A DNA stretch of 64,000 bases, from the sequence record OR352954; one strand, 5' to 3'. The translations under genes were made by a program, and so were the position numbers. The stretch comes from Escherichia phage AV124. The notes beneath the pieces are model-generated. The model did not search any database, was not told where the DNA came from, and was given only the letters and a program-made list of their open reading frames with translations. Positions 1-64,000 of this stretch are shown here, piece after piece; position 1 is the first letter of the stretch; each line of letters starts with the position of its first letter.

Positions 1-76
1 TAGACGAGCGAGTGCCGTCGAAATGGGGAGCATCCTGAAAAGGATGGTGATATGGTCCGATCCTACGTGAAAACGT

Positions 77-475
77 ATGGCAACACGTAATGGTGTGGGC
101 GAGATTAACGACCTCGCTAAACTTTTGGATGAATACCAGCTCCAGGTTCCTAAGAAATACCTGAAGAAGTGGGAGTTCGACACCCTGGAAGAGGCAACAG
201 CTTTCGTCAAAGAATGGGAAGCAAAAGGCCGGGTATTTGACGGACATGAATGGAGAAAGGCCGTCAAAGATGACAACGGTGATAAAGTCAAGGATGCGGA
301 AGGCAATACAGTCTACGAAGGTATTTTCGGGGACGATGGTAAAATCCACATCCAGTATTGCCCTGTTGGTGAAATGGTCGTAAGATGTGTAGAGAAGGCC
401 GCTCGTATCATGGGCAGTCCTGTACATATCACAGGGGCATATCTTACGGGCGCCAATTGGGCGCAATGTCATTGA
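77..475 (+). CDS. hypothetical protein (132 aa)
   Basis: Intact ORF in the track; weak RBS; no recognisable motif. Confidence 0.5.
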   Translation: MATRNGVGEINDLAKLLDEYQLQVPKKYLKKWEFDTLEEATAFVKEWEAKGRVFDGHEWRKAVKDDNGDKVKDAEGNTVYEGIFGDDGKIHIQYCPVGEMVVRCVEKAARIMGSPVHITGAYLTGANWAQCH

Positions 476-493
476 TATATAAGGATATTTTAT

Positions 494-1129
494 ATGGAAT
501 TATGGAAAGACATCCCCTCTACGGAGGGGAGATACCAAGTAAGTAATTATGGAAGAATAAAAAGGCAACGGTATTCTCGCATAAACAGCAATCAAGCAGC
601 AAGTTGGGAGCAAGTATATGAAACAAAGATATTAAAGCCTTCAAAGGACACACACGGTTACCTACAAGCTTGTTACCTTGTGGAAGGAGAGAGGACTATA
701 GCCCTGGTCCATAGGCTTGTTGCAGAAGCCTTCCTTGCACCGCCAAGTCAAGAGTTGATAGATGAATGTATGAAGGCTGGTCACAAAGTGGTTCTTGTCA
801 ACCACAAGGATGGAAACCCACTTAACAACCATGTTGACAACCTTGAGTGGTGTACTCCTTCTTACAACAATGAGTATAGTCCCCAAGATTATTCAAATAG
901 GTCTGGGGATAACTGTAAACATGCGGTTCTTAAAGAATCTGATGTTGACAAAATACTGGAACTACGTGGTAAAATGAGTCAGCAGGCCATCGCGGATATG
1001 TTCGATGTGAAACAGATCACTATCAGCAACATTTTCACCGGAAGGTCTTGGTCTTCTTATACCGGAATACCTCGCAAAGAGCGTAACAAAGGAAAACGTG
1101 CAGCTAAGACCAAACTGTTATCACAATAG
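494..1129 (+). CDS. HNH homing endonuclease (NUMOD4-like N-terminal motif)
   Basis: N-terminus WKDIPSTEGRYQVSNYGRIKRQ matches the NUMOD4 pattern of phage HNH homing endonucleases; C-terminal helix-turn-helix-like segment; RBS AAGGA upstream. Confidence 0.75.
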   Translation: MELWKDIPSTEGRYQVSNYGRIKRQRYSRINSNQAASWEQVYETKILKPSKDTHGYLQACYLVEGERTIALVHRLVAEAFLAPPSQELIDECMKAGHKVVLVNHKDGNPLNNHVDNLEWCTPSYNNEYSPQDYSNRSGDNCKHAVLKESDVDKILELRGKMSQQAIADMFDVKQITISNIFTGRSWSSYTGIPRKERNKGKRAAKTKLLSQ

Positions 1130-1137
1130 GAGATACC

Positions 1138-1365
1138 ATGTTTCCGAACAAACCTAAAGAAGCCACCCATTATTTTATGTATCCAGGGCATCCTACTCCG
1201 GGTGGTAATTGGGCATACTATGTCAGCTTTTTCAGGAAAGTTGCAGGTGAGTGGATGGTGTACACTACCGATACCGACAATGAGTACCCAGGCTGGACAT
1301 TAGCTTCTCGACGCTATAAGAATAAAAGCTTAGAGACTATGATTGAATATTTGCAAGAAATTTAA
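1138..1365 (+). CDS. hypothetical protein (75 aa)
   Basis: ORF with RBS GGAGAT 6 nt upstream of ATG. Confidence 0.55.
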   Translation: MFPNKPKEATHYFMYPGHPTPGGNWAYYVSFFRKVAGEWMVYTTDTDNEYPGWTLASRRYKNKSLETMIEYLQEI

Positions 1366-1374
1366 AAAATAGTG

Positions 1375-1403
1375 TTGACACCCGTTTCGAATAGCATTAA
1401 AGT
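1375..1403 (+). promoter_or_regulatory. sigma70-like promoter candidate (TTGACA-N17-TAAAGT)
   Basis: Consensus -35 TTGACA at 1375..1380, 17-nt spacer, -10 TAAAGT at 1398..1403, about 60 nt upstream of the 1462 start. Confidence 0.4.
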
Positions 1404-1461
1404 GTATCACATGAAGACGAGAGATCTCGCTTCAAAACAACCTCACAAACAGGAGAACGAA

Positions 1462-3492
1462 ATGACCGCAAAATATGAAACCGTACCTTATGCTGACTTC
1501 GTAAAAGCTCTGAAAGCTCAGTTCGCTGTCATGCAAGCGCTGGGTGCGCTTTACACGGTCGATGTACCGAAAGATGAACTGTACGACCTGTACCTTGATT
1601 CTTTCCCGGAAGGCACCAACCTGATGTATAAAGAGCGCCGTGAATACGACTGCAACTGCTGCAAGAGCTACATCCGTACTCTGGGCCGCGTAGTTGCTAT
1701 TCACAACGGCAAGCTGGTATCTATTTGGGACGTTAAAGTTGGTGGTTATTACCAAGTAGTTGCCGATGCGATGAAAGCGCGTGTTGAAAGCTCCGAGATC
1801 CGCGATCGCTTCTTCCACTTCGAAGGCCGCGTTGGTACTGAGAGCAACGTAGTTCTCCTGGAAAATGGGAAAACCAAAACCTGGACCCACTTCCATCAGG
1901 CCCTGCCTCGCGAACTGGTTAAACGTGGTGAAGATATCCCTTCTGCCCTGGGTGAGTACCGTGACAACGCAACTGTGCTGGCACGTTCTCTGAAAGATAT
2001 CGATATGGACTCTGCCGAAACGGTAATGGACCTGATCAACCAAGGCTCTCTGTACCGTGGTGATGAGAAAAAGCACATTGTTGCTGCCTTTATTAAGGCG
2101 AAACGTGCATACGACAAAACGCCGGAAGACCAGCGAATGAACTTCTGCTGGAAACAAAGTGAAACGCTGGGTAGACTGGGTCGCTTCCGTAATGATGTCA
2201 TCGGAACACTGATGAGCGATCTGGCAGAAGGTGTTGATCTTGAAGCCGCAGTGAAGTCCTTTGAAGACAAAGTCTCAGGGACCAACTACAAACGTACTAC
2301 TGCTCTGGTAACTCCGGGCATGATCAAGGCAGCACAAGAGAAAGTTGAAGCCCTCGGCTTGACTGAATCTCTGGCACGTCGCTTTGCGGTGACCTCTGAC
2401 CTGACGATCAACAACGTGTTGTTTGCTGACCGTTCTGCAAAGGCCCAAATGAACGTATTCGAGCAACTGGCAGCGTCAACCAAAAACGCGCCTAAGTCAC
2501 TGTCGAAAGTGGAAGAGATCAGCATTGAGGATTTCATCAACAACGTTCTACCGAAAGCGGACACTATCGAAGCGCTGGTTGAAGGTCGTCTGACACCGAA
2601 CCTGATGAGCTTGGTTGCCCCGGCAAACGCAGGTGCTCCTAACCTGTTCAAATGGGATAACGGCTTCTCCTGGTCGTATAATGGCGAAGTAACTGACTCC
2701 ATCAAGGAGCGTGTGAAAGCCGCTGGCGGCAGCGTGACTGGTGACCTGCGTGTTTCGTTGTCTTGGTACAACAGTGATGACCTCGACCTGCACGTATTCG
2801 AGCCTGGTGGCGGTCAAATTTACTTCGGTAACAAACGTGGTCGCTCAACGGGTACGCTGGATGTGGATATGAATGCCTATGGCAAGTCAGACGCACACCA
2901 TCCGGTTGAGAACGTTACGTGGGAAAATGAGCGTAATATCACGGAAGGTGTTTACAAGGTTGTTGTTAACAACTATAATAAGCGCATGACTGATCGCGTT
3001 GGCTTCGAAGTCCAGATGGAATACAAAGGCCAAGTGTTCAACTTCGCATACCCGCAAGCTTTGGGTAATAGCAAGAGCCAGACCGTTGTAACATTTAAGT
3101 ATTCTCGTGCGAAAGGTGTTGAAATTGTAGACAGCATCGGGCATACTAAGCAATCTAAAGAAGTGTGGGGCGTCTCTACCGAGACCTTCCAGAAAGTTTC
3201 TCTGGTGCTAAATTCTCCTAACTTCTGGGATGGTCAGACCAAAGGTAACAAACACTACTTCTTTATGCTGGAAGGTTGCATTAACCCTGACGATACTCGT
3301 GGCTTCTACAATGAGTATCTGCGTGACGAGCTGCATGAGCATCGTAAAGTGTTCGAAGTGTTGGGTTCCAAGCTCAAAGCTGAACACTCCGCTGATCAAC
3401 TGAGCGGCCTGGGCTTCTCGTCTACCCAGCGTAATGAGTTGGTTGTGAAGGTGACTGGTTCTTTCAACCGCACCCTGAAGATTAAGTTCTAA
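1462..3492 (+). CDS. large hypothetical early protein (676 aa)
   Basis: Long ORF; start taken at internal ATG 1462 (MTAKYET) with RBS AGGAGAA; no motif recognised; hairpin immediately downstream. Confidence 0.7.
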   Translation: MTAKYETVPYADFVKALKAQFAVMQALGALYTVDVPKDELYDLYLDSFPEGTNLMYKERREYDCNCCKSYIRTLGRVVAIHNGKLVSIWDVKVGGYYQVVADAMKARVESSEIRDRFFHFEGRVGTESNVVLLENGKTKTWTHFHQALPRELVKRGEDIPSALGEYRDNATVLARSLKDIDMDSAETVMDLINQGSLYRGDEKKHIVAAFIKAKRAYDKTPEDQRMNFCWKQSETLGRLGRFRNDVIGTLMSDLAEGVDLEAAVKSFEDKVSGTNYKRTTALVTPGMIKAAQEKVEALGLTESLARRFAVTSDLTINNVLFADRSAKAQMNVFEQLAASTKNAPKSLSKVEEISIEDFINNVLPKADTIEALVEGRLTPNLMSLVAPANAGAPNLFKWDNGFSWSYNGEVTDSIKERVKAAGGSVTGDLRVSLSWYNSDDLDLHVFEPGGGQIYFGNKRGRSTGTLDVDMNAYGKSDAHHPVENVTWENERNITEGVYKVVVNNYNKRMTDRVGFEVQMEYKGQVFNFAYPQALGNSKSQTVVTFKYSRAKGVEIVDSIGHTKQSKEVWGVSTETFQKVSLVLNSPNFWDGQTKGNKHYFFMLEGCINPDDTRGFYNEYLRDELHEHRKVFEVLGSKLKAEHSADQLSGLGFSSTQRNELVVKVTGSFNRTLKIKF

Positions 3493-3542
3493 TTAAACAG
3501 CCCCTTCGGGGGCTAATATTGAAATCATAGAGGAGATAAAAG

Positions 3543-3938
3543 ATGACCACTACTAACCTGTTCGAAGTTGCCACCCGTAAAAAACTGCGTTTTGCAAGTC
3601 CGAAAGGTCTACTGACCACAGAAGATCTGTGGGATCTGCCGATGACTGGTAATACCAGCCTAGATACGGTTTCCAAACTGGCTAACCGTGATGTGAAAGC
3701 ATCTGCTGAAGAAAGTTTCGTTGTCGAGGCCAGTGCTGTAAATGGCGAAGCAAACCTGAAGCTGGATATCCTGAAGTACATCATCTCGGTGCGTAAAGCG
3801 GAGATCGCGGATCGCCAGGCAGCGAAAGAGAAGGTTGAGCGTAAGCGTAAACTTCTGGACCTGCTGGCAGAGAAGGATAACGAGAAAGATGCAGCGATGA
3901 CTCGTGAAGAAATCCTGAAAGAGCTGGAATCTCTGTAA
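3543..3938 (+). CDS. hypothetical protein (131 aa)
   Basis: ORF with RBS GAGGAGA upstream. Confidence 0.6.
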   Translation: MTTTNLFEVATRKKLRFASPKGLLTTEDLWDLPMTGNTSLDTVSKLANRDVKASAEESFVVEASAVNGEANLKLDILKYIISVRKAEIADRQAAKEKVERKRKLLDLLAEKDNEKDAAMTREEILKELESL

Positions 3939-3948
3939 TCTGCCCGCC

Positions 3949-3970
3949 AAGGCCCTTCGGGGCCTTTTTG
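3949..3970 (+). terminator. rho-independent terminator candidate
   Basis: GC hairpin AAGGCCC-TTCG-GGGCCTT followed by TTTTTG. Confidence 0.55.
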
Positions 3971-3983
3971 CATTGGAGAAAAA

Positions 3984-4343
3984 ATGAAAGTAACTGGCAA
4001 ACAAACTGTTGTACAGAACGTGGAAGTAGATATCTCTGATGAAGAGATCATGAATATTGTCAAGGCACAAACACCAGACTACCTCGCAGATGTCCTCACC
4101 AAAGAACTGCTGAGGAACTTCATCTATAGCTTGCCAGCAGATTTTACTGGTGAGCGGGCCGTGTGGGAAACACGTAAAAGAGGATATGAACCGTTTCTTG
4201 TACTTGTCCATGTAGACGCTTGGTGGGACTACCACAACAATGTTGGTGTGGATGAAGAAGTCAGACCGCTCACCGAAGAAGAAACGGCAAAATATAATAT
4301 GATTTGCGGTTTGCGGGACTACATTAAGCATCTGCAAAAATAA
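3984..4343 (+). CDS. hypothetical protein (119 aa)
   Basis: ORF with RBS GGAGAA upstream. Confidence 0.6.
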   Translation: MKVTGKQTVVQNVEVDISDEEIMNIVKAQTPDYLADVLTKELLRNFIYSLPADFTGERAVWETRKRGYEPFLVLVHVDAWWDYHNNVGVDEEVRPLTEEETAKYNMICGLRDYIKHLQK

Positions 4344-4349
4344 TTCAAA

Positions 4350-4384
4350 AGCCTCTTGACTTCATGGTTGAGGGGCTTTATTGT
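4350..4384 (+). terminator. terminator-like hairpin with T-rich tail
   Basis: Imperfect stem GCCTCTTGAC/GTTGAGGGGC followed by TTTATTGTT. Confidence 0.4.
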
Positions 4385-4412
4385 TATGGAAGCTAAATAA
4401 CCTGGGGGGTGT

Positions 4413-4580
4413 ATGTTAGAGGCAATCAATTATTTCTTTTTAGTTCTGGCAGCAGTGGCCTGTGTTTCTTGTGCCTTCGGTGCTGTCTTTTCAAAAGATG
4501 AAACACACCGTACGGTGTACGTGCTTTGTGCAGTCATCAACGCCGCTTTTACGGTGCATCTCTGGAGTATCGCCCTATGA
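4413..4580 (+). CDS. small hydrophobic protein (55 aa)
   Basis: Short ORF below the track cutoff, translated by eye (MLEAINYFFLVLAAVACVSCAFGAVF...); predicted TM helix; stop overlaps next start. Confidence 0.4.
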   Translation: MLEAINYFFLVLAAVACVSCAFGAVFSKDETHRTVYVLCAVINAAFTVHLWSIAL

Positions 4581-4771
4581 AGCTTTCACATTTTATTTAT
4601 GCTGTGTTAGGCCTTATGGCCCTGACCATGCTGACAACGTTGGGGCTTTCATTTACAGCAGGTCATGAGCAACAAACAAAAGAAATTTTGGGCGCAGGTT
4701 TCGGTATGTTCATGCTTGAATTCTTCCTGCTTCTTTTGGGAGGCGTGATTGTGGATACTTCCGGCTGGTAA
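4577..4771 (+). CDS. small membrane protein (64 aa)
   Basis: Start at internal ATG (MKLSHFIYAVLGLMALTMLTTLG...) overlapping the upstream stop; two hydrophobic segments. Confidence 0.5.
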   Translation: MKLSHFIYAVLGLMALTMLTTLGLSFTAGHEQQTKEILGAGFGMFMLEFFLLLLGGVIVDTSGW

Positions 4772-4781
4772 GGAGAAATAA

Positions 4782-4988
4782 ATGCGTGGATTTATGCCTT
4801 TGGTGAAACCTTTAGTAATCGTTGGAATAATTGTGGTAGTGGCGCTTTTTATTGTTGACACAGCAGATACCGTCACTCATAATTGTAAGCCTAACGGTGA
4901 GCAACGCCTTGCAAACAGTGCGGATGGCATTGTCGTTGAGAACAAACTGATCTGCGACGGTGGTCGCGTGAAGTGGTCTCGCTACTAA
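4782..4988 (+). CDS. small membrane protein (68 aa)
   Basis: RBS AAGGAGA; N-terminal hydrophobic helix. Confidence 0.55.
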   Translation: MRGFMPLVKPLVIVGIIVVVALFIVDTADTVTHNCKPNGEQRLANSADGIVVENKLICDGGRVKWSRY

Positions 4989-5023
4989 ATCCTGACTAAA
5001 TAATCTCAAGAGGAGAAAAACAA

Positions 5024-6112
5024 ATGACGATTACTCGCGGCCTTATCTTCGGGAAGTTTGCACCCCTGACCAACGGGCATATTGAATTCATTCGCCAGGC
5101 GGCTTCGCAGGTTAGTGCTCTGTACCTGTTCCTGTCATATGATCAGAAATTCGTTGATGCACAACCAGAATGGATTCGTCCAAAGCTGGGGCTTGCTGAT
5201 CGTTATCGTGACCTGCTGGATGTTATTGCCGATGAGGGACTTGACAACGTGAAGGTAGACTACGTTGATGAGTCGAATATCCCAGGATACCCTGAAGGCA
5301 GTGCTGCCTATGCAAAACTGATCCGTGAAAAGCAACCGTTCGTTAAGTACGATTTTGCTTTCTCTTCTGAGCCGGAGTATGAGTCTTACTTCAGTGAGTT
5401 CTTCCCTGAAGCGAAGCATGTAGTTATCGACGCAGAACGTAAAGCTGTTCCTATCTCAGCCACGATGATCCGTAATGATCCGTACAACAACTTCTACAAC
5501 CTAGCGTGGCCTGCACGTAAGCGCTTCATGAAGAAGGTTGCCATCATTGGTGTTGAGAGTACGGGCAAGACAACCCTGACAAAACATCTGGCGCATACCT
5601 TCGGTGCTGGTTGGATTCCTGAGATCGGACGGCTTATCTGTGAGCGTGAATATCACTCCAGTGAGTTCGCAATGTCTCGTGAAGACTACCTGCGTATCGC
5701 TATGGAGCACCGCCTGAAGGAGATGGAGTTGGCTGGTTGGGGTGATCGTGGGGTTATGTTCTCTGACACCACAAACCTGATCACACACTTCTCTGGTGTT
5801 TGTGCTGATAAGATCGACTACGCAGACCTGTTGTTCCGGACACTAAGCCGTGAAGAGAGCTACAACTTCTATGACCTGTTCCTGCTCCTCACACCAGAGG
5901 TTCCGTGGGTTGCTGATCCTCTTCGCTTGCAGGATACACCAGAGAAACGTAAAGAAACCCATTCTTTGCTTGACACAATGATCAGAGCATCTTACGATAC
6001 AAGCAAGGTGGTGGTTATCTCCGGCAGTGATTACGAAGAGCGTACTCAGAGAGCTGAAGAAGCTGTCCGTAAATTGCTGAATATCAAAGGAGAACAAGAT
6101 GGATCAAACTAA
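5024..6112 (+). CDS. bifunctional NMN adenylyltransferase / ribosylnicotinamide kinase (NadR-like, no DNA-binding domain)
   Basis: N-terminal nucleotidyltransferase motif GKFAPLTNGH (HxGH type); second half has P-loop IGVESTGKTT as in the NadR kinase domain; RBS AGAGGAG. Confidence 0.8.
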   Translation: MTITRGLIFGKFAPLTNGHIEFIRQAASQVSALYLFLSYDQKFVDAQPEWIRPKLGLADRYRDLLDVIADEGLDNVKVDYVDESNIPGYPEGSAAYAKLIREKQPFVKYDFAFSSEPEYESYFSEFFPEAKHVVIDAERKAVPISATMIRNDPYNNFYNLAWPARKRFMKKVAIIGVESTGKTTLTKHLAHTFGAGWIPEIGRLICEREYHSSEFAMSREDYLRIAMEHRLKEMELAGWGDRGVMFSDTTNLITHFSGVCADKIDYADLLFRTLSREESYNFYDLFLLLTPEVPWVADPLRLQDTPEKRKETHSLLDTMIRASYDTSKVVVISGSDYEERTQRAEEAVRKLLNIKGEQDGSN

Positions 6113-6524
6113 TCTGGCAATTCTTCAGTTCTTGAAAGAGGATTTGGAGAGAACCGAGGCATGGACTTTCCACTATGTTATTGAGGAGGCCTTAGACCTC
6201 AGTCCGATGGTGGTGGACATCTCCCTCACGCAACTGGAGCAGGGTAAGATGATCACTCGCTGCCTGTGTGGTTGCAATGGCATTATGATTGCCCCTGGTG
6301 GGTATGAGGTGCTTCCAAAGCCTGAAAAGAAAGAGCAGATTCTGGTCTGGAAAACAGCACAAGGAGATGTTGTCAGGTTGACTCATATGGCAGATGATCA
6401 TCTCCGTAACGCGATGGTATGGCTTCTGGAGCAGCCCTATTTGAGCGAAGAATACGAAGGTGTTGGTATAACGACATGGCTCAAGGAGATGTCAATTGAA
6501 CTGCACAGGAGATTTTCACTATAA
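6099..6524 (+). CDS. hypothetical protein (141 aa)
   Basis: ORF overlapping the upstream stop. Confidence 0.55.
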   Translation: MDQTNLAILQFLKEDLERTEAWTFHYVIEEALDLSPMVVDISLTQLEQGKMITRCLCGCNGIMIAPGGYEVLPKPEKKEQILVWKTAQGDVVRLTHMADDHLRNAMVWLLEQPYLSEEYEGVGITTWLKEMSIELHRRFSL

Positions 6525-6718
6525 TGGCGATCAAAGTAATCTCCGAAGGTACTCCGTTTACGGCAACGTGTAAGAGTTGCAGGTCTGTGGTTGAATACAA
6601 TTACACGGATACCTATGTATATTCCTACACTGTTGCTCGTGGAATGCGGGTAGGTCATGGTGCGTACCGCTGCATCACCTGTCCTGTGTGCTCATCAAGG
6701 ATCAGGCATAATGGCTAA
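6524..6718 (+). CDS. small Cys-rich protein, zinc-ribbon-like (64 aa)
   Basis: CxxC ... CxxC arrangement (CKSC ... CPVC). Confidence 0.5.
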   Translation: MAIKVISEGTPFTATCKSCRSVVEYNYTDTYVYSYTVARGMRVGHGAYRCITCPVCSSRIRHNG

Positions 6719-7064
6719 GGTGCTCAACTTCTACCACATTGGTAAAGTGATCCCTGAAAATGCCGAATACATGGGGCGAGCAATGCCCCATCTAGGCCTG
6801 AAGCAATCTAAATTCGCTAACCCATATAAGTTGTCGAAGGATGAGCCTCGTGGAGCCACCATTGAGCGCTATCGCGTGTGGTTGTGGCAACAGATCCGTT
6901 CTGGGAAAATTACTATTCAAGATCTTCTTGACTTGGATGGTAAAGACCTTGTATGCTTCTGTAAACAGCCGAACAAAGAGGTGGCATGTCATTGTGATGT
7001 GATACTTGCGGCAATCGAATGGGCAAAACAGAGGAAGACAAATGGCAATTCATGCAAAAAGTAA
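6711..7064 (+). CDS. hypothetical protein (117 aa)
   Basis: Start at ATG 6711 (MAKVLNF) overlapping the upstream stop; conserved Cys/His cluster. Confidence 0.5.
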   Translation: MAKVLNFYHIGKVIPENAEYMGRAMPHLGLKQSKFANPYKLSKDEPRGATIERYRVWLWQQIRSGKITIQDLLDLDGKDLVCFCKQPNKEVACHCDVILAAIEWAKQRKTNGNSCKK

Positions 7065-7278
7065 TGGTCTGCTGATCGGCGGTAAGATCATCGAGGAGAC
7101 ACTGACAGGCTGGGTTTTCCAGGCAATGGATAACAAAGGTACTAATTTTGTGTTCAAGTCAGATGAGAAGAACCAAGTTTTTGACGGACCGAATGCTGTT
7201 GACGAAGCAATGGCTTGGCAAACTAAAGTCCGGGCAGAAATGAAAAATAAAAAGAGAAAGGGGCGCAAAAATGGCTAA
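7042..7278 (+). CDS. hypothetical protein (78 aa)
   Basis: ATG 7042 preceded by AGAGGAAGA. Confidence 0.5.
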   Translation: MAIHAKSNGLLIGGKIIEETLTGWVFQAMDNKGTNFVFKSDEKNQVFDGPNAVDEAMAWQTKVRAEMKNKKRKGRKNG

Positions 7279-7531
7279 AGATACATGGGAAGTATTTCAG
7301 GATGACGACGAAATAAAGGTCATTGTCTCAGGCTCTCTTGAGGTAGGTGCCGGGTGGCGATCTTACAGCGACGTGTGTTCAGAGATTAATAACCTTGATG
7401 ATGCAAAACTCATTGCCGCAGCACCTGAATTGCTTGACGCGGTTCTGGATCTGAAGTATAAGTTATACGGTAACGGCGCAGCAAGTCCTAAAATCGAGGC
7501 ACTGTTGAAACGCTTGGAGAGAATTACATGA
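7271..7531 (+). CDS. hypothetical protein (86 aa)
   Basis: ORF in track, overlapping neighbours. Confidence 0.5.
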   Translation: MAKDTWEVFQDDDEIKVIVSGSLEVGAGWRSYSDVCSEINNLDDAKLIAAAPELLDAVLDLKYKLYGNGAASPKIEALLKRLERIT

Positions 7532-7758
7532 ACAAATACTACTTCGCCTTCGGAATGAACCAAGAAACGAAGGATGGTATGTCTCTCGGTAATTACTACG
7601 TCTGCATCGAAGCCAAACACCATTACGATGCCAGATTTGAGATGTTCGATGCTCGTGGCAGTTCTTGGTCTTTTTGCTACACAGAAGAAGAATTTGCTGG
7701 ACAACCAGAAAAATATGGATTAAAGTCTATTTCGTTAGACGAAGTTCGTATCCGATAA
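7528..7758 (+). CDS. hypothetical protein (76 aa)
   Basis: ORF in track. Confidence 0.5.
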   Translation: MNKYYFAFGMNQETKDGMSLGNYYVCIEAKHHYDARFEMFDARGSSWSFCYTEEEFAGQPEKYGLKSISLDEVRIR

Positions 7759-7778
7759 ACAATAGGAGAAAAGATTAC

Positions 7779-8480
7779 ATGATGAATCTATACGTAAAAA
7801 CAACCTGGACAGACTTCTATGGTTGGACAAAACTCGAATACCTTTGGCTTCTAATCTGTTCTGCATCCATTGCAACGGTCTCTATCGTTACAGGTGGTAC
7901 GGTGGTGGAGTTTATTTCCTCCGTCACAGGCATCGTCGGTGCGATTCTGGTTGCGAAAGGTAAACTTTCCAGCTACTATTGGGGCTTCATTGCCACGGTT
8001 CTGTATGCATATATCTCTTTCACGTACAAGTTGTACGGTGAGACGATTATGTACACCCTGTTGTTCACCCCCATGCAGGTCATTGGCGGGGTGATCTGGG
8101 CGCGTAAGTTAACCGTCTCTGCGGATGGTGAGCGTGCGGATGTCATAAAGAAATATCTGACCACAAAACAGCGCTGGATTGTTGGTATCGGGACATTGGT
8201 GACGATCGGATTATACGCCGAGTTCGTTAGCCTATTGAAAGGAAGTATGCCGGGTCTAGATTCTGCGACAGCAATCCTGTCAGTTCTAGCAACCTACCTG
8301 ATGATGGTTCGTTATGCAGAACAATGGCTGATTTGGCTACTGGTGAACACTGTTGCAATTGTTATGTGGGTACAAGCTACGATTCATCATCAAGGAGCTG
8401 GTTCTGCAATTTTGGCTATGTGGGTCACATTCTGGCTCAACTCTCTTTATGGTTGGTATAAGTGGAGAAAGAATGGCTAG
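7779..8480 (+). CDS. pnuC: PnuC-like nicotinamide riboside transporter
   Basis: Polytopic membrane protein (233 aa) with RYAEQWLIWLLVNTVAIV and C-terminal LYGWYKW, resembling conserved PnuC motifs; RBS AGGAGAA. Confidence 0.7.
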   Translation: MMNLYVKTTWTDFYGWTKLEYLWLLICSASIATVSIVTGGTVVEFISSVTGIVGAILVAKGKLSSYYWGFIATVLYAYISFTYKLYGETIMYTLLFTPMQVIGGVIWARKLTVSADGERADVIKKYLTTKQRWIVGIGTLVTIGLYAEFVSLLKGSMPGLDSATAILSVLATYLMMVRYAEQWLIWLLVNTVAIVMWVQATIHHQGAGSAILAMWVTFWLNSLYGWYKWRKNG

Positions 8481-8594
8481 AAAACTAGTGTACGGGGTGG
8501 GCGAGTGATTCAACGCTTTACGGAAGTTCTAGACGGTATACTGGAAGACATTTCAAATTTACGTGAAACAACCAATTTTGGAGGGGGGTAATAT

Positions 8595-8966
8595 ATGATT
8601 GGATTTTGGGAATGGTTGACCATGCACAACAACTGGGTTCCTGGCGTTATCATGTATGCAATGATGTTGCTATGGGCTTTGGTCATCGCTTTCCGTAGTA
8701 CGTGGAAAGGGTATGTTGTTGCAATCGTCTTGATGGCTGGTGTTGGTGGTACACTGTTTAACTTCCTCAGCACATACCTTGACGGTTATGGAATGTATCA
8801 GCGCCATTATACTACTTGCGCAAAGCCAGAGGCTGTGGTATCATTCTATGTGTTTGATGCAAAGAAAGAGCGCTGTTATAAACCTGTTGTTGGATTTGCA
8901 CCTGTTGATGATAATCAGGTAAAGACTCTGACACCGAAACAAATGGAGACTGGAGAATGGCTTTAA
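8595..8966 (+). CDS. membrane protein (123 aa)
   Basis: RBS GGAGGGGGG; two N-terminal hydrophobic helices. Confidence 0.55.
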   Translation: MIGFWEWLTMHNNWVPGVIMYAMMLLWALVIAFRSTWKGYVVAIVLMAGVGGTLFNFLSTYLDGYGMYQRHYTTCAKPEAVVSFYVFDAKKERCYKPVVGFAPVDDNQVKTLTPKQMETGEWL

Positions 8967-9241
8967 CTCGTGAAGAACGCACAGGTGCCAAGTTTGTCGA
9001 GATGTATGAAGCAAGCTTAGGGGACAATCCTAATCTGGAAGAACAGTTAGTTCTCTCATATTTCAAGAAAAATGTAGAGGACCTGCCCGTGGACTTGTCT
9101 GATCCAACAAGTTTCCACAAAGCATTCCGGCAGGTTGACATCTGCCGTAAAGGTTATCAAGACATGGTGATTTGGTCCCTGATGTCTGGTGGAGAATTAA
9201 ATACAATCTGGAAAGTTTTGGAGGAATTTTATGCTAATTGA
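8957..9241 (+). CDS. hypothetical protein (94 aa)
   Basis: ORF in track. Confidence 0.5.
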   Translation: MALTREERTGAKFVEMYEASLGDNPNLEEQLVLSYFKKNVEDLPVDLSDPTSFHKAFRQVDICRKGYQDMVIWSLMSGGELNTIWKVLEEFYAN

Positions 9242-9533
9242 TGAACTTGGTGTTAGTGGCCTTGTCCCAGATGCTTGGGCAGAGGCATATGGTAAGCCAC
9301 AAGCTGATCCTCATTCTGTTTTCGCAGAGCTGCTTGGTGTAACACGACAACAAGCGAAGGTAATCAATTATGAGTATATGTACTCTGAAGAGGCCAAGCA
9401 TGTTCGGGCGATCAAACTGTGGCATCTGGCGGGAAAAGAAACTCGGTATGTTTACCGGAAGCTTGCTAACCTCTTGTTGGAGAATGGGGTTATTGTTCCT
9501 CCACTGAGAGAAATTCTTGAAGAGATGGATTGA
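9231..9533 (+). CDS. hypothetical protein (100 aa)
   Basis: ORF in track. Confidence 0.5.
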   Translation: MLIDELGVSGLVPDAWAEAYGKPQADPHSVFAELLGVTRQQAKVINYEYMYSEEAKHVRAIKLWHLAGKETRYVYRKLANLLLENGVIVPPLREILEEMD

Positions 9534-9939
9534 AATGACTAAAATCCGAAAATTTTTCAAATGGTTATTGGGGTTATTCAGTACAACAACGGTCGTATCT
9601 ATAGGGAAAGGAAACAGCACTTTTGTTAGCCAAACAACCAAGGTGACCACAATATCTTCTGAAGAGCTTAATGAGATGCTCAACAAAGCCTTTCGTCAAG
9701 CAAGACAAAATAGTGAGCGTAGATTGAAAATGTCACCCCCAACGCCACCTTCACCGCCTAAAAGACGTGTGGTCGTGGAGGATGGCGGTTATCGCCGGAG
9801 AAATGATGATGCGGCGATCATCAATACAACCACGATTAGTGATACGTATACCCATCATACGCCAAGTCACTCGTCAAGTAGTCATGACTCGTATTCCTCC
9901 TGTGATTCGAGTTCATCATTTTCAGGTAGTTGTGATTAA
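9517..9939 (+). CDS. hypothetical protein with Ser/His-rich low-complexity C-terminus
   Basis: ORF; start uncertain (9517 or 9535). Confidence 0.45.
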   Translation: MKRWIEMTKIRKFFKWLLGLFSTTTVVSIGKGNSTFVSQTTKVTTISSEELNEMLNKAFRQARQNSERRLKMSPPTPPSPPKRRVVVEDGGYRRRNDDAAIINTTTISDTYTHHTPSHSSSSHDSYSSCDSSSSFSGSCD

Positions 9940-9948
9940 GGAGATAAA

Positions 9949-10170
9949 ATGAAAATTGGTTTCTTAGGTCTTTTGGCGTTGGTATTTATCACGCTTAAAC
10001 TGTGCGGCGTGATCGCCTGGTCTTGGTGGCTTGTTCTACTGCCGCTCTACTTCGGGTTGGCACTTGTTGTTAGTTTCGGGGTGGTTTTTGTTCTCGGAGC
10101 TTTCGGTGTATTCGCTGCTTCTGCGCTTATTGAAAAACTCAAATTCTGGAATAAAAAATCTGGAAAATAA
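9949..10170 (+). CDS. small membrane protein (73 aa)
   Basis: RBS AAGGAGA; almost entirely hydrophobic. Confidence 0.55.
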   Translation: MKIGFLGLLALVFITLKLCGVIAWSWWLVLLPLYFGLALVVSFGVVFVLGAFGVFAASALIEKLKFWNKKSGK

Positions 10171-10173
10171 TTA

Positions 10174-10202
10174 TTGACATAACGAGTGTAAAGGGGTAAG
10201 AT
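10174..10202 (+). promoter_or_regulatory. sigma70-like promoter candidate (TTGACA-N17-TAAGAT)
   Basis: TTGACA at 10174..10179, 17-nt spacer, TAAGAT at 10197..10202; overlaps a GGGG/CCCC hairpin. Confidence 0.4.
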
Positions 10203-10226
10203 ACCCCTTCACTCATAAATGGAGGA

Positions 10227-10568
10227 TTGATGACTGAAGAAGTAACCCCTACCAACGAAGCACGATTCCTTGGACTAGACCCCAATCAGTTCGGAACTGT
10301 GGTCTTCCTCTCAAGTGCCAGCGTTCAGATGGCTGACCATATCAATTCTGAACCCGTCAGAAAAGAAATGGAACGTTTAATCAGTGAAGGCAAACACGAA
10401 ACTATCGAAACGGCGTTGGCCTGGGTTCGTGGTCAGCGTAATGCTGTGATGCAACTGAGCGGAGCTTCAACCTTCGCGCAAAACCTTTTGGCGCAAGTTG
10501 AAGATATGTTGGTTGATCAACTTCTTGCTGTACCAGTTACACAAGCCGTTGAAGAAAAATCTGAGTAA
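10227..10568 (+). CDS. hypothetical protein (113 aa)
   Basis: RBS GGAGGA upstream. Confidence 0.55.
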   Translation: MMTEEVTPTNEARFLGLDPNQFGTVVFLSSASVQMADHINSEPVRKEMERLISEGKHETIETALAWVRGQRNAVMQLSGASTFAQNLLAQVEDMLVDQLLAVPVTQAVEEKSE

Positions 10569-10581
10569 TAAAGGAGAGAAG

Positions 10582-11769
10582 ATGAGCGTAGTAAACGAAT
10601 ACAAAGACCCAATGTCCGGCAAAGTAAACCACTTCGCAAAAGGCAGCATCAAATTCATCAGCATCAAACCCGTGAAGAATGCTGATCAAGATGGTATTAA
10701 GCGTACCCACATCCCTGCACGTAACGGTCAACCTGCTAAGGTGATTGAAGCCACCCACACTATCAGCTTTTTAATGCAGGAAGTTGATGCGGATAATAAC
10801 GTGGTAGACCCACAGAGCCAAGGCGATTGGATTGGTATGGGTGAGAAGAAACTTCACGCCAGCCACACGGATAAGGTTCAGGTCAAGTTTGATTCCGGTT
10901 ATAAAGATATTCTAGCTGGCATGGTTGTATCTTTCCCGCTGAAAGTCTCTAAGAATGGGGATAAAACCTATATCAACGGCACTTTAAGCGGTAAGACATT
11001 CAACATTCTGGATGAAAGCAAAGCGGGCCAAGCTGCCCCTCGTCAACAGCAGTCTTCTGCCCAGGCAGCACAGTCGGGCGGTGGTGTTAAGATCTATGGT
11101 GAGATTACCGAAATCGTAGGTAATCTGGCGACTGTTAATGACGAGAAGAACGGCCCCGGCGGTGTAGTTCTTTCCGATGAACAACTGGCACAGGTATCTG
11201 TTGGTGGACGAATGACTGCCTTTGTGGATATGTCTAACGGTAACATCCTGAATGGATTCAAAGCTTACGGCCCCGCAGGTCAGAACAACGGCGGTTCTGG
11301 TGGTAAAAAGAGTGGTGGGTACGACCAATTTGGTGTTGAAACAGGGCACGCCATTAACGGTCTGAAAGAGTTGATGGGTGCTGGTTATAAAGTGAAGGAT
11401 GAGCTGGAGACAGCTAAAGCCATTCACCGTGCCACATTGGATATGAAAGCGTTCGTTGCGGAGCGTACTGGTAAGCCAGTCGATTCTAACCCGGTTGGTG
11501 CAAGTGCAGGCAACGCAATTCTGGTTGCATGTAGCCGTTTCAATGCTAAGTCAGATGTTTCTGAAGCAACGATTCTGAACGCAGCCAAAGATGTGTATAC
11601 AAAGCTCTCTGAGCCGCTTTATACGTTCATTAGTGAAAGTGCCAAGGGTGCCGATCAAACTCCGTCACAGCCCGTCCAGGAGCGTTTAACGACACCTCCT
11701 GCCCAAGAGGCGCCCGCTATGGATTTTGATGAGCCACCGATGGACTGGGACGAAGAAATACCGTTTTGA
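10582..11769 (+). CDS. putative single-stranded DNA-binding protein
   Basis: Start at ATG 10582 with RBS AAGGAGAGA; Gly-rich linker; C-terminal acidic tip MDWDEEIPF resembling the bacterial SSB DDDIPF tail; OB fold not verifiable by eye. Confidence 0.45.
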   Translation: MSVVNEYKDPMSGKVNHFAKGSIKFISIKPVKNADQDGIKRTHIPARNGQPAKVIEATHTISFLMQEVDADNNVVDPQSQGDWIGMGEKKLHASHTDKVQVKFDSGYKDILAGMVVSFPLKVSKNGDKTYINGTLSGKTFNILDESKAGQAAPRQQQSSAQAAQSGGGVKIYGEITEIVGNLATVNDEKNGPGGVVLSDEQLAQVSVGGRMTAFVDMSNGNILNGFKAYGPAGQNNGGSGGKKSGGYDQFGVETGHAINGLKELMGAGYKVKDELETAKAIHRATLDMKAFVAERTGKPVDSNPVGASAGNAILVACSRFNAKSDVSEATILNAAKDVYTKLSEPLYTFISESAKGADQTPSQPVQERLTTPPAQEAPAMDFDEPPMDWDEEIPF

Positions 11770-12197
11770 TAATGAAAAGATGTTCTAATTGTGGGGCTGA
11801 AAAGCCCCTTGAACAATTTCAGATCAGGAGGGCTTCTAAGGATGGATATACCGCATCGTGCAAGATTTGTCTTAAGGAACGCGACCGAATCAGGGACCAA
11901 GATCCTGAACGTAAAGCAATGAAAGAACGATACGTTAAAGGTATCGGAAGAGAAGCGGCAGCACGAGCAAAGCGGAAGTATATCGAGAAGAATCCGAAGA
12001 AGAGATCTGTGCATATAAAAACAGGTAATGCGATCCGTGACGGCAAGATATTTAAACAGCCTTGTGAAGTTTGCGGAAGTGAAAATGTACAAGCTCATCA
12101 TTGTGATTACGATAAACCTTTAGAGGTTATGTGGCTATGTCCTATTCATCATGAAGAGTGGCACAGGCAATACGGCGAGGCAAAGAACGCTATATAA
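11766..12197 (+). CDS. HNH endonuclease
   Basis: Zn-finger Cys pairs plus HNH core HHCDYDKPLEVMWLCPIHHEEWH. Confidence 0.7.
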   Translation: MIMKRCSNCGAEKPLEQFQIRRASKDGYTASCKICLKERDRIRDQDPERKAMKERYVKGIGREAAARAKRKYIEKNPKKRSVHIKTGNAIRDGKIFKQPCEVCGSENVQAHHCDYDKPLEVMWLCPIHHEEWHRQYGEAKNAI

Positions 12198-12202
12198 AAG
12201 AA

Positions 12203-12230
12203 AAGGCTCCCAAATGGGAGCCTTTTTTAT
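12203..12230. terminator. bidirectional rho-independent terminator at the convergence point
   Basis: Perfect hairpin GGCTCCCA-AAT-GGGAGCC flanked by A-run upstream and T-run downstream, between convergent genes. Confidence 0.6.
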
Positions 12231-13990
12231 TACGGTCTTTGATAGACAGCTACATCATAGACAGTCCCTCTTCCACAATAGGTTACTTGTAGAATTGTAA
12301 CTGAATTTGCAGTAGTGCTGATCGTACCACCATTTATGATTTTATAAGATGCATCAAGGGTGACGGCATGTCCGCCAGTTGCATCCTGGAACAGATAGAT
12401 CGTGGCAGTAAAAGCACTACCAAGATTTGCCCAAGGCCCGATAGTTAAAGTATTTGTCACATCTACGTTGTAGATGTTATTCATCTTCGTCAGATCAGAG
12501 CCTGTCCCTCCTGGTGTCCAAGTTGTTCCTGCGGAAGGTGTGGTAACAGAACCAGGGGTTGTTCCTACAAAATTCGCAGTGACCTTAGGAGCCGTTGCTT
12601 CACCCGTAATAACGAGGGATGCACCTTTTAGAGACCCGTATGCCTCTATTGTGGTGGTTGCCAGAACGGAGTTAGGGTTAATGTCCTTCCCGTTGACATC
12701 AACAGAAACGCCCGTTAGAGTACCAAGTACGTTAAGATTGTTTACAGTTGTTGTGCCTGTCCCACCATTATTAAGGTTGGCGTTTCCAGTAACTGTAAGG
12801 TTGGTGCTTACCGTAGCTGCCCCAGTAACTGCAAGCAGGCCCGTGATGGAGAGGTTTCCTGCAACAGAGCTAGCACTACCGGCTGTAAATCCCCCAGTTA
12901 ATGTGCTGTTTCCATCGACTGTTAATGAACTTACTACGCCTAAATTCTGAATAGAGGCACTTCCGAGAGTTGTTACACCGTTTACAGTTAGATCAGACCC
13001 TATCTCGGCTGTTGTCGTTGTGGCAATAGAGTTGGGGAGAATGTCTAAGCCATCAACACCGACATTGACACCGGACAACGAACCCGTTACTCTTACGTTT
13101 TCAAGTTCTGTCGTTCCGGTTACCTTAAGTCTTGGTTCCGTAGAGGCCTTGGAAGAGTTCCCTCGGATATACACATAGTCGAAGGTGTTATTACCGACAC
13201 CAGTTAATGACATTGTGGTGTTATCTGCACTAGCTGTCCCATTCACAATAACTGCGGAAGTCAGATTATTGGTTTGAACAGAGTTCGGAGATATGATAGT
13301 CTTCAGATAGTTAGAGGCAGCGGTGTAGTCAAAAGAAAGAGTGGCAGTTTGTCCAGATAACGAAATTTTCTGGAATTTACCAAGCACACCAGAGGCATCA
13401 AGCGTCCCACCAAATTGGGATGTCCCAGAAACAACCAATGTGTTAAGGGTTGAAGCACCAACCACCGTAAGAGCAGCATAACTTGGAGAAGACCCAGCAA
13501 GAGAATTGATCGCTGCTGCGACAGCCAAGTTGACAAATGCAGTTGTCGCTATTGCACCACTATTACTTCCCTGAGCAGGGGTAGGCGCTGTCGGAGAACC
13601 GACAAATGCAGGGGTATTAAGAGGTGCAAATTTTTCAGAAACTACAACGGAGTCATTATAAACTTTCCAAGCGGTGCTTGTGGACGGATCGGCAGGTAAA
13701 GTGATAGGTGTAGATGGTGACGCTCCTGGGGCATACCACCAGAAAGTCCCTGCTGAATTGGTGAAGGAATACAGTTGATTAAAAACTGTCGCCTGTGTAC
13801 CAGCCACCCAAGGTTGTGGTGGTGTTTTAAAATACACATTGTCAAGAAGCGCTTTACGTAATGTTGGAATCGTGCTACCATCTTCTACAATAACAGTGTC
13901 GATCGCCGATCCGTTGACCACCTTATGGAGACGCTCAGAATCCTCGATAACCTGATCCACAGCCTGTTCAAATTGTGTTGTATCAGCCAT
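12230..13990 (-). CDS. tail fibre protein (586 aa)
   Basis: Large Ser/Thr/Gly/Asn-rich repetitive beta-type sequence; RBS AAGGAGA; position at end of tail module. Confidence 0.6.
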   Translation of the reverse strand: MADTTQFEQAVDQVIEDSERLHKVVNGSAIDTVIVEDGSTIPTLRKALLDNVYFKTPPQPWVAGTQATVFNQLYSFTNSAGTFWWYAPGASPSTPITLPADPSTSTAWKVYNDSVVVSEKFAPLNTPAFVGSPTAPTPAQGSNSGAIATTAFVNLAVAAAINSLAGSSPSYAALTVVGASTLNTLVVSGTSQFGGTLDASGVLGKFQKISLSGQTATLSFDYTAASNYLKTIISPNSVQTNNLTSAVIVNGTASADNTTMSLTGVGNNTFDYVYIRGNSSKASTEPRLKVTGTTELENVRVTGSLSGVNVGVDGLDILPNSIATTTTAEIGSDLTVNGVTTLGSASIQNLGVVSSLTVDGNSTLTGGFTAGSASSVAGNLSITGLLAVTGAATVSTNLTVTGNANLNNGGTGTTTVNNLNVLGTLTGVSVDVNGKDINPNSVLATTTIEAYGSLKGASLVITGEATAPKVTANFVGTTPGSVTTPSAGTTWTPGGTGSDLTKMNNIYNVDVTNTLTIGPWANLGSAFTATIYLFQDATGGHAVTLDASYKIINGGTISTTANSVTILQVTYCGRGTVYDVAVYQRP

Positions 13991-14001
13991 TTAAGGTCTC
14001 C

Positions 14002-14277
14002 TTATTTAATTTCTTGTTTATCTTCATCTTCCGCTGCCTTTATAGCTAAACCCCAGCGAAGTGAGATTAGCTTGCTTATAAGTTGTGGAGCTGCTACAGT
14101 AGGTGCATATACCCACATGTACCATTCTGTAAGGGTTCCTTTAAATCCCCAGTACAGGAAAACAGCCGTCATGGATGCCAGACCTATATTGCTCCAAAAC
14201 TTGGTATGTGAGGCCTTATCAGGGTCTATAGGGGACCTGACTAAGTCCTTTAGGAACTTCATTATTCGAGTTGGCAT
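14002..14277 (-). CDS. small membrane protein, holin-like candidate (91 aa)
   Basis: Start moved to ATG 14277 (MPTRIMKF...); central hydrophobic helix and charged C-terminus. Confidence 0.4.
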   Translation of the reverse strand: MPTRIMKFLKDLVRSPIDPDKASHTKFWSNIGLASMTAVFLYWGFKGTLTEWYMWVYAPTVAAPQLISKLISLRWGLAIKAAEDEDKQEIK

Positions 14278-14290
14278 TTTACCTCGGGGA

Positions 14291-14764
14291 TCAATGAGTG
14301 AAGAATGGTAATGCCCTGGCAATCACCAACAGGCTTATGACAGTTGCAGTTTTTATCCATTCCTTTATCGTCGTGTCTTTAAAATTTGCACAAAGTATGA
14401 TAATTTCCATCCAAGTTTGGTAGGAAGAATTTATTACAAAATCAAAGAGTCCGGGGATTATTAACGGAAACTGCATGGATATTATCTGGCAGAAGAGAAT
14501 TGGCACTGCTACAGAGAGTGTTAGCTTTTTCTTCCATCCCGATAATATACACGCAGCACCAAAGATAAAAGAGATATCTAGGAACCAACATAGATTAAGG
14601 TAAAGAGATAGATCGAAAAACTGGGTGTTTGAAGAAAACCACCATAGGAGGGTATTCTCAAGAAAGATATGGACCATGCCAAAAACAGACATGATCCTTA
14701 TACCTTTGTCAGAATGAAACAACAAAATAATAAAGCACAGAAAATAGAATACTGAGCTTATCAT
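14291..14764 (-). CDS. polytopic membrane protein (157 aa), AT-rich gene
   Basis: Strongly hydrophobic Phe/Ile/Leu-rich ORF; local base composition visibly AT-richer than flanking genes. Confidence 0.5.
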   Translation of the reverse strand: MISSVFYFLCFIILLFHSDKGIRIMSVFGMVHIFLENTLLWWFSSNTQFFDLSLYLNLCWFLDISFIFGAACILSGWKKKLTLSVAVPILFCQIISMQFPLIIPGLFDFVINSSYQTWMEIIILCANFKDTTIKEWIKTATVISLLVIARALPFFTH

Positions 14765-15075
14765 TTTGCGGATCTTTCCATTAACATCTGGAATTGCTTG
14801 GTGAGGTCTGTTCTTAAATCACCAACATCTCCCTTGATGTCCCTTCTAAGATCGGAAACATCATCCCTAATCGCTTTTAGCTTTTTATCTAAGATATCAT
14901 CCAGCTTTTCTTTAGTGACCATTTCGGCCCTTATACGGATGATATCTTTGTCAAGCTCATCAAGGCGCTCTTGAGTCTTTTTGTAATCCGAGTACGTTAT
15001 TCTTAGGACTCCGATCAGGACAAAGGTAATAACCCCCCAGACCGCCTTCAGGATAGCAAACAGGTCAATAGACAT
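14761..15075 (-). CDS. membrane-anchored coiled-coil protein (104 aa)
   Basis: N-terminal TM helix followed by charged heptad-like region; ATGA overlap with downstream gene. Confidence 0.5.
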   Translation of the reverse strand: MSIDLFAILKAVWGVITFVLIGVLRITYSDYKKTQERLDELDKDIIRIRAEMVTKEKLDDILDKKLKAIRDDVSDLRRDIKGDVGDLRTDLTKQFQMLMERSAK

Positions 15076-15084
15076 AGTGCCCCC

Positions 15085-15564
15085 TTAGGCTGTCTGCGGA
15101 AGCTCTGGTTGAGGGTCTCCCTTGGTCCATCCTCTGAGATCGATGATATATTTCTTCATTGTCTCAACCTTATCTTCTTCACCCAGTGCAGCGTAAGTTG
15201 ATAGCAGTATCGCGGCCCTTTGGAAAAGTCCTTGTTTCTTATTTTCAAAGATTCTGTCTTCCATCCACTCCACTTTTTCGAACTCTTCACCGTTAAAGAT
15301 ATGAGTTCTATTAGAGAAATCACTTGGGAGAGAATCTACAAGACGAAAGTAACAATCTTCCGGGAAGAATTTGGTCGGGTCCGTATCTGCCATATAGACC
15401 TGACCGTTAGAATCGTATTGAATATATAGGCCTTTTTGTTTTTCTTTTAATTGAGATACAAAATCGTACCAATCTTGACCGTTCTCATCTTTTAGATATA
15501 AGGCGCCAGGAACCGCAACCTTTTCTGGAGAATATCTAACCCATTTCATATCAGTTATTTTCAT
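15085..15564 (-). CDS. tail fibre assembly protein-like (159 aa)
   Basis: Start at ATG 15564 overlapping the upstream stop (TAATG); immediately downstream of a tail-fibre gene. Confidence 0.4.
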   Translation of the reverse strand: MKITDMKWVRYSPEKVAVPGALYLKDENGQDWYDFVSQLKEKQKGLYIQYDSNGQVYMADTDPTKFFPEDCYFRLVDSLPSDFSNRTHIFNGEEFEKVEWMEDRIFENKKQGLFQRAAILLSTYAALGEEDKVETMKKYIIDLRGWTKGDPQPELPQTA

Positions 15565-16610
15565 TAAAGCCCCACTGTATACCAAATGCCATCAAGAGCT
15601 TTCTGTAAAAATCTGAACCTTATCTCATCAATGTCGTGAAGATAAACATCTCCGCTGGCGTTCGCATCAATCAGGCCAGTCAATACAGAGCCGTCAGGTC
15701 CACGCGCGAAACGTCCACCTGGACCATAATTCTCAAAATCAACGTTGACTTTGTTTTGTTCTCCACTCCAACGAATGTCAGAAACCCCAATACTGATATG
15801 AAGATCACCATTGGCATTTGCAGCGGTACTATTTACTGCACGAACAATGGATCTTCCACCAACGGTTGCGTTGTTGGAGTTTACTACGAGGTTTTGTAAC
15901 GTAGCTGTACCACTAACACCAAGACTGGTTGTCTGAATATTACCACCATTATTAATGGTTGTCGATGCTAAGGTTCCTGTAGTCATCGTACCTGTGGCTG
16001 TAATATTACCCTGGACCCTTAACAGCGCAGTGTTTGTACCAGTTGCATTAAGCTCCATCATGTTGAATGGTGAAACTGTAGCAGAGTTGTTTACAGGAAC
16101 AAAGCGGAACCTCATGATATCAACATTAGATTGTCCAGCTACACCCGGATTATCACCAATTACAAAATCCAAATAGGTTTGGTCAGTACCTAAGGTGGTT
16201 GTGATGTGTGCAGTATCGCTTGCATCAGATGGGAAGGTAATACGCGGAACAGTCAAAGGACCTGTCATCGTGTCACCTTCAACATTCACATAACGATTAT
16301 CCCCTTCAGCTTTACTATAGACCTCTAGATTAGTACGAGCTGTGGCCTTATTCTCCACATCACTTAAGTTCTGGTCTTTTCTTAAATAATCGGCTGCCAT
16401 ACCAGGAATTTGCTCAGTGGAAATGTAAGACATCCACCAAGTCATCATGTTAAGAACATAGTTAAGTTCTTCACAAGCGGGTTTCTCACCCAAATCCCAA
16501 CCCTTATCCCAAAGATCAGCGATAGGGGAGATTTTATTTGCAGTATGAGCATTAGGTAACACGACGTCACTTTCAGCCCATATCTGAAGAGGAATAGTAG
16601 GAATTGCCAT
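15564..16610 (-). CDS. tail fibre protein (348 aa)
   Basis: Thr/Asn/Gly-rich beta-rich sequence; RBS GGGAGA. Confidence 0.5.
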   Translation of the reverse strand: MAIPTIPLQIWAESDVVLPNAHTANKISPIADLWDKGWDLGEKPACEELNYVLNMMTWWMSYISTEQIPGMAADYLRKDQNLSDVENKATARTNLEVYSKAEGDNRYVNVEGDTMTGPLTVPRITFPSDASDTAHITTTLGTDQTYLDFVIGDNPGVAGQSNVDIMRFRFVPVNNSATVSPFNMMELNATGTNTALLRVQGNITATGTMTTGTLASTTINNGGNIQTTSLGVSGTATLQNLVVNSNNATVGGRSIVRAVNSTAANANGDLHISIGVSDIRWSGEQNKVNVDFENYGPGGRFARGPDGSVLTGLIDANASGDVYLHDIDEIRFRFLQKALDGIWYTVGL

Positions 16611-16619
16611 GATTCTCCC

Positions 16620-17249
16620 TTATAATAGTGTGTTCTCTTCTTCGGAGGTATAGATAAGACTGGATAGGCCACCAGGCCCTGTTCGCGATGTGCTTACAGA
16701 CCCAAAACCAATTGCATAGGAATCGTTTTTAAACCCAAAAGGTAGCCCTTCTGATTTTACCAGTCGAAGGTACGTAGGCATAGGGAGCATATCTTTTATT
16801 TCTTGTATAGCTGTTTCTATCTCGAAACAGCTATTAAAGATATTGATATCAAAACGATAATTATCACCTTTGTAAGTGGTAAAATTCTCGGCTCCGAAGA
16901 GTTGCTTCAGCGTCCCAATTACCTCAGGCCTGGTCCCGTGTTTAGCTGTGCTTGAGAGCAGGATTGTGATAATGGCACGATAATTCATATCACTCAAGCC
17001 ATTTCTGTCAATTCCCACTTGAGCACCAATCTCATCCAAGTTGACTCCTCCGGCATTCTGGAGGAGACGCCCTTCTGCAAGATTGACCATCATCTCATCT
17101 ACAGCCTTCATTCGTTCCAGATACACGGATAAAAATTTTACAAGGTTTTCTTTTTCCCGTAAAAAGTCCCCCGGCAGGTAGTCAATACCGTCCGAAACGA
17201 AATCATCCAATGGATGGATGTGGTTGACATCTTTTATCGTATCTGCCAT
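16620..17249 (-). CDS. baseplate component (209 aa)
   Basis: Position between baseplate and fibre genes; RBS AGAGGGA. Confidence 0.4.
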   Translation of the reverse strand: MADTIKDVNHIHPLDDFVSDGIDYLPGDFLREKENLVKFLSVYLERMKAVDEMMVNLAEGRLLQNAGGVNLDEIGAQVGIDRNGLSDMNYRAIITILLSSTAKHGTRPEVIGTLKQLFGAENFTTYKGDNYRFDINIFNSCFEIETAIQEIKDMLPMPTYLRLVKSEGLPFGFKNDSYAIGFGSVSTSRTGPGGLSSLIYTSEEENTLL

Positions 17250-17257
17250 AATCCCTC

Positions 17258-18751
17258 TTAGATTATCTGTAGGAATGTAATATTATCAGTGTCGATAGAG
17301 AATACCTCATCCATCCCTGCAACAACATCAGAGGTTGTATAGGAAGTATCAGGATCTCCGACGTTCTTGACATCCACATAAAGTTGTGTAAATCTACCAG
17401 CAGAGATAGAAGAACCTACAGCAGATACAAGCTGGATGTTGTATAAAGTGTCAGCAATGTTAAGCGGGTCAATAACACCTTTGAGGGCGGACTTTATAGT
17501 ATCCTGTTCAGTGGTTGAGAGGACCTTTCCTTTATAACGGACACGGATAGCCAAATCCCGTGCCTGTGCTTTACTGTGATAAATTCGTTCTGTCTGATTA
17601 TCCTCAGTAGGGACATCATAAAAAACATTACCATAGGTAGCGTTAGACAAAGCAATTGAATTATAAAGTGCCTTGCTAATATCTTCAGTAGACCCACCAT
17701 ACACCACGGTCTCAAACTTGTACGGTGGTATTCCATTCTGGTCTGTAGTCCCTGTGTTATTTGAGAAGATTTTAACCTTACTTACACCACTCACCCCAAG
17801 GACAGCACTCACCACCGCAGGTCTGGTCGCAGCCGCACTCGATGCTGTTGTGTTAGAAGCCCTGACCTTGTATTCGGTGTCGGTCTCAACATCTGTACCC
17901 TCTGTGAAGGCATTCATGTTGTTAAGGCTGATGAACCCACCCGGTGTTGGGGAAATCGAGGTTACGGTGTTTTTCTCTCTCGACAGTTCACCTGCCTCAA
18001 CAGCAACAACATCCATTGTGATTGTACGTTCACCAACAATTGGTGATGTCCTGAAATCAACACGGCTATTAAGGCCGATCATTTCAAGATTAGTATCATA
18101 CCCAATGTACAATGCCCCGTTTTGAGAGTCAATGATGATCCTATCATTATTAAGCTCGGAGGTATTGTTGACAATAAAGCTCTTGACAGAGGCCATGAAA
18201 GTGTTAAGCTGAGAGCTATTAGGTGTTTTATTGGTCAACTGAAGAGTTGTTTGACTTGTGGTTCCGGTGTTTTGATTATTGATCTGGAAACTATAAGTAC
18301 CTACAACCCAGTCCTTATTGAGAATTTTTTGTGCCAGTATGTTACCTGCAAGGGTGGTGTCGTCATTTAATACAAATGTACCACTATCAAGTGTGTATGT
18401 GTTTTGGGCATATACCATGTTGTAAGGGACAGTATTATTAACTGTCATCTCAACAGATCCTGAACTTTTTGTCTTCCCTCGACGATAAACACCTCTTCGG
18501 GAAAGCAGCTCATCAAGATAAATCCCCTCAGCCCCTGCAAGGGTCTGAGCCGAATAAACTGACGCTGCCAGAAGGATAATCTGATATTCCCTTTCGTTGA
18601 AAATTGTTGTCAACTTGTCAGCAATTGTGTTAGTTTGCGTGTTGAAATTTTCACCAAAAGTTCTAATGAGGGTCTGTTTTGTGTCTGCGATAAGGTCATC
18701 AAGAGAGGGGATAGTGAAACCGTAATCGCTCAATCCATATTGAGTTGCCAA
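17258..18751 (-). CDS. baseplate protein (497 aa), TTG start
   Basis: Long ORF; TTG start preceded by strong RBS AAGGAGG at 5-nt spacing. Confidence 0.45.
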   Translation of the reverse strand: MATQYGLSDYGFTIPSLDDLIADTKQTLIRTFGENFNTQTNTIADKLTTIFNEREYQIILLAASVYSAQTLAGAEGIYLDELLSRRGVYRRGKTKSSGSVEMTVNNTVPYNMVYAQNTYTLDSGTFVLNDDTTLAGNILAQKILNKDWVVGTYSFQINNQNTGTTSQTTLQLTNKTPNSSQLNTFMASVKSFIVNNTSELNNDRIIIDSQNGALYIGYDTNLEMIGLNSRVDFRTSPIVGERTITMDVVAVEAGELSREKNTVTSISPTPGGFISLNNMNAFTEGTDVETDTEYKVRASNTTASSAAATRPAVVSAVLGVSGVSKVKIFSNNTGTTDQNGIPPYKFETVVYGGSTEDISKALYNSIALSNATYGNVFYDVPTEDNQTERIYHSKAQARDLAIRVRYKGKVLSTTEQDTIKSALKGVIDPLNIADTLYNIQLVSAVGSSISAGRFTQLYVDVKNVGDPDTSYTTSDVVAGMDEVFSIDTDNITFLQII

Positions 18752-18861
18752 TTCGTCCTCCTTTCAGGACCATGATTCTTTTGTATATTTTACCATACGC
18801 GGCAGTGTTTTGCAAATAAAGGGGAAGAAGCTACAAATGAAAAAACCACCCCGAAGGGTGG

Positions 18862-19695
18862 TTAGTTGCCGGACAAAGAGTCTTCCAAGGCTGAAAGGCG
18901 CTTGTCAAGATCCTCCTGCACCGCTATTGTTGCTCTAAGTATCCAGAATAAAAGCTCTTCTTTTCTGAAAGCGTACTCCTCGCCTGCTGGGTTATCACCA
19001 TTAGCTTCCCACTTATCATAGCAAAATGCTGAGTATTTCGTCCAATCAAGACCATACTTAAGCATAATCTTGATAGCATCTTGTACAGTAGGTCCCGAAT
19101 GGAGTCTAGCTAAACCTTTTTCAGAAGAGTATTTTGCCAACCATTGCCAGACAGAGTCTAGTTTTCCAATCTCATAGAACGCTTTTACTTCTGCGGTTGA
19201 AATTTGGCGAAGGTTGGTTTTCTTTTTCTTATTGGAAGTAGAAATCACACTATTCACAGCATAAACTTGATTCCAACGAAGAGCTGTAGTACCGTTTGAA
19301 ATAAAGTTATCCCGCTTAGGGTAAAATGCTGCTAATGATGTAGATATCTGGACACCATAAGATCTTTGCACTGGGCTTATAGATATTGTATCTGCATATG
19401 TCCCAACTTCGTTTCCAGAGGTGGCAAAATAATACCCATTAGATAGATTTTGCCACTTGTTTGAAAGACTGTCCAGAACTTGCTGGACAGTTGATCCTGA
19501 ATGTGTCCCGACCAAAGAGGCCCCTGAGACATCCATGATATCACCTTTCTTTAAGATTCCAATATCAGAAATGAACTTACTAATAGTGGTTTTTTCTGTA
19601 TCAACAGATGACTGGATGATTAGCTCATCAGTATCTGATACCAACACCTTATCAGAAAGATTTCTTATCTTAATGACTGGCAAATCAATTGACAT
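18862..19695 (-). CDS. tail fibre with C-terminal intramolecular-chaperone-like domain
   Basis: Start at ATG 19695 (MSIDLPVIKIRNLSD); C-terminal region resembles the self-cleaving chaperone domain of phage fibres. Confidence 0.45.
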   Translation of the reverse strand: MSIDLPVIKIRNLSDKVLVSDTDELIIQSSVDTEKTTISKFISDIGILKKGDIMDVSGASLVGTHSGSTVQQVLDSLSNKWQNLSNGYYFATSGNEVGTYADTISISPVQRSYGVQISTSLAAFYPKRDNFISNGTTALRWNQVYAVNSVISTSNKKKKTNLRQISTAEVKAFYEIGKLDSVWQWLAKYSSEKGLARLHSGPTVQDAIKIMLKYGLDWTKYSAFCYDKWEANGDNPAGEEYAFRKEELLFWILRATIAVQEDLDKRLSALEDSLSGN

Positions 19696-19756
19696 ATTAA
19701 CCTCGTTTTTAAGTCCCTCGTGACACGAAACGGATTTCTTTAAAGCCCCGTAACCG

Positions 19757-20557
19757 TTAGGCTGCAATCTTGCCAATCCGCTCCATCAGATATGCAAAAA
19801 TCACATCCTGGGCACTAGTCCCGTAGGAATACAGACCAGGTATCACTATTGCATCTGACAGTACAGACGTCAGAGGTGAAACAGACCCATCTCCTGCTCC
19901 GCCCAAATTCATTTTTTGAGACGTGGTGTATTCAGGTATCGTATAGCCAGTCACCTGTCTGGTTGTTACCGCAGACTGGTCAGACCTTTGGTATGCAATA
20001 GCGTAAGCCCCTGTATTTTTGTTAGAACACATAACCACGGCGCAAAACAGACCAGCCCCCATATTTGATGGAGTGAAAGGGACATCTGGCTGTGTGCCAC
20101 CATTAAAAAACACAGGGAAACTACCAGATGAAGTTGTGCGAATACCAACCCCATGAGGTGTTGTTTCTTGGGTTGCGATGGCTATCCTATCTGTCGGGGC
20201 TGATGATAATGCACCTGAAGGCAACTGGTAGATGAAGGCGAACGTATTGATGTTTGCGTCCATAACCACTTCGGTATCACCAGCCATACCGGATGCACCG
20301 GAGAAATTAATCCCCTGCAAAACAGGCCCATTCAGCTTTGTGGATGGCTCGAGGCCTGACTGGGAATTGAATTTTCCACCATCTACCCGGTTTGCGAGTG
20401 CGGAAACTTTTTGCCCGATCCCTAGTTTGATAAAATCAACCGTTGCAGGCGACCATATAGTGGGGTTTAAATTTGCCAGTGCTATTTCCGCAGCTGTCAA
20501 AGAATAAACGGGAAGCAATGGGTTATTTAACCCTGTGTCAGTGTAAAGAAGGCGCAT
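19757..20557 (-). CDS. structural protein (266 aa)
   Basis: ORF with RBS; Gly/Ser/Thr-rich. Confidence 0.45.
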   Translation of the reverse strand: MRLLYTDTGLNNPLLPVYSLTAAEIALANLNPTIWSPATVDFIKLGIGQKVSALANRVDGGKFNSQSGLEPSTKLNGPVLQGINFSGASGMAGDTEVVMDANINTFAFIYQLPSGALSSAPTDRIAIATQETTPHGVGIRTTSSGSFPVFFNGGTQPDVPFTPSNMGAGLFCAVVMCSNKNTGAYAIAYQRSDQSAVTTRQVTGYTIPEYTTSQKMNLGGAGDGSVSPLTSVLSDAIVIPGLYSYGTSAQDVIFAYLMERIGKIAA

Positions 20558-20569
20558 TTTTTTTTATCC

Positions 20570-23092
20570 TCAGAAAACGTTGATTCGAAAAGCCGGTAAC
20601 CAGTCGTAGAGGGTTACAGATGTATCGTATACCCACGCGATTCCGGCAGAAGATCTTACACACCCTCGTGCGCCCAAGGTCTTACCAGAAGGTTTGACAG
20701 TCGCACCGCTTTGAAGAGGATTTTCTACTGTCGCATAGGAAACCCGTCCAAAACGGCCAGTAGGAGCAGATGCTAGGTTAATCAGCACGCCCTTTCCGTC
20801 CGAGCTGATCGCTATGCTAGAAATGGCAGGGGGTGACGCCGATTCATCTGTGTAGTTAAAACCGTAATTTGCCAGGCCATCAATACTAATATTGGTCGTG
20901 TCTATCACCAGGTTGGTATACGAAGGGATGTTTATTTGTATTTGCGTGGGGGAGTTCCATACAAAACCATTCGGAACCATACCATACCAGCCGCTCGTAA
21001 ACCACTCCTGGATAATTGCTCTTGCCACAGCCGCTCCACGTTTATTTTGTGCAGCACAGGTGAGGTGCAAACCGTCCGTAATAAAATCGTACTGATACAA
21101 GGTATTTACGCAACGGAACTGCTCACGGCCATGTAGGTTGTTTACTGACATCCTTACACGCTGGCCTGTAAACGCACCATGCCCGTCATTGACATACCCC
21201 AGCTGGGTGATGGCGATGATCGGCGGTTCGTTTTGACCAGTCCTTGCCATGATGTCACTGATGACTTGCCTCTGGTACTGCTTCATCCTAGACTCATACA
21301 TCCCTTCCCGCAACCCAGACCAGTCCTCGTCTGACTCTCCTTGCATCCAGTCAACGCAGAGAACAATCGGCAGCCAGCCACGCGCTTTACAGGCCGTCAC
21401 GCAGTCTTCGATTGAATCCAGCATGTATTGGTACACGGCATTACCGCGTTTTTGGTACTCGTATGCCTGCCCGGATTGGGCACACACGATTGATAGTGTG
21501 CGCGGCATGATTCCGGTAGCTGCAGCCATATCGCGAATGAAGGTGTTTGCCAAGCCAGATGCTGCAGTCTCCTTATCAGTGCCGCTTACTGCCTCAACCA
21601 GTGGCACCAGAGTAGTGCTGCGTGCCCCCGTTCTCCTGACCCCGCCAGATAGCATAAACGCGTTATCAGGATAAACTGGCGTCGACGCGATAATGGTTTG
21701 ATCCGCATCTGGGCAATAGCCGCGTGCATTAGACTGCCCGGCAGTTACAAAAATGAAGCATACCGGAACATCTTCTGAATACGGGTAAGCCGTAGACCCT
21801 GACAAATGGAGTCCATACTCAGGGAGGATAGTCATATCATCGCCGCCACCCCCTCCACTCTCCTGGTTAACAAGAACCAAGCCGCTATCGGAGTAGATCC
21901 AGTGATGGCCGCCAACCGTGTAAGCCTCAACGATCTGGTTTGTCGTGGCGTCAACGATCATGCGCCACACCTTTTCACCGCCGATAAATTGCGGCACTGC
22001 CCCCTCAGTTCCGAGCGCATATAACTCAGCCTCTTGCGGCGTGAGCACTTCATAATATTTTCCGTCAGGACCAATTTGTATTAACCGCCCAGCGGCGTTT
22101 AAAAAAGGAGCCACTCTTTTTGTCTCCGGGTCATAACCCGCCAGGGCCACACTGTTTGATGATATCTGGTATGCGTAGTCGTCACGAGCTATCAACCTAT
22201 CTGTCGGATTAAGAACCCCTGAATTATTCACATACTCATTTGCTAGGGTTGAGTCTGAAGAATTTCTAACCCAACAATGTGCCCCATTTGGGATATTACC
22301 TGCCGCAACCTCATTCTGGGCTACCGCCAGCGATTCATATCCCCGGATGGTATTTATAATGGCCCCTGTTCCTGGAACAGCCGCGACTTCTTGAGCAACC
22401 CCTGCATTATTCTTGTACACTTTGAACGCTACAGAGCTACCACTTCCCTGAGGCACTTGGAAATATTGTCCATCCGTAGTTGCAGCAAGACCTTCACTAA
22501 CAGATGCGTATAAGTTTCCCAGCTCAGAGGCCTGCAATGCATATGCTTGTGCCTCATCTCTCGCATCTTCTGCTTGGTCTTTTGCCTCAACTGCTTCGTT
22601 TTTGATTTCTGTTACTTCATCGAGCAGACTCAAACCACCAACAGTTACCCATGCAGATGCTGAAACACCACCTGTTGTAGACGGGGTGGATTTTTCGGGT
22701 ACTGTCTTGGGGAATGTCCCTCCCCATGTGTAACATTGCGCTCCTGCAATATGCCAAATAGCATCGTTGGCATAGGTTAATGTTGCACCATCTTCGAAAG
22801 AACCTTCTACCAAAGTTAGCCCAAGATCATGAAGTGCTCTTCTCCATAATTCTCTCTCATTTGCACGGGCAGTGTCAAGACTTTGTTGGACATGTGTCCC
22901 ATCAGAGGTCCCTATAAGGGAGGCACCGCCATCCGCCGCCAAATCCCCTTTGTTAGCCAAGTCTAAGTCGGAGATAACCTGGGAGACAGTGGCCTTTTTG
23001 GTCTTATCTGGTTGTTCTACAACAAGGTAGTCGTCTCCGACCACTTGGGTTGCGGAGGGTAACTCCGCAATTTTAATTGTATCAAAGGCCAT
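20570..23092 (-). CDS. tailspike with SASA-type carbohydrate esterase domain
   Basis: Start at ATG 23092 (MAFDTIKIAELPSAT...) with RBS GGAGGG; shared N-terminal anchor motif; esterase signatures FVTAGQSNARG and WMQGESD. Confidence 0.65.
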   Translation of the reverse strand: MAFDTIKIAELPSATQVVGDDYLVVEQPDKTKKATVSQVISDLDLANKGDLAADGGASLIGTSDGTHVQQSLDTARANERELWRRALHDLGLTLVEGSFEDGATLTYANDAIWHIAGAQCYTWGGTFPKTVPEKSTPSTTGGVSASAWVTVGGLSLLDEVTEIKNEAVEAKDQAEDARDEAQAYALQASELGNLYASVSEGLAATTDGQYFQVPQGSGSSVAFKVYKNNAGVAQEVAAVPGTGAIINTIRGYESLAVAQNEVAAGNIPNGAHCWVRNSSDSTLANEYVNNSGVLNPTDRLIARDDYAYQISSNSVALAGYDPETKRVAPFLNAAGRLIQIGPDGKYYEVLTPQEAELYALGTEGAVPQFIGGEKVWRMIVDATTNQIVEAYTVGGHHWIYSDSGLVLVNQESGGGGGDDMTILPEYGLHLSGSTAYPYSEDVPVCFIFVTAGQSNARGYCPDADQTIIASTPVYPDNAFMLSGGVRRTGARSTTLVPLVEAVSGTDKETAASGLANTFIRDMAAATGIMPRTLSIVCAQSGQAYEYQKRGNAVYQYMLDSIEDCVTACKARGWLPIVLCVDWMQGESDEDWSGLREGMYESRMKQYQRQVISDIMARTGQNEPPIIAITQLGYVNDGHGAFTGQRVRMSVNNLHGREQFRCVNTLYQYDFITDGLHLTCAAQNKRGAAVARAIIQEWFTSGWYGMVPNGFVWNSPTQIQINIPSYTNLVIDTTNISIDGLANYGFNYTDESASPPAISSIAISSDGKGVLINLASAPTGRFGRVSYATVENPLQSGATVKPSGKTLGARGCVRSSAGIAWVYDTSVTLYDWLPAFRINVF

Positions 23093-23290
23093 TTTTTGCC
23101 CTCCAAGAAGTTTATTTAGAATAGTCAATGATGACTGTCATATAATTGTTAAAGCTTTACATGGCAGGGGTGGGCTATCATACCCGCAACGGTAGGCTGT
23201 TCTTCCCTAACCGTTGCAGGCCGTAGTTAGTGTGAATTGTTGCGTATGTCATTATTGTGGTCTATTTATACAAACAATAATATTCATAAA

Positions 23291-24970
23291 TTACATAGAT
23301 GGAAGTAGTGAAACGTTCACCGATCTAGCCAAACCATCTACGCTGGTAAGCAATACTGTAATTTCCCCATCTGTTGCTGATATAGACAAAGCAACCTTGA
23401 CCCCTGTGCCAGAAAGGCCAATCCTTCCAGAGTTTGCGACAATTCCGCTGGTGATGATATCAAGATAGAAGTTGTTTTCGTGCCTTACACCTATAGGTAT
23501 TTTTATATAATCACTCTGCGCAGTACTACCAATCCTACACTCAATCAATATGGCTCTGGTGATATACGTATCATATATGCCTTGCAAAATATTAGTTTTA
23601 GTGAATGATAATGTTGCGCCAGCAGATGCGGCAAGGATTCCTGAAGAAAGTGGCCCTATTATACGTCTACCATTGACTACCTGATTCATCCCCACGTTTA
23701 CATCGTCATTAATCCCAAGACATCCAGTAATAGACTTCCTTACCGTCGAGGCTTTTTGATTAATGGCAGATGTCACAAATCCAGTCATATCCGAGCCTGA
23801 AATAAGAAGTGTTCCACCTCCAGCCCCAAGTATTGACACGTTGAAAGATGGCGATGTTGTCCCGCCGTCTCCGCTATCGTTTGCACCCTTCCCGGTTCTT
23901 ACGTTTCCAATTTGTAACTTGCCATTATCAATGATGATGAAGTTAGCAGAGTAATCACTTCCCTCTGGCTGGCTTGCGCCGCATCGCCTTACGTCAGCGC
24001 CGGTTACAATCCATTGTGCATCTTTGCCAGCCACTACACCGCCACGCCCAGCGCGGTCGCACAATTCGCCAATAATTGTATTTTCTACGGACTCATAAGC
24101 ATAATAGTTGTCTGTGGCATTCCATTCGTTTCTGCATGAATCAAAGTTGTTGTTATTTGATCCACCAGTCAAGGCAACGCCGCGATTGTTTGCGTTAATC
24201 ACGCAAGCAACAAGGTTGGAATCAATCAGGTTTCTCACACCGTCACCGCACCCAGACACAGAACAACGGGTGGCAAACAACGTCCCGGTGTAACCAGACC
24301 AACCAAGACCAACCGTAAAGTTGTATATGCCGCAACCTTCAAATCGCGTGCCGTTAAATTGCTCTGAAGAATTGGTGGAATAGAGCAGATAAGTAGTTCT
24401 ATCTCTACCGTTAAAAACAATATCCCTGAAAACGTGCCTTTTGTTGGAGTAAAACGGGAACGTTTTTCCTGTAGCCACTTCAATCACAACGCCGCAATCG
24501 TCAAATGCACTGTCTGTCAATGGGTTGTATGGCCTAAAGCAACCCTCACCAATCATAAAGAAACCAGAAGGTAGTGTGGCAGGGGAGTTCCCAAAGATGT
24601 AGCGACCTTTTACCCTAGGCAGGCATAGTGTCATTACTCCGTCAGAAATAGCATCCTTTAACGCATAGTCACAATCAACCTTAGCCCCGGTTGTTGAAAG
24701 AAGGGTTGCACGGTCAGTATCGTTCAAATAGCTAAAAATTGACTTTTGCGTTATTTCATCAAGTGGCGCTTTGCCTTTGTATACTTTACCAGAACCATCC
24801 GGCTGCGCCAAAGCCGCCAGCGTTGACTGCCCAACAACATCTCCAAGATAATTTAAAACTTGAAATAAAGTTGCCTTCTTTGTATCGTCGGGTTGATCGA
24901 CCACGATCAGATCGTCTTCTGTTAGAGTGTCCGCGCTTGGCAACTCTGAAATTTTAACACTCTGTAGCAT
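23291..24970 (-). CDS. tailspike, beta-helix type (559 aa)
   Basis: Start at ATG 24970 (MLQSVKISELPSADT...) with RBS GAGGGG; same N-terminal anchor motif; Asn/Gly-rich repetitive body. Confidence 0.55.
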   Translation of the reverse strand: MLQSVKISELPSADTLTEDDLIVVDQPDDTKKATLFQVLNYLGDVVGQSTLAALAQPDGSGKVYKGKAPLDEITQKSIFSYLNDTDRATLLSTTGAKVDCDYALKDAISDGVMTLCLPRVKGRYIFGNSPATLPSGFFMIGEGCFRPYNPLTDSAFDDCGVVIEVATGKTFPFYSNKRHVFRDIVFNGRDRTTYLLYSTNSSEQFNGTRFEGCGIYNFTVGLGWSGYTGTLFATRCSVSGCGDGVRNLIDSNLVACVINANNRGVALTGGSNNNNFDSCRNEWNATDNYYAYESVENTIIGELCDRAGRGGVVAGKDAQWIVTGADVRRCGASQPEGSDYSANFIIIDNGKLQIGNVRTGKGANDSGDGGTTSPSFNVSILGAGGGTLLISGSDMTGFVTSAINQKASTVRKSITGCLGINDDVNVGMNQVVNGRRIIGPLSSGILAASAGATLSFTKTNILQGIYDTYITRAILIECRIGSTAQSDYIKIPIGVRHENNFYLDIITSGIVANSGRIGLSGTGVKVALSISATDGEITVLLTSVDGLARSVNVSLLPSM

Positions 24971-25057
24971 CTTATATTTACCCCTCTTCTTAACATTAGT
25001 ACATTTTACCACAAAGTTCAAAGATTTAAAAGAAGGGACCTTACGGTCCCTTGCTAA

Positions 25058-26701
25058 TCATGTTCCAAATCCAACAATTCTATATTTCAAGGATGAGTTG
25101 TTGGTTGTGATGGAGACAACAACACCACCATCGGTTGTCCCATCTACTGTGGACAAAGTAAAGAGTCTTGAACCACCTGTCGTAGAACCAGTTCCTGGTG
25201 TCTGGTCATGATTACCGATAACCGTATAAGTGACCACCCCTTCCCGGTTAGTAGCAATCAGTTCAACAGCCTGCGCCCAACTTGTTTGAGCAGAGGTCCA
25301 AACATCGATAAAAATTTTCTTGGTTGTCCGGTTCGGTATGGTGATAAGTTGAGTATCTCCGGCGGCATAAAGCCCTTTAGTCCTAGTGTGATATTCGATC
25401 CATTGTAGATTATAACCCGGACTGGAAGTTGTCGGTTCTTGAGAGGTGTAGGACCATCTTGTTACTTCCCCGACTTGGCTAACATGCTCAATTTTTCTTG
25501 AAAACTTATCTCTCAGCACGAAACTATAAGACCTCACACCATTGCTTTGGAGGTCTACGTCAGCCTCTTTAGGATTTGGGTAGCTCCCTGTACCACCTAC
25601 TTCGAACAGATCTTTTTTGCCAGCATCTGGCGCAATCCATCCATTTTTATCCATGTTGGCAAAGAATTCCTCAAATGCAAGCCAATACGATTCTTGATGC
25701 CCCAGAAGGTTGGGGTGAACAGTTTGCCCACTGTTAAACAATGAGCTAATGCCATACTTGGCAAGGGCATCGAACCAATATTTTTCGACATCGATAAGAA
25801 CACAACCCATTTCTACAGCAATCTGGCGAATAGCATCGTTTCCTCGCAAGAAACGATGGCCCACCGTAATGGTCACACCATTCCATACTAAATCTACATT
25901 TGACTCGGCAGCGGAAGGGATGATACTATCATCAGAAACGGGGGCCGGGGAAGGGGAAGGCCATACTTGGGCGACACCCGGAGGCATACTCCAAGAATAA
26001 ATGGGGATATTAGGATGTGGGGTGGTAGTAAGAATAACGTCACCACCTGCATCCCTAACATTTCTGATTGCAGCTCTTAATCTTTGCTTAAACCCATTCT
26101 CGTTGAAAGTCTGACCTGCGTTGTAGTTTGCTGTGGGAAAATCATTCATCCCATACACGAATAAGGCAATATCTGGATATGTCCCAGTAGCAACAACAGC
26201 AGGCCATTGGTCAACCAAAAAATTATTGATCGTTGACCCGTTTACAGACCTATTTACAAAGGATAGTGGATATATCCCACCTTTATTAATGGATTTGTTA
26301 AAGAATTCAAAGAATTTAGCCACAGGAGCTTGGGTGGCAGGATCTGGTAATGTTGCACCATTCCCCACAGAAGACCCAAATCCGTACAGTAGAAACTGCG
26401 TCTGCCCAGAGGCACCATGACGATAGGCGGTTAGTTTGTTAATAAGTTGGGGAAAGAGTGCCTGTGAATTCCCCGAAGCAGCCCTAATGGATTCCTCAAC
26501 TGTTTTACCTGTGGCTGTCCCTATAAGGCTCGCACCATCATCATCAGCAAACATAGTTTCTCTGGATATATCCATATCAGAAACTAGTTGACTTAAGGTT
26601 GTCTTTTTCGTAGCATCTACTTGCTCCACAACAAGCAGGTCAGTCCCTGCAAGTGTAGAGGATGGAGGAAGTTCCGAGATCCTTGTGGTTGGTATTGACA
26701 T
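25058..26701 (-). CDS. tailspike with SGNH/GDSL-type hydrolase-like domain
   Basis: N-terminal anchor MSIPTTRISELPPSSTLAGTDLLVVEQVDATKKTT; candidate SGNH blocks (YGFGSS, YGMND); RBS GGGAGAA. Confidence 0.55.
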   Translation of the reverse strand: MSIPTTRISELPPSSTLAGTDLLVVEQVDATKKTTLSQLVSDMDISRETMFADDDGASLIGTATGKTVEESIRAASGNSQALFPQLINKLTAYRHGASGQTQFLLYGFGSSVGNGATLPDPATQAPVAKFFEFFNKSINKGGIYPLSFVNRSVNGSTINNFLVDQWPAVVATGTYPDIALFVYGMNDFPTANYNAGQTFNENGFKQRLRAAIRNVRDAGGDVILTTTPHPNIPIYSWSMPPGVAQVWPSPSPAPVSDDSIIPSAAESNVDLVWNGVTITVGHRFLRGNDAIRQIAVEMGCVLIDVEKYWFDALAKYGISSLFNSGQTVHPNLLGHQESYWLAFEEFFANMDKNGWIAPDAGKKDLFEVGGTGSYPNPKEADVDLQSNGVRSYSFVLRDKFSRKIEHVSQVGEVTRWSYTSQEPTTSSPGYNLQWIEYHTRTKGLYAAGDTQLITIPNRTTKKIFIDVWTSAQTSWAQAVELIATNREGVVTYTVIGNHDQTPGTGSTTGGSRLFTLSTVDGTTDGGVVVSITTNNSSLKYRIVGFGT

Positions 26702-26713
26702 TTTTTCTCCCGA

Positions 26714-27328
26714 TTATTTAATAGTATTAATTGTGTTGTCTTCTGGCGTAACAATAGGCGTACTTTTACGAGTTAGTAATGATCCGGGGGTCACCGGATT
26801 TTCCATATCGCCTGCCCAAGTATTCCACCAAGTTGCATCACCAGTCTTAGGTAATCTAAAGTTGATAAGGTAGTATAACTTATTTCCCCAAGGTATCCAA
26901 CCCTCATCCCCGCAAAGAGTTGTTGTTTCAGGCACCGGCGTCGGGTAGTAGTAATCATCACCGCCTACGAAGGCTATTCTTACAATCTCCTGCTCTTTTG
27001 TTAAGACTTCAAAGAAGGCAGAATAGCTTCTTGTTGTATGGTCCATTACAGACTGGAAATCTGCAATTTCTAAAACATCTGGTTCAAGACGGGTTATTTC
27101 CTTTATCTTATTATCAAGGACCGTCTTCATAACCTTTTTGCTTATGTAGGTTCTATAGGGAAATCCAAAGGTCTCATCAAAATACCAATCCCCTGCCCAC
27201 ACATTAAACCTTAGCCATAAGCGCTGTCGTAGACTTACTTGATTGGAGTCTATCAACTGAAGACCTGTAGAAACATCAAGGTCTCCTGTTACCGGGTCCA
27301 TTAAGAAGTCAGAATAAAGTGTCGCCAT
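26714..27328 (-). CDS. structural protein (204 aa)
   Basis: RBS GGTGAGGAG; within the tailspike cluster. Confidence 0.45.
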   Translation of the reverse strand: MATLYSDFLMDPVTGDLDVSTGLQLIDSNQVSLRQRLWLRFNVWAGDWYFDETFGFPYRTYISKKVMKTVLDNKIKEITRLEPDVLEIADFQSVMDHTTRSYSAFFEVLTKEQEIVRIAFVGGDDYYYPTPVPETTTLCGDEGWIPWGNKLYYLINFRLPKTGDATWWNTWAGDMENPVTPGSLLTRKSTPIVTPEDNTINTIK

Positions 27329-27339
27329 TGCTCCTCACC

Positions 27340-28575
27340 TTAAAGTTGGTCTGGGAATGCGTTATTCTCAGAAATGATATTAGAAATTCCATCTACAATT
27401 GCGGTAGACGCCCTTTTAACGCCTATTCCAAGACCATTTTTTACAGTTACCGATCCTGTTACTGTTCCCTTGGCATTATCCAGCCAAGCACAACCCGCCT
27501 GATTGGCAATGGTCCCGGCGGTATTACCAAGACGCATATTCCCATCCATTACAACAGGTCCGTACTCAGTATCTCCATGAATATCACATGTTCCTGACTC
27601 TATAACAACCATACCGCCAGACACATTATGGTTAAAAGTCCCACCATTGAGTATCATTGTGGTTGTTTCATGATTAGATGCCCCTTGAGCAGATTGTCCT
27701 GGAGCATCTCCATTATAGCTACCATCACAACCATTGAGTATCATGAGGCCAGCGCCTCCAGTTGGGGCATGTTGTCCAAAACCATCGTTACTTATACGAT
27801 AAGCCTTTACATTGGTACATTCTATTCTTTCATTTCTTCCTGTACCACCAACGCCTCCATTAGCACAGTATTCAACCACAGAGTCATACACCGTTAGAAA
27901 ACCTGTACCAGCAGGTTGAGTTGATAAGCCGCAGGATATCCCATTAATCATACAATATCTTGAGACTACATCCCTTACCGTAAGTAACCCGAAACCAACC
28001 GTACCGACACCGAAGTTTCTTCTTGAAACCTCTATTTGATGGGTATTCGGGTCTGAATCATCAGGAAGCCTGACGTATATTGTCGAACCACTATAGCCGT
28101 ATTGTCCTAAACCTGGAGTTGTTGGGGTGGTAGTATTCTGGACAAGCTTAAGATAAAAATCATCTTTGTCGGCTATTGTCTCTGTCATCGTGGTAACAAC
28201 CACTTGCATTACAGATGTGTAATTTATAACCTTAGAATAAATGTTTCCAGAGAGTACCCATCCTGAAGTATGCATTTCAGAACCATATATGTGCCAAGGT
28301 TCATTGTCAATACCCTCCAAGAAAACATTCATGGAAGTATCAAAAATAACTTCCTGGCGTAAAGGGTTTGTTTCTGGTGCAGCAATTTTTATGACATAGT
28401 CAGGAAGCCCAGCGCAGAGACCTAGTGCGAGGGACAAGGAGTTGACAGGATTGTTTAATGATCCTGTTCCTGCTGCGGAACCTCTCACAGTATCAACATA
28501 AAGAGGGTTTGGTGGGTATGTCCTAAGGACCCCCGGCGTGGGAACTCCTGTTCTCCAAGTTTGGGTAACACTCAT
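27340..28575 (-). CDS. tailspike-like beta-helix protein (411 aa)
   Basis: Gly/Asn/Thr-rich repetitive sequence; lacks the N-terminal anchor motif; RBS AAGGTGG. Confidence 0.45.
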   Translation of the reverse strand: MSVTQTWRTGVPTPGVLRTYPPNPLYVDTVRGSAAGTGSLNNPVNSLSLALGLCAGLPDYVIKIAAPETNPLRQEVIFDTSMNVFLEGIDNEPWHIYGSEMHTSGWVLSGNIYSKVINYTSVMQVVVTTMTETIADKDDFYLKLVQNTTTPTTPGLGQYGYSGSTIYVRLPDDSDPNTHQIEVSRRNFGVGTVGFGLLTVRDVVSRYCMINGISCGLSTQPAGTGFLTVYDSVVEYCANGGVGGTGRNERIECTNVKAYRISNDGFGQHAPTGGAGLMILNGCDGSYNGDAPGQSAQGASNHETTTMILNGGTFNHNVSGGMVVIESGTCDIHGDTEYGPVVMDGNMRLGNTAGTIANQAGCAWLDNAKGTVTGSVTVKNGLGIGVKRASTAIVDGISNIISENNAFPDQL

Positions 28576-28576
28576 C

Positions 28577-29329
28577 TTATGCCACCTTTGTCAATCTTAC
28601 TGCCAGAAGAACAATAGCTGTTGCAACGGTATCGTTAGCTGATGTACCATTTCTACCGACACGGACAGTGGTATGTCTTGTTGGGTCAACAGTTAGATCT
28701 TGCAATATCTGTGATTCAACCGCAATATACGGTGTTGCATTTGCCACGGGAATTACTGCTCCGCCTGCTGGCGCTTGGTTGAATGATTCCCCTGCTGACC
28801 AACTGTTGATCAAACCTGAAAAGCTTACTGAACCAGAATTAGATACCATATTTGACCAGATCAAGGAGATTCTCATCTTTGTCCAATGGGACGGGAGGTC
28901 TATCATCTTTGATACGGAAGCATCTACACCGTGATTAAACTGCCAGCCCCCAAGACGTTGTGCGACAGCTCCGTAAGTTGCTGTTCCAATAACGAGATCG
29001 AAATCTTTCGCAGGAATGACTATGGAAGTTACAGCATTTTCAGGATCTGCGGTAATTGCGTCAACGGATGTTTGAAGTTCTGTAAATTGTTGTTTTGTTG
29101 GTAGCTGGCTAGCTGTCTGTTCTGCGCTATCTGCTGCTTGGACGGCTTCATCTTTGGCAGCAACCGCCTCATCCTTGATGTCAGTAATGTCTTGAATAAT
29201 TCCAATATCATTCATTGCCTTATCAAATGTAGCTTTCTTAGTTCCACCTGCCTGCTCAAATATGATAAGGTCGTTACCAGAAACGCTATCTGCATCAGGA
29301 AGCTCTGGAATACGGATTGTAAGACTCAT
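28577..29329 (-). CDS. receptor-binding protein with N-terminal anchor (250 aa)
   Basis: MSLTIRIPELPDADSVSGNDLIIFEQAGGTKKATF matches the anchor shared by three other spikes; RBS AAGGAAA. Confidence 0.5.
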   Translation of the reverse strand: MSLTIRIPELPDADSVSGNDLIIFEQAGGTKKATFDKAMNDIGIIQDITDIKDEAVAAKDEAVQAADSAEQTASQLPTKQQFTELQTSVDAITADPENAVTSIVIPAKDFDLVIGTATYGAVAQRLGGWQFNHGVDASVSKMIDLPSHWTKMRISLIWSNMVSNSGSVSFSGLINSWSAGESFNQAPAGGAVIPVANATPYIAVESQILQDLTVDPTRHTTVRVGRNGTSANDTVATAIVLLAVRLTKVA

Positions 29330-29341
29330 TATGTTTTCCTT

Positions 29342-30043
29342 TTATTGGTTTGGGGCATCAGTATTGTTCTGACCACCATCATCTGTCCAAGTATAGTGAT
29401 GTGTATGGCGAATAAAATAATCATAAAAATCATTCATGTTGACACCACGCGCAGTAATAATATTGCCATCAGGGGTAACTTGAGCGCCATTCATCTTAAT
29501 CGTACCACCAGATTCTGCTGTCAGGTTTGCCGCTCCATTATCGAATTTGAAATTCCCAGATTGGTCAACCACTAATTTACCTACTGGCGTCTCCAGTGTG
29601 AAATCACCAGCAGGCGTCATTGAGAAATGCACCTTGTCGTTCCAAAGTTCAACATTGTCTGGATCTATGGTCATGGCATTCCCATCGCTGTGAACACCAA
29701 TTATTGCCCACCCTGGGAACATATTATGAGTTGTCTGGTCATTATTATCATTCTCATTTCTTTCTGAGAAGCTTAGACCCACAATATCACCAGGCTTCAC
29801 AGGAAGCGTTAGGCGGGCTTTTCCTCCATTACCTGAAGGCATTGATAGAGGAACATCAAAAACAGAACCATAGGCATCCACGGTGCCATCTGGGAAGTTT
29901 GTACTTGCAAGGGGTTGAACTGTTGCAGATGGGATGCTATAGTCTACATCAACTACCTTTGCCCTTAGCCCTGTGTGAATATCTCTGGCCTGTTTCGCAA
30001 ACCATTGATTAAGGGCTGCATCCATACGAGTTATTGCTGCCAT
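29342..30043 (-). CDS. baseplate central spike-like protein
   Basis: Start at ATG 30043 with RBS GGAGGG; C-terminal His cluster RHTHHY reminiscent of spike-tip metal sites. Confidence 0.4.
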   Translation of the reverse strand: MAAITRMDAALNQWFAKQARDIHTGLRAKVVDVDYSIPSATVQPLASTNFPDGTVDAYGSVFDVPLSMPSGNGGKARLTLPVKPGDIVGLSFSERNENDNNDQTTHNMFPGWAIIGVHSDGNAMTIDPDNVELWNDKVHFSMTPAGDFTLETPVGKLVVDQSGNFKFDNGAANLTAESGGTIKMNGAQVTPDGNIITARGVNMNDFYDYFIRHTHHYTWTDDGGQNNTDAPNQ

Positions 30044-31032
30044 TAGCCCTCCACAATTCCACCACGGGTTTCTGCAAGTCCTAACTCTGTGATCCAATCC
30101 CCACCTTCGAGCTGGCCTTTGTGAGTTAAGTATACAACCTTGTAAAAACCTGTATATTTCTGGCTCTTTAAAAATACCGTTGATTCTGGTATGATAGCGC
30201 CATTCATTTCTGTTACCACCACCAACCCAGCGTCTTCTTTTATCTCTGCGGAAGTAGGTTCATGAGGCTTAGAGGATTTTCTCTTAGACTTCGCCTTTTT
30301 TTCCTGTCTCCTCTTTGCAGGCTCGGGGTTCTGTGGCGTTGGAGAATCATGCATACCAGATTCAGCGCTGATCTCAAAAACTGCCCTTTGAAATCTTTTC
30401 CCTTGCGTTGTCCAGTATACAGCCCCATCTTGAACACTGAAAGTAGACCCTGTATTCTTGGCTAATCTCTCCAGGTTATTTGCGGCGAGACCCGTAAAGG
30501 ACATAGAGTGCTGAAGCGTCTGGTCTCCAAACTTGACGATTTTACCAACAGGGAGCTTCATATCAGAAGCGAGATCACTAATTACCGTATCTATTGGCGT
30601 ACCTTTCTTATAAGAGCGGGAGGTCTTTGCCGTTTTAATGTTTACTGTCGCATCACCGAGGATCATCTTTGTCTGACGGGTATTGCCGTCCCACTTATCC
30701 TGAACAAACTCTACGGTCCCAGAAAAGATAGTCTGATTCTCACCATCAAACCCGGCCTCAAGAACGATAGCAATGGACTCTCGTTGGTTAGCATCGAGGT
30801 AGCTCACCGTCTCATCGGAGAGGTTGTAGATGGTAACATACCCTTTATTAGGCTCCTTCGAGTTGTCTTTTTTGACCTCGAACTCGATGTTTGCGGCACC
30901 AGTTTCATTACTGATATAATACGCATCTTTGGCGTTCTGATTAGTGTAATCTGAGATATTGGTAGGCTTTTCACCAACATACACTGGTTTGCCTATCGTT
31001 AGCTTATAGGTTCTTGTTCTGTAAGCAGGCAT
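30043..31032 (-). CDS. baseplate / tail structural protein (329 aa)
   Basis: RBS GAGGAG; position in tail module. Confidence 0.45.
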   Translation of the reverse strand: MPAYRTRTYKLTIGKPVYVGEKPTNISDYTNQNAKDAYYISNETGAANIEFEVKKDNSKEPNKGYVTIYNLSDETVSYLDANQRESIAIVLEAGFDGENQTIFSGTVEFVQDKWDGNTRQTKMILGDATVNIKTAKTSRSYKKGTPIDTVISDLASDMKLPVGKIVKFGDQTLQHSMSFTGLAANNLERLAKNTGSTFSVQDGAVYWTTQGKRFQRAVFEISAESGMHDSPTPQNPEPAKRRQEKKAKSKRKSSKPHEPTSAEIKEDAGLVVVTEMNGAIIPESTVFLKSQKYTGFYKVVYLTHKGQLEGGDWITELGLAETRGGIVEG

Positions 31033-31035
31033 TGT

Positions 31036-31389
31036 TTACTCCTCAGCGGTCGTTACCTCATCATCAGGAGACGAGTAAAGTAGTTGCAAGTCTGACAAAA
31101 ATCCAATATTGTATCTCCCTACACGTTTAGTTGATTGAGTAAAAGAAAATACTCTCAACTGACCATCGGGAATATTGTCAAGATATTTGAAAGGCGCGAA
31201 TATATCGAAAATTGTAGTTAATTTGAAAGATATTGTAGGTTCAGAACCAACATCCCCGAAATAGACAAGCCAAGACTCATCTCTTTCGTTCCATTGAAAA
31301 CGCATTTCATAAGTTTGGCTATCTAGAACCACACGCATTGTCTGATCAGCAAAGCCGTCTATGTCCCAAGAAAATGTGATCGCCGCCAT
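31036..31389 (-). CDS. tail structural protein (117 aa)
   Basis: ORF in track; position. Confidence 0.45.
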   Translation of the reverse strand: MAAITFSWDIDGFADQTMRVVLDSQTYEMRFQWNERDESWLVYFGDVGSEPTISFKLTTIFDIFAPFKYLDNIPDGQLRVFSFTQSTKRVGRYNIGFLSDLQLLYSSPDDEVTTAEE

Positions 31390-32261
31390 TAGTTACCTAC
31401 CGCTTTATTATAGTCGATGATATTACCATTTTGGTCCTTGAGCTTGCCATCCGGCGTCAACGTACCAACCACCTGGTCTTGCTTGGTATAATCGCCGATA
31501 CCCATCTCATCTGCAACCTTTTGCCAACCATCTTGATTAGGACCAGCAAACTTAGTTCTCCTTGCAGTGACTTCTACTTCGTCATCTGTAGCCGAAGACT
31601 GAACAGAACCTTTCTGCTTTGTTTTCCCACCAGATTTTTTAGGGTCGGTATATACCGTGGCTAAGGCTGTCTTCCCAAGGGTAAAAGTACGGAACTCTGT
31701 AAACTCAAGTTGGAACACCAAAGCCGCCCCATCAGAATTGCTACGACTTGCTTCCAAGGAAGTCAAGATATAGTTTTCAATGATACGATCTTCCGTTACA
31801 AGCGTAACGATTTGGCGATCAGTGATGAGCCTTTCTAAAACCTCTAAGGCCTTTTCAGGACGTCGTGATTCGACAGGATTGTTAGGGTCGGTATCTTTGT
31901 CGATATAGTTGTTTTCGATCATATATAGTGGTGAGCTGTTTATTCTCGCACTAAAAGAGAATTTACCATCCTCTATTACGCCGTGATCACTGTATTTGAC
32001 CTTATTCTCTACTGCGTAGGAGGTTTTGTCAACAGTTCTTGTATACGTATGGTCTTCAACAACATCAAATAAGATCGCAATATTATCCGTATAGTTTTTA
32101 TTTTTTAATTCTACATTCCTTCCGCCATTATTAAGGCCGCTAGCAAACAACGTATATTGAACTTCACTACTGGCATTCTGAGCCGTAGAGATCTTTTGCT
32201 CAACGTTTGCTGTAGCCTTACCTTGTTGCGGTTTGGACTGGTTGCTTGCTACAACTGCCAT
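31389..32261 (-). CDS. tail structural protein (290 aa)
   Basis: ORF in track; position downstream of tape measure. Confidence 0.45.
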   Translation of the reverse strand: MAVVASNQSKPQQGKATANVEQKISTAQNASSEVQYTLFASGLNNGGRNVELKNKNYTDNIAILFDVVEDHTYTRTVDKTSYAVENKVKYSDHGVIEDGKFSFSARINSSPLYMIENNYIDKDTDPNNPVESRRPEKALEVLERLITDRQIVTLVTEDRIIENYILTSLEASRSNSDGAALVFQLEFTEFRTFTLGKTALATVYTDPKKSGGKTKQKGSVQSSATDDEVEVTARRTKFAGPNQDGWQKVADEMGIGDYTKQDQVVGTLTPDGKLKDQNGNIIDYNKAVGN

Positions 32262-32342
32262 AAAACCTCCTCAATAAGCTTGTTATGATTTTATCATAAA
32301 TCTTCAAATAAAACAACGAAAAAGGGGCCGAAGCCCCTTGTG

Positions 32343-34754
32343 TTAATCTGGGACACCAAGGATTAAATTGATGTTGCCCATATTCGATGCTTCGATCTGT
32401 TGGTCAATCATATCCTTCAGCTCTCCGGCATCCAGTTTGATAGTTATCTCACCAGAGACAGGCTCTGTCGGAATAACCATAGGCGGGGCAGCAGAAGACT
32501 TACCATTCGCCCCAGGCATCTGATTGTTCAGATAATCTAGGGTTGCCTTATCAGGCCCCCAGAGGTTAGAGAACCAGCTTCCTGTTTTTCCACTGACAAT
32601 GCTATCATGCACATTGGAGAACACTTTACCACGCTCTTCGTTGAAGTCGCTGTACGGATTATATCTGTCGTTAAGTTCAGATCCTAAAGTGAACAGGGAC
32701 AGCAGTCCACCTAAGGAACCTGCCCCTTTAAAGAACTTACCTACACGAGAGAATCTACCACCCTTAGCAGGGCCAGCTCCGCCACCACCTTCGCCACCTT
32801 TAGGCGTAGCTCCATCACCTTTACCAAAAACAGCACCAATACTCTTGATCGCCCCAGCAAGGCCTGCGATCTTAGCGAGGATGTTGAACACCCTGACCAG
32901 AGATGTTGCAAAGAATATAGCACCTATTCCCCAGCCTACCCAGTTCCATGTCTTAGAAATATCTTCCCCATTCTTTCTGAATATGGGAATATATCTTTCT
33001 AAGATCGCATTAACCATCGTAAAGGCATTATACAGAGCATAAGGTATCTTCATAAACCCGTCTATGAATCCTGCGACAAACTGCCCCACAGCTGCGGCGA
33101 GTGGACCATTAGAGTCCAAGATCTTGGCAAGGTTATTAAATGTCTCTGTCATCTTATCACCAAAACCAGATTCGAAGATCTTGTTCTGGAAGTTCATCCA
33201 AGTCTGGGTAAGGCGTTGCATAGCAACCCGGTTACCTTGTAAAGCTTTCTGTAGTGCTCCACCCTTGTTAGCAGCTTCAGCATAGTATTTAGCAACGAAC
33301 GGAAGCACTTTAGCAGCCTTCAGCTCACCCTTCTGCATCATATCCATCAATTTAGTAACGTCGATGGTGGAGTCGTTAAAAGCTTCTTGCGATGCCTTTA
33401 TGAACACCTGTAATGATCCGGGGATACCTTCAGCAAGCTGTTGCTTAAGTTCTTCAGCCATGATCTGGCCTTTACCCATCATCTGTTGAATAGCTGTAAT
33501 ACCGCGTTGGTATTTTACAGGGTCAACCTGAAGGGCAGTTGCATACTCAGAGAATGACTTGAAGAGTTGGTCGTTTTGTGATTTAGTAAGCACACCGTTT
33601 GCTGCGATAGACATTTGTGTGTAACCCTGGGCCGCTACCTTAAGGTCGAGACCTAAACGATACGCCTGGTTTCTCACAAATTCAATACGCTTACCAGCCT
33701 CTGCGGAGTCATCGGATACCATCAGCATTGTTGCTTCCATACCCTGGAAGAACTGACCCGTTTTCAGAACACTTGCAGCGGCATTAAACGCCCCGTATGC
33801 TGCTGTAACGCTGATCAATGTGCTACGTAAAGTTCTCAGACCATCATTCAGGGAAAGAGTATTAGCGCTGGCCTTACGAAGTCCAGTTTCCATAGAGGCA
33901 AGTTCTGCACGGAAATTTGATGCCTTCATGTTCCCGCTCTTCATATAGCGGTTGACTAAAGAATCATACCCCGGCATCTTTCTTGCATATTTGTCACCAT
34001 ACTTGGCACGAAGACGAACGTTGGCGTTAGAGATTGTGCTGATCTTCGCTTCACGCGCTCTTGCTCTTCTCCCTGCCTCGCGCTCTTCATCGCGAATCAT
34101 TTTCTCTCTGGCTTTATTGTCAGCCTTGTCCTGTTTTACTTGTTCTCGGCGTATTCTCGCATGGCCACGTTCCATTGCCTTGCGTTGCTGTTCAGCAACT
34201 TTCGGGTCATAAGCCGTAGCATTTGCATTGAGAATCGGAGATCCCCAGCCCTGAGAACCTTTATTTTTTAGACTCTCTTCATATGCTGCCATGCGAGCGG
34301 CAGCGATAGAAGGATTCGTACCATACGTACCATTCTTAGCCGCAAGCTTTTCTTGTTGACGCAGTTGAGCCTTTAAAGCATTATAGTTTGCCTGAGATTC
34401 TGGAGACCGTCCAGCCGTTAATCTCGATACGGCTGCTTTTCTCCTGGCTTTTTCTATCTTATCAATGGCCTCTCTTGCACGAGCTTCCTTTTTAGCCATC
34501 GCGATGTTATGTGCGGTAGTTTTTGCTGCTTCAGCTCGTTCTACTTGATTGAGACGCTTGTTTACCATCCTTGCTTGCATGGCAGAACGTTTAAGAGCAG
34601 CAGCGGGATCGGCTTTAGCAGAAGAAAAAGCTTTCCCGGTCTTTTCCCATTCGGAGCGAATTTGCTTTACAGCCTTCAAGGCGCGTCCAAAGGACGTTTT
34701 GTCAACGTCCCATGTGACCTTGTTGACTGTAGAAGTCACTATAATATTTGCCAT
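32343..34754 (-). CDS. tail tape measure protein (803 aa)
   Basis: Ala/Lys/Arg-rich coiled-coil N-terminal half, Gly-rich C-terminal segment; RBS GAGGAAA; downstream of the chaperone. Confidence 0.75.
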   Translation of the reverse strand: MANIIVTSTVNKVTWDVDKTSFGRALKAVKQIRSEWEKTGKAFSSAKADPAAALKRSAMQARMVNKRLNQVERAEAAKTTAHNIAMAKKEARAREAIDKIEKARRKAAVSRLTAGRSPESQANYNALKAQLRQQEKLAAKNGTYGTNPSIAAARMAAYEESLKNKGSQGWGSPILNANATAYDPKVAEQQRKAMERGHARIRREQVKQDKADNKAREKMIRDEEREAGRRARAREAKISTISNANVRLRAKYGDKYARKMPGYDSLVNRYMKSGNMKASNFRAELASMETGLRKASANTLSLNDGLRTLRSTLISVTAAYGAFNAAASVLKTGQFFQGMEATMLMVSDDSAEAGKRIEFVRNQAYRLGLDLKVAAQGYTQMSIAANGVLTKSQNDQLFKSFSEYATALQVDPVKYQRGITAIQQMMGKGQIMAEELKQQLAEGIPGSLQVFIKASQEAFNDSTIDVTKLMDMMQKGELKAAKVLPFVAKYYAEAANKGGALQKALQGNRVAMQRLTQTWMNFQNKIFESGFGDKMTETFNNLAKILDSNGPLAAAVGQFVAGFIDGFMKIPYALYNAFTMVNAILERYIPIFRKNGEDISKTWNWVGWGIGAIFFATSLVRVFNILAKIAGLAGAIKSIGAVFGKGDGATPKGGEGGGGAGPAKGGRFSRVGKFFKGAGSLGGLLSLFTLGSELNDRYNPYSDFNEERGKVFSNVHDSIVSGKTGSWFSNLWGPDKATLDYLNNQMPGANGKSSAAPPMVIPTEPVSGEITIKLDAGELKDMIDQQIEASNMGNINLILGVPD

Positions 34755-34804
34755 AATTTCCTCAATAAAAAAGCCAGGCTCCTGAAAAGGAACCTGGCTT
34801 GAGA

Positions 34805-35082
34805 TTAACCTCTTCTGCCTTTGCTTCGGGGTTTAGCTGCTTCGGCGTCTGCTCTCGATTTCTCTTCTTTCTCATTAACATCGTTGATGAAATCTTCGAC
34901 ATCGAGATATTCGTTTAGCTTAAGCAAATATTCCATATCGGCAGACTCAAGGGAGATATAAGATTCTCCCTTAAAGTTCTTCAGAGCACGGCACCAGAGA
35001 TAGTCGAACCACGTCAGGGAACTATTTTTTCTTGCATAATCAATAGCTCTTTGGACGACTTTAGAAATTTTGGACGGTGTTA
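34805..35082 (-). other. -1 frame extension of tail assembly chaperone (putative programmed frameshift product)
   Basis: The -1 frame stays open from inside the chaperone gene for about 90 further codons with no start codon of its own, filling the gap to the tape measure gene. Confidence 0.35.
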
Positions 35083-35559
35083 TTCCGCTGCCACTTCCGT
35101 CGGTTCCTGATCCACCGTCGCTACTTGGTGAACCATCCCGAAGTTGCCCAGAAGTCCCTGAAGGTCTGCGAAACCGTCTTTCGTGAAAAAACAGCCGTAG
35201 TTAATCTTCAGAACCTCCGCTACCAATTTGATCAGATCCAACATCTTGTCCTGGAAGATTGTATCAATATCAATCTTGCCAGCCATTCCGTTCACAGACA
35301 CATCTTCAAGGATGAGGTCGAATAATTTTTCGATATCATCTTGCTCCATCTGCTCAAACAGGTATAGAATTGCGGTAGGTAGTGCTTCAGAGAGGTTAGA
35401 CCCTCCGGTAAACAATGCACCACTAATAGTAGCCATTGGAACTGCGATATAACGACCAATCTTAGGAAGGTTTTTCATAACCTTGGACGGAGACCAGTGT
35501 GTGATTACAAAGTTCTTACCAGCCAGATCGATTTCTGTGGTAGGTCTAAAATTCATCAT
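35080..35559 (-). CDS. tail assembly chaperone (159 aa)
   Basis: Start at ATG 35559 with RBS AGGAG; lies between tube and tape measure as in contractile-tail modules. Confidence 0.5.
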   Translation of the reverse strand: MMNFRPTTEIDLAGKNFVITHWSPSKVMKNLPKIGRYIAVPMATISGALFTGGSNLSEALPTAILYLFEQMEQDDIEKLFDLILEDVSVNGMAGKIDIDTIFQDKMLDLIKLVAEVLKINYGCFFTKDGFADLQGLLGNFGMVHQVATVDQEPTEVAAE

Positions 35560-35640
35560 GTGTACGCTCCTGCGTCTTTTAAAGTGTGGATATCCATGCG
35601 TGTTTGAAAAGGCCACATCCTTGTGGCACACGAAACGCTA

Positions 35641-36114
35641 TTAGATGATACCTGCAAGGCCAGCCAGACCGAAGCCTGTAGCGTACAGAGTATCTGGGCT
35701 TAACCATGCGTCCAGGATTCCGATTTCCCAGTCCATTTGGCCTACTTCAGTACCGTAGGTCAGGTCAGGCTGTTTCTGAATCCAACCAACTGTGCTCAGA
35801 CCCATACCCTGGGAGCCTTCAAGAAGGACAGGGAAGAAAATCAGACCAGTGATGGAAGCTTGTTTCTGCCAGTTAGCCAAGTACCCGTTCCATACCGAAG
35901 TGTTCTGTAGAGAGACAGTCAGGACACCAGATTGGTTACGAGACAGCGCTGCTGACAGTTCACCATCAACCCCCATGTGGGGGATGATGTTATCTTCGTT
36001 GCGAGCAACGACGATCTTGGTATCCGCTGCGAACCCAGTGACGCGCTGAGTCATCATATAGAGACGCGCTTTCTGTGGGTCGTAGGCATACGGGGTTAAA
36101 ATTCTTGTATCCAT
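35641..36114 (-). CDS. tail tube protein (157 aa)
   Basis: Size and position directly downstream of sheath gene; RBS AGGAGTG. Confidence 0.55.
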   Translation of the reverse strand: MDTRILTPYAYDPQKARLYMMTQRVTGFAADTKIVVARNEDNIIPHMGVDGELSAALSRNQSGVLTVSLQNTSVWNGYLANWQKQASITGLIFFPVLLEGSQGMGLSTVGWIQKQPDLTYGTEVGQMDWEIGILDAWLSPDTLYATGFGLAGLAGII

Positions 36115-36117
36115 TTA

Positions 36118-37614
36118 TTACACTCCTGCTGTTACTTGTCCGCTGGAAGAAGTAGACCCGGTTTTGTCTAGCAGAACAGAGATGCGAATCTTGACGAAAT
36201 GCAAGGAACTGTTGTAGACTAACTCTACCTTAACATTGTTAAGGGTACGAGATGCAAGGTCGTTAGATGGGATGCTTGCACGAAGCGGAATTGTTACAAC
36301 CGGATCGTAGAACACCTTGTTGACGGAATCATATCCGGTCAAAATAGACCCATTAGTGATACCGACGTTCAGAGGACTGTTCATCAGGACTGCTTTTAGG
36401 TTCGGCATATCATCATCGCTCATCTTCATGGAAAGGCCAAGATTAGAACGGCGAGACATATATGCGAAGATACTCTCTTCACTTCTGAATTTCAGCCAGT
36501 GTCCGAAACGAACTACGTCAACATACTGACCGGAAGCACACTTACCTTCCCAGAATGCACCAACACCATTAATCATACGATAGAAGTTCAGGTTCTGTCC
36601 CCAAATTGTTGGGCGATCGGAAGAACTGAGTGTTGGAGCAACTACGCCAGGCATTGTCTTCAGGTGAATAGAATCACCATATGAAGGATCATTAGAAGCC
36701 ATAGCCCCTATGATTCCTCCTTCGGAGAATGCACTATCCGCAAGAGGGTCGTACATACCAATACTGGTATCATATTGGAGAGCTTTTAGCTGATTAGCGA
36801 TAGAATTGCCATCAACAACCAAGGATAGTTGGTCAGCTGTTGAATATACATGCAGCTTATAATTAGCAGATGCATAAGCGGCTGCACCAAGAATCGCAGA
36901 TGCAATATGTTGCTCTGTACTCAGGAAATACCAGTTGTTATTTGCGGTTTCAATCTCCGGGAGAATTCCGCTAACTGTTTCCGTAGAGGTATTTGTAAGT
37001 GTACAATTACCATAATCGATACCGATGCTGAATGGCTCGCCGATAACATCAGAAGATGTTGCCATAATGCCCTGGTCAGATTCGGTTGTAACCACCTCGT
37101 CATTGTTAGTCGCCAGCAGAGAGCCGTCGCCTTTCGGGGTGATTGTTACAACACCAGCGGTAGCTACTGCACCGACAATTACGTTAAGCGTGGTATCAGA
37201 GTTGATTGCAGATGCTAGGGCTGTTGCAATACTGTCTGGCGTAGATGCGGCAGTAACAGGAATAACGATGCTTTTAGTATATGCGCCTGCTGCAACGTTG
37301 AAACTTACCGGGTTATTAGGATCTACGTTTGTCTGCCCTGTGAAATTGATAACTGTTGATTCCCATGCTTGTCTTCCGATCATAAGCGCTTGGGGGCGGA
37401 AAGTCCCAGCAAAGGCTTTTGTCGCAAAAGTATACGCAGGGGAACCTACAGCGAAACCATCCGCAGCGAGTTCATCCAGATCTGTATATGTACGTACTCG
37501 TTCTGGGAAAACGTTGTGAATTGCGATAAATAGAGGGGTTTCAAACCCTACGGTGTCGATTGGTTGTGTCCCGAGAACAACCGTTACGTCAACAACCTTA
37601 TCATTATAAGCCAT
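36118..37614 (-). CDS. tail sheath protein (498 aa)
   Basis: Size, composition and position upstream of tube; RBS GAGGAAA. Confidence 0.6.
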   Translation of the reverse strand: MAYNDKVVDVTVVLGTQPIDTVGFETPLFIAIHNVFPERVRTYTDLDELAADGFAVGSPAYTFATKAFAGTFRPQALMIGRQAWESTVINFTGQTNVDPNNPVSFNVAAGAYTKSIVIPVTAASTPDSIATALASAINSDTTLNVIVGAVATAGVVTITPKGDGSLLATNNDEVVTTESDQGIMATSSDVIGEPFSIGIDYGNCTLTNTSTETVSGILPEIETANNNWYFLSTEQHIASAILGAAAYASANYKLHVYSTADQLSLVVDGNSIANQLKALQYDTSIGMYDPLADSAFSEGGIIGAMASNDPSYGDSIHLKTMPGVVAPTLSSSDRPTIWGQNLNFYRMINGVGAFWEGKCASGQYVDVVRFGHWLKFRSEESIFAYMSRRSNLGLSMKMSDDDMPNLKAVLMNSPLNVGITNGSILTGYDSVNKVFYDPVVTIPLRASIPSNDLASRTLNNVKVELVYNSSLHFVKIRISVLLDKTGSTSSSGQVTAGV

Positions 37615-37646
37615 TGATTTCCTCTTCTTCTATTTCTTTCATAAAG

Positions 37647-38192
37647 TTATTGTTGATCATCTGGAGCCGGATAGTAATAAACCATCTCTGCATTCACCCT
37701 TTCGATATCCTCGAAGGCCCCTGTATCTGTCACGCCAACGCAGACGTTAAACGTGATAAGTACAGTTGCACGGTTTTCGAAGGTTTGCATGTTCAACGGA
37801 ACTCTCTGGCGCGATACCGTTGAGGAAGAAGAATATGCAAATGGGGAATTGGTTGGAAAATACTTGTCGCAGATGTAGGGGAGGCTCAAGGCCTGTAGAA
37901 TCCGAGTTAATGCATTTGATGCTTTTCCTCGAAATGCTGTCAGGTTGTAAACCACCTCGTAGTTGTGAGTTATTACAGCGTTACCGCTCTCATCTACCCA
38001 CTCGTTCGCAGCCCAGTCCATCTGGTCAGCGGTAACTTGGTTGAGCATGATGAACTCACCCTCTACCTTGGATATGACGTCTCCGTCCCCGTCAATTATT
38101 TTTCTCCCCGTGACTTCTTTGCAAAATCTGGCGAGCGTAACTGCGAGGGCGTCAAAAATATCATCGGAGTTTGTTACGAAGTCTGCCATCAT
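37647..38192 (-). CDS. head-tail joining / tail completion protein (181 aa)
   Basis: Position between capsid and tail modules. Confidence 0.4.
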   Translation of the reverse strand: MMADFVTNSDDIFDALAVTLARFCKEVTGRKIIDGDGDVISKVEGEFIMLNQVTADQMDWAANEWVDESGNAVITHNYEVVYNLTAFRGKASNALTRILQALSLPYICDKYFPTNSPFAYSSSSTVSRQRVPLNMQTFENRATVLITFNVCVGVTDTGAFEDIERVNAEMVYYYPAPDDQQ

Positions 38193-38626
38193 AGGCCTCC
38201 TTCTGTCCCCGCAGGCGTAGAGATCACATACGCTCTGTAACGGCTCACCCCTGTCGTCTGATACGGATCAGACTTGATAACAGTAAACCATTCCATTTCC
38301 CCACGGGAATTCATGAGCTGGATTTGATCTGCTAGCAGGAAAGAACCTTCGACAGGACCTTTAAGAAGAGTTGACGAATATACAGTGAATGAATCATACT
38401 GTCTGCCGCCAGCCTCGGTCAACTGAGAAGTGTAGTCTCTTGCTGCCTTGCCTGTCAGAGGCTGAACAACGCATTCCAAGACATCAAACTCTTCATACTG
38501 AATAGCGATCTCTTGGTTTTCGAATGGATTGTCTGGGTCTGGCTGGGAAAAAGTACGATGTCTTCCGATGAAGGTCTTTCTCGGAATCAGCTTATTCCTG
38601 CCTATTAGTCTGTAGCCTGGTGTCAT
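38189..38626 (-). CDS. head-tail joining protein (145 aa)
   Basis: Position; overlapping stop/start. Confidence 0.4.
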   Translation of the reverse strand: MTPGYRLIGRNKLIPRKTFIGRHRTFSQPDPDNPFENQEIAIQYEEFDVLECVVQPLTGKAARDYTSQLTEAGGRQYDSFTVYSSTLLKGPVEGSFLLADQIQLMNSRGEMEWFTVIKSDPYQTTGVSRYRAYVISTPAGTEGGL

Positions 38627-39096
38627 TTAGTCCCCTTCCCAGTGGAAATCTTATAGGTTGCAGATGACTTCAGGTCGCCGTAGTGGAACATGGCCTCTTT
38701 AAATCCTTTGACATCAGCCCACGCATCAGATACGATGTTATTAGGGAACAGACCACCTTCGATGACATATCTAATCTTGTCTGCACCTGCTTGACCGATT
38801 TGTTTCAGGACTGGAGTCGGGTCTTGTGCTCCCGCAGCCAATTGACCAAAGAGGTCGATCTGAAATTTTTTAAGTTCTTTCTGGAAAAGAACACCCGCGC
38901 TGGTCATGAAAGTACGAGCCGGGAGGTTATTCCAACCCTCTTGATGAATCGCTGCAAGAGTTGCAGTATTCAGGCCGGAATAGTGAGGATCGTCGAAAAA
39001 GCCGTAGCTTACCTGACGATAATCCAGCTTCTTAACCACATTAAAGAAGTTCATCAGCTGGCTAAGATCTTGCGTACTTGTGAAATTTGGTCTCAT
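38623..39096 (-). CDS. head-tail joining protein (157 aa)
   Basis: Position; overlapping stop/start. Confidence 0.4.
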   Translation of the reverse strand: MRPNFTSTQDLSQLMNFFNVVKKLDYRQVSYGFFDDPHYSGLNTATLAAIHQEGWNNLPARTFMTSAGVLFQKELKKFQIDLFGQLAAGAQDPTPVLKQIGQAGADKIRYVIEGGLFPNNIVSDAWADVKGFKEAMFHYGDLKSSATYKISTGKGTK

Positions 39097-39161
39097 GACT
39101 GCATCCGTTTAGGTATTTTACCACATTATCTTAGCAAAATCAATGATAAAGGTTTGGATAA

Positions 39162-39680
39162 TTAGTAAGGCCAACGGCGAGGGTATCGACGAGGAATTCC
39201 GGGTACTCCAGTCTGTGGAATTATGCCACCCACATCGAAAGGTCCACGGGAGTTTCTGTCGTATTTAACACGGTTGAACTCGTCTTCACGAACGCCCCCA
39301 ACGATAACAAGGCCTCTGACCGCACTTAAGCAATCATTGACATAGTCAGGGTTTTCAAGCAGCCAGTCGAGGAAGTCTTTCCAATTCTGGTAAGGAGAAC
39401 CACCTTTAATCTGGATAGTTTCATCACCAATCTTTTCAAGGCGATCCGTGATTGATGCCTCTCCTGTGTTCACTTCCTGAAGAATCAACCAACGTACCAC
39501 GTCAACAAGGGTATTGTAAATAACGTAGTAAACGGTGCATGGCGTGTTATCATCACTGGGGTAATTAGCCTTTGATTTCTCTATTGCCAAAAAGGCAAGG
39601 ATAATCTCGTCGGGTAAGACTTCCGGGGAAATGGACCCAAGGAGCAGGCGGATATAAGCAACAATTTCTTGGTCTGTCAT
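39162..39680 (-). CDS. head completion protein (172 aa)
   Basis: Position. Confidence 0.4.
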   Translation of the reverse strand: MTDQEIVAYIRLLLGSISPEVLPDEIILAFLAIEKSKANYPSDDNTPCTVYYVIYNTLVDVVRWLILQEVNTGEASITDRLEKIGDETIQIKGGSPYQNWKDFLDWLLENPDYVNDCLSAVRGLVIVGGVREDEFNRVKYDRNSRGPFDVGGIIPQTGVPGIPRRYPRRWPY

Positions 39681-39804
39681 TTTCGCTCCTTCAAGCTCTT
39701 CTATTTATCAATATCTTATCATAGAACGTCGATTTTGTCATCAAAAACACTTGACATCGTGGAACAGGGTGCTATTCTCAAAGAAAATTATTGAGGAGAA
39801 TCCC

Positions 39805-40203
39805 ATGAAAGCAGTAATAGCCGGTGTTATCACAGCCATCGTTGTCTCGGGTGGACTTATCTACTTTATGAAAACCAACCCCAATATGAACAAATTCGAC
39901 GATGTTTCTTCAAGCTGGTTGTCGGCTGAAGAAAAAACAGAGGCCATTCATCGGATTGCTGGGATGAAATGCGATACAGAATTCAGAAAGGCATTCATTC
40001 CCGGCACTCTGACGACGCAGACAGGTATGTTAGATGAGATGGAAGAACAAGAAGATAGTTTCCAAGTAATGAGAAATATGGGGATAGTGAACGGTACTGT
40101 TCTTGCAACAGGAACTTACATCTGTAAATATTATAAGGATGGCCGACAACCTTATCTTCAGGTATCTTTGAAACCGGAGGCGAGACCGCTACTAAAAAAA
40201 TAA
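39805..40203 (+). CDS. membrane-anchored protein on the opposite strand (132 aa), moron candidate
   Basis: Start ATG 39805 with RBS GAGGAGAA; N-terminal hydrophobic anchor; the only plus-strand gene inside the minus-strand structural block; TTGACA about 50 nt upstream; hairpin at its 3-prime end. Confidence 0.5.
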   Translation: MKAVIAGVITAIVVSGGLIYFMKTNPNMNKFDDVSSSWLSAEEKTEAIHRIAGMKCDTEFRKAFIPGTLTTQTGMLDEMEEQEDSFQVMRNMGIVNGTVLATGTYICKYYKDGRQPYLQVSLKPEARPLLKK

Positions 40204-40222
40204 GGCCCCGGAGGGCCTTTAT
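40203..40222. terminator. hairpin between convergent genes
   Basis: GGCCCCGGAGGGCC hairpin followed by TTT. Confidence 0.4.
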
Positions 40223-40223
40223 A

Positions 40224-40520
40224 TTACGCCATAATGCCAGCAGCCTTCAGCTTGGAAAGAAGGGCATTAAAGTCGGTAACCAGTCCAGCTACGTCAGTCG
40301 CCACCGTGTTGGCCTGTGTTTCTGCCATTTTAACACCGCCAACCACAGAAGTGGTTGCAGCCACGGGAGCAAAAGTGGTAGGCTTGCCAGTAATGTCGGC
40401 CCATGCCACAGCTCCACCGCCTGCGACAGCGATTACATCAGCGAAGGAAATAACTCCGCCAGTTGCAAGGTCAATCAGTTTTGTACCGTAGACCAGTCCA
40501 GCTACACCAGATGTTGCCAT
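40224..40520 (-). CDS. small Gly/Ala-rich protein, N-terminal paralog of the collagen-like protein
   Basis: N-terminus MATSGVAGLVYGTKLIDLATGG resembles [23 protein letters not shown] of the upstream gene; RBS AAGGAG. Confidence 0.5.
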   Translation of the reverse strand: MATSGVAGLVYGTKLIDLATGGVISFADVIAVAGGGAVAWADITGKPTTFAPVAATTSVVGGVKMAETQANTVATDVAGLVTDFNALLSKLKAAGIMA

Positions 40521-40532
40521 TTTTCAATCTCC

Positions 40533-41672
40533 TTAGATTGCGGGTAATTGTGTTGCAGATTCAGGTACAACCTGTTCTGCGATTAACAAAATAGTTGAAG
40601 GGATGAATGTTGATCCAACAGCGGAAATCAAACACTGAGTCCCGTTTGTCGCCATATTGCCATTAACATCCACGCTGAACATATTGAGTAAGTTAATTGT
40701 ATCCTGTTGAGATGTACCTTGTACACGAGCTGCCGTTAGTCTGTTACCGACTGAAGGTGGGAAATTTAATTCTATCGCACGGTTACTTGAACTACTCGAC
40801 CAAGTTCCAATCAAATTCAGCTTAAAGTAAACGCTAAAGTTTGAGTTGTATACAATCATCTTATCGACGGTGGTATTGAAGAGCGGAGATAAACTACCGG
40901 AATGGGGTATATTCTTCAGAAGAGTGATAAGATTTGTTTCTGGACCTATCGTTACATCTGTAAGATTTGTCCAAGTAACTTCCACCTTTCTTCTTATACG
41001 AGATTCCGCAGGGGTTCCTGGCTCACCATCATCACCTTTTGGTCCCTCTGGACCCTGAGGTCCAGATGGGCCTTGTGGACCAGCAGGCCCTGTAGGCCCG
41101 ACCGGGCCTGTAGCACCTTGTGCTGCCATTAATGCCCAGTGTGTGGCAGAAGCCGGGTCTCCAGTAGGAGGCACTCCAGTTGACGTCAGTGTGTTGAAAT
41201 ACAATGCCCCGTTGTAAACAGCAGCATCGTTCTCAACATATGTTGTCGTTGAGGAATAGTTACCTTTAAACTCTAGACCCGTAGCCCCAGAAGGTCCCGT
41301 AGGTCCCTGTGGCCCCGTTGGGCCTTGAGGCCCTTGAGGGCCAGTTGGTCCTGCTGGTCCTTCTTCACCTTGAGGCCCTTCCGGGCCTTGAACTCCACGA
41401 GGTCCCTGCGGGCCTTGGGTTCCAGGTATTCCTTGGATTCCCTGAGGACCTGTAGCCCCATCCTGCACATTTATAATCGTTTTTACAGCATCTTGGTCAG
41501 CTGCTTTTAATATCTCTTTACCAATATCAGACGCATCGGTGATAGATTCAACAGTAATCTCACCTGACCCGCCATTCATGATATCATCAAAATCGATCTT
41601 ATTACCAGTCTTCTGACTAACAAGTGTTCTTCCATAAACAACACCAGCTACGCCAGCCGAAGCTATTGACAT
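40533..41672 (-). CDS. collagen-like repeat protein (379 aa)
   Basis: Uninterrupted Gly-X-Y tract ([58 protein letters not shown]) plus a second shorter tract. Confidence 0.7.
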
Positions 41673-41688
41673 ACTCTACCTCTCAGGC

Positions 41689-42222
41689 TTAAGCTGTCAG
41701 CGCTGCCTCAAGATCAGCCAACATGTTTTCGAAGGTCTTGGTCTTCGACAGAGTAACACCTTTGTTTGCTGCGAATTCAGCAAGTTTATCTTTGCTGCCT
41801 TTTTTATCCGCATCATCTCGTAAAGCAGAGGCTTCCGCAATAATTGCTTTCACATCGGGGTTTACTTGCTCATTGGCTTTTGCATTATCTTCTATAACCT
41901 GTGCAACCACGGTTTCTTCAACCTTTTGTTTAGCCACTGACGACTTAACATCAGAAGGTGGTGTAATCTCACCATTAAAGAATACGATAAAGTTGCCCAT
42001 TCTCAGGGTGGAGGCCTTAGTATCTACAGGAAGACCTGACAGGTCTGCAAGTTCCTGGAAGAACTCCATGAAAGAACGAAAAGCCTTCATTTGCTTACCA
42101 AGGGCGAATCCATTTAGGGGTAAGCGGCTTGAAGCACTAATGTTCAATTCGGGAATGTATGCACCAAAGAACTTGAAAAGCTCTACCTTGTTCGGGAAAA
42201 TGCGATAATTTTGATTTGCCAT
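41689..42222 (-). CDS. head-associated protein (177 aa)
   Basis: Start at ATG 42222 (MANQNY) with RBS AAGGAG. Confidence 0.45.
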   Translation of the reverse strand: MANQNYRIFPNKVELFKFFGAYIPELNISASSRLPLNGFALGKQMKAFRSFMEFFQELADLSGLPVDTKASTLRMGNFIVFFNGEITPPSDVKSSVAKQKVEETVVAQVIEDNAKANEQVNPDVKAIIAEASALRDDADKKGSKDKLAEFAANKGVTLSKTKTFENMLADLEAALTA

Positions 42223-42280
42223 AGAATCTCCTTTGATCCTCATAAACCTCTTGACATATAAGATCACTATGCTAATCTTA

Positions 42281-42320
42281 AAATGAAAAAAGGGAGAGGT
42301 GATTAACACCTCCCCCTCTT
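42281..42320 (-). terminator. rho-independent terminator downstream of capsid gene
   Basis: On the minus strand: hairpin GAGGGGGAGGTG-TTAATC-ACCTCTCCC followed by TTTTTTCATTTT. Confidence 0.55.
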
Positions 42321-42340
42321 AGAGGTAGCTTTAAGCTATA

Positions 42341-43354
42341 TTACGCGAAAGTACCAGTCAGTTTAACAACCAGCTCTGGGCGGCAGTTAACTGTCAGGAA
42401 GGAAGTTTCAGACTCTACCTTCTCTTCACGCAGGTAAGCAGAAGATTTGTACCACAGGTACAGTTCTTGTGCCGGAGTATTCGCTTCACGAACATCATCT
42501 GCTGGCGCATAGTGGATCTGGAACATGTTGTCGATACCGCGCGGCAGCATGTAAGCTTCACCGTCCGGGATGTAACCGGAGATATCTTCGATGTACAGAA
42601 CGTTTTTGTGAACGAAGGAACGGTTGTTAGCGTTTTCCTGACCTTCACCAAGACGACGACGCAGCGGCTCTTGAGTAGAGCTGTAGTATTGGTATGCGTT
42701 CATGATCAGCGGGTGAGCGATGAAAGCAGAGAACCATTTACGAGAAGCCAGGACTACGATGTCGTAGTTGTTTCCGTTGTCACCAGCGTTGTCGATGATG
42801 AATGCACGACCATCGTTTTCGAGCAGGTCAGACGGGTCAACTGCAACGTCAGTGAAATCTACGTTAACAACTTCCTGGGTAACACCCCATTCGGTGAAGT
42901 AGTTATACTGAGCGGTCGGGTCCTGCGGTGCCCAAGATTTACCCATGATTGCCTGAAGCATTGCTTTTTCTTTAAGCTGTTCATGAGAAATACGGATACG
43001 ACGAACAACACGTTCAACTACGTCCTGTACAGATTTAGGAGCATCCGCAGTGAAATATTTACGGAAGTTCTGTACGTCTGCCGGAGTGATCTGACGATCC
43101 AGCGGGAAGAACGGGATGTTGAAGTTTTTCAGTTGGGCCTTTTCAGTACCAACGTAGTTACGTTCACCCTGACGACGACGAGCTGGGAAGTCGGTTACAA
43201 CTTCGTCAACACGCTCGATCTGGGCGATAGTAGAGACACCGTGATAAGCCTCGAAAAGGTTCATGTTGGTGATCATACGGTACTGACGAGGTACGATTTC
43301 CAGAGTTGCGCCTAGATCGACGATCTGGAAATCATTAGTGCGTACTACTGCCAT
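42341..43354 (-). CDS. major capsid protein (337 aa)
   Basis: Size, strong RBS AAGGAGA, position after scaffold/protease and before a strong terminator; fold not verifiable by eye. Confidence 0.55.
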   Translation of the reverse strand: MAVVRTNDFQIVDLGATLEIVPRQYRMITNMNLFEAYHGVSTIAQIERVDEVVTDFPARRRQGERNYVGTEKAQLKNFNIPFFPLDRQITPADVQNFRKYFTADAPKSVQDVVERVVRRIRISHEQLKEKAMLQAIMGKSWAPQDPTAQYNYFTEWGVTQEVVNVDFTDVAVDPSDLLENDGRAFIIDNAGDNGNNYDIVVLASRKWFSAFIAHPLIMNAYQYYSSTQEPLRRRLGEGQENANNRSFVHKNVLYIEDISGYIPDGEAYMLPRGIDNMFQIHYAPADDVREANTPAQELYLWYKSSAYLREEKVESETSFLTVNCRPELVVKLTGTFA

Positions 43355-43374
43355 TATTTTCTCCTTGGTGTAGA

Positions 43375-43794
43375 TTAGATAGACGTTACTGGGATCTCAA
43401 CGGAGCCGTCGTAATATTTATCAGTGATCTTCAGACCTTTGGCCTCAAGAGCAGCGATAGCAGCAGCGTTGATAGCAGTAGTACCGTCAGCAAAGAACAG
43501 TTTGGATTTGTTCAGGGTCAGACCACGAACAGCCACAACGAAGTTGTATTTAGTACCAACAACAAACTCACGAGGAGCATCGTATGCAGGAACCAAATCG
43601 CGGTCGGTGATTACACCAAATGCGCTTGCAGCGTCGGAAGTTGCAGCCAGAGTACCATCAGACTTGACGATCATCCCAGCCTTCAGCCCTGCGGAATAAG
43701 TGATTTCCATTTCCAGGAAGCTGTAGCCCTGATCAGAAGAATCAACTTTACCCAGGACGATGTCAGAGTAGTACCCTTGAATCGGATTAGCCAT
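43375..43794 (-). CDS. head decoration / capsid accessory protein (139 aa)
   Basis: Position between scaffold and capsid genes; RBS GAGGAGA. Confidence 0.4.
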   Translation of the reverse strand: MANPIQGYYSDIVLGKVDSSDQGYSFLEMEITYSAGLKAGMIVKSDGTLAATSDAASAFGVITDRDLVPAYDAPREFVVGTKYNFVVAVRGLTLNKSKLFFADGTTAINAAAIAALEAKGLKITDKYYDGSVEIPVTSI

Positions 43795-43813
43795 TTATAT
43801 TATCTCCTCGATA

Positions 43814-44809
43814 TTAGGCAGTTTTGCGAGCGCGAGCAGCTTCTAGAGCTTTCTGCACGTTTGCTTTAAGAACGTCTTCGGCAGATTTAGCCAGGTCATC
43901 AGTCACAACCTCTTGGTTGATGCCATTTTCCTGAGTGCCGAACTCTTTCTTCACAGTTTCAACTTCTGTTTCCAGTTCGCTAATACGAGCTTGGGCTTTT
44001 TCCAGAAGAGCCACCACTGGGGCGTTAGCTTTTTCAATGATGAAGTCAGCAAGAGATTCATGATCTTCTTCAGCGGCAAAAGTAAAACCTTTGGCTTTTG
44101 TAAGAGCATTTTTCTTTTCTGCTTCAACAGCAGCCTTGATAATCAGTTCTGCTTGGGCATTTTTTGCATTAGCTTCTTCAAGCTTTTTAACCAGGTCCAG
44201 GTACTCCTGGGATTTGGTTACATCAACAGTATCGGACACAGAGGTCTCCTTGTTTTCAATTGTATTTTGAACAGGTACGTCTGGTTTAGCAGCGTCCTTG
44301 ATGACCTCAGTCTCCTGAGTGTCTTTGGCATCAAAAATGACACCGTGCTCTGCAACACCCTTCTCAAACATCTGTTGGAGTTTGATTAGTTCATATTGCT
44401 TCACAAGGTCCAGCTCTTCACCTGCATTTGCAGCTTTGGCGATAGAGATGGACTCCATCTTCGATTCTAACCATTCTTGGTTATCATCATTCCAACGTTG
44501 CAGCCACTCATCATCAGGATTTTCAGCAGCAGCGTTTTCCAGTTCTGTTTCGAAGCCCAAAAGTTTGGCAAGGAGTTCAGCATCACTACTCCACATATCG
44601 AAGAAGCGACGAAGGAATTCTTCAAAGCTCATATCGACAGTAACTTGGCGAAGTGCCTTAACCACGTCTTTGGTAATCTGTTCAGGTGCAAGGTCAGACT
44701 TCATCAGAAGACTAACCGGACGCATATTTGCAGAATAACCTTGACTCTTGTGGCAGAGTGCGATACCCTTATCCTTAATAGTTTTGGCCTTGACTACGAG
44801 TGCGCTCAT
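43814..44809 (-). CDS. scaffolding protein (331 aa)
   Basis: Highly acidic, Ala/Glu/Lys-rich coiled-coil sequence; RBS GAGGAAA. Confidence 0.5.
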   Translation of the reverse strand: MSALVVKAKTIKDKGIALCHKSQGYSANMRPVSLLMKSDLAPEQITKDVVKALRQVTVDMSFEEFLRRFFDMWSSDAELLAKLLGFETELENAAAENPDDEWLQRWNDDNQEWLESKMESISIAKAANAGEELDLVKQYELIKLQQMFEKGVAEHGVIFDAKDTQETEVIKDAAKPDVPVQNTIENKETSVSDTVDVTKSQEYLDLVKKLEEANAKNAQAELIIKAAVEAEKKNALTKAKGFTFAAEEDHESLADFIIEKANAPVVALLEKAQARISELETEVETVKKEFGTQENGINQEVVTDDLAKSAEDVLKANVQKALEAARARKTA

Positions 44810-45435
44810 TCGTTTTCCTCGGCAATCTCAATCCCGAAATCGAGTCCGGTGATTTCACCAGTCTCCTTGTCTGTGTAGCCAGAGCATTGAATGCTCAGTC
44901 CACCGACAGCGTTGGCCTTTTTCAAGAGCCACAGTTCAGGATCATTGTATTTAACCTTAGCTACCCAGGTGCCAGCTTTAATGATTTGCTCGCTACCGAT
45001 AACCACGACATCGAACTCTTCTTGAATCCAAGTCTTCTCGATGGTAAAGGCATCAGTCTCGACAATGTGGAACAGGTTCTCTTTAACAAGACCAGCCGCT
45101 CGCGCAGCATCGAAACTTTCCTTACCTTTGACGATTGTCTCTGGAGACATCCATTCACCGTGGGCATCCCTAGTGTTTGGTTCATAAATGACTTCGTAAG
45201 AAATCATTTGTTCTCCAGCATCTTTGACAACAGATACAGGCTTGGCATTCTTTTGAATTGCTGTCTTCTTCAGCCCTACATGGAGTACATCTTTAGATGC
45301 TTTCTCAATAGCGGCTTCAGGAGATAGGCCTGAATCAATCAGGCCATTTGCGAGAACCAGTACCTTGCTCTTCTGAATGAGAGACAGATTCGATACTGAT
45401 GCAGGAAGGTCAGCAATACTTGAGTATTTCATCAT
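44806..45435 (-). CDS. prohead protease candidate (209 aa)
   Basis: Position between portal and scaffold; overlapping stop/start; catalytic residues not confirmed. Confidence 0.4.
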   Translation of the reverse strand: MMKYSSIADLPASVSNLSLIQKSKVLVLANGLIDSGLSPEAAIEKASKDVLHVGLKKTAIQKNAKPVSVVKDAGEQMISYEVIYEPNTRDAHGEWMSPETIVKGKESFDAARAAGLVKENLFHIVETDAFTIEKTWIQEEFDVVVIGSEQIIKAGTWVAKVKYNDPELWLLKKANAVGGLSIQCSGYTDKETGEITGLDFGIEIAEENE

Positions 45436-45499
45436 TTTCCCCGTTGATAGTTATTTTAACACCGTTTATTTTCTTTTGCAAGTTATTTCAGTGAGTTGC

Positions 45500-47047
45500 T
45501 TAGTTATCCAAGTTAGAGACAGAATTATCTCTTACTTTAGACGTCCCATTACCAGAAGTACCTTGCTTCATTCCATCACCGGAGCGACTGGTATCTTCCC
45601 CAAGGATCTTGAGTAGTTCCTCTTGAGATGTGTTTTCAGGAATCTCTTCATCAAACCCACCAACCTCAAGGATCTTATTGATAACTGTAGGTGTCTTCGG
45701 CAGATAACCAACAGCACCAATTCTCTGAACAAATTTGGAGAAGCTTTCCATATCAACTTCCTGGATAGCTCCAGGCTTAAGTCTCGGCATGTCTTCATCA
45801 GACAAACGGATATTATTAAGAGCGAGTAGTTGAGGAATCAAGTTCTTGTTGAATGATTCACAAATAATATCGATATCTCGTTGAACAAAATGCCCGTGGA
45901 TTGTTTGTTTTGATTCCGACAGGTTGTAAGACCCTTGACCATCATTCCCTAAGTTGATGAACCCCGCACCAAATCTGTCCAAGATCGCCTTCTTACGCTC
46001 TTGTATTAGATCCTTGGTACTATACTGTTTACCAACCCCATCGATTCCCTTAAGGGTCATCTTATACTGCTCACCGCCCTTATCATTCATATCTGAAGGT
46101 AAGATGAAGTAAGATTGTTCACCTGAGTGTGCGTTTGCAGCGTCAGCCATCAGACCACGAACCATATCTGCTTCAGGTGATCTCGGGTCCATAGACGCCT
46201 TATTCAGAATTGAAGAAGGGATCTTTAATTCAATGATACCACCGAGGTCCTTAGATGCCCCTATAACTTCAAGGTTTTCGATCAGGATTTTTTCACGGAA
46301 TGCACGGTAACAACCAACAAGAGGTGATACACCTGTAGGGTTTGATTCTGTCCCACCAAGAGACATTATCATCAACTTATTCACAGGGATGAATTTCTCA
46401 TCCGCACTTCCTGACAGATTTGTGACGAGACTCATAGCCCCAGCAATCTGGTTCATCCCGTTCTGAAAATTAGCAAAAGCCAGTGCGCTTTGATAAACAC
46501 CCGTAATTGTCCTTCCATCATCGCTGAAGACAAAAGGTTTTGTACGAGAGAGGCTTGACTGAGGACGGAAAGCAATTTTGTCGATCGTCATATAGCCTGC
46601 GTACTTAGATGGCGCGGATTCTGTTCTGTAGACCTTTTCGAATACAGAGAAACCATACTCGTTAAATGTCGCAGCACTTCTCGCCACATCGCGAAGCGTC
46701 TGTTGGTTAGCAAGATTCTTCAGAGCATACTCGACGAAATCTGCCGCTTTTTTAGACTCTTCACTATCTCGGTTGAAAAGAATTTTAAAATCATTGAAAG
46801 CCTTGGTGACAAAAACATATTTCGTATCCAGCGCTGTGGCAACAGTATGGTCTTGCTTCATGGAATCCACTGTTGCGAGGAACATAGGCCAGCGGAGTTC
46901 TTCAACCTTCATAATCTCAGATTCAGCACGAATCTGAGACAATGCTCCACTACCAAGTTCTCCAGTACGGACACGACTCACAGCAAGGTTTTCATTCCCT
47001 GCTTTTGCCACCGCATTCTTTCTTTTTCTGTTTCTGCGATTTGACAC
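45500..47047 (-). CDS. portal protein (515 aa), GTG start
   Basis: Size and position directly downstream of large terminase; GTG start preceded by RBS GAGGGGA. Confidence 0.55.
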   Translation of the reverse strand: MSNRRNRKRKNAVAKAGNENLAVSRVRTGELGSGALSQIRAESEIMKVEELRWPMFLATVDSMKQDHTVATALDTKYVFVTKAFNDFKILFNRDSEESKKAADFVEYALKNLANQQTLRDVARSAATFNEYGFSVFEKVYRTESAPSKYAGYMTIDKIAFRPQSSLSRTKPFVFSDDGRTITGVYQSALAFANFQNGMNQIAGAMSLVTNLSGSADEKFIPVNKLMIMSLGGTESNPTGVSPLVGCYRAFREKILIENLEVIGASKDLGGIIELKIPSSILNKASMDPRSPEADMVRGLMADAANAHSGEQSYFILPSDMNDKGGEQYKMTLKGIDGVGKQYSTKDLIQERKKAILDRFGAGFINLGNDGQGSYNLSESKQTIHGHFVQRDIDIICESFNKNLIPQLLALNNIRLSDEDMPRLKPGAIQEVDMESFSKFVQRIGAVGYLPKTPTVINKILEVGGFDEEIPENTSQEELLKILGEDTSRSGDGMKQGTSGNGTSKVRDNSVSNLDN

Positions 47048-47062
47048 GAGTCATCCCCTCTA

Positions 47063-48562
47063 TTATAATCGTGTATACATAGTCGGAGCAACAATCCTTG
47101 GGATTACGACAGGTCTGATGATCTCCGTTTTCTCCAGGAAGTTAATACCTGAAGAGATGGCGTCAACCCAATCGTCCTTACGGGACACGGTGCTTCGCTC
47201 GCCATTAAATTTCTCAAGCTCATTCATGAGGGCTTCATATGTCTTTGCATCAAAACTACTACGTACAATACGGACAAAGCCTTGCTGTGCAAGCTGGGCA
47301 AATGGTGCAAAACGAGTAAGTTTCGACTTGTTGCCTGGCGTAGGGTCTTTCTCAACCACATAACCATCCGCGAGCAATGCTCTTGAGCTGGTGAGGAATT
47401 CGCTTATACCAGCTTGGCCTGGGTCAACTGAGAAAATAATCGTTACATCATCGCCATCATGTTCTGCTTGTTTTTTGATAATTGCATCACGTTCGCCAGC
47501 CTTCTTACAGAAGCGGCCCTGCGTCCCGGTAGAATAAGGACCATCATCAACAAAATCTGGGTGATAGTCACCAGAAAGATAATAGAATCCCTCGGTATCT
47601 TTACTTACCTTGACCGATGCAGTAAAGTCAGGGAACTTGTTGCCTGTTGAGCGTTCAGTTCCCGCCTTGTCGTATGGTCTTACAGAAGTGCAGCCTAAAG
47701 GTAGCGTCGCGACTTCTTTCAAGAAAGACCTTTGGAAATAGTTTGCACCTTCTGGGCGAACCTTCCAGTTACCATACAACAGCTGTGCTTTTTCAACTTC
47801 AGGAAGACCTTCAAGAAATGCAAGATAATCTGGGTTGTTTTCCAGCATTGGCGGATTATCGAAAATTGTTGCGCTAATAAACGAGAAGGAGAGCGGCTTA
47901 GGCTTCTTGTGGATATCTTCACCATCCCAGTATCGTTCAATCAATTCTTCTGCGCTATCACCCCAAATGAAATCACCATCACGACGGATGAACCAACGGA
48001 TAACACCATCACGTTCTGGGATAGGATAACCATCCTCGTCGAGATACCAATCTATCAACTCTTTAATCTTATGATCAGGATCAGGGTTACAAGAGATGAC
48101 CATACGGCTTGGGTATTTAGATTCGGAACGTAAACGAGACATCAGATATTCGATCTGCGTCCATTCAAACTGTGTTCCTTCGTCAAACCCTACAAAAGTA
48201 TACTGAAGGCCCTGATGAGAAAGCTTGTCTTTCTCATATTCCATGTGCGACCATTTAACTTTTGCACCCGAAGGGAAGATAGCCTTCAGGTCTTTTTCTC
48301 GGAAGCGCGGCTTCCACTCAGGCGACAATTCACTATAGATACCACGAGCTGTTTCATACAAACCACCCGCACCGACAATCTGCGGTGTAAGTCTTCGGAA
48401 CATGATACAGTTTGAGCGAGGATCATCTATTAAGGCTAAGGGCATAAGTTGCAACAGGTAAGATTTACCTGATCCCGCAGCGCCCCCAATGATCAGGATT
48501 TGCGCCTTGTTTTCCAGGATCATTTTCTGCTTGGGGCTGGCGGGTCCAAAAGTGGTACTCAA
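47063..48562 (-). CDS. terminase large subunit, TTG start
   Basis: Walker A P-loop IIGGAAGSGKS near the N-terminus; TTG start with RBS GGAGGT. Confidence 0.8.
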   Translation of the reverse strand: MSTTFGPASPKQKMILENKAQILIIGGAAGSGKSYLLQLMPLALIDDPRSNCIMFRRLTPQIVGAGGLYETARGIYSELSPEWKPRFREKDLKAIFPSGAKVKWSHMEYEKDKLSHQGLQYTFVGFDEGTQFEWTQIEYLMSRLRSESKYPSRMVISCNPDPDHKIKELIDWYLDEDGYPIPERDGVIRWFIRRDGDFIWGDSAEELIERYWDGEDIHKKPKPLSFSFISATIFDNPPMLENNPDYLAFLEGLPEVEKAQLLYGNWKVRPEGANYFQRSFLKEVATLPLGCTSVRPYDKAGTERSTGNKFPDFTASVKVSKDTEGFYYLSGDYHPDFVDDGPYSTGTQGRFCKKAGERDAIIKKQAEHDGDDVTIIFSVDPGQAGISEFLTSSRALLADGYVVEKDPTPGNKSKLTRFAPFAQLAQQGFVRIVRSSFDAKTYEALMNELEKFNGERSTVSRKDDWVDAISSGINFLEKTEIIRPVVIPRIVAPTMYTRL

Positions 48563-48651
48563 AGGACCTCCATTATTATATGCTATAGGAGGATTTTACC
48601 ACGAAAGATCATAAAAATAAAGCCCTTATCACGAAATAAGGGCCTTGTCAA

Positions 48652-48942
48652 TCACTTTTGAGGTGTAAATATGTTACGAATGTATGCCTGAAGGATAAGC
48701 AACTTGCTACGTGTATCTGCTGCTTCAAGATTATTTTTCTTAACAATAGCACTGTTTTTAGCGTTATCAGCACCATAGGGAAGTGGTGTTGGGTCAGAAG
48801 GGGGAATCATCGCGTGAGCAGGCGGCTTAGAAAGCACCTCAGAGGGATTAAACTTCTCAACCACTGGAACTACCTTCTGTGGAGACTCGCATCCAACAAG
48901 CATGATTACAGAGAGGAATATGGCAAGCAAACTCTTTCTCAT
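48652..48942 (-). CDS. o-spanin (outer-membrane lipoprotein, Rz1-like)
   Basis: Signal peptide with lipobox LVGC; Pro-rich mature part; overlaps the i-spanin stop by 4 nt. Confidence 0.65.
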   Translation of the reverse strand: MRKSLLAIFLSVIMLVGCESPQKVVPVVEKFNPSEVLSKPPAHAMIPPSDPTPLPYGADNAKNSAIVKKNNLEAADTRSKLLILQAYIRNIFTPQK

Positions 48943-49343
48943 TTAACCCCCAAGCTTTCATTATAGATATCAACAAAGTCGTTATCCAGCCCAAACTTTT
49001 TACCCGCTTCAGATTTGTTATATGCCTGTTGTTTTTCATCGAGTCGGGATCTAAGTAAATCATTCTTAGCCTTCTCTTCTGCAAGCTGGCGACTCAGTTC
49101 ATCAGAGAAGTCTTGCTGCCCATTTTTGAAATCTTGATTTGCATATTTGTTGTTTCTCATTTGCAGAACCCATTTGTTATCCGTATCATTAACCCCACGG
49201 CTATAGGCCTGCTGTATTTGGTCATCATACCACCACTTAACTTCAAAAGCGCCCCACAGGAGCGCCAGAGAAAGGACAGCAATGATAACCAGTTTGGTGT
49301 GTCCCTTTATAAAGGTCCAAACCACACTGATAAAATTTATCAT
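48939..49343 (-). CDS. i-spanin (Rz-like)
   Basis: N-terminal TM helix followed by charged coiled-coil periplasmic domain; ATGA overlap with upstream gene. Confidence 0.6.
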   Translation of the reverse strand: MINFISVVWTFIKGHTKLVIIAVLSLALLWGAFEVKWWYDDQIQQAYSRGVNDTDNKWVLQMRNNKYANQDFKNGQQDFSDELSRQLAEEKAKNDLLRSRLDEKQQAYNKSEAGKKFGLDNDFVDIYNESLGVK

Positions 49344-50797
49344 GAGATATCCCCATCACAATCTAATAATTCAACAATAGTCACCTTATTCCGAGGAGCC
49401 TTATCTTCTCGGTTTACAGACACTCGCCCATCTCCCTCGTACTCAAGGATAAGCGGGTCTTCCACGATAACCTTAAACAGACAAGCACCAGGTTCTATAC
49501 CCCCAACGTGCCAACTCCCCTGCACCCCATTCTTGCATAGCAGCTTATACCTCTCTTGTGCAGCATCAAGATCAAAATAAATACTGATCTTATCTAGCAT
49601 CTCTGGATTGTCGATGCTATTGCTATTAAGGCCGAATACGTGTTTTTCGGTATGCGCTTGCATCATGTAAAAATGCACAGCACTAGATACAGCCCAGAAC
49701 TCCTTAAAGTACAGGCGATCGGTGTTTTTACGCAGGCGTTGGAAAACATTGAAGATATCTTTAGCTTCAAGATTGAAACGCCGTTGCCCTTTACGCTTGT
49801 CGGTGATAGTGGCAATCGTACTGATAGTAATATCCCCTGCGTTATCCAGTTTATCAAATAATCGTTCAAATGAAAACGGTTCTTTTGTATCGAAGAGTTC
49901 TTCAACGTTTGTCCCGTACATACCACTAAGATGCTTTTTGGCATCCTCCCAGCTTTCCATTTTGAGACCTGCAACGGCAACACCCAACTTCATTGTTTCT
50001 CGACGGGAGATTGTATACCCACGGGCCTCGTACTTTGACGCTCGGAGCATACTGATGATCGGGTAGTCTGTCGCTGGATTAAGAACCAACACCTTCTGTG
50101 CAGCATGTTTAAGAAAACGACTGTCAAACACCCATGTTTCATCACCAAATGAGAAGGCACCCATATTGATGGTATAGTCAAACTTATCAAAGATCTGCCC
50201 AGCGTTCTCAAATACCGAGAATGCAATGCATTGCATCACCGGATTAGAACCCTCTGAAAACATAATGCTTTTGTCTGTCATGCCGATATTACGAACATAT
50301 GAGACTTTCTCCTTTCTACTTTCGAGCAGTTTTTCAATACCATCCCAAGTCGATTCAGAGATATCAGACAGATCAAAAGGGCAGTCACTGGCAAACTTAT
50401 CTTCCATCTCCACGATCTCTTGCTTAGACACTTTCTGAGAAAGAACCTTGAATCTTGGCGCACGGGATTCCCATACCTCTTTCCCATTGTCTAAAATGAA
50501 GAAATCACGATAAACACGTTTCTCTTCATTGTATCCCTTCGTTTTAGGCGACAGGTCATGTTCACCTTTTCGTAGGTCTATGTCGATCATATAAGTAATA
50601 AAGATCTCTAGGTCATCCCATGAACGGAAGTACAGGTCGAGATCATTAACTTCCCGGTTGGTAAAGAGAGCCGTGATAGCGCCTCCTGCGATTATAACAT
50701 CGAGGCTGCGAAGGATATGGTAAATATCCTCAGAGAAAAAACTTTTTAGTAAACGGTATTCTCGAAGATGTTCACTCTTCTCGTAAGTGTGGATCAT
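49340..50797 (-). CDS. Pol-beta-superfamily nucleotidyltransferase, CCA-adding-enzyme-like head motif (485 aa)
   Basis: Start at ATG 50797 (MIHTYEK) with RBS AAAGGAGACC; motif VIIAGGAITALFTNREVNDLDLYF (GGA, 11 residues, DxD) has the same spacing as the tRNA nucleotidyltransferase / poly(A) polymerase head domain but lacks the RD of GGxVRD. Confidence 0.55.
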   Translation of the reverse strand: MIHTYEKSEHLREYRLLKSFFSEDIYHILRSLDVIIAGGAITALFTNREVNDLDLYFRSWDDLEIFITYMIDIDLRKGEHDLSPKTKGYNEEKRVYRDFFILDNGKEVWESRAPRFKVLSQKVSKQEIVEMEDKFASDCPFDLSDISESTWDGIEKLLESRKEKVSYVRNIGMTDKSIMFSEGSNPVMQCIAFSVFENAGQIFDKFDYTINMGAFSFGDETWVFDSRFLKHAAQKVLVLNPATDYPIISMLRASKYEARGYTISRRETMKLGVAVAGLKMESWEDAKKHLSGMYGTNVEELFDTKEPFSFERLFDKLDNAGDITISTIATITDKRKGQRRFNLEAKDIFNVFQRLRKNTDRLYFKEFWAVSSAVHFYMMQAHTEKHVFGLNSNSIDNPEMLDKISIYFDLDAAQERYKLLCKNGVQGSWHVGGIEPGACLFKVIVEDPLILEYEGDGRVSVNREDKAPRNKVTIVELLDCDGDIS

Positions 50798-50829
50798 TCT
50801 GGTCTCCTTTAGTAAGTTACTTTTAGAGT

Positions 50830-50864
50830 GTACCAGAAAAAGAAAAGCCCCGCAAGAGCGGGGC
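50830..50864 (-). terminator. rho-independent terminator between tRNA array and nucleotidyltransferase gene
   Basis: On the minus strand: hairpin GCCCCGC-TCTT-GCGGGGC followed by TTTTCTTTTTCT. Confidence 0.55.
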
Positions 50865-50908
50865 GAGGCAAAGGAGAGGAGATATAATAATTTATTGTTA
50901 TTAGAATT

Positions 50909-50984
50909 TGGTTGCGAGCAGCGGAATCGAACCCCTCTGAACAAGCTTATGAGACTCGTGAATTCACCAGAATTCTAGCTCGCA
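50909..50984 (-). tRNA. tRNA-Met/Ile2 (anticodon CAT)
   Basis: Cloverleaf read by eye: acceptor TGCGAGC/GCTCGCA, D-arm GAAT-TCTGGTGA-ATTC, anticodon stem CGAGT/GCTTG with wobble pairs, loop CTCATAA, T-loop TTCGATT; CCA encoded. Confidence 0.7.
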
Positions 50985-50990
50985 ATTGTT

Positions 50991-51067
50991 TGGCGGGACG
51001 GGGTGGATTCGAACCACCGACACCATGATCTTCAATCAAGTGCTCTACCAAACTGAGCTACCGACCC
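50991..51067 (-). tRNA. tRNA-Phe (GAA)
   Basis: D-arm GCTC-AGTTTGGTA-GAGC, anticodon loop TTGAAGA, T-arm GGTGG-TTCGAAT-CCACC; CCA encoded. Confidence 0.75.
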
Positions 51068-51073
51068 GATGTG

Positions 51074-51158
51074 TGGTGGGCAAGGAGAGACTCGAACTCT
51101 CACGTCATAGGACGCCAGAACCTAAATCTGGTGCGTCTACCAATTTCGCCACTTGCCC
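51074..51158 (-). tRNA. tRNA-Leu (TAG)
   Basis: Anticodon arm CCAGA-TTTAGGT-TCTGG, long variable arm, T-loop TTCGAGT; CCA encoded. Confidence 0.75.
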
Positions 51159-51403
51159 TAATCGATCCTTCGGGAGAATGCCACCCTCGGACAAATACCA
51201 TGATAAGCACTTATAGGCAATATACTCATCAATCCTCGCTCCGTTTTGATATCGTTACCGCCACAAGGACGCATTGCGAACCATCAATATCCGAAGACTC
51301 GCCTTATCGTTGTACACCGAGTCGGGCTTCCTCTTTATTAGTTTGCTCTGTTACGCCACACGTAAATCCTGCAAGCCAGAAGGTCTCTACAGGAGAGCAA
51401 ATA

Positions 51404-51476
51404 TGGTGTGGATGGAAGGACTCGAACCTACATCAAACGGCTTCGTAGACCGTTGCCTGTCCGTCAGGACACCCAC
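51404..51476 (-). tRNA. tRNA-Arg (ACG)
   Basis: Anticodon arm ACGGT-CTACGAA-GCCGT, T-loop TTCGAGT, acceptor GTGGGTG/CATCCAC; CCA encoded. Confidence 0.75.
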
Positions 51477-51482
51477 ATAATT

Positions 51483-51559
51483 TGGTCTCCATAGAGTGAC
51501 TCGAACACTCAACCTCCTGGTCCCAAACCAGGCGCTCTACACTATTGAGCTACACGGAG
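51483..51559 (-). tRNA. tRNA-Pro (TGG)
   Basis: D-arm GCTC-AATAGTGTA-GAGC, anticodon arm CCTGG-TTTGGGA-CCAGG, T-arm GAGTG-TTCGAGT-CACTC; CCA encoded. Confidence 0.8.
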
Positions 51560-51657
51560 AGAAGTGCAGAATTTTAATTATCCCAGACACTGCAACTGGT
51601 ATTGCTGGCTAGCTAATAAGTTCTCCAAGCAAAGTTTTAATTTGCAAGGAGGATGTT

Positions 51658-51734
51658 TGGCGGGACCGAAGGGAATCGAACCCTCATTTTCCGCATCGAC
51701 AGTGCGGCACCATTACCTTGTCAGCCACGGCCCC
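51658..51734 (-). tRNA. tRNA-Asp (GTC)
   Basis: Anticodon arm CCGCA-CTGTCGA-TGCGG, T-loop TTCGATT, acceptor GGGGCCG/CGGTCCC; CCA encoded. Confidence 0.8.
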
Positions 51735-51741
51735 ATAAATT

Positions 51742-51826
51742 TGGCGACGAGCGTAGGAATTGAACCTACATAGAGCTAATGCTCGCGGATTAACAGTCCG
51801 CCGTTCTACCAATGAACCAGCTCGTC
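51742..51826 (-). tRNA. tRNA-Asn (GTT) with enlarged variable region
   Basis: D-arm GTTC-ATTGGTA-GAAC and anticodon arm GCGGA-CTGTTAA-TCCGC; variable region is 15 nt with a GAGC-ATTA-GCTC mini-hairpin; CCA encoded. Confidence 0.65.
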
Positions 51827-51886
51827 ATTTAAATACTTTATCAGTGAAAACAACCTTTTGCAAGAATTATTTTAACTGATTTAATT

Positions 51887-51962
51887 TGGCGGGAAGGGAA
51901 GGATTTTAACCCATCGTCTCTTCGCTTAAAAAGCGAATGCCTGACCGCTCGGCTACCTACCC
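51887..51962 (-). tRNA. tRNA-Lys (TTT)
   Basis: Anticodon arm TTCGC-TTTTTAA-GCGAA, T-loop TTAAAAT; acceptor has one mismatch; CCA encoded. Confidence 0.65.
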
Positions 51963-51970
51963 ATATTGTT

Positions 51971-52059
51971 TGGAGGAGAGCAACAGAATCGAACTGTCAC
52001 CGTATCTCTACGGTGGGACCGGGTTCAAACCGGAGCCTGCACCATGCAGCCTGCTCTCC
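51971..52059 (-). tRNA. tRNA-Ser (TGA)
   Basis: Anticodon arm CCGG-TTTGAAC-CCGG, long variable arm, T-loop TTCGATT; CCA encoded. Confidence 0.7.
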
Positions 52060-52064
52060 AAAAT

Positions 52065-52150
52065 TGGCGGAAGATGCAAGGGTTGAACTTGCACACCCTT
52101 TCGGATGGCGGTTTAGCAAACCGCTGTGGCTACCATTTCACCAATCTTCC
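52065..52150 (-). tRNA. tRNA-Ser (GCT)
   Basis: Anticodon arm GCGGT-TTGCTAA-ACCGC, long variable arm, T-arm GCAAG-TTCAACC-CTTGC; CCA encoded. Confidence 0.75.
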
Positions 52151-52296
52151 AATTGTTCTTTAATTTCTTTACGAAGATCTGCTTTTTCTTTCGCACGAGT
52201 AATAGGGACTGATTGAATCTCTTCTGCAACACCACAGTTACTACCGTGAAGTCTACAGCGTCCAAACACTTTCTTGCAACGCAAAAGTTTCTGCAT
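52138..52296 (-). CDS. small Cys-containing protein inside the tRNA array (52 aa)
   Basis: Start at internal ATG 52296 (MQKLLRCKKVFGRCRLHGSNCGV...) with RBS GGAGG at 4-nt spacing; three Cys in 13 residues; the 3-prime end of the frame runs into the adjacent tRNA-Ser. Confidence 0.35.
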   Translation of the reverse strand: MQKLLRCKKVFGRCRLHGSNCGVAEEIQSVPITRAKEKADLRKEIKEQLEDW

Positions 52297-52311
52297 AAAT
52301 CCTCCATAAAG

Positions 52312-52401
52312 TGGCGGAGAAGGAGAGAATTGAACTCTCAAGCCGTTTTACCAGTCAGCACCTTTCCAAGGTGTTTTCGTCACCTATCGATTTGCTTCTC
52401 C
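52312..52401 (-). tRNA. atypical type-II tRNA, possibly tRNA-Ser (GGA)
   Basis: Acceptor GGAGAAG/CTTCTCC and T-arm GAGAG-TTCAATT-CTCTC are clear; candidate anticodon arm ACACC-TTGGAAA-GGTGC; D-arm irregular; 90 nt; CCA encoded. Confidence 0.45.
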
Positions 52402-52405
52402 ATAT

Positions 52406-52482
52406 TGGGGTGGCTAGTGGGACTCGAACCCACATAGGACTGCCTCACAAGCAGTGTCATTATCCAGTTATGATATAGCCAC
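52406..52482 (-). tRNA. tRNA-His (GTG)
   Basis: Anticodon arm ACTGC-TTGTGAG-GCAGT, T-arm GTGGG-TTCGAGT-CCCAC; CCA encoded. Confidence 0.7.
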
Positions 52483-52554
52483 ATCAAAAGGCACTCCCAG
52501 CTTTCGGGTGAATTTCAAGAGCGGCTGCGCAACCACTTGAAGTACCTTTTGATA

Positions 52555-52630
52555 TGGCAGGAAGATCAGGACTTGAACCTGAACTACGGATTTCAAAGAC
52601 CCGTGTGCTAACCAATTACACCATCTTCCT
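52555..52630 (-). tRNA. tRNA-Gln (TTG)
   Basis: Anticodon arm CGGGT-CTTTGAA-ATCCG, T-loop TTCAAGT, D-arm GTGT-AATTGGTTAG-CACA; CCA encoded. Confidence 0.75.
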
Positions 52631-52785
52631 ATAATCGGTGAGGGCGCCTGAAACCGAGCCAGGCTAAGTATTGGACTGCAATCCTCAACTTATTTTGTTG
52701 CCGCCATGCTTACTTATGACCGACAAGAGTTCCCGTTGCAGCGGTAGATCATAGTCATTTTCAACATCCGGTCGCCCCCATTATT

Positions 52786-52859
52786 TGGAGCGTCTAGAGG
52801 GAATCGAACCCTACTCTGCGAGGCTTGGAAGGCCTGCGACACACCTCGTGCTTAGACGC
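52786..52859 (-). tRNA. tRNA-Trp (CCA)
   Basis: Anticodon arm AGGCC-TTCCAAG-GGCCT, T-loop TTCGATT; CCA encoded. Confidence 0.7.
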
Positions 52860-52866
52860 TTTAAAT

Positions 52867-52941
52867 TGGTGGGAGTATCTGGGATCGAACCAGAGACCTC
52901 TCGATTATCGGTCGAGCGTTCTACCGCTGAACTATACTCCC
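52867..52941 (-). tRNA. tRNA-Ile (GAT)
   Basis: D-arm GTTC-AGCGGTA-GAAC, anticodon arm CTCGA-CCGATAA-TCGAG, T-arm TCTGG-TTCGATC-CCAGA; CCA encoded. Confidence 0.8.
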
Positions 52942-53074
52942 ATTAATTGGTGCGCCCCTTTATAAAAATGTCTTCAAGCGGAGTCTTTATTGAAACAATA
53001 AATTTACTCACTCACCTAATCTTATTTTTACTCAGATGGACGTCTTTAGCGGAGCGTCCTCCACCTTCTTCGTT

Positions 53075-53161
53075 TGGTACGCCGTGATAGAGTCGAACTA
53101 CCCGAGCCTTTTGAGCAACAGATTTACAGTCTGTCCCGCTACCCCTACGGTCTAACGGCGC
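53075..53161 (-). tRNA. tRNA-Tyr (GTA)
   Basis: Anticodon arm ACAGA-CTGTAAA-TCTGT, long variable arm, T-loop TTCGACT; CCA encoded. Confidence 0.7.
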
Positions 53162-53163
53162 AT

Positions 53164-53514
53164 TTAGCCTTGTTTGAACTGAACAATATCTGTTGTGAAT
53201 GGCTTACTCATAGGAGTAGATTTCTTATCATCAACATTAGTTGTTTCAGCTTCTTCATTCTCTTCATCGAAGTAATCAGAAAGCATTTGTTCACCTTTCT
53301 CAATTACAAATCGAGCAATATTTTCCCTGATGTTGTCCTTTGTTGTGGCGCTTGTCATAAGGTCTTTTAGCACTTTATGAGCATCAGGAATCATAGCAAT
53401 CATATTGGTCTTAAGGTCAAGGATATTCTTCTCAAGCTGAATAGCATTAGACTCTTCTTTAAGGGGTCTACCTTTTCCTCTACGACGCTTTGTAAGTTGT
53501 TGTTTTACTGCCAT
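53164..53514 (-). CDS. hypothetical acidic protein inside the tRNA array (116 aa)
   Basis: ORF with ATG start; Lys/Glu-rich. Confidence 0.5.
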   Translation of the reverse strand: MAVKQQLTKRRRGKGRPLKEESNAIQLEKNILDLKTNMIAMIPDAHKVLKDLMTSATTKDNIRENIARFVIEKGEQMLSDYFDEENEEAETTNVDDKKSTPMSKPFTTDIVQFKQG

Positions 53515-53599
53515 AATAACCCCACTTATTAATATTATCAGATTTAAATTTATCTGTCAAGGGTCATTTTATCATTTTTTATAAAAATATTCAACAACT

Positions 53600-53674
53600 T
53601 GGAGCACGGTAGGTGAATCGAACACCTGACATTTCTTTTGCAGAGAAAGCTGTTGCCACTCCAGCAACCGTGCT
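53600..53674 (-). tRNA. tRNA-Cys (GCA)
   Basis: Anticodon arm TTTCT-CTGCAAA-AGAAA, T-arm AGGTG-TTCGATT-CACCT; CCA encoded. Confidence 0.75.
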
Positions 53675-53789
53675 TTCGGGGGACCCGATTATTTCAATTC
53701 GCTTCCACACATTCGGGTCAAGACGTGTCCTATAGTCTTTCGACGCTTCCACAGCTCGGAGTAAACCCGTCCCGGCTGTCCTGTGAATT

Positions 53790-53871
53790 TGGCGAAGGCG
53801 GCAGGATTCGAACCCGCATACTCCAATTACTCGATTAACGACGGGTTAGAAGCCCGTTGAGATACGCCCTC
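53790..53871 (-). tRNA. atypical tRNA-like gene (anticodon-like loop TCT, no recognisable D-arm)
   Basis: Acceptor GAGGGCG/CGCCTTC and T-arm GCGGG-TTCGAAT-CCTGC are clear; only one further hairpin ACGGG-CTTCTAA-CCCGT, followed by a 23-nt unpaired region; CCA encoded. Confidence 0.4.
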
Positions 53872-53877
53872 TTAAAC

Positions 53878-53966
53878 TGGTGCGGGATGAGGGATTCGAA
53901 CCCTCAAGGCCTAGAGGCCTACGAAGTCTTAAGCCTCGTGTGTACTGCCAATACCACCAATCCCGC
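53878..53966 (-). tRNA. tRNA-Leu (TAA)
   Basis: Anticodon arm CGAGG-CTTAAGA-CTTCG, long variable arm, T-arm GAGGG-TTCGAAT-CCCTC; CCA encoded. Confidence 0.75.
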
Positions 53967-54148
53967 AGAAATCTATTTTGTGAAGTCCCGATGTCCTGAC
54001 AACCGCCGTTGTCTCTCCGAAGCGCCTCTACTTGCGAAGAAGAGCCTACGCCATCCCTTTCATCAACTTGATATCAAAGCCGACACAGAGATCACACCCC
54101 ACTAGATGCAGGAGATTTTAAGTGTTTCAGAACCTCGCAGAATAGATT

Positions 54149-54257
54149 TGGAGCAGGGTGGTGGAATCTAACCACCTATGTATTTAGCCATGCTGTTAGT
54201 TCTGGCATATTTTTCAGGTCTGGATGGACCTCGCGGTTGACAAACCGCCTACCCTGC
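54149..54257 (-). tRNA. oversized tRNA-like gene (109 nt) with internal insertion
   Basis: Acceptor GCAGGGT/ACCCTGC, D-arm GCGG-TTTGTCAA-CCGC, T-arm GGTGG-TTAGATT-CCACC; stem AGGTC/GACCT closes a 6-nt loop; about 37 extra nt before the T-arm; CCA encoded. Confidence 0.35.
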
Positions 54258-54259
54258 AT

Positions 54260-54334
54260 TGGCTTCTCGAACAGGAATCGAACCTGTACCGTCCCTATCG
54301 TGGGACCGCTCTAACCAAAGTAAGCTATCGAGAA
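54260..54334 (-). tRNA. tRNA-like gene with 6-nt anticodon-position loop
   Basis: Acceptor TTCTCGA/TCGAGAA, D-arm GCTT-ACTTTGGTTA-GAGC, T-arm ACAGG-TTCGATT-CCTGT; stem GTCCC/GGGAC closes loop ACGATA; CCA encoded. Confidence 0.5.
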
Positions 54335-54340
54335 ATTGTT

Positions 54341-54416
54341 TGGTGCTCGCAGTAGGACTTGAACCCACGACCTTCTCCTTACAAGGGAGTTGCTCTACCA
54401 ACTGAGCTATACGAGC
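54341..54416 (-). tRNA. tRNA-Thr (TGT)
   Basis: D-arm GCTC-AGTTGGTA-GAGC, anticodon loop CTTGTAA, T-arm GTGGG-TTCAAGT-CCTAC; CCA encoded. Confidence 0.75.
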
Positions 54417-54817
54417 AAGAAATGCTGTTTCCGATTAACAGCCTGGAGGAGTCAGTTAGCCATATCTTGTGAGCTAAGATCCTATATCCAGGATTTAAGT
54501 AATCAAAGAAATTTTAGCTTTATGGTTTAGAAGTTTCAAGTTTAAACATTAAGCTTTGAACGATAATCTTTGAATGCTGAATGTTGAAGTCTTTCGAATT
54601 CGCGATTCGACAATTTCGATCAAGCCGCATCATTGTGCGGTCTGACGGAAAGATATGTTTAAGTATCATCCTATACGATTATGTTCGGAGCAGTTTAACC
54701 TCCGGCCCCGGTAGAGGCAAGATGTTTCTGACTTCGCTAACCAAAAACAGCATTTAAAAACTTTACCAGCTATCCACAGGAATTACAAGATGTTAATCAA
54801 GAATTCCTGCAAATATT

Positions 54818-55465
54818 TTAGATTGATCCTTCAATCTCTACTTCAGTCCGTGCATTTGACTCGGAAAGAACAAAGTCAACGTTAGACTTAAAGTCTTCAA
54901 TCTCTGCTTCCAGAGAACGAATGCGATCTGCCAGGCCCAGTGGATCGACAATGGAAGGAGTTCCCATGCTACGAACTGGCGCTTCTACTACAGCCAACTG
55001 TGCAGCGTCTGGCGCTTTATCACGTTGGACATATGGAGCACGAGCTGCTTCAAGCTTCGCTTCGAATTCCTGTGTATCACGGTTCAGGCGAACCTGAGCA
55101 TGATTATACTGAGACTTCAGTTTGCCAAGCAGAAGCTCTTTGAAAACGATGGTGCGTTTACGCTCAATCGCCTGAGCTACGGTCATAGACTCGCCAGCGA
55201 TCTCAACTTTTGTTACAGCGTTTGACTGAACAACTTTCGCCTTCAGGTCGTCGCGAACAGCCAGAAGATCCTGAACACCCTGGAAGTCTGCCTGAGCAGA
55301 TTTCTCGAAGTCCTCAACGCTCTGGATAGAGCCTGGGATCTGACGGTTTGCGTCAGTGCCTTTCGCGATGTGAATCGTGTTCAGCGCTTCGATACGCTTC
55401 TGAATCTTTTCCTCAACCTTGGTCAGGGTAGCCAGAGCGCGGGTTACAGACATCTTAGTAGACAT
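54818..55465 (-). CDS. coiled-coil protein (215 aa)
   Basis: Ala/Glu/Lys/Arg-rich heptad-like sequence. Confidence 0.5.
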   Translation of the reverse strand: MSTKMSVTRALATLTKVEEKIQKRIEALNTIHIAKGTDANRQIPGSIQSVEDFEKSAQADFQGVQDLLAVRDDLKAKVVQSNAVTKVEIAGESMTVAQAIERKRTIVFKELLLGKLKSQYNHAQVRLNRDTQEFEAKLEAARAPYVQRDKAPDAAQLAVVEAPVRSMGTPSIVDPLGLADRIRSLEAEIEDFKSNVDFVLSESNARTEVEIEGSI

Positions 55466-55539
55466 AGAATTCTCCTCTCATGAAATTTAAAATTTAAGTT
55501 ACTTCAAATATTTGCCGACATCCGTGTCGGCACTACGCA

Positions 55540-56151
55540 TTAGTTTTTGCCAGTATTAACAACTACGCCCTGGCGGTTAGCATCAGCTTTTGCGATTTCC
55601 AGACGGGTTTCGCGTTCAGCCTTCAGATCACCACGCGCTGCTTCAAGCTGTTCGGTCAGCATTGCAATGCGGTCATCCTTAGCCTTGCTATTAGCAGTAA
55701 GTTCTGCAATTGCAACCTTGTGAGCAGATTCCAGATTTGCCTTAACCGCATTCAGTTCGATTGCAGCGCTACGTTTAACGTCGGCAACTGCGCTTTCTAC
55801 AGCTTCAGCATTGTTCTGCTGAGAGATCGCCAGCTCTGCACGAAGGTCTTCAACAACACCCGGTTCTACAGCTACAAGGCCGCGAGATTTCAGGATAGAG
55901 TTCAGAACGGAATCTTCGTTTTCCAGAACTTTGATCTTCAGCTTGGATTTTTCTTCAGCCAGTTTTTCGTTGAACTGAACTTCAATTTGTCCCAGTTCCT
56001 GCTGCTTAAACTGAATTTCCTGACTGATCTTTTCAGACCCTTCTGCCAGAGATTGCAGTTCAGCGACTACTTTAGTCAGACCAGTAGCGGCAGTGGTTAC
56101 TGCTTTAGTGGCACGTTCAGTTACGGAAATTACAGTTTTAGAATCAGTCAT
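55540..56151 (-). CDS. coiled-coil protein (203 aa)
   Basis: Ala/Glu/Lys-rich heptad-like sequence. Confidence 0.5.
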   Translation of the reverse strand: MTDSKTVISVTERATKAVTTAATGLTKVVAELQSLAEGSEKISQEIQFKQQELGQIEVQFNEKLAEEKSKLKIKVLENEDSVLNSILKSRGLVAVEPGVVEDLRAELAISQQNNAEAVESAVADVKRSAAIELNAVKANLESAHKVAIAELTANSKAKDDRIAMLTEQLEAARGDLKAERETRLEIAKADANRQGVVVNTGKN

Positions 56152-56189
56152 TAAGTTATCCTTTGCGTTAAATTAGGTTTTAAATACTA

Positions 56190-56330
56190 CACTTACAGAT
56201 TGTGTTTGTCAAGCGAATCTTTGATTATTTCTTCGGTGGTAGGGTTGTTTTCAAACCATGACCAATAATACCAAAGAACAAGCAGGAAAGAGATCACTGA
56301 CATGATGATGAAGATAACACCGACACTCAT
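56190..56330 (-). CDS. small membrane peptide (46 aa)
   Basis: Below the track cutoff; translated by eye (MSVGVIFIIMSVISFLLVLWYYWSWF...); ATGA overlap with upstream gene. Confidence 0.4.
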
Positions 56331-56515
56331 CGTACAACGTCCTTAATGGAGTCACAAACTTCACCAACGACGTCTGCGGTAGGTGATACGACAATCTCAT
56401 CAGCGGCGTCAAAAACTTCTGCGGCTACATCTACAAAAGGTTCTGCAACAGTTGCAGTGACAACAACAGCAGTACCAACAATATCGCCAGCCATACGTAA
56501 TAATGTCCCTAACAT
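56327..56515 (-). CDS. small acidic protein (62 aa)
   Basis: Start at internal ATG (MLGTLLR) with RBS AAGGAGAA. Confidence 0.45.
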   Translation of the reverse strand: MLGTLLRMAGDIVGTAVVVTATVAEPFVDVAAEVFDAADEIVVSPTADVVGEVCDSIKDVVR

Positions 56516-56642
56516 TTTGTTCTCCTTTTGGTTCCGATTTGAAACGAGAGCACTTTCGTCCATTTAAGCTATCGCCCTGTGCCACTACGCGAGCCGGTCC
56601 AGCAAGAACGGGAGTCGAACCCGTATCTCTCTCATTTCAAAT

Positions 56643-56717
56643 TTGGTGGGGCATGAAGGATTCGAACCTTAGACAAACCGATTAAGAGTCTGCTACTCTA
56701 CCACTGAGTTAATACCC
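56643..56717 (-). tRNA. tRNA-Lys (CTT), anticodon stem imperfect
   Basis: Acceptor GGGGTAT/ATGCCCC, D-arm ACTC-AGTGGTA-GAGT, T-loop TTCGAAT, anticodon loop CTCTTAA with one stem mismatch; CCA encoded. Confidence 0.6.
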
Positions 56718-56782
56718 CGAAATAAGATCCGTGTTTTTAAAGACGTTTCACGGAATCGTCATTGTTCCCCATGCCGGAGGAA

Positions 56783-57094
56783 TTATTTTTTCTTCTTACC
56801 ATTTGGAGCTACGGTTTCAATAACCTTAGCTTCCTTCACTTTACCAGCACGTTCACGTTTTGTCTTACCTGTGCGAACACGGTAAGATGCAGAGATAATC
56901 TGACCACCCTCAATGCGGGTTTCTGACTTGTATTCACCCTTACGGCGATCAAATACCGAAACAGTCTTCTCTACACCACCAAGACGTACATCATGCGGAG
57001 CAGAATGCGTCTGAGTAGACTTTGACTCAAACTGGAAAGGCTGTTTGATAGCGTCAATAGCAGATACTTTCTTAGTAGAATTTTTCTTAGTCAT
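56783..57094 (-). CDS. basic hypothetical protein (103 aa)
   Basis: ORF with Lys/Arg-rich termini. Confidence 0.5.
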   Translation of the reverse strand: MTKKNSTKKVSAIDAIKQPFQFESKSTQTHSAPHDVRLGGVEKTVSVFDRRKGEYKSETRIEGGQIISASYRVRTGKTKRERAGKVKEAKVIETVAPNGKKKK

Positions 57095-57186
57095 AATTTT
57101 CTCCTTTGCATTTTATTTGGGAATTTCTCCCGTTTATGTTCATGAGGATATTAACTCAATCAATTATCCTCGTCAACATTTTTTAA

Positions 57187-57264
57187 TTGGTGACCCCCGG
57201 AGGATTCGAACCTACCTACCTCTCGATTATGAGTCGATTGCTCATACCTTATGAGCTTGAGGGC
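57187..57264 (-). tRNA. tRNA-Met/Ile2 (CAT)
   Basis: Anticodon loop CTCATAA, T-loop TTCGAAT, acceptor GGCCCTC/GGGGGTC with wobble pairs; CCA encoded. Confidence 0.65.
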
Positions 57265-57267
57265 CTT

Positions 57268-57340
57268 ATCGTTCAGAGTGGACTTGAACCACTGACCTTA
57301 TCCGTATGAAGAACATGCTCTACCAACTAAGCTACTGAAC
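57268..57340 (-). tRNA. tRNA-Met/Ile2 (CAT), no encoded CCA
   Basis: Acceptor CGTTCAG/CTGAACG, D-arm GCTT-AGTTGGTA-GAGC, anticodon arm TGTTC-TTCATAC-GGATA, T-arm AGTGG-TTCAAGT-CCACT; 3-prime end lacks CCA. Confidence 0.65.
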
Positions 57341-57365
57341 GGTTGTACTGTTGATGTGGTAGATA

Positions 57366-57566
57366 TTATAGATTGCCTGTTTCATTGTCAACGTCTTTTT
57401 TACTATTCTCGCAAATAAAACAGAAAATTTCTCTTTTAGGACCTATGTACTCCTTCCCGCAGTTAGTACAGGCTGAATGATAATACATACCCCGCAGACT
57501 TTCACCAGGCCAGTCTCTTTCAGAGAATGCGATGCAGTGATTGGAATTAGAAGTCTGGGTGCTCAT
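57366..57566 (-). CDS. small zinc-ribbon protein (66 aa)
   Basis: Start at internal ATG (MSTQTSN...); two CxxC pairs (CTNC ... CFIC). Confidence 0.45.
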   Translation of the reverse strand: MSTQTSNSNHCIAFSERDWPGESLRGMYYHSACTNCGKEYIGPKREIFCFICENSKKDVDNETGNL

Positions 57567-57666
57567 CAGAAGAAATCCCCTCTCCGAAACCAACGAAAAC
57601 ATCTACGTCTTCAGCCTGACGAATTCCTTCGCCGTAAACAATAAAGCCGTCAAATTCATCTTTCAT
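57547..57666 (-). CDS. small acidic protein (39 aa), overlapping the downstream gene start
   Basis: Below the track cutoff; translated by eye (MKDEFDGFIVYGEGIRQAEDVDVF...) with RBS AAAAGGAG. Confidence 0.35.
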   Translation of the reverse strand: MKDEFDGFIVYGEGIRQAEDVDVFVGFGEGISSDEHPDF

Positions 57667-57729
57667 CGTTTTGCTCCTTTTCGTTTTGAACGACTGATCG
57701 CCGCTTCAGCACGGCGTTGTTTGCGATTC

Positions 57730-57975
57730 TTAAATTGTTCGGAAGATTCGGAGAGCGTATTTGATTGTGAGATCTTCGTCATTGGGGTAGAAATAGTATA
57801 ATCCACCTTCTTCGCCGAAGGAGGCAACGTATTTCCAGGCTTCAATTCCAAAACCAGTTGTAGAAAAAGCGATCTCATCCGCTTCATCAGTGGCTTCATC
57901 CAGTTCCCTATGATTCGATTCGTGTTCAATATACTCTCCGTTATCAGATTTATAAACGAGTTTTAGTTTAAACAT
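57730..57975 (-). CDS. hypothetical acidic protein (81 aa)
   Basis: ORF in track. Confidence 0.45.
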   Translation of the reverse strand: MFKLKLVYKSDNGEYIEHESNHRELDEATDEADEIAFSTTGFGIEAWKYVASFGEEGGLYYFYPNDEDLTIKYALRIFRTI

Positions 57976-58049
57976 AGTGTCCTACCGTGTAAGTTGTTAA
58001 GAGTCAAGTTATTTCGATAACTCAATCTTACCAGCGGACACCTTTTTTG

Positions 58050-58298
58050 TCAATCCATGATACCTGAGTCGTTGACACCACGACGGTATTCTGCTATGGA
58101 AAGTGCTCTGATACGTTCTATGAACTCATCATCAGTTTCCCATTCACAGTCATCATCGTAATATTCATCAAGACCATCTTCAATCTCAGGAACCCAAGAC
58201 TTCTTCTGATCTTCATGAACAGATGCCCTATTGAAATCGTGTTTAGCGACTAAATTACGCACTGAAATCAGACCCCTTAATCTGTTTTGCGGTTTCAA
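58050..58298 (-). CDS. hypothetical protein (82 aa)
   Basis: ORF in track; 3-prime overlap with neighbour. Confidence 0.4.
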   Translation of the reverse strand: MKPQNRLRGLISVRNLVAKHDFNRASVHEDQKKSWVPEIEDGLDEYYDDDCEWETDDEFIERIRALSIAEYRRGVNDSGIMD

Positions 58299-58566
58299 CG
58301 AGATCTACATTTCCCGTTTTCGTGTTTACCCAGCGGGTTTCGGTCTTTGTTGCGTGCATTGTATGTCCACAACCAAAGGAAATGATGCAAACACCTGGTC
58401 CATGAGCCTCAAGATCGGCTTCAAACTCCTGTTTACAGACTTTACATTCCATCATTACGGGTCCAAACATTTTAGGCTCCTTAATATAATACGGGTTTGT
58501 CGGTGTATTATTACATGTTAGGCAATCATGTACCGGGACTTCATGCCACTTGCATGGATTTTCCAT
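58255..58566 (-). CDS. Cys-rich protein, zinc-finger-like (103 aa)
   Basis: Multiple CxxC pairs (CLTC, CKVC, CIISFGC). Confidence 0.45.
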   Translation of the reverse strand: MENPCKWHEVPVHDCLTCNNTPTNPYYIKEPKMFGPVMMECKVCKQEFEADLEAHGPGVCIISFGCGHTMHATKTETRWVNTKTGNVDLVETAKQIKGSDFSA

Positions 58567-58574
58567 AGTGTACC

Positions 58575-58600
58575 TATCAGAAAAGCCCCCGAAGGGGCTT
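58575..58600 (-). terminator. rho-independent terminator downstream of nadV
   Basis: On the minus strand: hairpin AGCCCC-TTCG-GGGGCT followed by TTTTCTGAT. Confidence 0.55.
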
Positions 58601-58605
58601 ATTGA

Positions 58606-60282
58606 TTACAGTTGAGCGGCTGCGCGTTCACGAATCGTTGTCAGGTCTTCATCGACAATCAATTTACCGTTGTAGAACACACGACGCAGTTCATTATCTT
58701 CAGACTGTACTTCTTCCAGTTGGCAATTGTCAATCAGTTCTAACTGACCGAACATGTTGCGAACAACTTTGAGGAAGCCTTTCGCAGATTTCTTACTGAG
58801 GTCGGTCTTAGGCTCTTTGACAACCATGATCTGCTGACCATCAATCACAGCACCAGTTGCCTTCACAGCCATGCCCAGTGAATCGCGGGTTGTATACTGA
58901 GTGGTGAAAGAACCGACGCCGTAAACAATGTTGCTGGATGCGAAGCCTTTTTCTTTCAGACGTTCAAAGATGTCTTTTGCACGAGCAACAGTGATTGAGT
59001 CACCGTAGATCAGACCAACGTGGGTGTCGAGGACCTTGTAACCTTTGGAGTTAACTTCACCACCAAAGATCTCCCACAGGCACTGAATTGCACCAATTGC
59101 CTCATGACGAGTAATCTCTTTATCGTCATCATCTGTCTGTGACAGAAGAACATAACGGTCGGTGTCTTTGAAGTATGCAACTTCTGTCTTCAGTGCGAAG
59201 GAACCTTTGTTATAGAAACCGTCTTCTGTTTCGAATTCTTCAATTCGATAACCAGCAATGATATGTTCAGGAATGCCGGAGTCAGGACGGAAAACAACAC
59301 GACCATCACGTGCCATGATTTCCTGTTTCAGGATCGCTGCTGCTTTGGTGATAATAGCCCAGAAATCATAGCTGTCTGCTACGTAGGAAACAAAACCTTT
59401 CGGGAAAATTTCCGTGATATAGCGTTTCAGGAACTCAACTTCAGCCAGAAAACGTTTCTGGTCGAGGCTCATAAACTCTTGTGTTACAGTATTCTCTTCG
59501 ATTTCTTTTACAATAAATCCGATGTTCGTGGTTGCAACAGAGTGTTCAGATGCAGGAATAGAACCAGCAACGAACTTGCCTTTCATGTTGTAATAACGAC
59601 GAGCATACAGAATCGCTGGGATAGTGTCTGTACCCATAGAGTTGATCAGTTGACCGAATTCGCTCTGTGCTGCGTCGTGAGTACCAGCTTCACCGCGATA
59701 TGCGAAGCAGTGGTTCTGGAATGCAACATGGTCGTTGTTATCACAGGTCGCAGCAGCCCATTTTTCGGACAGCTTGCGATACTGCCAGAACGTCGTTGCA
59801 GTTGTGATAGTTTTCCAAGTTTCTGCGGAGATCACACTTTCCAAGAAGTTAGGCAACCAGTAAAAATCCGGGTGCGTATTCTGGATTGTAAACATTGGGA
59901 TCTGAACCGGAGAAAGCGTTCCTTCTGGAAGAGCACGGATTTCCAGAGGAAGATAACCGAGATCATGAAGAGCCTCAAAGCCCCAGGTTTCTACCATGCC
60001 AATGCCGATGCTGGAGTCGCAAACCTCACGATAATCAGCAACCGCTACTTCTTTCGGGAGGTTGAAGAAGTTATTGTTGAACATGTCGATAAGGAACCAC
60101 TTAATAAATCCCTGAAGGCCAGCAAACATGACACGCTGGTCGTTATCAGCGAAGTGAATGAAGTGCTTCGCGTTACGAGGGGTCATGTTATCCTGAACAA
60201 TTTCAGAACGTTTATCATACATGGAGATGTGTGAAGGTTTGTAAAAGTCAGCGAACAGGATAGGACTTTCTTGATTAAGCAT
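58606..60282 (-). CDS. nadV: nicotinamide phosphoribosyltransferase (Nampt)
   Basis: Start at ATG 60282 with RBS AAGGAGAAA; N-terminal LFADFYKPSH resembles the Nampt signature (LLATDSYKVTH in the human enzyme); size about 558 aa; adjacent to prs. Confidence 0.75.
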   Translation of the reverse strand: MLNQESPILFADFYKPSHISMYDKRSEIVQDNMTPRNAKHFIHFADNDQRVMFAGLQGFIKWFLIDMFNNNFFNLPKEVAVADYREVCDSSIGIGMVETWGFEALHDLGYLPLEIRALPEGTLSPVQIPMFTIQNTHPDFYWLPNFLESVISAETWKTITTATTFWQYRKLSEKWAAATCDNNDHVAFQNHCFAYRGEAGTHDAAQSEFGQLINSMGTDTIPAILYARRYYNMKGKFVAGSIPASEHSVATTNIGFIVKEIEENTVTQEFMSLDQKRFLAEVEFLKRYITEIFPKGFVSYVADSYDFWAIITKAAAILKQEIMARDGRVVFRPDSGIPEHIIAGYRIEEFETEDGFYNKGSFALKTEVAYFKDTDRYVLLSQTDDDDKEITRHEAIGAIQCLWEIFGGEVNSKGYKVLDTHVGLIYGDSITVARAKDIFERLKEKGFASSNIVYGVGSFTTQYTTRDSLGMAVKATGAVIDGQQIMVVKEPKTDLSKKSAKGFLKVVRNMFGQLELIDNCQLEEVQSEDNELRRVFYNGKLIVDEDLTTIRERAAAQL

Positions 60283-60343
60283 GTTTTGTTTCTCCTTTGT
60301 TTGTTTAATAGGGCGATTGTACGCCCACTTATTCATTTGTCAA

Positions 60344-61144
60344 TTAAAAGTTTTCGGTCCAGTCGTGGTACGCATAGATTTCATCAACGCCGCCTTCGTA
60401 GATAACTTCTTTGCCGAAGGAAAAGATACCGTGTGTTACGTAAAGAATAACACGTTTTGCACCTTTTGCCTTCAATGCTTGTGCCAGGGCAATGAATGTG
60501 CGACCACCATCGCAGATATCATCGACAATAACACACTCGCGACCTTCAACATCACCGAAAACAGCAGTCCCGGTAATTTCATTTGTCTTCAGATCGCGCA
60601 CTTTTCCAGCTTCCACCAGAGGGAGGCGGAGACGATCGGAAACTTTCTGAGCTTTTTTACGTGCTCCGGCGTCAGGTGCCACGATAACAACATCTTTTCC
60701 AACCAGGCCTTCATGGAATTTCGCAATAAGAGCATCCTGACCACGAATTTTAACGTTGTTAAGTAGTGCTGCGGAGACATCGCTGTGCGGATCATCGACA
60801 ATTATCTTATCAAACCCAAGAGAGTTGACGATATTTGCGAAAACTTTGATGGATAACGCTTCACCAGGTTGCATTACGCGGTCCTGACGTGCATATGGAA
60901 TATATGGCAAGTGCAAAGTAAATTGTGCAGTATGATGGAGACCTTCAAGGCGAGAACATGCATCCACCAACATGGCAAGTGCCATAACATCAGTAGAATT
61001 TTTAATTTTCGCAGTGATGTCTACGAAACCAATACCACCTTTTGGGGTATGCGTCATGTCAATTTTAACCTGTTCTTCACCACCTTTGAACGTAAAGTGA
61101 TCAACAGGAACTACCAGTTTGTTCAGACGAAGTTCTAAACTCAT
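60344..61144 (-). CDS. prs: ribose-phosphate pyrophosphokinase (PRPP synthetase)
   Basis: Type I phosphoribosyltransferase PRPP-binding motif VIVDDICDGGRT plus upstream VIVAPDAGA. Confidence 0.8.
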   Translation of the reverse strand: MSLELRLNKLVVPVDHFTFKGGEEQVKIDMTHTPKGGIGFVDITAKIKNSTDVMALAMLVDACSRLEGLHHTAQFTLHLPYIPYARQDRVMQPGEALSIKVFANIVNSLGFDKIIVDDPHSDVSAALLNNVKIRGQDALIAKFHEGLVGKDVVIVAPDAGARKKAQKVSDRLRLPLVEAGKVRDLKTNEITGTAVFGDVEGRECVIVDDICDGGRTFIALAQALKAKGAKRVILYVTHGIFSFGKEVIYEGGVDEIYAYHDWTENF

Positions 61145-61515
61145 TTCATGTATCCTCTATTAACAATTATGTAATGTCTGGGTTTTGCATTCCCATTTGA
61201 ATCCTGAAAACCAGAACGTATCCTTCGAATGTATCCAAGAGACTCCATCTTTGTCAAGAACTCTGATACTTTCGGTTGTGACTTCTCGCTCAACCCAAAC
61301 AGATGACACAAAGATTTTTGAGATGGGTAAAAAACTTCATCGCCACCATCTGGGTTTAGACTCTTGAAGTAATCATACCTCCACCAAAGCTTGATTAATC
61401 TTTGCAAATCTTGGGGTGAGAGACGATCATCAAAAAGCCACTGCGTCGGAATGGTGACATATGCCCCATCTCTGATATTCACAGTGTTGTCACCAATCTT
61501 TATCTCCACCACCAT
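61141..61515 (-). CDS. hypothetical protein, possible DNA-binding regulator (124 aa)
   Basis: First gene of the minus-strand early unit, next to palindromic operators; the RBS AGGAG directly abuts the ATG, so the true start may be the GTG one or two codons downstream. Confidence 0.45.
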   Translation of the reverse strand: MVVEIKIGDNTVNIRDGAYVTIPTQWLFDDRLSPQDLQRLIKLWWRYDYFKSLNPDGGDEVFYPSQKSLCHLFGLSEKSQPKVSEFLTKMESLGYIRRIRSGFQDSNGNAKPRHYIIVNRGYMK

Positions 61516-61582
61516 CTCCTATTTATTCCGCCATAGGTATAATTAGAGACTACACCACTAACCCAATACTGTCAACTCTAAT

Positions 61583-61624
61583 TATTCCCGATTAGGAATA
61601 TCTAATTATTCCCGAACAGGAATA
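61583..61624. promoter_or_regulatory. tandem palindromic operator candidates (2 x TATTCC-N6-GGAATA)
   Basis: TATTCCCGATTAGGAATA at 61583..61600 and TATTCCCGAACAGGAATA at 61607..61624, each within a CTAATTATTCCCGA direct repeat, 24 bp centre to centre. Confidence 0.45.
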
Positions 61625-61784
61625 CAATACTAACTTATCATTTAAACTAACTTATGATCTTTAAAAACAATAAAACATAAGATCTAAAACAAGATCTTTT
61701 ACTACAGAGTATAAATATTCTATATCATAGAGTCGATGACTCGATGAGTTTGATTATCGTATGAAGAAAAGATGATGTCAAGTG

Positions 61785-61812
61785 TTGACATGAACTTTTT
61801 AACGTGTAAAAT
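61785..61812 (+). promoter_or_regulatory. sigma70-like promoter candidate (TTGACA-N16-TAAAAT)
   Basis: TTGACA at 61785..61790, 16-nt spacer, TAAAAT at 61807..61812, about 25 nt upstream of the ATG at 61838 (RBS AAGGAG between them). Confidence 0.5.
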
Positions 61813-61837
61813 CTAGGTAATGTTAAAGGAGATTGCT

Positions 61838-62161
61838 ATGTTTTCAAGTAAAGAAACAAAAGTTATTGGTGAAATAGTCTGTGGTAAGCCACGACGGAAA
61901 ACGGAGCAGACCGATGAAGAGAAGACCAAGCTGATGATGATACGTGAAGTGTATCATGAATGTGGTGAAGACCACAATGTGTGCGTGGTATTACCAGATG
62001 GTATACCAGTTGACAAGGTCTTCGATAACTTCTATGCTTCGATAAAGTCGAGACTAGCTCGACGTAATGTGTGTGTAACATATGCAAAGGACTTGACTGT
62101 GGAACACATCGAGAACAACAATGTTGTAGTGGATCTAAGCGAAATCCGTATAACGCTCTAG
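61838..62161 (+). CDS. hypothetical early protein (107 aa)
   Basis: Start at ATG 61838 (MFSSKETK) with RBS AAGGAGA. Confidence 0.55.
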   Translation: MFSSKETKVIGEIVCGKPRRKTEQTDEEKTKLMMIREVYHECGEDHNVCVVLPDGIPVDKVFDNFYASIKSRLARRNVCVTYAKDLTVEHIENNNVVVDLSEIRITL

Positions 62162-62278
62162 GACGCATCCTAAGGCGTTATAAGTGTGTGGTGGTACACT
62201 TGGGTTACCAACCCGTATTAAATTAAATACAGGGCCTCCCAGAGGCTCTGAGAGGTATTGTGGAGGATTATTTTGGAT

Positions 62279-62548
62279 ATGAAGAGCATTACCCGTGATG
62301 ACTCCATCTATAAAGGTGCTTATCTAGCTCTGAGAGACATCATGAAGTCTATGGAGAAAAAGTATGGTGTGAAACTGTACTTAGATAGCCGGGTAGACTG
62401 GGGAAAGACATGGATGGATGCTTCAGTTTACATTCATGGTGATAGGCATATCGTTAACTTGGTGTGCATGAAACTTATTGTGTGGCAGCACTACCAGAAA
62501 ATAAGGGATGGAATTCTGTTCGCCTACCCCGCTGAGGATATGAAATGA
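62279..62548 (+). CDS. hypothetical protein (89 aa)
   Basis: Start at ATG 62279 (MKSITRD); RBS GGAGG upstream; track start 62258 is TTG. Confidence 0.5.
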   Translation: MKSITRDDSIYKGAYLALRDIMKSMEKKYGVKLYLDSRVDWGKTWMDASVYIHGDRHIVNLVCMKLIVWQHYQKIRDGILFAYPAEDMK

Positions 62549-62829
62549 AGAAAGATATCAAGAAACCTGTCAAGGAAAAGTTTGATACCTCTGCATTTGT
62601 GTTCACAACCGATGTGGGTGTGATTAAAGATGCTCTACAGCTACTGAATGAACAGGAGGCAGATCCTGAAGCGGAACCACTGACAAAGGATCAGATCTAT
62701 TGGATGGGTTGGTGGGAGCTTAACATGCCGGAGGTTGATCGTCGCGGATTAACACGTGTATTGACATGTGCTCAGGAAAATGCTGCACTGGGTCTGTATA
62801 AGAAAACTACGAAGAGGAAGAAAAAATGA
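62545..62829 (+). CDS. hypothetical protein (94 aa)
   Basis: ATGA overlap with upstream gene. Confidence 0.5.
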   Translation: MKKDIKKPVKEKFDTSAFVFTTDVGVIKDALQLLNEQEADPEAEPLTKDQIYWMGWWELNMPEVDRRGLTRVLTCAQENAALGLYKKTTKRKKK

Positions 62830-63065
62830 GCAGACTTGCAAAACTAAACAGAAGAAAGAAAATGTTGAAAGAAAAGCAGAAAAACATCACGGCTACTTTC
62901 CAAGTATGCCGAGAGGCTATGAAGGCAAATCTGATAACACCTTCGCAGAGACAGTTGATCCGTGATATTCTTCGTCCTGTGCTCCACGACCTTGAAGGTG
63001 AAGTTCGTGATGTTACACTTCATATTCAAGAGGAACTTGTAAAAAGATATCAGGAGGATACATGA
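62826..63065 (+). CDS. hypothetical protein (79 aa)
   Basis: ATGA overlap with upstream gene. Confidence 0.5.
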   Translation: MSRLAKLNRRKKMLKEKQKNITATFQVCREAMKANLITPSQRQLIRDILRPVLHDLEGEVRDVTLHIQEELVKRYQEDT

Positions 63066-63655
63066 TCGACCACGTCACGTCAGACACGCATTGGTGGCAT
63101 ACCAACATCCTTGGTTTCCCATCGTGTGATAAATTCCGTAAGAACCTGTACGGTCCAAAAGAAGACCGTGAAAGTCTGTATGCAATGAATGAAGGTATGA
63201 TTGAAATCTGGAATAAGCACGTTAAACCAGATGATGTCGTAGCGCACCTTGGTGACTTCGTGATTGCTTACGGACGTTACATGGAGCCTCGCGTTCGTGA
63301 CATCCTTGAAAAGATCAACGGAAAGATCATTCTGGTTGGTGGTAACCATGACAACCGAGATACGAAACGTATCTTCCGTGAATTCGGTCATGAAGTTGTT
63401 GATTATAAAGAGATTAACTTCAGCACTGGAAAAGAGAAGGTGCATGTGTGTATGTCTCACTATCCGTTCGCATCGTGGAACAAAGCACACCACGGGTCAG
63501 TTATGTTGCACGGGCATAGCCACGGCTCCTATACAGCCCCCGGTGGACGTATTCTCGATGTAGGTTGGGATGTTCATGGTCGTCCTCTGACGATGCGTGA
63601 GGCCGTCCTGATGTGCCTCAAAAAACCAATCTACACTGCTGACCACGGAGAATAA
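63062..63655 (+). CDS. calcineurin-like metallophosphoesterase
   Basis: Metal-ligand motifs in canonical order: SDTHWWH (DxH), LGDFV (GD), GGNHD (GNHD), then His cluster HGHSHG. Confidence 0.65.
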   Translation: MIDHVTSDTHWWHTNILGFPSCDKFRKNLYGPKEDRESLYAMNEGMIEIWNKHVKPDDVVAHLGDFVIAYGRYMEPRVRDILEKINGKIILVGGNHDNRDTKRIFREFGHEVVDYKEINFSTGKEKVHVCMSHYPFASWNKAHHGSVMLHGHSHGSYTAPGGRILDVGWDVHGRPLTMREAVLMCLKKPIYTADHGE

Positions 63656-63656
63656 G

Positions 63657-64000
63657 ATGCATAACAAAGAACGAAATTTCATAGCACGTAACACGGCGAA
63701 GTCTTTCTTCGCTACTATTCACATTGCCGGGGATTATGCTCAGGCCGAGAATTTGTGTCGCCAGTGGGTTATGCAAGGTGCTTGTGTGCAGATTGCTCCA
63801 TGCACCTATGTTTACACAGGTGGTGTCGAAGATGGTATGACTGTGCGGTTGATGCAGTATCCACGTTTCCAGCGTCAGGAGCATGAGATATTATCAATGG
63901 CTGTCGAACTTGGAAAATATCTTGCTCAGGAGATGTGCCAGATAAGCTTCAGTATAGAAACTCCTTATAATACAACATATTATCAGGCGGAAGGTTATGA
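63657..64000 (+). CDS. hypothetical protein, 3-prime partial
   Basis: ATG at 63657 (MHNKERNF...) immediately after the upstream stop; frame open to window end. Confidence 0.4.
   Translation, partial: MHNKERNFIARNTAKSFFATIHIAGDYAQAENLCRQWVMQGACVQIAPCTYVYTGGVEDGMTVRLMQYPRFQRQEHEILSMAVELGKYLAQEMCQISFSIETPYNTTYYQAEGY

Follow-up and report, generated by a model that had tools for sequence, protein, structure and literature searches.

The tRNA gene array of Escherichia phage AV124 (OR352954) is real and ordinary: it is the known tRNA cluster of a Klebsiella-type phage of the genus Mydovirus, and since 16-26 tRNAs of its relatives are already recorded in GenBank and in published papers, the cluster is not new. 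In the 64,000-nucleotide stretch of DNA that was analysed (the window), the array occupies positions 57341-50909, lies on the minus strand throughout and comprises 25 tRNA-shaped genes. These results support the initial annotation, made by reading the sequence alone, which had proposed a phage array of about 25 tRNA genes; the span given there was correct, except that its end fell one base short of 57341.

Gene content and boundaries of the array

With default settings ARAGORN identified 21 genes in the array, while a relaxed threshold (-ps90) added Gly(UCC) (52786-52859) and a third CAU tRNA (57188-57265), all on the minus strand. The Rfam tRNA model RF00005 placed 21 elements at or above its 29-bit gathering score (lowest E-value 5e-14), and the two sets of predictions, in combination with a 110-nt element that the tRNA-Sec model matched below threshold, give the total of 25. 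ARAGORN and the Rfam covariance models were concordant on genes and anticodons, and recovered most of the genes that had been read by eye, with the exception of a Trp anticodon and a second Arg anticodon. The following 22 elements represent canonical genes, i.e. three with CAU anticodons, three for Ser, two each for Lys and Leu, and one each for Thr, Cys, Tyr, Ile, Gly, Gln, His, Asn, Asp, Pro, Arg and Phe:

57269-57341, minus: tRNA-Met(CAU), elongator-like (ARAGORN; Rfam 62.6 bits)
57188-57265, minus: tRNA(CAU), Ile2 type (Rfam 42.3 bits; ARAGORN at -ps90 only)
56644-56718, minus: tRNA-Lys(CUU) (ARAGORN; Rfam 58.8 bits)
54341-54416, minus: tRNA-Thr(UGU) (ARAGORN; Rfam 69.8 bits)
53878-53966, minus: tRNA-Leu(UAA) (ARAGORN; Rfam 46.9 bits)
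53600-53673, minus: tRNA-Cys(GCA) (ARAGORN; Rfam 54.6 bits)
53075-53161, minus: tRNA-Tyr(GUA), class II (ARAGORN; Rfam 31.0 bits)
52867-52941, minus: tRNA-Ile(GAU) (ARAGORN; Rfam 69.4 bits)
52786-52859, minus: probable tRNA-Gly(UCC), low-scoring (ARAGORN at -ps90 only; below the Rfam gathering score)
52555-52630, minus: tRNA-Gln(UUG) (ARAGORN; Rfam 64.1 bits)
52406-52482, minus: tRNA-His(GUG) (ARAGORN; Rfam 51.5 bits)
52312-52401, minus: tRNA-Ser(GGA) (ARAGORN default; Rfam lists the Sec model only, 27.8 bits)
52065-52150, minus: tRNA-Ser(GCU) (ARAGORN; Rfam 48.6 bits)
51971-52059, minus: tRNA-Ser(UGA) (ARAGORN default; Rfam lists the Sec model only, 35.5 bits)
51887-51962, minus: tRNA-Lys(UUU) (ARAGORN; Rfam 50.5 bits)
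51742-51826, minus: tRNA-Asn(GUU), 85 nt (ARAGORN; Rfam 61.7 bits)
51658-51734, minus: tRNA-Asp(GUC) (ARAGORN; Rfam 54.8 bits)
51483-51559, minus: tRNA-Pro(UGG) (ARAGORN; Rfam 61.8 bits)
51404-51476, minus: tRNA-Arg(ACG), D-arm short (ARAGORN; Rfam 34.8 bits)
51074-51158, minus: tRNA-Leu(UAG) (ARAGORN; Rfam 57.4 bits)
50991-51067, minus: tRNA-Phe(GAA) (ARAGORN; Rfam 61.9 bits)
50909-50984, minus: tRNA-Met(CAU), elongator-like, with U1-A72, G2-C71 and C3-G70 (ARAGORN; Rfam 37.6 bits)

The three CAU genes, the Ser (GGA, GCU, UGA), Lys (CUU, UUU) and Leu (UAA, UAG) genes, and those for Phe, Pro, Asp, Asn, His, Gln, Ile(GAU), Tyr, Cys and Thr had all been named in the initial annotation, as had the near-universal encoded 3' CCA, which is present in 24 of the 25 elements (the sole exception being tRNA-Met(CAU) at 57269-57341). 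The latter gene displays elongator traits, namely a paired C1-G72, C11-G24 and an anticodon stem lacking a run of three G-C pairs. The second CAU tRNA (57188-57265) is probably modified to lysidine and would hence read AUA: in E. coli it is closest to genes that carry a CAT anticodon and are annotated as tRNA-Ile (75.6% identity over the full length), and its homologue in phage DP is annotated as tRNA-Ile. Similar to E. coli tRNA-Ile2 (ileX/ileY, in which CAU is converted to lysidine), it carries CAU in the loop CUCAUAA and the acceptor pairs C4-G69 and C5-G68, although it differs in its 78-nt length, larger D-loop and A27/G43 mismatch. The slot of the third (50909-50984) is filled in Mydo, DP and VIK251 by an 82-nt gene called Ala(GGC). 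Additionally, tRNA-His does not encode G-1 (T at position -1), while tRNA-Asn bears an additional 4-bp variable-arm hairpin (GAGC AUUA GCUC), its minimum-free-energy fold being a cloverleaf plus this extra arm (z = -4.3).

The element at 52859-52786 had been read as Trp, an identity that was rejected since its anticodon loop, CUUCCAA, reads UCC; Gly is therefore present and Trp absent. It is probably tRNA-Gly(UCC): an identical gene is annotated as tRNA-Gly in phage DP, although the fold is weak and the minimum-free-energy structure is not a cloverleaf. The reported absence of Ala, Val and Glu genes stands, while that of Gly does not.

The array is preceded by a promoter-like sequence, closed by a strong terminator, and interspersed with small ORFs and spacer features:

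57363-57391, minus: sigma-70-like promoter, TTGACA, 17 nt, TAATAT (10/12 consensus matches)
56783-57094, minus: 103-aa ORF (phrog_6662, E 3e-53)
56600-56640, minus: tRNA relic, T-arm ACGGG TTCGACT CCCGT plus 3' acceptor strand
56327-56515, minus: 62-aa ORF (PHROGs; phrog_9123)
56193-56330, minus: 45-aa ORF, membrane protein (PHROGs; phrog_14349)
55540-56151, minus: 203-aa ORF (PHROGs; phrog_9325)
54818-55465, minus: 215-aa ORF, PHROGs label 'tail fiber protein' (phrog_1491)
53164-53514, minus: 116-aa ORF (phrog_3330), with its own promoter-like site at 53560-53532
52942-53074, minus: 133-nt spacer module (comparison with relatives)
52138-52296, minus: 52-aa ORF between two Ser tRNAs (phrog_17355, E 2e-39)
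50837-50864, minus: intrinsic terminator, GCCCCGC TCTT GCGGGGC plus T-run, 45 nt past the last tRNA
49340-50797, minus: 485-aa protein outside the array (phrog_16176)

The -10 hexamer of the promoter ends approximately 20 nt upstream of the first tRNA, and further promoter-like sites, identified by consensus matches only, occur at 57176-57148, 56212-56184, 54539-54511 and 53560-53532. The 103-aa ORF yielded no Pfam match; the four ORFs between 54818 and 56515 are also annotated in relatives. Based on homology to the annotated Klebsiella phage VLCpiM5b, small ORFs lie upstream on the same strand together with genes for NAD salvage (nicotinamide phosphoribosyl transferase and ribose-phosphate pyrophosphokinase), while the same-strand genes downstream encode the 485-aa protein, spanins, the large terminase subunit, and head and tail proteins. 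Early-type genes on one side, the structural block on the other and a terminator at the end (50864-50847, then the T-run) had thus been described correctly, the early or late timing of expression being suggested by gene content. The 485-aa protein gave a weak nucleotidyltransferase match (phrog_1614, E 2e-6) and contains the conserved motifs AGG..T..F..ND.D.YF, FDFTxN and LRxxKYxxRGY. Its AlphaFold model (pLDDT 80) suggests a similarity to class II CCA-adding enzymes and to poly(A) polymerase: all but one of the top 36 Foldseek PDB matches represent CCA-adding enzymes, tRNA nucleotidyltransferases related to them or poly(A) polymerase, the sole outlier being FAM46B/TENT5B at rank 9. The lowest E-value was 1.7e-3, the leading matches had a probability of ~1.0, and TM was ~0.3.

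Aberrant elements and a conserved 110-nt RNA

Three of the 25 elements depart from the canonical tRNA form:

54260-54334, minus: aberrant tRNA-like gene (ARAGORN 'tRNA-???'; Rfam 39.8 bits, anticodon arm disrupted)
54149-54258, minus: 110-nt tRNA-like RNA (tRNA-Sec model only, 22.1 bits, below its 47-bit threshold)
53790-53871, minus: aberrant Arg(UCU)-derived element (Rfam 34.9 bits, D-arm deleted)

Of the two Arg-like genes initially reported, Arg(ACG) at 51476-51404 is canonical, but a second canonical Arg was not found. Two candidates were rejected, 54334-54260 because its ACG sits inside a 6-nt loop, and 53871-53790 because this UCU element lacks a D-arm. The former retains intact acceptor, D and T arms and CCA; however, its anticodon stem closes the 6-nt loop ACGAUA, which has no U33, and it is mis-annotated in relatives as tRNA-Ser or tRNA-Ile. 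Its Seunavirus homologues carry the loops AAGAUUC, ACGAUUA and ACGAUUC together with compensatory acceptor-stem changes. The D-arm-less element possesses a normal acceptor stem, anticodon arm (loop CUUCUAA), T-arm and CCA, with 5 nt in place of the D-arm and approximately 23 nt between the anticodon arm and T-arm; minimum-free-energy folding does not yield a cloverleaf. The element is derived from tRNA-Arg(UCU). In Seunavirus and Henunavirus phages its position is occupied by a canonical Arg(UCU), and in phage KP12 an HNH endonuclease gene together with a canonical tRNA-Arg(UCU) interrupts the counterpart after nt 52.

The 110-nt RNA (54258-54149) comprises a 7-bp acceptor stem, a tRNA-Sec-like D-arm (6-bp D-stem with tetraloop), a 5-bp stem closing the 6-nt loop CAUCCA, and a variable region of approximately 39 nt with a hairpin, followed by a T-arm, U73 and CCA. 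Its minimum-free-energy fold is this cloverleaf (z = -3.75), and in an alignment of 16 sequences 350 of 350 cells were paired, with eight pairs changing on both sides, as compared to 35-49% paired in slid controls. The RNA is present in 60 phage records, nearly all of which leave it unannotated, and represents a conserved RNA family that covaries strongly across three genera. It shares the 6-bp D-stem and tetraloop, the long variable arm and the U73 discriminator with allo-tRNAs and tRNA-Sec-like tRNAs (Mukai et al. 2017, PMC5389517), and the anticodon likewise varies across the family, homologues having UCA, UUU or UAU. Conversely, its acceptor/T branch is the canonical 7/5 rather than 8/4 or 9/3, the 6-nt loop of the copy in the window lacks both U33 and an assignable anticodon, the variable region is longer, and the single-stranded flanks GAAAAUA and AAUACAUA are invariant.

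Array variation among related phages

Over 87% of its length, the array region shares 96% identity with that of VLCpiM5b and with many other Mydovirus genomes (Vequintavirinae), in which the gene order is the same and tRNAs are annotated; published genomes of such phages report 17 (PMC9862379) and 26 tRNAs (PMC13064021). Related clusters were found in VLCpiM5b, KPP-1, KB57, Mydo, DP and VIK251, in the Seunavirus phages PVP-SE1 and FENT2, and in the Henunavirus phage Hena1. The Vequintavirinae clusters share strand, gene order, embedded ORFs and the slot that follows the NAD-salvage genes and precedes the 485-aa gene, spanins, terminase and structural block, and within Mydovirus the tRNA genes are 95-100% identical to the AV124 copies. 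In T4 and T5, clustered tRNA genes give rise to polycistronic precursors that are processed by host RNase P, the T4 cluster being interspersed with small stable RNAs having tRNA-like 3' domains and that of T5 with homing endonucleases. No sequence relationship to either is known beyond general tRNA similarity; the Vequintavirinae tRNA set is larger than the eight tRNAs of T4, and the 110-nt RNA, unlike the T4 stable RNAs, is a full cloverleaf and not merely a tRNA-like 3' domain.

AV124 differs from its relatives in several respects. It lacks Glu(UUC) and Trp(CCA), both of which occur in every close relative examined and are missing here through a 344-nt deletion with junction microhomology CCA(A/G)ATAATG; comparison with relatives shows this loss as a deletion between post-CCA spacer repeats. 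HNH genes lie inside the arrays of Mydo, DP and KP12, whereas that of AV124 has none and contains numerous spacers shortened to 3-8 nt. Furthermore, AV124 carries a 74-nt Gly allele common to DP, a His allele absent from the five relatives compared, and the additional 133-nt module between Tyr and Ile, a gap of only 6 nt in four Mydovirus relatives and FENT2. This module terminates in the tRNA-3'-end-like sequence GGGGCGCACCA (52942-52960), and a homologous module occupies another array position in VIK251. The relic at 56600-56640, lacking CCA and a 5' half, is kept in relatives. Across five close relatives the arrays differ at the level of whole tRNA modules, and such comparisons show the cluster as a recombination hot-spot in which tRNA modules, HNH homing-endonuclease cassettes and tRNA relics vary.

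Codon usage and the role of the array

The G+C content of the phage is 45%, compared to 52-55% for the hosts, and AUA, ACA, CUA, CCA, GGA, CAA, UCA and UUA are used far more by the phage. Expressed as the share of an amino acid's codons, and with one Raoultella and one E. coli locus serving as proxies rather than the true host, ATA accounts for 16-17% in the phage (4% in the proxies), ACA for 33-34% (7-10%), CTA for 8-9% (2-5%), CCA for 28-30% (10-18%) and GGA for 19-20% (8%). The initial annotation had proposed comparing the anticodon set with codon usage; the phage-enriched AUA, ACA, CUA, CCA, GGA and CAA are indeed served, but the fit is modest. Codons with a Watson-Crick cognate phage tRNA show a mean log2 enrichment of +0.71 versus -0.03 for the others (one-sided Mann-Whitney p = 0.02 with the Raoultella proxy), an effect not significant with the E. 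coli proxy (p = 0.15). The strongly enriched GCA and GCU (Ala), GUA and GUU (Val), CUU (Leu) and CCU (Pro) have no Watson-Crick phage tRNA, while AGA, the most enriched codon (24% of Arg codons versus 1-3% in the proxies), is served only by the D-arm-less element (53790-53871), which may be non-working. The three aberrant elements look sub-optimal, as do the Gly gene with its low score and the His gene that lacks G-1.

It is possible, if rather doubtful, that counter-defence rather than codon matching is the main role, a reading compatible with supply to the host pool. Phage tRNAs would then stand in for host tRNAs lost to degradation on infection or to cleavage by anticodon nucleases (PrrC, PARIS AriB, retron effectors, and colicin-like or Schlafen-type enzymes), with altered anticodon loops conferring resistance or a decoy role, as backed by experiments in other phages (PMC10264068, PMC11464382, PMC11555353). 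The set spans nearly all amino acids, beyond rare codons, and includes tRNAs for codons without phage enrichment (GAC, CAC, UAC, AAC and UUC), and the genome group encodes a T4 Rnl1-like RNA ligase. The U33-less loops of the conserved 54334-54260 and 54258-54149 elements would fit such a role, yet 6-nt or U33-less loops are likelier to abolish than to preserve decoding. An unlikely alternative, less probable still, is that evolutionary baggage makes up a sizeable portion of the array, with free-standing HNH homing endonucleases and unequal recombination carrying and shuffling tRNA genes and fragments, and with the D-arm-less Arg(UCU), the 6-nt-loop element, the low-scoring Gly and the T-arm relic (~56624) being decaying, functionless pseudogenes. 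The KP12 cassette flanked by the D-arm-less element, the relic, the tRNA 3' end at 52942-52960, the variable gene content among genomes 95-98% identical and the loss of Glu and Trp here without obvious harm all fit this explanation. However, the majority of genes are strong-scoring, intact and retain CCA, and four relatives with 3-4% divergence in the flanks carry the D-arm-less element at 100% identity. Moreover, the compensatory substitutions across genera in 54334-54260 and 54258-54149 indicate that their structure is under selection.

The array is thus very probably a Mydovirus (Vequintavirinae) tRNA cluster that would top up or replace the host tRNA pool. Approximately 22 canonical and three aberrant genes are arranged head-to-tail on one strand with a few small ORFs between them, and host-type sigma-70 promoters would drive multi-tRNA precursors ending at the single intrinsic terminator. 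Cleavage of these precursors by host RNase P and 3'-end nucleases would occur at the short A/T-rich spacers (3-8 nt) after each encoded CCA, and host synthetases would charge the mature products, which may supplement or replace the host tRNAs during infection, mainly for A-ending and rare codons.

Composition and decoding capacity of the tRNA array

In silico analysis of the 64-kb window using ARAGORN at default settings identified 21 tRNA genes, all of them on the minus strand and within positions 50909-57341, and 16 of these calls also reached the RF00005 gathering score in an Rfam scan of the whole window. When sub-regions were scanned with more permissive filters, 21 elements attained 29 bits or more, with E-values down to 5e-14. 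Membership of the tRNA family was defined as an RF00005 score of at least 29 bits (the gathering threshold) or an ARAGORN default call (Ser(GGA) and Ser(UGA) being such calls). Relaxed ARAGORN settings (-ps90) added a CAU tRNA at 57265-57188 (Rfam 42.3 bits) and Gly(UCC) at 52859-52786. Gly(UCC) and a 110-nt element at 54258-54149, which in Rfam was matched by the tRNA-Sec model alone and below threshold, fall outside this definition. Counting all of these, 25 tRNA-shaped elements were found, as estimated in the initial annotation, and both the ARAGORN scan, proposed there as a check, and the covariance models support most of them. Also as stated there, the 3' CCA is nearly always encoded (24 of 25 elements, the exception being the first gene, 57341-57269), and the array is closed by a terminator, GCCCCGC-TCTT-GCGGGGC followed by a T-run (50864-50847), which is located 45 nt past the last tRNA. 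A search for T-arm motifs returned, beyond the 25 elements, a single extra fragment, i.e. a T-arm relic near 56624. Approximately ten intron-containing ARAGORN calls (low threshold, introns of hundreds of nt, both strands) were dismissed as artefacts that overlap real genes, as were plus-strand Rfam matches (Plastid-ycf2 and others), which are mirror images of the tRNAs and score far below threshold.

A canonical decoder was defined by the presence of a D-arm and of a 7-nt anticodon loop with U33 and a purine at position 37. These features were found in 22 genes and were incomplete in three elements:

54334-54260 (minus strand), element with the 6-nt loop ACGAUA
54258-54149 (minus strand), 110-nt element with the loop CAUCCA
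53871-53790 (minus strand), element without a D-arm

The anticodons read by eye in the initial annotation proved largely accurate: three CAU genes, three Ser (GGA, GCU and UGA), two Lys and two Leu genes were recovered, together with Phe, Pro, Asp, Asn, His, Gln, Ile, Tyr, Cys and Thr. Two corrections are required. The gene previously assigned to Trp carries the loop CUUCCAA closed by the stem AGGC/GCCU, and its anticodon is therefore UCC; consequently, Gly is present and Trp is absent, and the earlier list of amino acids without a tRNA holds for Ala, Val and Glu and fails for Gly. Similarly, of two Arg-like genes reported, Arg(ACG) is canonical and no second canonical Arg gene was found. Gly(UCC) itself is a weak gene, being below the Rfam gathering threshold and having a minimum-free-energy fold that is not a cloverleaf; an identical sequence is annotated as tRNA-Gly in phage DP. 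Its interpretation as an 8/4 tRNA was rejected, as this register loses the discriminator base and CCA.

The three CAU genes were examined individually. Initiator tRNA-fMet is distinguished by a C1/A72 mismatch, three consecutive G-C pairs in the anticodon stem and A11-U24. In the ARAGORN structures, these hallmarks are absent from all three genes, which display C1-G72, G1-C72 and U1-A72 and no GGG/CCC run. The gene at 57265-57188 exhibits 75.6% full-length identity to E. coli genes annotated as tRNA-Ile with a CAT anticodon, with which it has in common the CGACUCAUAAUCG anticodon arm as well as C4-G69 and C5-G68, and its DP homologue is annotated as tRNA-Ile. A CAU anticodon on a tRNA-Ile(CAT)-related body was the criterion for tRNA-Ile2, and this combination was found in 57265-57188, which is read as a putative AUA decoder (Ile2) whose role would depend on conversion of C34 to lysidine by the host enzyme TilS and on charging by IleRS. 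Searches of the E. coli genome with the two remaining genes, 57341-57269 and 50984-50909, were uninformative (one returned Val/Ile tRNA matches only and the other none) and these genes were therefore classified by the structural rules, according to which they are read as elongator tRNA-Met genes.

Allelic peculiarities were observed in two further canonical genes. At 85 nt and with an additional 4-bp hairpin in its variable arm, the tRNA-Asn(GUU) gene (51742-51826, minus strand) is unusual for Asn; its fold is clean (z = -4.3). FENT2 has a homologue of the same type in which both the acceptor stem and the anticodon stem show compensatory changes; VIK251 harbours a different 89-nt allele, also with an extra arm, and Mydo a normal gene of 75 nt. 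The tRNA-His gene (52406-52482, minus strand) does not encode G-1, and neither do those of the relatives' loci L001, L004-L006 and L008; position -1 is T or C and C73 is retained. The tRNA-His allele of the window differs from that of the five relatives compared.

The initial annotation had also proposed that the anticodon set be compared with phage and host codon usage. Host proxies consisted of one Raoultella locus and a 49-kb E. coli K-12 segment, since the 80 loci kept from a SecA-anchored genome scan held no Klebsiella pneumoniae. G+C content is 44.9% in the window, 52.0% in the E. coli segment and 55.0% in the Raoultella locus. The codons most enriched in the phage (log2 versus Raoultella) are AGA (+4.4), AGG (+2.3), ACA (+2.3), ATA (+2.0) and CTA (+2.0), followed by CTT (+1.5), CCA (+1.4), GGA (+1.3), TCT (+1.3) and GCT (+1.3). 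Watson-Crick cognate phage tRNAs are available for ACA, ATA, CTA, CCA, GGA, CAA, TCA and TTA. Mean log2 enrichment versus Raoultella is +0.71 for codons with a cognate phage tRNA and -0.03 for the remainder (p = 0.02), a difference that is not significant against the E. coli proxy (p = 0.15). The same fractions were obtained when the gene set was restricted to 39 minus-strand ORFs with 150 aa or more. The fit of the tRNA set to phage codon usage is thus partial: phage-enriched Ala and Val codons have no tRNA in the array, and AGA, which constitutes 24% of Arg codons and is the most enriched of all, has no canonical tRNA in the window and is served by an aberrant gene only.

Kinship, genomic setting and remodelling

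The 7.5-kb region containing the array matches 498 phage records, 14 of which cover at least 80% of the query, and 87% of its length aligns with Klebsiella phage VLCpiM5b at 96.3% identity, with KPP-1, KB57, DP, VIK251 and Proteus phage Mydo similarly close. These close relatives are all members of the Vequintavirinae, most being assigned to the genus Mydovirus, and the tRNAs annotated in their records are the same, follow an identical order and lie between the same flanking genes. In both nucleotide identity and gene order, the array agrees with annotated genomes and represents a Mydovirus (Vequintavirinae) tRNA cluster. Seventeen tRNAs have been reported for KPP-1 (PMC9862379) and 26 for KPP-X1 (PMC13064021). 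In view of the relatives' annotated arrays and these genome reports, the array is of an already known kind, and its sequence is nearly known as well: Vequintavirinae are known to carry 16-26 tRNAs, near-identical arrays have been annotated, and the array itself adds nothing new. The initial annotation was right in substance, apart from the two anticodon corrections, and both the feature and the genus of the phage are known.

Based on homology to VLCpiM5b, small ORFs and NAD-salvage genes are located upstream on the same strand, and genes for a 485-aa protein, spanins, the large terminase subunit, and head and tail proteins are located downstream on that strand. A promoter-like site, TTGACA-17-TAATAT (57391-57363), lies approximately 20 nt ahead of the first tRNA, and four further promoter-like sites occur within the array. 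Each of the eight small or medium ORFs embedded in the array falls into a PHROG family that is conserved among these phages; the label is tail fiber protein for one ORF and membrane protein for another, the other six having no functional label. Non-coding spacers of 116-400 nt that are conserved in relatives are also present in the array (51159-51403, 52631-52785, 53674-53789, 53967-54148 and 54417-54817, minus strand).

The following gene is situated directly past the array terminator:

49340-50797 (minus strand), gene for the 485-aa protein, with class II nucleotidyltransferase motifs

The motifs GG..DLD, FDFTIN and LRxxKYxxRGY are conserved in this protein. Class II CCA-adding enzymes and poly(A) polymerases were defined by a pol-beta nucleotidyltransferase head domain, GG...DxD and RDFTxN motifs and a matching fold. 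When an AlphaFold model (pLDDT 80) was compared with the PDB by Foldseek, the 36 best matches were, with a single exception, CCA-adding enzymes, tRNA nucleotidyltransferases related to them or poly(A) polymerase, these matches being weak (E 1.7e-3, TM ~0.3). No match was obtained in the Pfam-A copy scanned, nor any sequence match in the PDB. The pointers to a putative nucleotidyltransferase come from PHROGs, the motifs and the fold search. The protein is conserved across the Vequintavirinae, with PF26128 present in its homologues.

Whole modules distinguish the arrays of five genomes whose identity elsewhere is 95-98%, and many spacers of 60-140 nt in relatives are reduced to 3-8 nt in the window; these comparisons show the array to be a shuffling hot-spot. 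In all four close relatives compared, Gly, Glu(UUC) and Trp(CCA) precede Gln, with spacers of 71-82 nt and 116 nt, and in the window Gly joins directly to the spacer found after Trp in relatives. A 344-nt deletion has removed the Glu and Trp genes, its junction lying in the shared post-CCA spacer motif CCA(A/G)ATAATG. HNH endonuclease genes are located between tRNAs in Mydo and DP, and none is present in the array of the window. The deletion junction and two tRNA relics are located as follows:

52775-52800 (minus strand), Glu/Trp deletion junction, corresponding to 5965-5978 and 6309-6322 of DP (L005, reverse-complemented)
56600-56640 (minus strand), tRNA relic, an isolated T-arm and 3' acceptor strand after Lys(CUU)
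52942-53074 (minus strand), tRNA relic, a 133-nt module between Tyr and Ile with a tRNA-like 3' end (GGGGCGCACCA)

The 133-nt module has a homologue elsewhere in the VIK251 array. An IMG/VR scan anchored on the tRNA-Leu 3' end yielded four loci only, too few for polymorphism analysis. Deletion between repeats of the post-CCA spacer represents one mode of change in such arrays, and a second is provided by HNH homing-endonuclease cassettes, which split a tRNA gene and bring a replacement.

This second mode is relevant to the element without a D-arm (53871-53790), in which the acceptor stem, anticodon arm (CUUCUAA, anticodon UCU), T-arm and CCA are normal, 5 nt occupy the place of the D-arm and approximately 23 nt lie between the anticodon arm and the T-arm; the element does not form a cloverleaf in its minimum-free-energy fold. 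In phage KP12 (L103, 653-1225), the first 52 nt of the same sequence are separated from its last 25 nt by a 496-nt block, in which a 133-aa HNH endonuclease and a canonical tRNA-Arg(UCU) are encoded. Seunavirus and Henunavirus phages carry a canonical Arg(UCU) at the corresponding position. The element is therefore read as a putative relic of a tRNA-Arg(UCU) gene at the site of a homing-endonuclease cassette. In view of its 100% identity across four relatives and the heavy use of AGA, it may retain residual function. A 98-nt 'Arg(UCU)' called by ARAGORN in Mydo and DP was discarded as a model for this element, as its borrowed acceptor strand overlaps tRNA-Leu and contains mismatches.

The 6-nt-loop and 110-nt elements

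The element at 54334-54260 retains all arms and CCA (Rfam 39.8 bits), and a perfect 5-bp anticodon stem closes its loop, ACGAUA. Records of Mydovirus relatives label the homologue tRNA-Ser, and homologues in Seunavirus are called Ile(GAU), the loops of the latter (AAGAUUC, ACGAUUA and ACGAUUC) having U37 and no U33; in one homologue the loop is 8 nt long. Further Seunavirus phages have an Arg(GCG) gene, unrelated to the element, at this place. Given the conserved Seunavirus homologues and the compensatory changes observed in the acceptor stem of the family, this element is a member of a conserved family with a non-canonical anticodon loop.

In the minimum-free-energy fold of the 110-nt element (z = -3.75), the acceptor, D- and T-stems are 7, 6 and 5 bp long, respectively, the D-stem being capped by a tetraloop and the T-stem by a T-loop. 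Another 5-bp stem closes the 6-nt loop CAUCCA, the variable region of approximately 39 nt contains a hairpin, and U73 and CCA complete the 3' end. An alignment of 16 homologues from Mydovirus, Seunavirus, Henunavirus and uncultivated phages (extended from an earlier version of 12 sequences) displayed standard pairs in 350 of 350 pair cells, with eight pairs changing on both sides, and sliding the partners by 1-3 columns as a control reduced pairing to 35-49%. The variable-arm hairpin is rebuilt from unrelated sequences across lineages, its single-stranded flanks, GAAAA(U)A and AAUACAUA, being invariant. The element occurs in at least 60 phage records of three genera as well as in metagenomes, and at every locus with neighbours checked it adjoins tRNA-Thr(UGU) or sits one gene off. 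It is unannotated in most of 42 listed rows, and several others hold a hypothetical or unknown-function protein only.

The loop is variable in this family, being CAUCCA in most members and CCUCCA, CCGCCA, CAGCCA, CUUCCA or CCUCAA in others. Henunavirus and several metagenomic lineages possess a 7-nt loop, [C/U]AUCAAA (UCA with A33), which accounts for the label 'tRNA-TERM/sup(tca)' in Hena1 and pEp_SNUABM_01, and other metagenomic contigs carry the canonical-looking loops UUUUUAA (UUU) and UUUAUAA (UAU). The element was rejected as an opal-suppressor tRNA, as annotated in those two phages, given the loop CAUCCA in the window and the lack of conservation of this loop among family members. The UCA anticodon of the Henunavirus and some metagenomic homologues is also that of tRNA-Sec, although with A33; tRNA-Sec was defined by at least 47 bits with RF01852, a UCA anticodon and an 8/5 acceptor/T branch, and the element of the window scores 22.1 bits and exhibits the loop CAUCCA and a 7/5 branch. 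Allo-tRNAs (PMC5389517) likewise have a long D-stem capped by a tetraloop, an extended variable arm and U73, yet they are defined by an 8/4 or 9/3 branch and all 16 aligned sequences are 7/5. The 110-nt family thus unites the canonical 7/5 branch with a D-arm resembling that of tRNA-Sec and allo-tRNAs and with a very long variable arm. Our best guess is that selection acts on the 110-nt element as a structured RNA ending in CCA, and that it is not a normal decoder in this phage.

We tentatively consider it possible that 54334-54260 and, above all, the 110-nt element represent conserved families of phage-encoded, CCA-ended tRNA-like RNAs rather than decaying tRNAs, in which case the 110-nt family might be an unconventional decoder or suppressor in some lineages, or a non-decoding RNA, e.g. 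one that regulates tRNA-binding proteins of the host or the phage or acts as a decoy for them. Neither family is described as such in the annotations and literature examined. The 110-nt RNA constitutes a lead: it shows strong covariation, and in nearly all cases it either has no annotation or bears the label of a suppressor tRNA or hypothetical protein. If it has a function of its own, it would bear on the purpose of phage tRNA clusters.

Follow-up and report, generated by a model that had tools for sequence, protein, structure and literature searches.

Introduction

By the textbook rule, a long variable arm in bacteria and their phages is carried only by the tRNAs for Leu, Ser, Tyr and Sec. 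The variable region also matters in encounters between phages and tRNA-cutting immune nucleases. With phage tRNA-Tyr, it is the variable loop that decides the outcome against the nuclease (PMC12409363; PMC12673091; PMC11555353), and the sensitivity of tRNA-Tyr to Retron-Eco7 and Septu is set by variable-loop differences (PMC12673091; PMC13096335). The effector of the PARIS system, AriB, cuts host tRNA-Asn at 40/41; tRNA-Asn is only a secondary AriB target. The AriB-tRNA geometry given for this system is an AlphaFold 3 model, and competition by phage tRNAs was raised as a possibility by the same authors (PMC12409363). Our search of the literature for variable arms in phage tRNAs, which left subscription journals mostly uncovered and hence gives absence of evidence only, returned no description of a variable-arm tRNA-Asn. 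Term look-up within an eLife 2023 paper (PMC10264068) and the Sf14 tRNA study (PMC12482277) likewise found no variable-arm phage tRNA-Asn.

Here we analyse a tRNA gene in a stretch of 64,000 nucleotides of phage DNA (OR352954), referred to throughout as the window. The phage is a lytic Klebsiella myovirus of the Vequintavirinae, of the Mydovirus KB57 type. The gene is confirmed as a tRNA-Asn(GUU) with host-like D and anticodon arms, in which a 10-nt surplus in the variable region is folded into a GAGC/GCUC hairpin. It belongs to a covarying family of phage Asn tRNAs that breaks the textbook rule.

Results

A complete tRNA-Asn(GUU) gene with an extra arm

The gene is complete, 85 nt long with an encoded 3' CCA, and occupies positions 51742..51826 on the minus strand. 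ARAGORN places a tRNA-Asn(gtt) at exactly these positions and calls no other tRNA-Asn gene in the 64-kb window. Read 5' to 3' on the minus strand, the gene opens with the acceptor strand GACGAGC (51820..51826), followed by UG and by a class I-type D arm with a 4-bp stem (GUUC-AUUGGUA-GAAC, 51803..51817). A single G leads to the anticodon arm GCGGA-CUGUUAA-UCCGC (51785..51801), whose 7-nt loop contains the GUU anticodon for the AAC/AAU codons (51792..51794). The variable region comes next as an extra arm of 15 nt (51770..51784), composed of the stem strand GAGC (51781-51784), the loop AUUA (51777-51780), the stem strand GCUC (51773-51776) and a 3-nt 3' linker, UAU (51770-51772). The T arm GUAGG-UUCAAUU-CCUAC, with a 5-bp stem (51753..51769), precedes the second acceptor strand GCUCGUC (51746-51752), which pairs perfectly with the first; the discriminator G73 (51745) and CCA complete the molecule. 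The D and anticodon arms were assigned from the sequence and an alignment to E. coli tRNA-Asn, the T arm from sequence, folding and covariation, and the extra arm from these three together with the insert in the Rfam alignment.

The preliminary description had proposed a tRNA-Asn at this site with a 10-nt insertion, its variable region measuring 15 nt instead of the usual 5 and containing a GAGC-ATTA-GCTC mini-hairpin, and had named covariance-model scoring and structure prediction as checks. Both bear the proposal out. The Rfam tRNA model RF00005, whose gathering score is 29, gives the gene 61.7 bits; the alignment takes in the whole cloverleaf, with model positions 1-71 all covered, and 12 nt (agcauuagcucu) are handled as a variable-region insertion. 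The minimum free energy fold is the cloverleaf plus the variable hairpin (-34.2 kcal/mol, 64% of the ensemble) with a z-score of -4.3, and none of 200 shuffled sequences was as stable. The other marks of a tRNA are in place, including the 7-bp acceptor stem, the D-arm GG, U33, a purine at 37 and the UUCRA loop.

Direct alignment to E. coli tRNA-Asn (asnT/U/V/W) shows a clean 10-nt surplus, the host variable loop having 5 nt (AUGUC) compared with the 15 nt and 4-bp hairpin of the window gene. The two tRNAs have the same anticodon GUU, G73, loop CUGUUAA and D stem GUUC/GAAC, and presumably decode the same codons. Positions 10-41 are 93.9% identical in 5,425 of the 5,426 E. coli genomes searched, in agreement with the near-identity of the D and anticodon arms asserted earlier; the anticodon stem differs solely in its last pair, G27-U43 in the host and G27-C43 in the phage. 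Further, the two tRNAs show no relation in their acceptor and T stems, the D loop of the window gene is 1 nt shorter and lacks G15, the first pair is G1-C72 rather than U1-A72, and position 9 is G rather than A. No match spanning at least 80% of the gene was found in the 5,426 genomes. An origin from the phage tRNA-Ser(GCU) or tRNA-Tyr through one anticodon change was considered and rejected, as the D and anticodon arms of the window gene are far closer to those of host tRNA-Asn; for relatives whose D arms are of class II type, such an origin may still apply.

Li, Pelka and Schulman are said to have reported in 1993 that the Asn identity set of E. coli consists of G34-U35-U36 and G73, all of which the window gene carries. 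U1-A72 is typical of bacterial tRNA-Asn and is required for the GatCAB route; enterobacteria charge via AsnRS, so this pair is dispensable in such a host. Several long-arm relatives retain U1-A72.

The variable hairpin covaries among homologues

Copies at least 99% identical to the window tRNA-Asn are present in 21 phage records, with 100% identity among the matches listed. The gene is therefore no sequencing or assembly artefact, and a sequencing correction that would remove the insertion, allowed for in the preliminary description, is not upheld.

Across 16 distinct homologues, 96.8% of the cells in the variable helix are paired and three of its four pairs have changed on both sides, so that the hairpin is more than a chance complementarity. 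All seven acceptor-stem pairs covary as well. For the whole structure, 97.7% of cells are paired versus 71.7% in shuffles, none of 500 shuffles reaching the observed value, and a partner-sliding control on the same alignment gives 35-51%. The compensatory changes convert GAGC/GCUC to GUUC/GAAC in phAPEC8/ESCO13 and to GAGU/ACUC in PVP-SE1, and viral contigs carry the versions GUCG/CGAC, GAGA/UCUC and GGAU/AUCC. The loop varies more freely among AUUA, GAAA, GUAA, GCAA and triloops. A GNRA tetraloop caps the hairpin in 22 of 33 distinct members by script, a count that rises to as many as 29 of 33 if the printed sequences are read by eye in another register; the AUUA of the window gene is non-GNRA. 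The rest of the molecule also varies: position 13:22 is non-standard in 7 of the 16 homologues, some relatives have a class II-like 3-bp D stem, and some have acceptor stems starting with GG. G73 and the GUU anticodon loop are invariant in 16 of 16.

Judged from the aligned sequences, the variable hairpin is under selection. The covariation means that the helix, once there, must remain a helix; that the arm is of advantage does not follow.

Long-arm tRNA-Asn genes are nearly confined to phages

Long-arm tRNA-Asn genes are carried by Vequintavirinae, Stephanstirmvirinae, T4-like Aeromonas phages, the Pseudomonas jumbo phage Psa21 and uncultured viral contigs. Twenty-nine IMG/VR loci match the pattern, and the same pattern has 7 matches in 185,579 prokaryotic species genomes. 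Three of the seven are tRNA-Asn genes of Micromonosporaceae within arrays of 29-35 tRNAs; these are the only true bacterial cases, and they are among the relatives that retain U1-A72. Two others are 94-nt tRNAs of Thermoproteales (L156 and L158), which probably contain introns, and the remaining two are not tRNA-Asn. The family is nearly confined to phages and occurs in at least four unrelated phage lineages. Phage tRNA-Asn of normal length gave at least 120 matches. A covariance model of the long-arm family (R1) ranked long-arm tRNA-Asn at the top with 66-105 bits; it also matched every other tRNA, and nothing was gained over the ARAGORN list.

The insertion noticed in the preliminary description is not a single event; the gene represents a family that is widespread and almost restricted to phages.

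At a syntenic site, the congeneric phages PVP-SE1 and GAP31 have long-arm tRNA-Asn genes that are unrelated to each other. Proteus phage Mydo, congeneric with KB57, has a normal 75-nt tRNA-Asn at the syntenic site. Comparison of these sequences suggests that long-arm tRNA-Asn genes have been repeatedly acquired or retained at one locus.

Genomic setting and putative expression

The tRNA-Asn gene lies within a dense tRNA cluster on the minus strand. Consensus pattern matches, taken with the tRNA map, outline a putative polycistronic tRNA transcription unit at 50847..53560 on that strand, starting from a promoter-like site (TTGACA-17-TAATAT with a TG, 53560-53532) and closing with a strong terminator-like hairpin of 7 G-C pairs and a T run (50864-50847). 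The genes of the unit are ordered Tyr-Ile-Gln-His-Ser-Ser-Ser-Lys-Asn-Asp-Pro-Arg-Leu-Phe-Met, and 7 nt separate tRNA-Asn from the downstream tRNA-Asp. Degenerate tRNA-like sequences are found in the cluster at 54260-54334 and 53793-53871. Ten ORFs next to the cluster, scanned against Pfam, encode NAD-salvage, terminase, portal and unknown proteins and no tRNA enzyme. The tRNA-Asn and the phage tRNA-Ser(GCU) have in common G73, U8-G9 and a 15-nt arm.

A polycistronic precursor would be transcribed from this unit and would mature through host RNase P and 3' processing. The product would be charged by the AsnRS of the host through G34-U35-U36 and G73, and the charged tRNA would read AAC/AAU. We read the gene as a working tRNA-Asn because the Asn identity elements, GUU and G73, are invariant. 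The fuller reading, which takes it for a working elongator tRNA-Asn from a phage-borne long-arm lineage and gives the arm a shielding role, is drawn from sequence comparison and strikes us as a little short of an even bet.

The variable arm as a possible nuclease shield

The preliminary description had suggested that the arm could affect recognition by the synthetase or sensitivity to nucleases. The most likely role of the arm would be to make this tRNA-Asn hard to cut for those host defence nucleases that act on tRNAs, a proposal that we hold tentatively. Asn decoding would go on via the phage tRNA while host tRNA-Asn is destroyed. The isoacceptor concerned, tRNA-Asn(GUU), is one that AriB, the documented case of such a nuclease in enterobacteria, is reported to cut, and the phage encodes its own copy. 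Nucleotides 36-41 of the window tRNA-Asn, UAAUCC, are identical to the reported AriB site in host tRNA-Asn, with no base change at or around the cleavage position. What differs between the host and phage tRNAs near the site is the extra helix from nt 44, and also the D loop. Reasoning from tRNA geometry, this helix, three nucleotides from the 40|41 bond, would obstruct the AriB dimer. The corresponding sites of two other tRNAs in the window are both changed, to UAAGCG in tRNA-Lys(UUU) and to UAAGGA in tRNA-Thr(UGU); in tRNA-Asn, UAAUCC is unchanged and the arm stands in place of such a change.

Of the phage tRNA-Thr(UGU), 4 of 5 with a long arm have the host-like UAAUCA, compared with 8 of 43 of normal length (Fisher p = 0.011). 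Among phage tRNA-Asn, a host-like anticodon stem with U39 is found in 63% of those with a normal variable loop and in 69% of those with a long one; being similarly common in both, retention of the site is no special mark of long-arm genes. In FENT2 and PVP-SE1 the arm and the U39G change occur together. Class II synthetases such as AsnRS approach the tRNA from the variable-loop side, and an arm that blocks a nuclease might equally hinder charging by AsnRS.

Phage tRNAs for Trp, Gln, Glu and Phe, none of them a known target of AriB, bear similar variable hairpins, and this points to a more general role. A wider idea, about which we are rather doubtful, is that extra helices on phage tRNAs, namely the variable arms of Asn(GUU), Thr(UGU), Ile(UAU) and Met(CAU) and a hairpin in the D loop of Lys(UUU) in Seunavirus phages, serve as a general and hitherto unrecognised counter-defence shield. 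A small added GNRA-capped helix would sterically shield ANN-decoding tRNAs (U36-A37) from nucleases of the anticodon stem or loop, PARIS AriB among them, and would leave the synthetase identity elements intact and the recognition sequence unmutated.

If the arm guards against tRNA-cutting immune nucleases, it would be a structural escape route beside point mutations in the anticodon arm, and such protection would help explain which tRNAs large phages carry. The window gene also offers a natural case of a variable-arm hairpin that a class I tRNA presumably tolerates, a point of interest for the engineering of tagged or orthogonal tRNAs.

Discussion

The proposal of a nuclease shield has to be weighed against a possible reading in which the arm is a legacy: the 10-nt insertion would have arisen once and spread with tRNA cassettes without any specific partner, the helix being kept because an unpaired insertion is harmful or because a stable GNRA hairpin aids the folding and survival of a phage tRNA that is made rapidly and under-modified. 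The exchange of the normal tRNA-Asn of Mydo for the long-arm form of KB57 at one locus in one genus, where both evidently work, agrees with this, as does the recurrence of a '3-5 bp + GNRA' module on phage Trp, Gln, Glu, Thr and Met tRNAs, which suggests a generic structural module; the AUUA of the window gene indicates that no particular loop sequence is needed. Descent from one insertion sits poorly with the two unrelated long-arm genes of PVP-SE1 and GAP31 at one locus, and the near-absence of the arm from cellular genomes together with its recurrence in unrelated phage lineages is easier to explain by selection in the phage lifestyle. Long arms are moreover enriched on ANN-decoding tRNAs (17 of 266 versus 8 of 447 others, p = 0.0024, on sequences that are not independent), and this too fits such selection more readily. 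It is unlikely, in our estimate, that the arm is instead a handle bound by a tRNA-modifying or processing factor of the phage or the host or by a defence nuclease of the PtuAB/Septu type that recognises long arms, or, in a decoy version, that the Tyr-like arm lets a GUU tRNA titrate or inhibit such a nuclease rather than just escape it. The geometry of the arm (0-1 nt on the 5' side, 3-4 bp and a 3-nt 3' linker) is indeed closer to that of phage tRNA-Tyr (3 bp, 3-nt linker) than to that of phage tRNA-Ser(GCU) (5 bp, 1-nt linker), and the anticodon is one base from Tyr GUA. The variable loop is where Septu and Retron-Eco7 cut tRNA-Tyr, the loop of phage tRNA-Tyr is needed to block Retron-Eco7, and the competition raised by the AriB authors would be of the same kind. 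Against a dedicated partner, no gene for one was seen in the ORFs scanned around the cluster, and the unconserved loop speaks against sequence-specific recognition.

A change or split of identity, with the tRNA becoming a SerRS substrate and AAC/AAU being partly read as Ser in the manner of Candida tRNA-Ser(CAG) or the nematode variable-arm tRNAs, appears very improbable. SerRS recognises a long arm together with G73 and takes no account of the anticodon (PMC7609411). The variable region of the phage's own tRNA-Ser(GCU) is also 15 nt, GUU is one transition from the Ser anticodon GCU, and the class II-like D arms and GG-starting acceptors of some relatives look the same way. The identity elements of E. 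coli tRNA-Ser include G2-C71 and C11-G24, neither of which is present in the window gene. No element of the AsnRS identity set varies, the D and anticodon arms match those of host tRNA-Asn at about 94% identity, U1-A72 is kept in several relatives, and the 3-4 bp stem with its Tyr-like 3-nt linker is not Ser-like in geometry; for the sole tRNA-Asn gene in the window, proteome-wide Asn-to-Ser substitution would also be costly. A pseudogene, a gene with an intron and a misassembly are readings that have a negligible chance of being true. The degenerate tRNA-like sequences in the same cluster lend the first of these some colour, but perfect stems, a high model score, covariation and the near-identical copies in 21 records led us to reject it along with misassembly. 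The splicing endonuclease is absent from bacteria, and a group I intron would lie in the anticodon loop and be far larger. The insert here is a plain 4-bp hairpin whose pairs covary as in a helix retained in the RNA, and the window gene has no bulge-helix-bulge motif; an intron is rejected for this gene and is probable only for the two Thermoproteales matches.

Comparison with known systems

The window tRNA-Asn resembles the class II tRNAs (Leu, Ser, Tyr and Sec) in that its variable region exceeds 10 nt and forms a stem-loop, and in arm size and 3' linker it is closest to tRNA-Tyr. It differs from them in belonging to the Asn family with anticodon GUU and in keeping the class I 4-bp D stem and 7-nt D loop, rather than the 3-bp D stem with unpaired 13:22 and enlarged D loop of class II; at 4 bp, its arm is at the short end. 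The nematode variable-arm tRNAs (nev-tRNAs) belong to eukaryotes, where LeuRS charges them. These and the allo-tRNAs likewise combine a class I-type anticodon with a long variable arm (Mukai et al., PMC5389517). Allo-tRNAs have an 8/4 or 9/3 acceptor/T architecture and Ser or Ala identity, whereas the window gene has the canonical 7/5 architecture, with a 7-bp acceptor and a 5-bp T stem, and an intact Asn set.

The nearest functional parallels are the T5 tRNA-Lys, tRNA-Thr and tRNA-Asn acting against PARIS AriB and the T5 and SP15 tRNA-Tyr acting against Retron-Eco7 PtuAB. The strategy would be the same, a phage-encoded isoacceptor with changes near the cut site. T5 tRNA-Asn, which helps to neutralise PARIS, differs in having a normal variable loop and a changed anticodon stem, UAAGUU. 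Its escape consists of base changes in the anticodon stem, whereas the window tRNA-Asn combines a host-like stem with an added helix.

A phage tRNA-Asn with a fifth helix

The gene at 51742-51826 on the minus strand coincides exactly with a tRNA-Asn(gtt) called by ARAGORN. Read 5' to 3' on that strand it is GACGAGC-UG-GUUC-AUUGGUA-GAAC-G-GCGGA-CUGUUAA-UCCGC-[GAGC-AUUA-GCUC-UAU]-GUAGG-UUCAAUU-CCUAC-GCUCGUC-G-CCA, with perfect pairing in all stems and the 3' CCA encoded. The Rfam tRNA model scored it at 61.7 bits (threshold 29), aligning 71/71 model positions and leaving 12 nt of the variable region as an insertion. The MFE fold of the 85-mer was the cloverleaf plus a fifth hairpin, GAGC/GCUC (-34.2 kcal/mol, 64% of the ensemble, z = -4.3). 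Pairing, Rfam model and fold are three independent checks that agree on the structure. The preliminary description had reported a 15-nt variable region with a GAGC-AUUA-GCUC hairpin and suggested covariance-model scoring and structure prediction; the sequence and both analyses bear it out.

It had also held the D and anticodon arms to be nearly identical to those of E. coli tRNA-Asn, which was confirmed by BLAST against 5,426 complete E. coli genomes: tRNA-Asn genes matched query positions 10-41 at 93.9% identity, with a median of four such sites in each genome. None of the 5,426 had a match spanning 80% of the phage gene. On alignment with the K-12 gene, the D stem and anticodon loop are the same, and the sole difference in the anticodon stem is the last pair, G27-C43 in the phage versus G27-U43 in E. 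coli. The 15-nt variable region set against AUGUC gives a clean 10-nt surplus. The acceptor stem (G1-C72 versus U1-A72 in E. coli) and T stem are unrelated to those of the host; several long-arm relatives keep U1-A72.

Li, Pelka and Schulman reportedly showed in 1993 that E. coli AsnRS reads Asn identity from two elements, anticodon GUU and discriminator G73. Both are invariant across 16 distinct long-arm homologues (alignment A2). Judged by sequence, the gene is a tRNA, and its identity elements assign it to tRNA-Asn. Because of its unit layout, identity elements, host-like arms and encoded CCA, it very probably serves in translation as a tRNA-Asn and is processed from a polycistronic transcript.

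Genomic setting

The window belongs to a Klebsiella myovirus in the Vequintavirinae, and the region around tRNA-Asn is 92-98% identical to Klebsiella phage vB_KpnM_KB57 (genus Mydovirus) and relatives. ARAGORN places 21 or more tRNA genes in a minus-strand cluster at about 50.9-57.3 kb. The tRNA-Asn lies, with tRNA-Asp 7 nt downstream, within a unit delimited by a promoter-like site (53560-53532, minus) and a strong terminator-like hairpin (50864-50847, minus), both consensus matches only. A tRNA-Lys(UUU) of normal length (51887-51962, minus; Rfam 50.5 bits) has an aberrant T arm, with loop UUAAAAU (C56 to A) and T-stem mismatches.

Three further minus-strand sequences were noted. An extra tRNA(CAU) at 57191-57265, directly downstream of tRNA-Met (57269-57341, minus), scores 42.3 bits in Rfam, above threshold, with no ARAGORN call. 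In a marginal tRNA-like sequence at 53793-53871 (Rfam tRNA 34.9 bits, no ARAGORN call), the acceptor and T arm are good, the D arm is defective, the anticodon stem is 3 bp long (loop CUUCUAA; anticodon UCU, Arg), and the T arm is preceded by a spacer of some 25 nt. At 54260-54334 a tRNA-like gene has a 6-nt anticodon loop (GUCCC-ACGAUA-GGGAC; ARAGORN tRNA-??? with a two-base anticodon), intact acceptor and T arms and an encoded CCA. Downstream of the cluster are the large terminase subunit (47063-48562) and portal protein (45500-47047) genes. Upstream, a nicotinamide/nicotinate phosphoribosyltransferase-family gene (58606-60336, minus; Pfam NAPRTase, E = 1e-28) and a ribose-phosphate pyrophosphokinase-like gene (60344-61144, minus) form a phage NAD-salvage module.

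The arm is conserved as a helix

Copies of the gene at least 99% identical occur in 21 phage records, which disposes of the sequencing fault that the preliminary description had considered; that the gene is a pseudogene, an intron or an error is scarcely credible. Identity reaches 100% in the listed Klebsiella and Raoultella phages, and 90 records match at least 80% of the gene length, variable arm included. Arm substitutions in homologues from other genera are compensated: the window and FENT2 have GAGC-AUUA-GCUC, Erwinia phage Hena1 GAGC-GAAA-GCUC, Salmonella phage PVP-SE1 GAGU-GAAA-ACUC, and phAPEC8 and ESCO13 (Stephanstirmvirinae) GUUC-GAAA-GAAC. When pairs of the five-helix structure were counted over the 16 distinct sequences of A2, standard pairs filled 97.7% of cells versus 71.7% after shuffling (0/500 shuffles reached the observed value), and sliding the partners by 1-3 columns left only 35-51%. 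In the extra helix, three of the four pairs show two-sided changes (AU/UA/GC; GC/CG/UA/AU; CG/AU/GC/UA), and the first pair is G-C in 14/16. GNRA tetraloops cap 22/33 members by script and up to 29/33 when read in an alternative register; the AUUA loop of the window gene is a derived exception.

Long-arm tRNA-Asn is almost confined to phages

We scanned IMG/VR with a pattern in which a long variable region follows the Asn anticodon arm. At 28 of the 29 matching loci there is a tRNA(GUU), 82-89 nt in length, that has a hairpin of 3-5 bp in the same position; the other locus, L025, has just a tRNA-Asn of 73 nt. The carrier contigs are highly dissimilar to one another and include Aeromonas T4-like phages (about 172 kb, 44RR2.8t type), Pseudomonas jumbo phage Psa21 (305 kb), a 411-kb contig and contigs without a sequenced relative. 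Across 185,579 bacterial and archaeal species, each represented by a single genome, the identical pattern matched only 7 places. The only true bacterial matches, three of the seven, come from Micromonospora and Verrucosispora chromosomes and are tRNA-Asn genes of 90 nt whose arm has 6 bp. They lie in arrays (L154:797-6206, L155:1531-5503, L157:2815-7960) of 29-35 tRNA genes packed in about 4-5.4 kb, a dense layout that in our judgement is typical of mobile tRNA arrays. Two matches are 94-nt Thermoproteales tRNAs whose insert lacks the hairpin, best read as carriers of non-canonical introns; the remainder are one tRNA-like sequence without a D arm and one non-tRNA. The 68-nt tRNA-like sequence of a Chloroflexia MAG (L159:7392-7459, plus) has an Asn anticodon arm, a 12-nt variable region and no D arm; its T arm, acceptor stem and ACCA are all there.

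Ordinary tRNA-Asn is also common in phages, since the normal-variable-loop version of the pattern gave at least 120 matches in IMG/VR. In Proteus phage Mydo, a congener of KB57, the syntenic site (L163:1427-1501, minus) is occupied by an ordinary tRNA-Asn of 75 nt. Within one genus, GAP31 (L164:1706-1794, minus; 89 nt, arm GGGA-GCAA-UCCC, class II-like D arm) and PVP-SE1 (L162:1672-1756, minus) have unrelated long-arm tRNA-Asn genes at the syntenic site. The Vequintavirinae locus is dynamic, and the gene is replaced within genera.

Possible roles of the arm

The best lead is offered by recent studies of phage defence directed at tRNAs: the arm may shield the phage tRNA-Asn from host defence nucleases, a reading that we put forward tentatively and that is, on its own, less likely than not. 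AriB, the PARIS effector, cleaves the anticodon stem on its 3' strand, at the 40/41 junction (U36AAUC|C41 in Asn), and PARIS is neutralised by T5 Lys, Thr and Asn tRNAs together (PMC12409363). The T5 tRNA-Asn has a normal variable loop and an altered anticodon stem, UAAGUU. In the window, tRNA-Lys(UUU) (UAAGCG) and tRNA-Thr(UGU) (UAAGGA) both differ from the host site (UAAUCA in host Lys), and tRNA-Asn keeps the host UAAUCC unchanged, with the extra helix beginning three nt past the scissile bond. A helix beside the intact AriB site would stand in for altered stem bases. Retron-Eco7 PtuAB and Septu cleave tRNA-Tyr within the variable loop; the phage tRNA-Tyr, in which this loop is longer, needs it to defeat Retron-Eco7 (PMC12673091, PMC13096335), a precedent for the variable loop setting nuclease sensitivity.

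Hairpins on other phage tRNAs bear on this reading. The tRNA-Lys(UUU) of Seunavirus FENT2 (L001:2745-2828, plus), PVP-SE1 (L162:1818-1903, minus) and GAP31 (L164:1964-2050, minus), annotated in GenBank without an ARAGORN call, measures 84-87 nt and has a hairpin of about 10 nt, GAC-GUAU-GUC, in the D loop rather than the variable loop. The D loop is one of two proposed AriB contact sites; the second monomer of AriB touches U16-U17 when modelled with AlphaFold 3, and U16C impairs cleavage (PMC12409363). This hairpin points the same way as shielding. Variable-arm hairpins, often GNRA-capped, occur on phage class I tRNAs for Trp, Thr, Ile and some Met, Gln and Glu: tRNA-Trp(CCA) in Hena1-type Erwinia phages (GGGG-AAA-CCCC, 87 nt; L002:1449-1535, L014:4387-4473, L027:8187-8273), tRNA-Thr(UGU) of 82-87 nt (L037, L089, L121, L132, L146) and tRNA-Ile(UAU) of 91-95 nt (L038, L089, L106, L116, L146, L151). 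Of the 713 distinct non-Asn class I tRNAs that neighbour phage tRNA-Asn genes, 25 are long (at least 81 nt), concentrated on Ile(UAU) (6/10), Thr(UGU) (5/45) and Met (5/76). Long forms are enriched among ANN decoders (17/266 versus 8/447, Fisher p = 0.0024), and the host-like UAAUCA is kept by 4/5 long-arm versus 8/43 normal Thr(UGU) (p = 0.011), both on small counts of non-independent sequences. These two trends also point towards shielding.

Against shielding, normal phage tRNA-Asn genes have host-like stems about equally often. AsnRS is a class II enzyme that approaches the tRNA from the variable-loop side. The FENT2 and PVP-SE1 tRNA-Asn combine the arm with U39G, the hairpin module recurs on tRNAs for Trp, Gln, Glu and Phe, and AriB prefers Asn only weakly (PMC12409363). 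A legacy or stabilising helix without a partner is a plausible if doubtful alternative: normal and long forms swap at a single locus and the sequence of the loop varies freely, but near-absence from cells and recurrence in unrelated phages favour phage-specific selection. An arm geometry like that of the phage's own tRNA-Tyr, and a GUU one base from GUA, would suit a protein handle or nuclease decoy, which is unlikely, with no partner visible among the neighbouring ORFs. Mischarging by SerRS is very improbable; a long arm and G73 are SerRS determinants (PMC7609411) and the phage tRNA-Ser(GCU) arm is likewise 15 nt, but the Asn identity set is intact on a host-like Asn body, the stem is short with a Tyr-like linker, and recoding would be costly. 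The combined statement, a working long-arm phage tRNA-Asn whose arm would shield it, we place a little below an even chance. Shielding, the leading hypothesis, is cheap to test.

Relation to known tRNAs

Long-arm genes are already annotated as tRNA-Asn in GenBank records; in the literature on phage tRNAs, incompletely covered, we found no account of variable-arm tRNA-Asn or variable-arm class I tRNAs. The structure and distribution of the type are solid, and unexpected for a specialist. Allo-tRNA identity is ruled out for the window gene by its 7/5 architecture. Structurally it shows the hallmark of class II tRNAs but stands outside their amino-acid families, and its D-arm type differs from theirs in this genome. 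Although it lacks the base changes at the cleavage site that define the T5 anti-defence tRNAs, it would resemble them in possible function.
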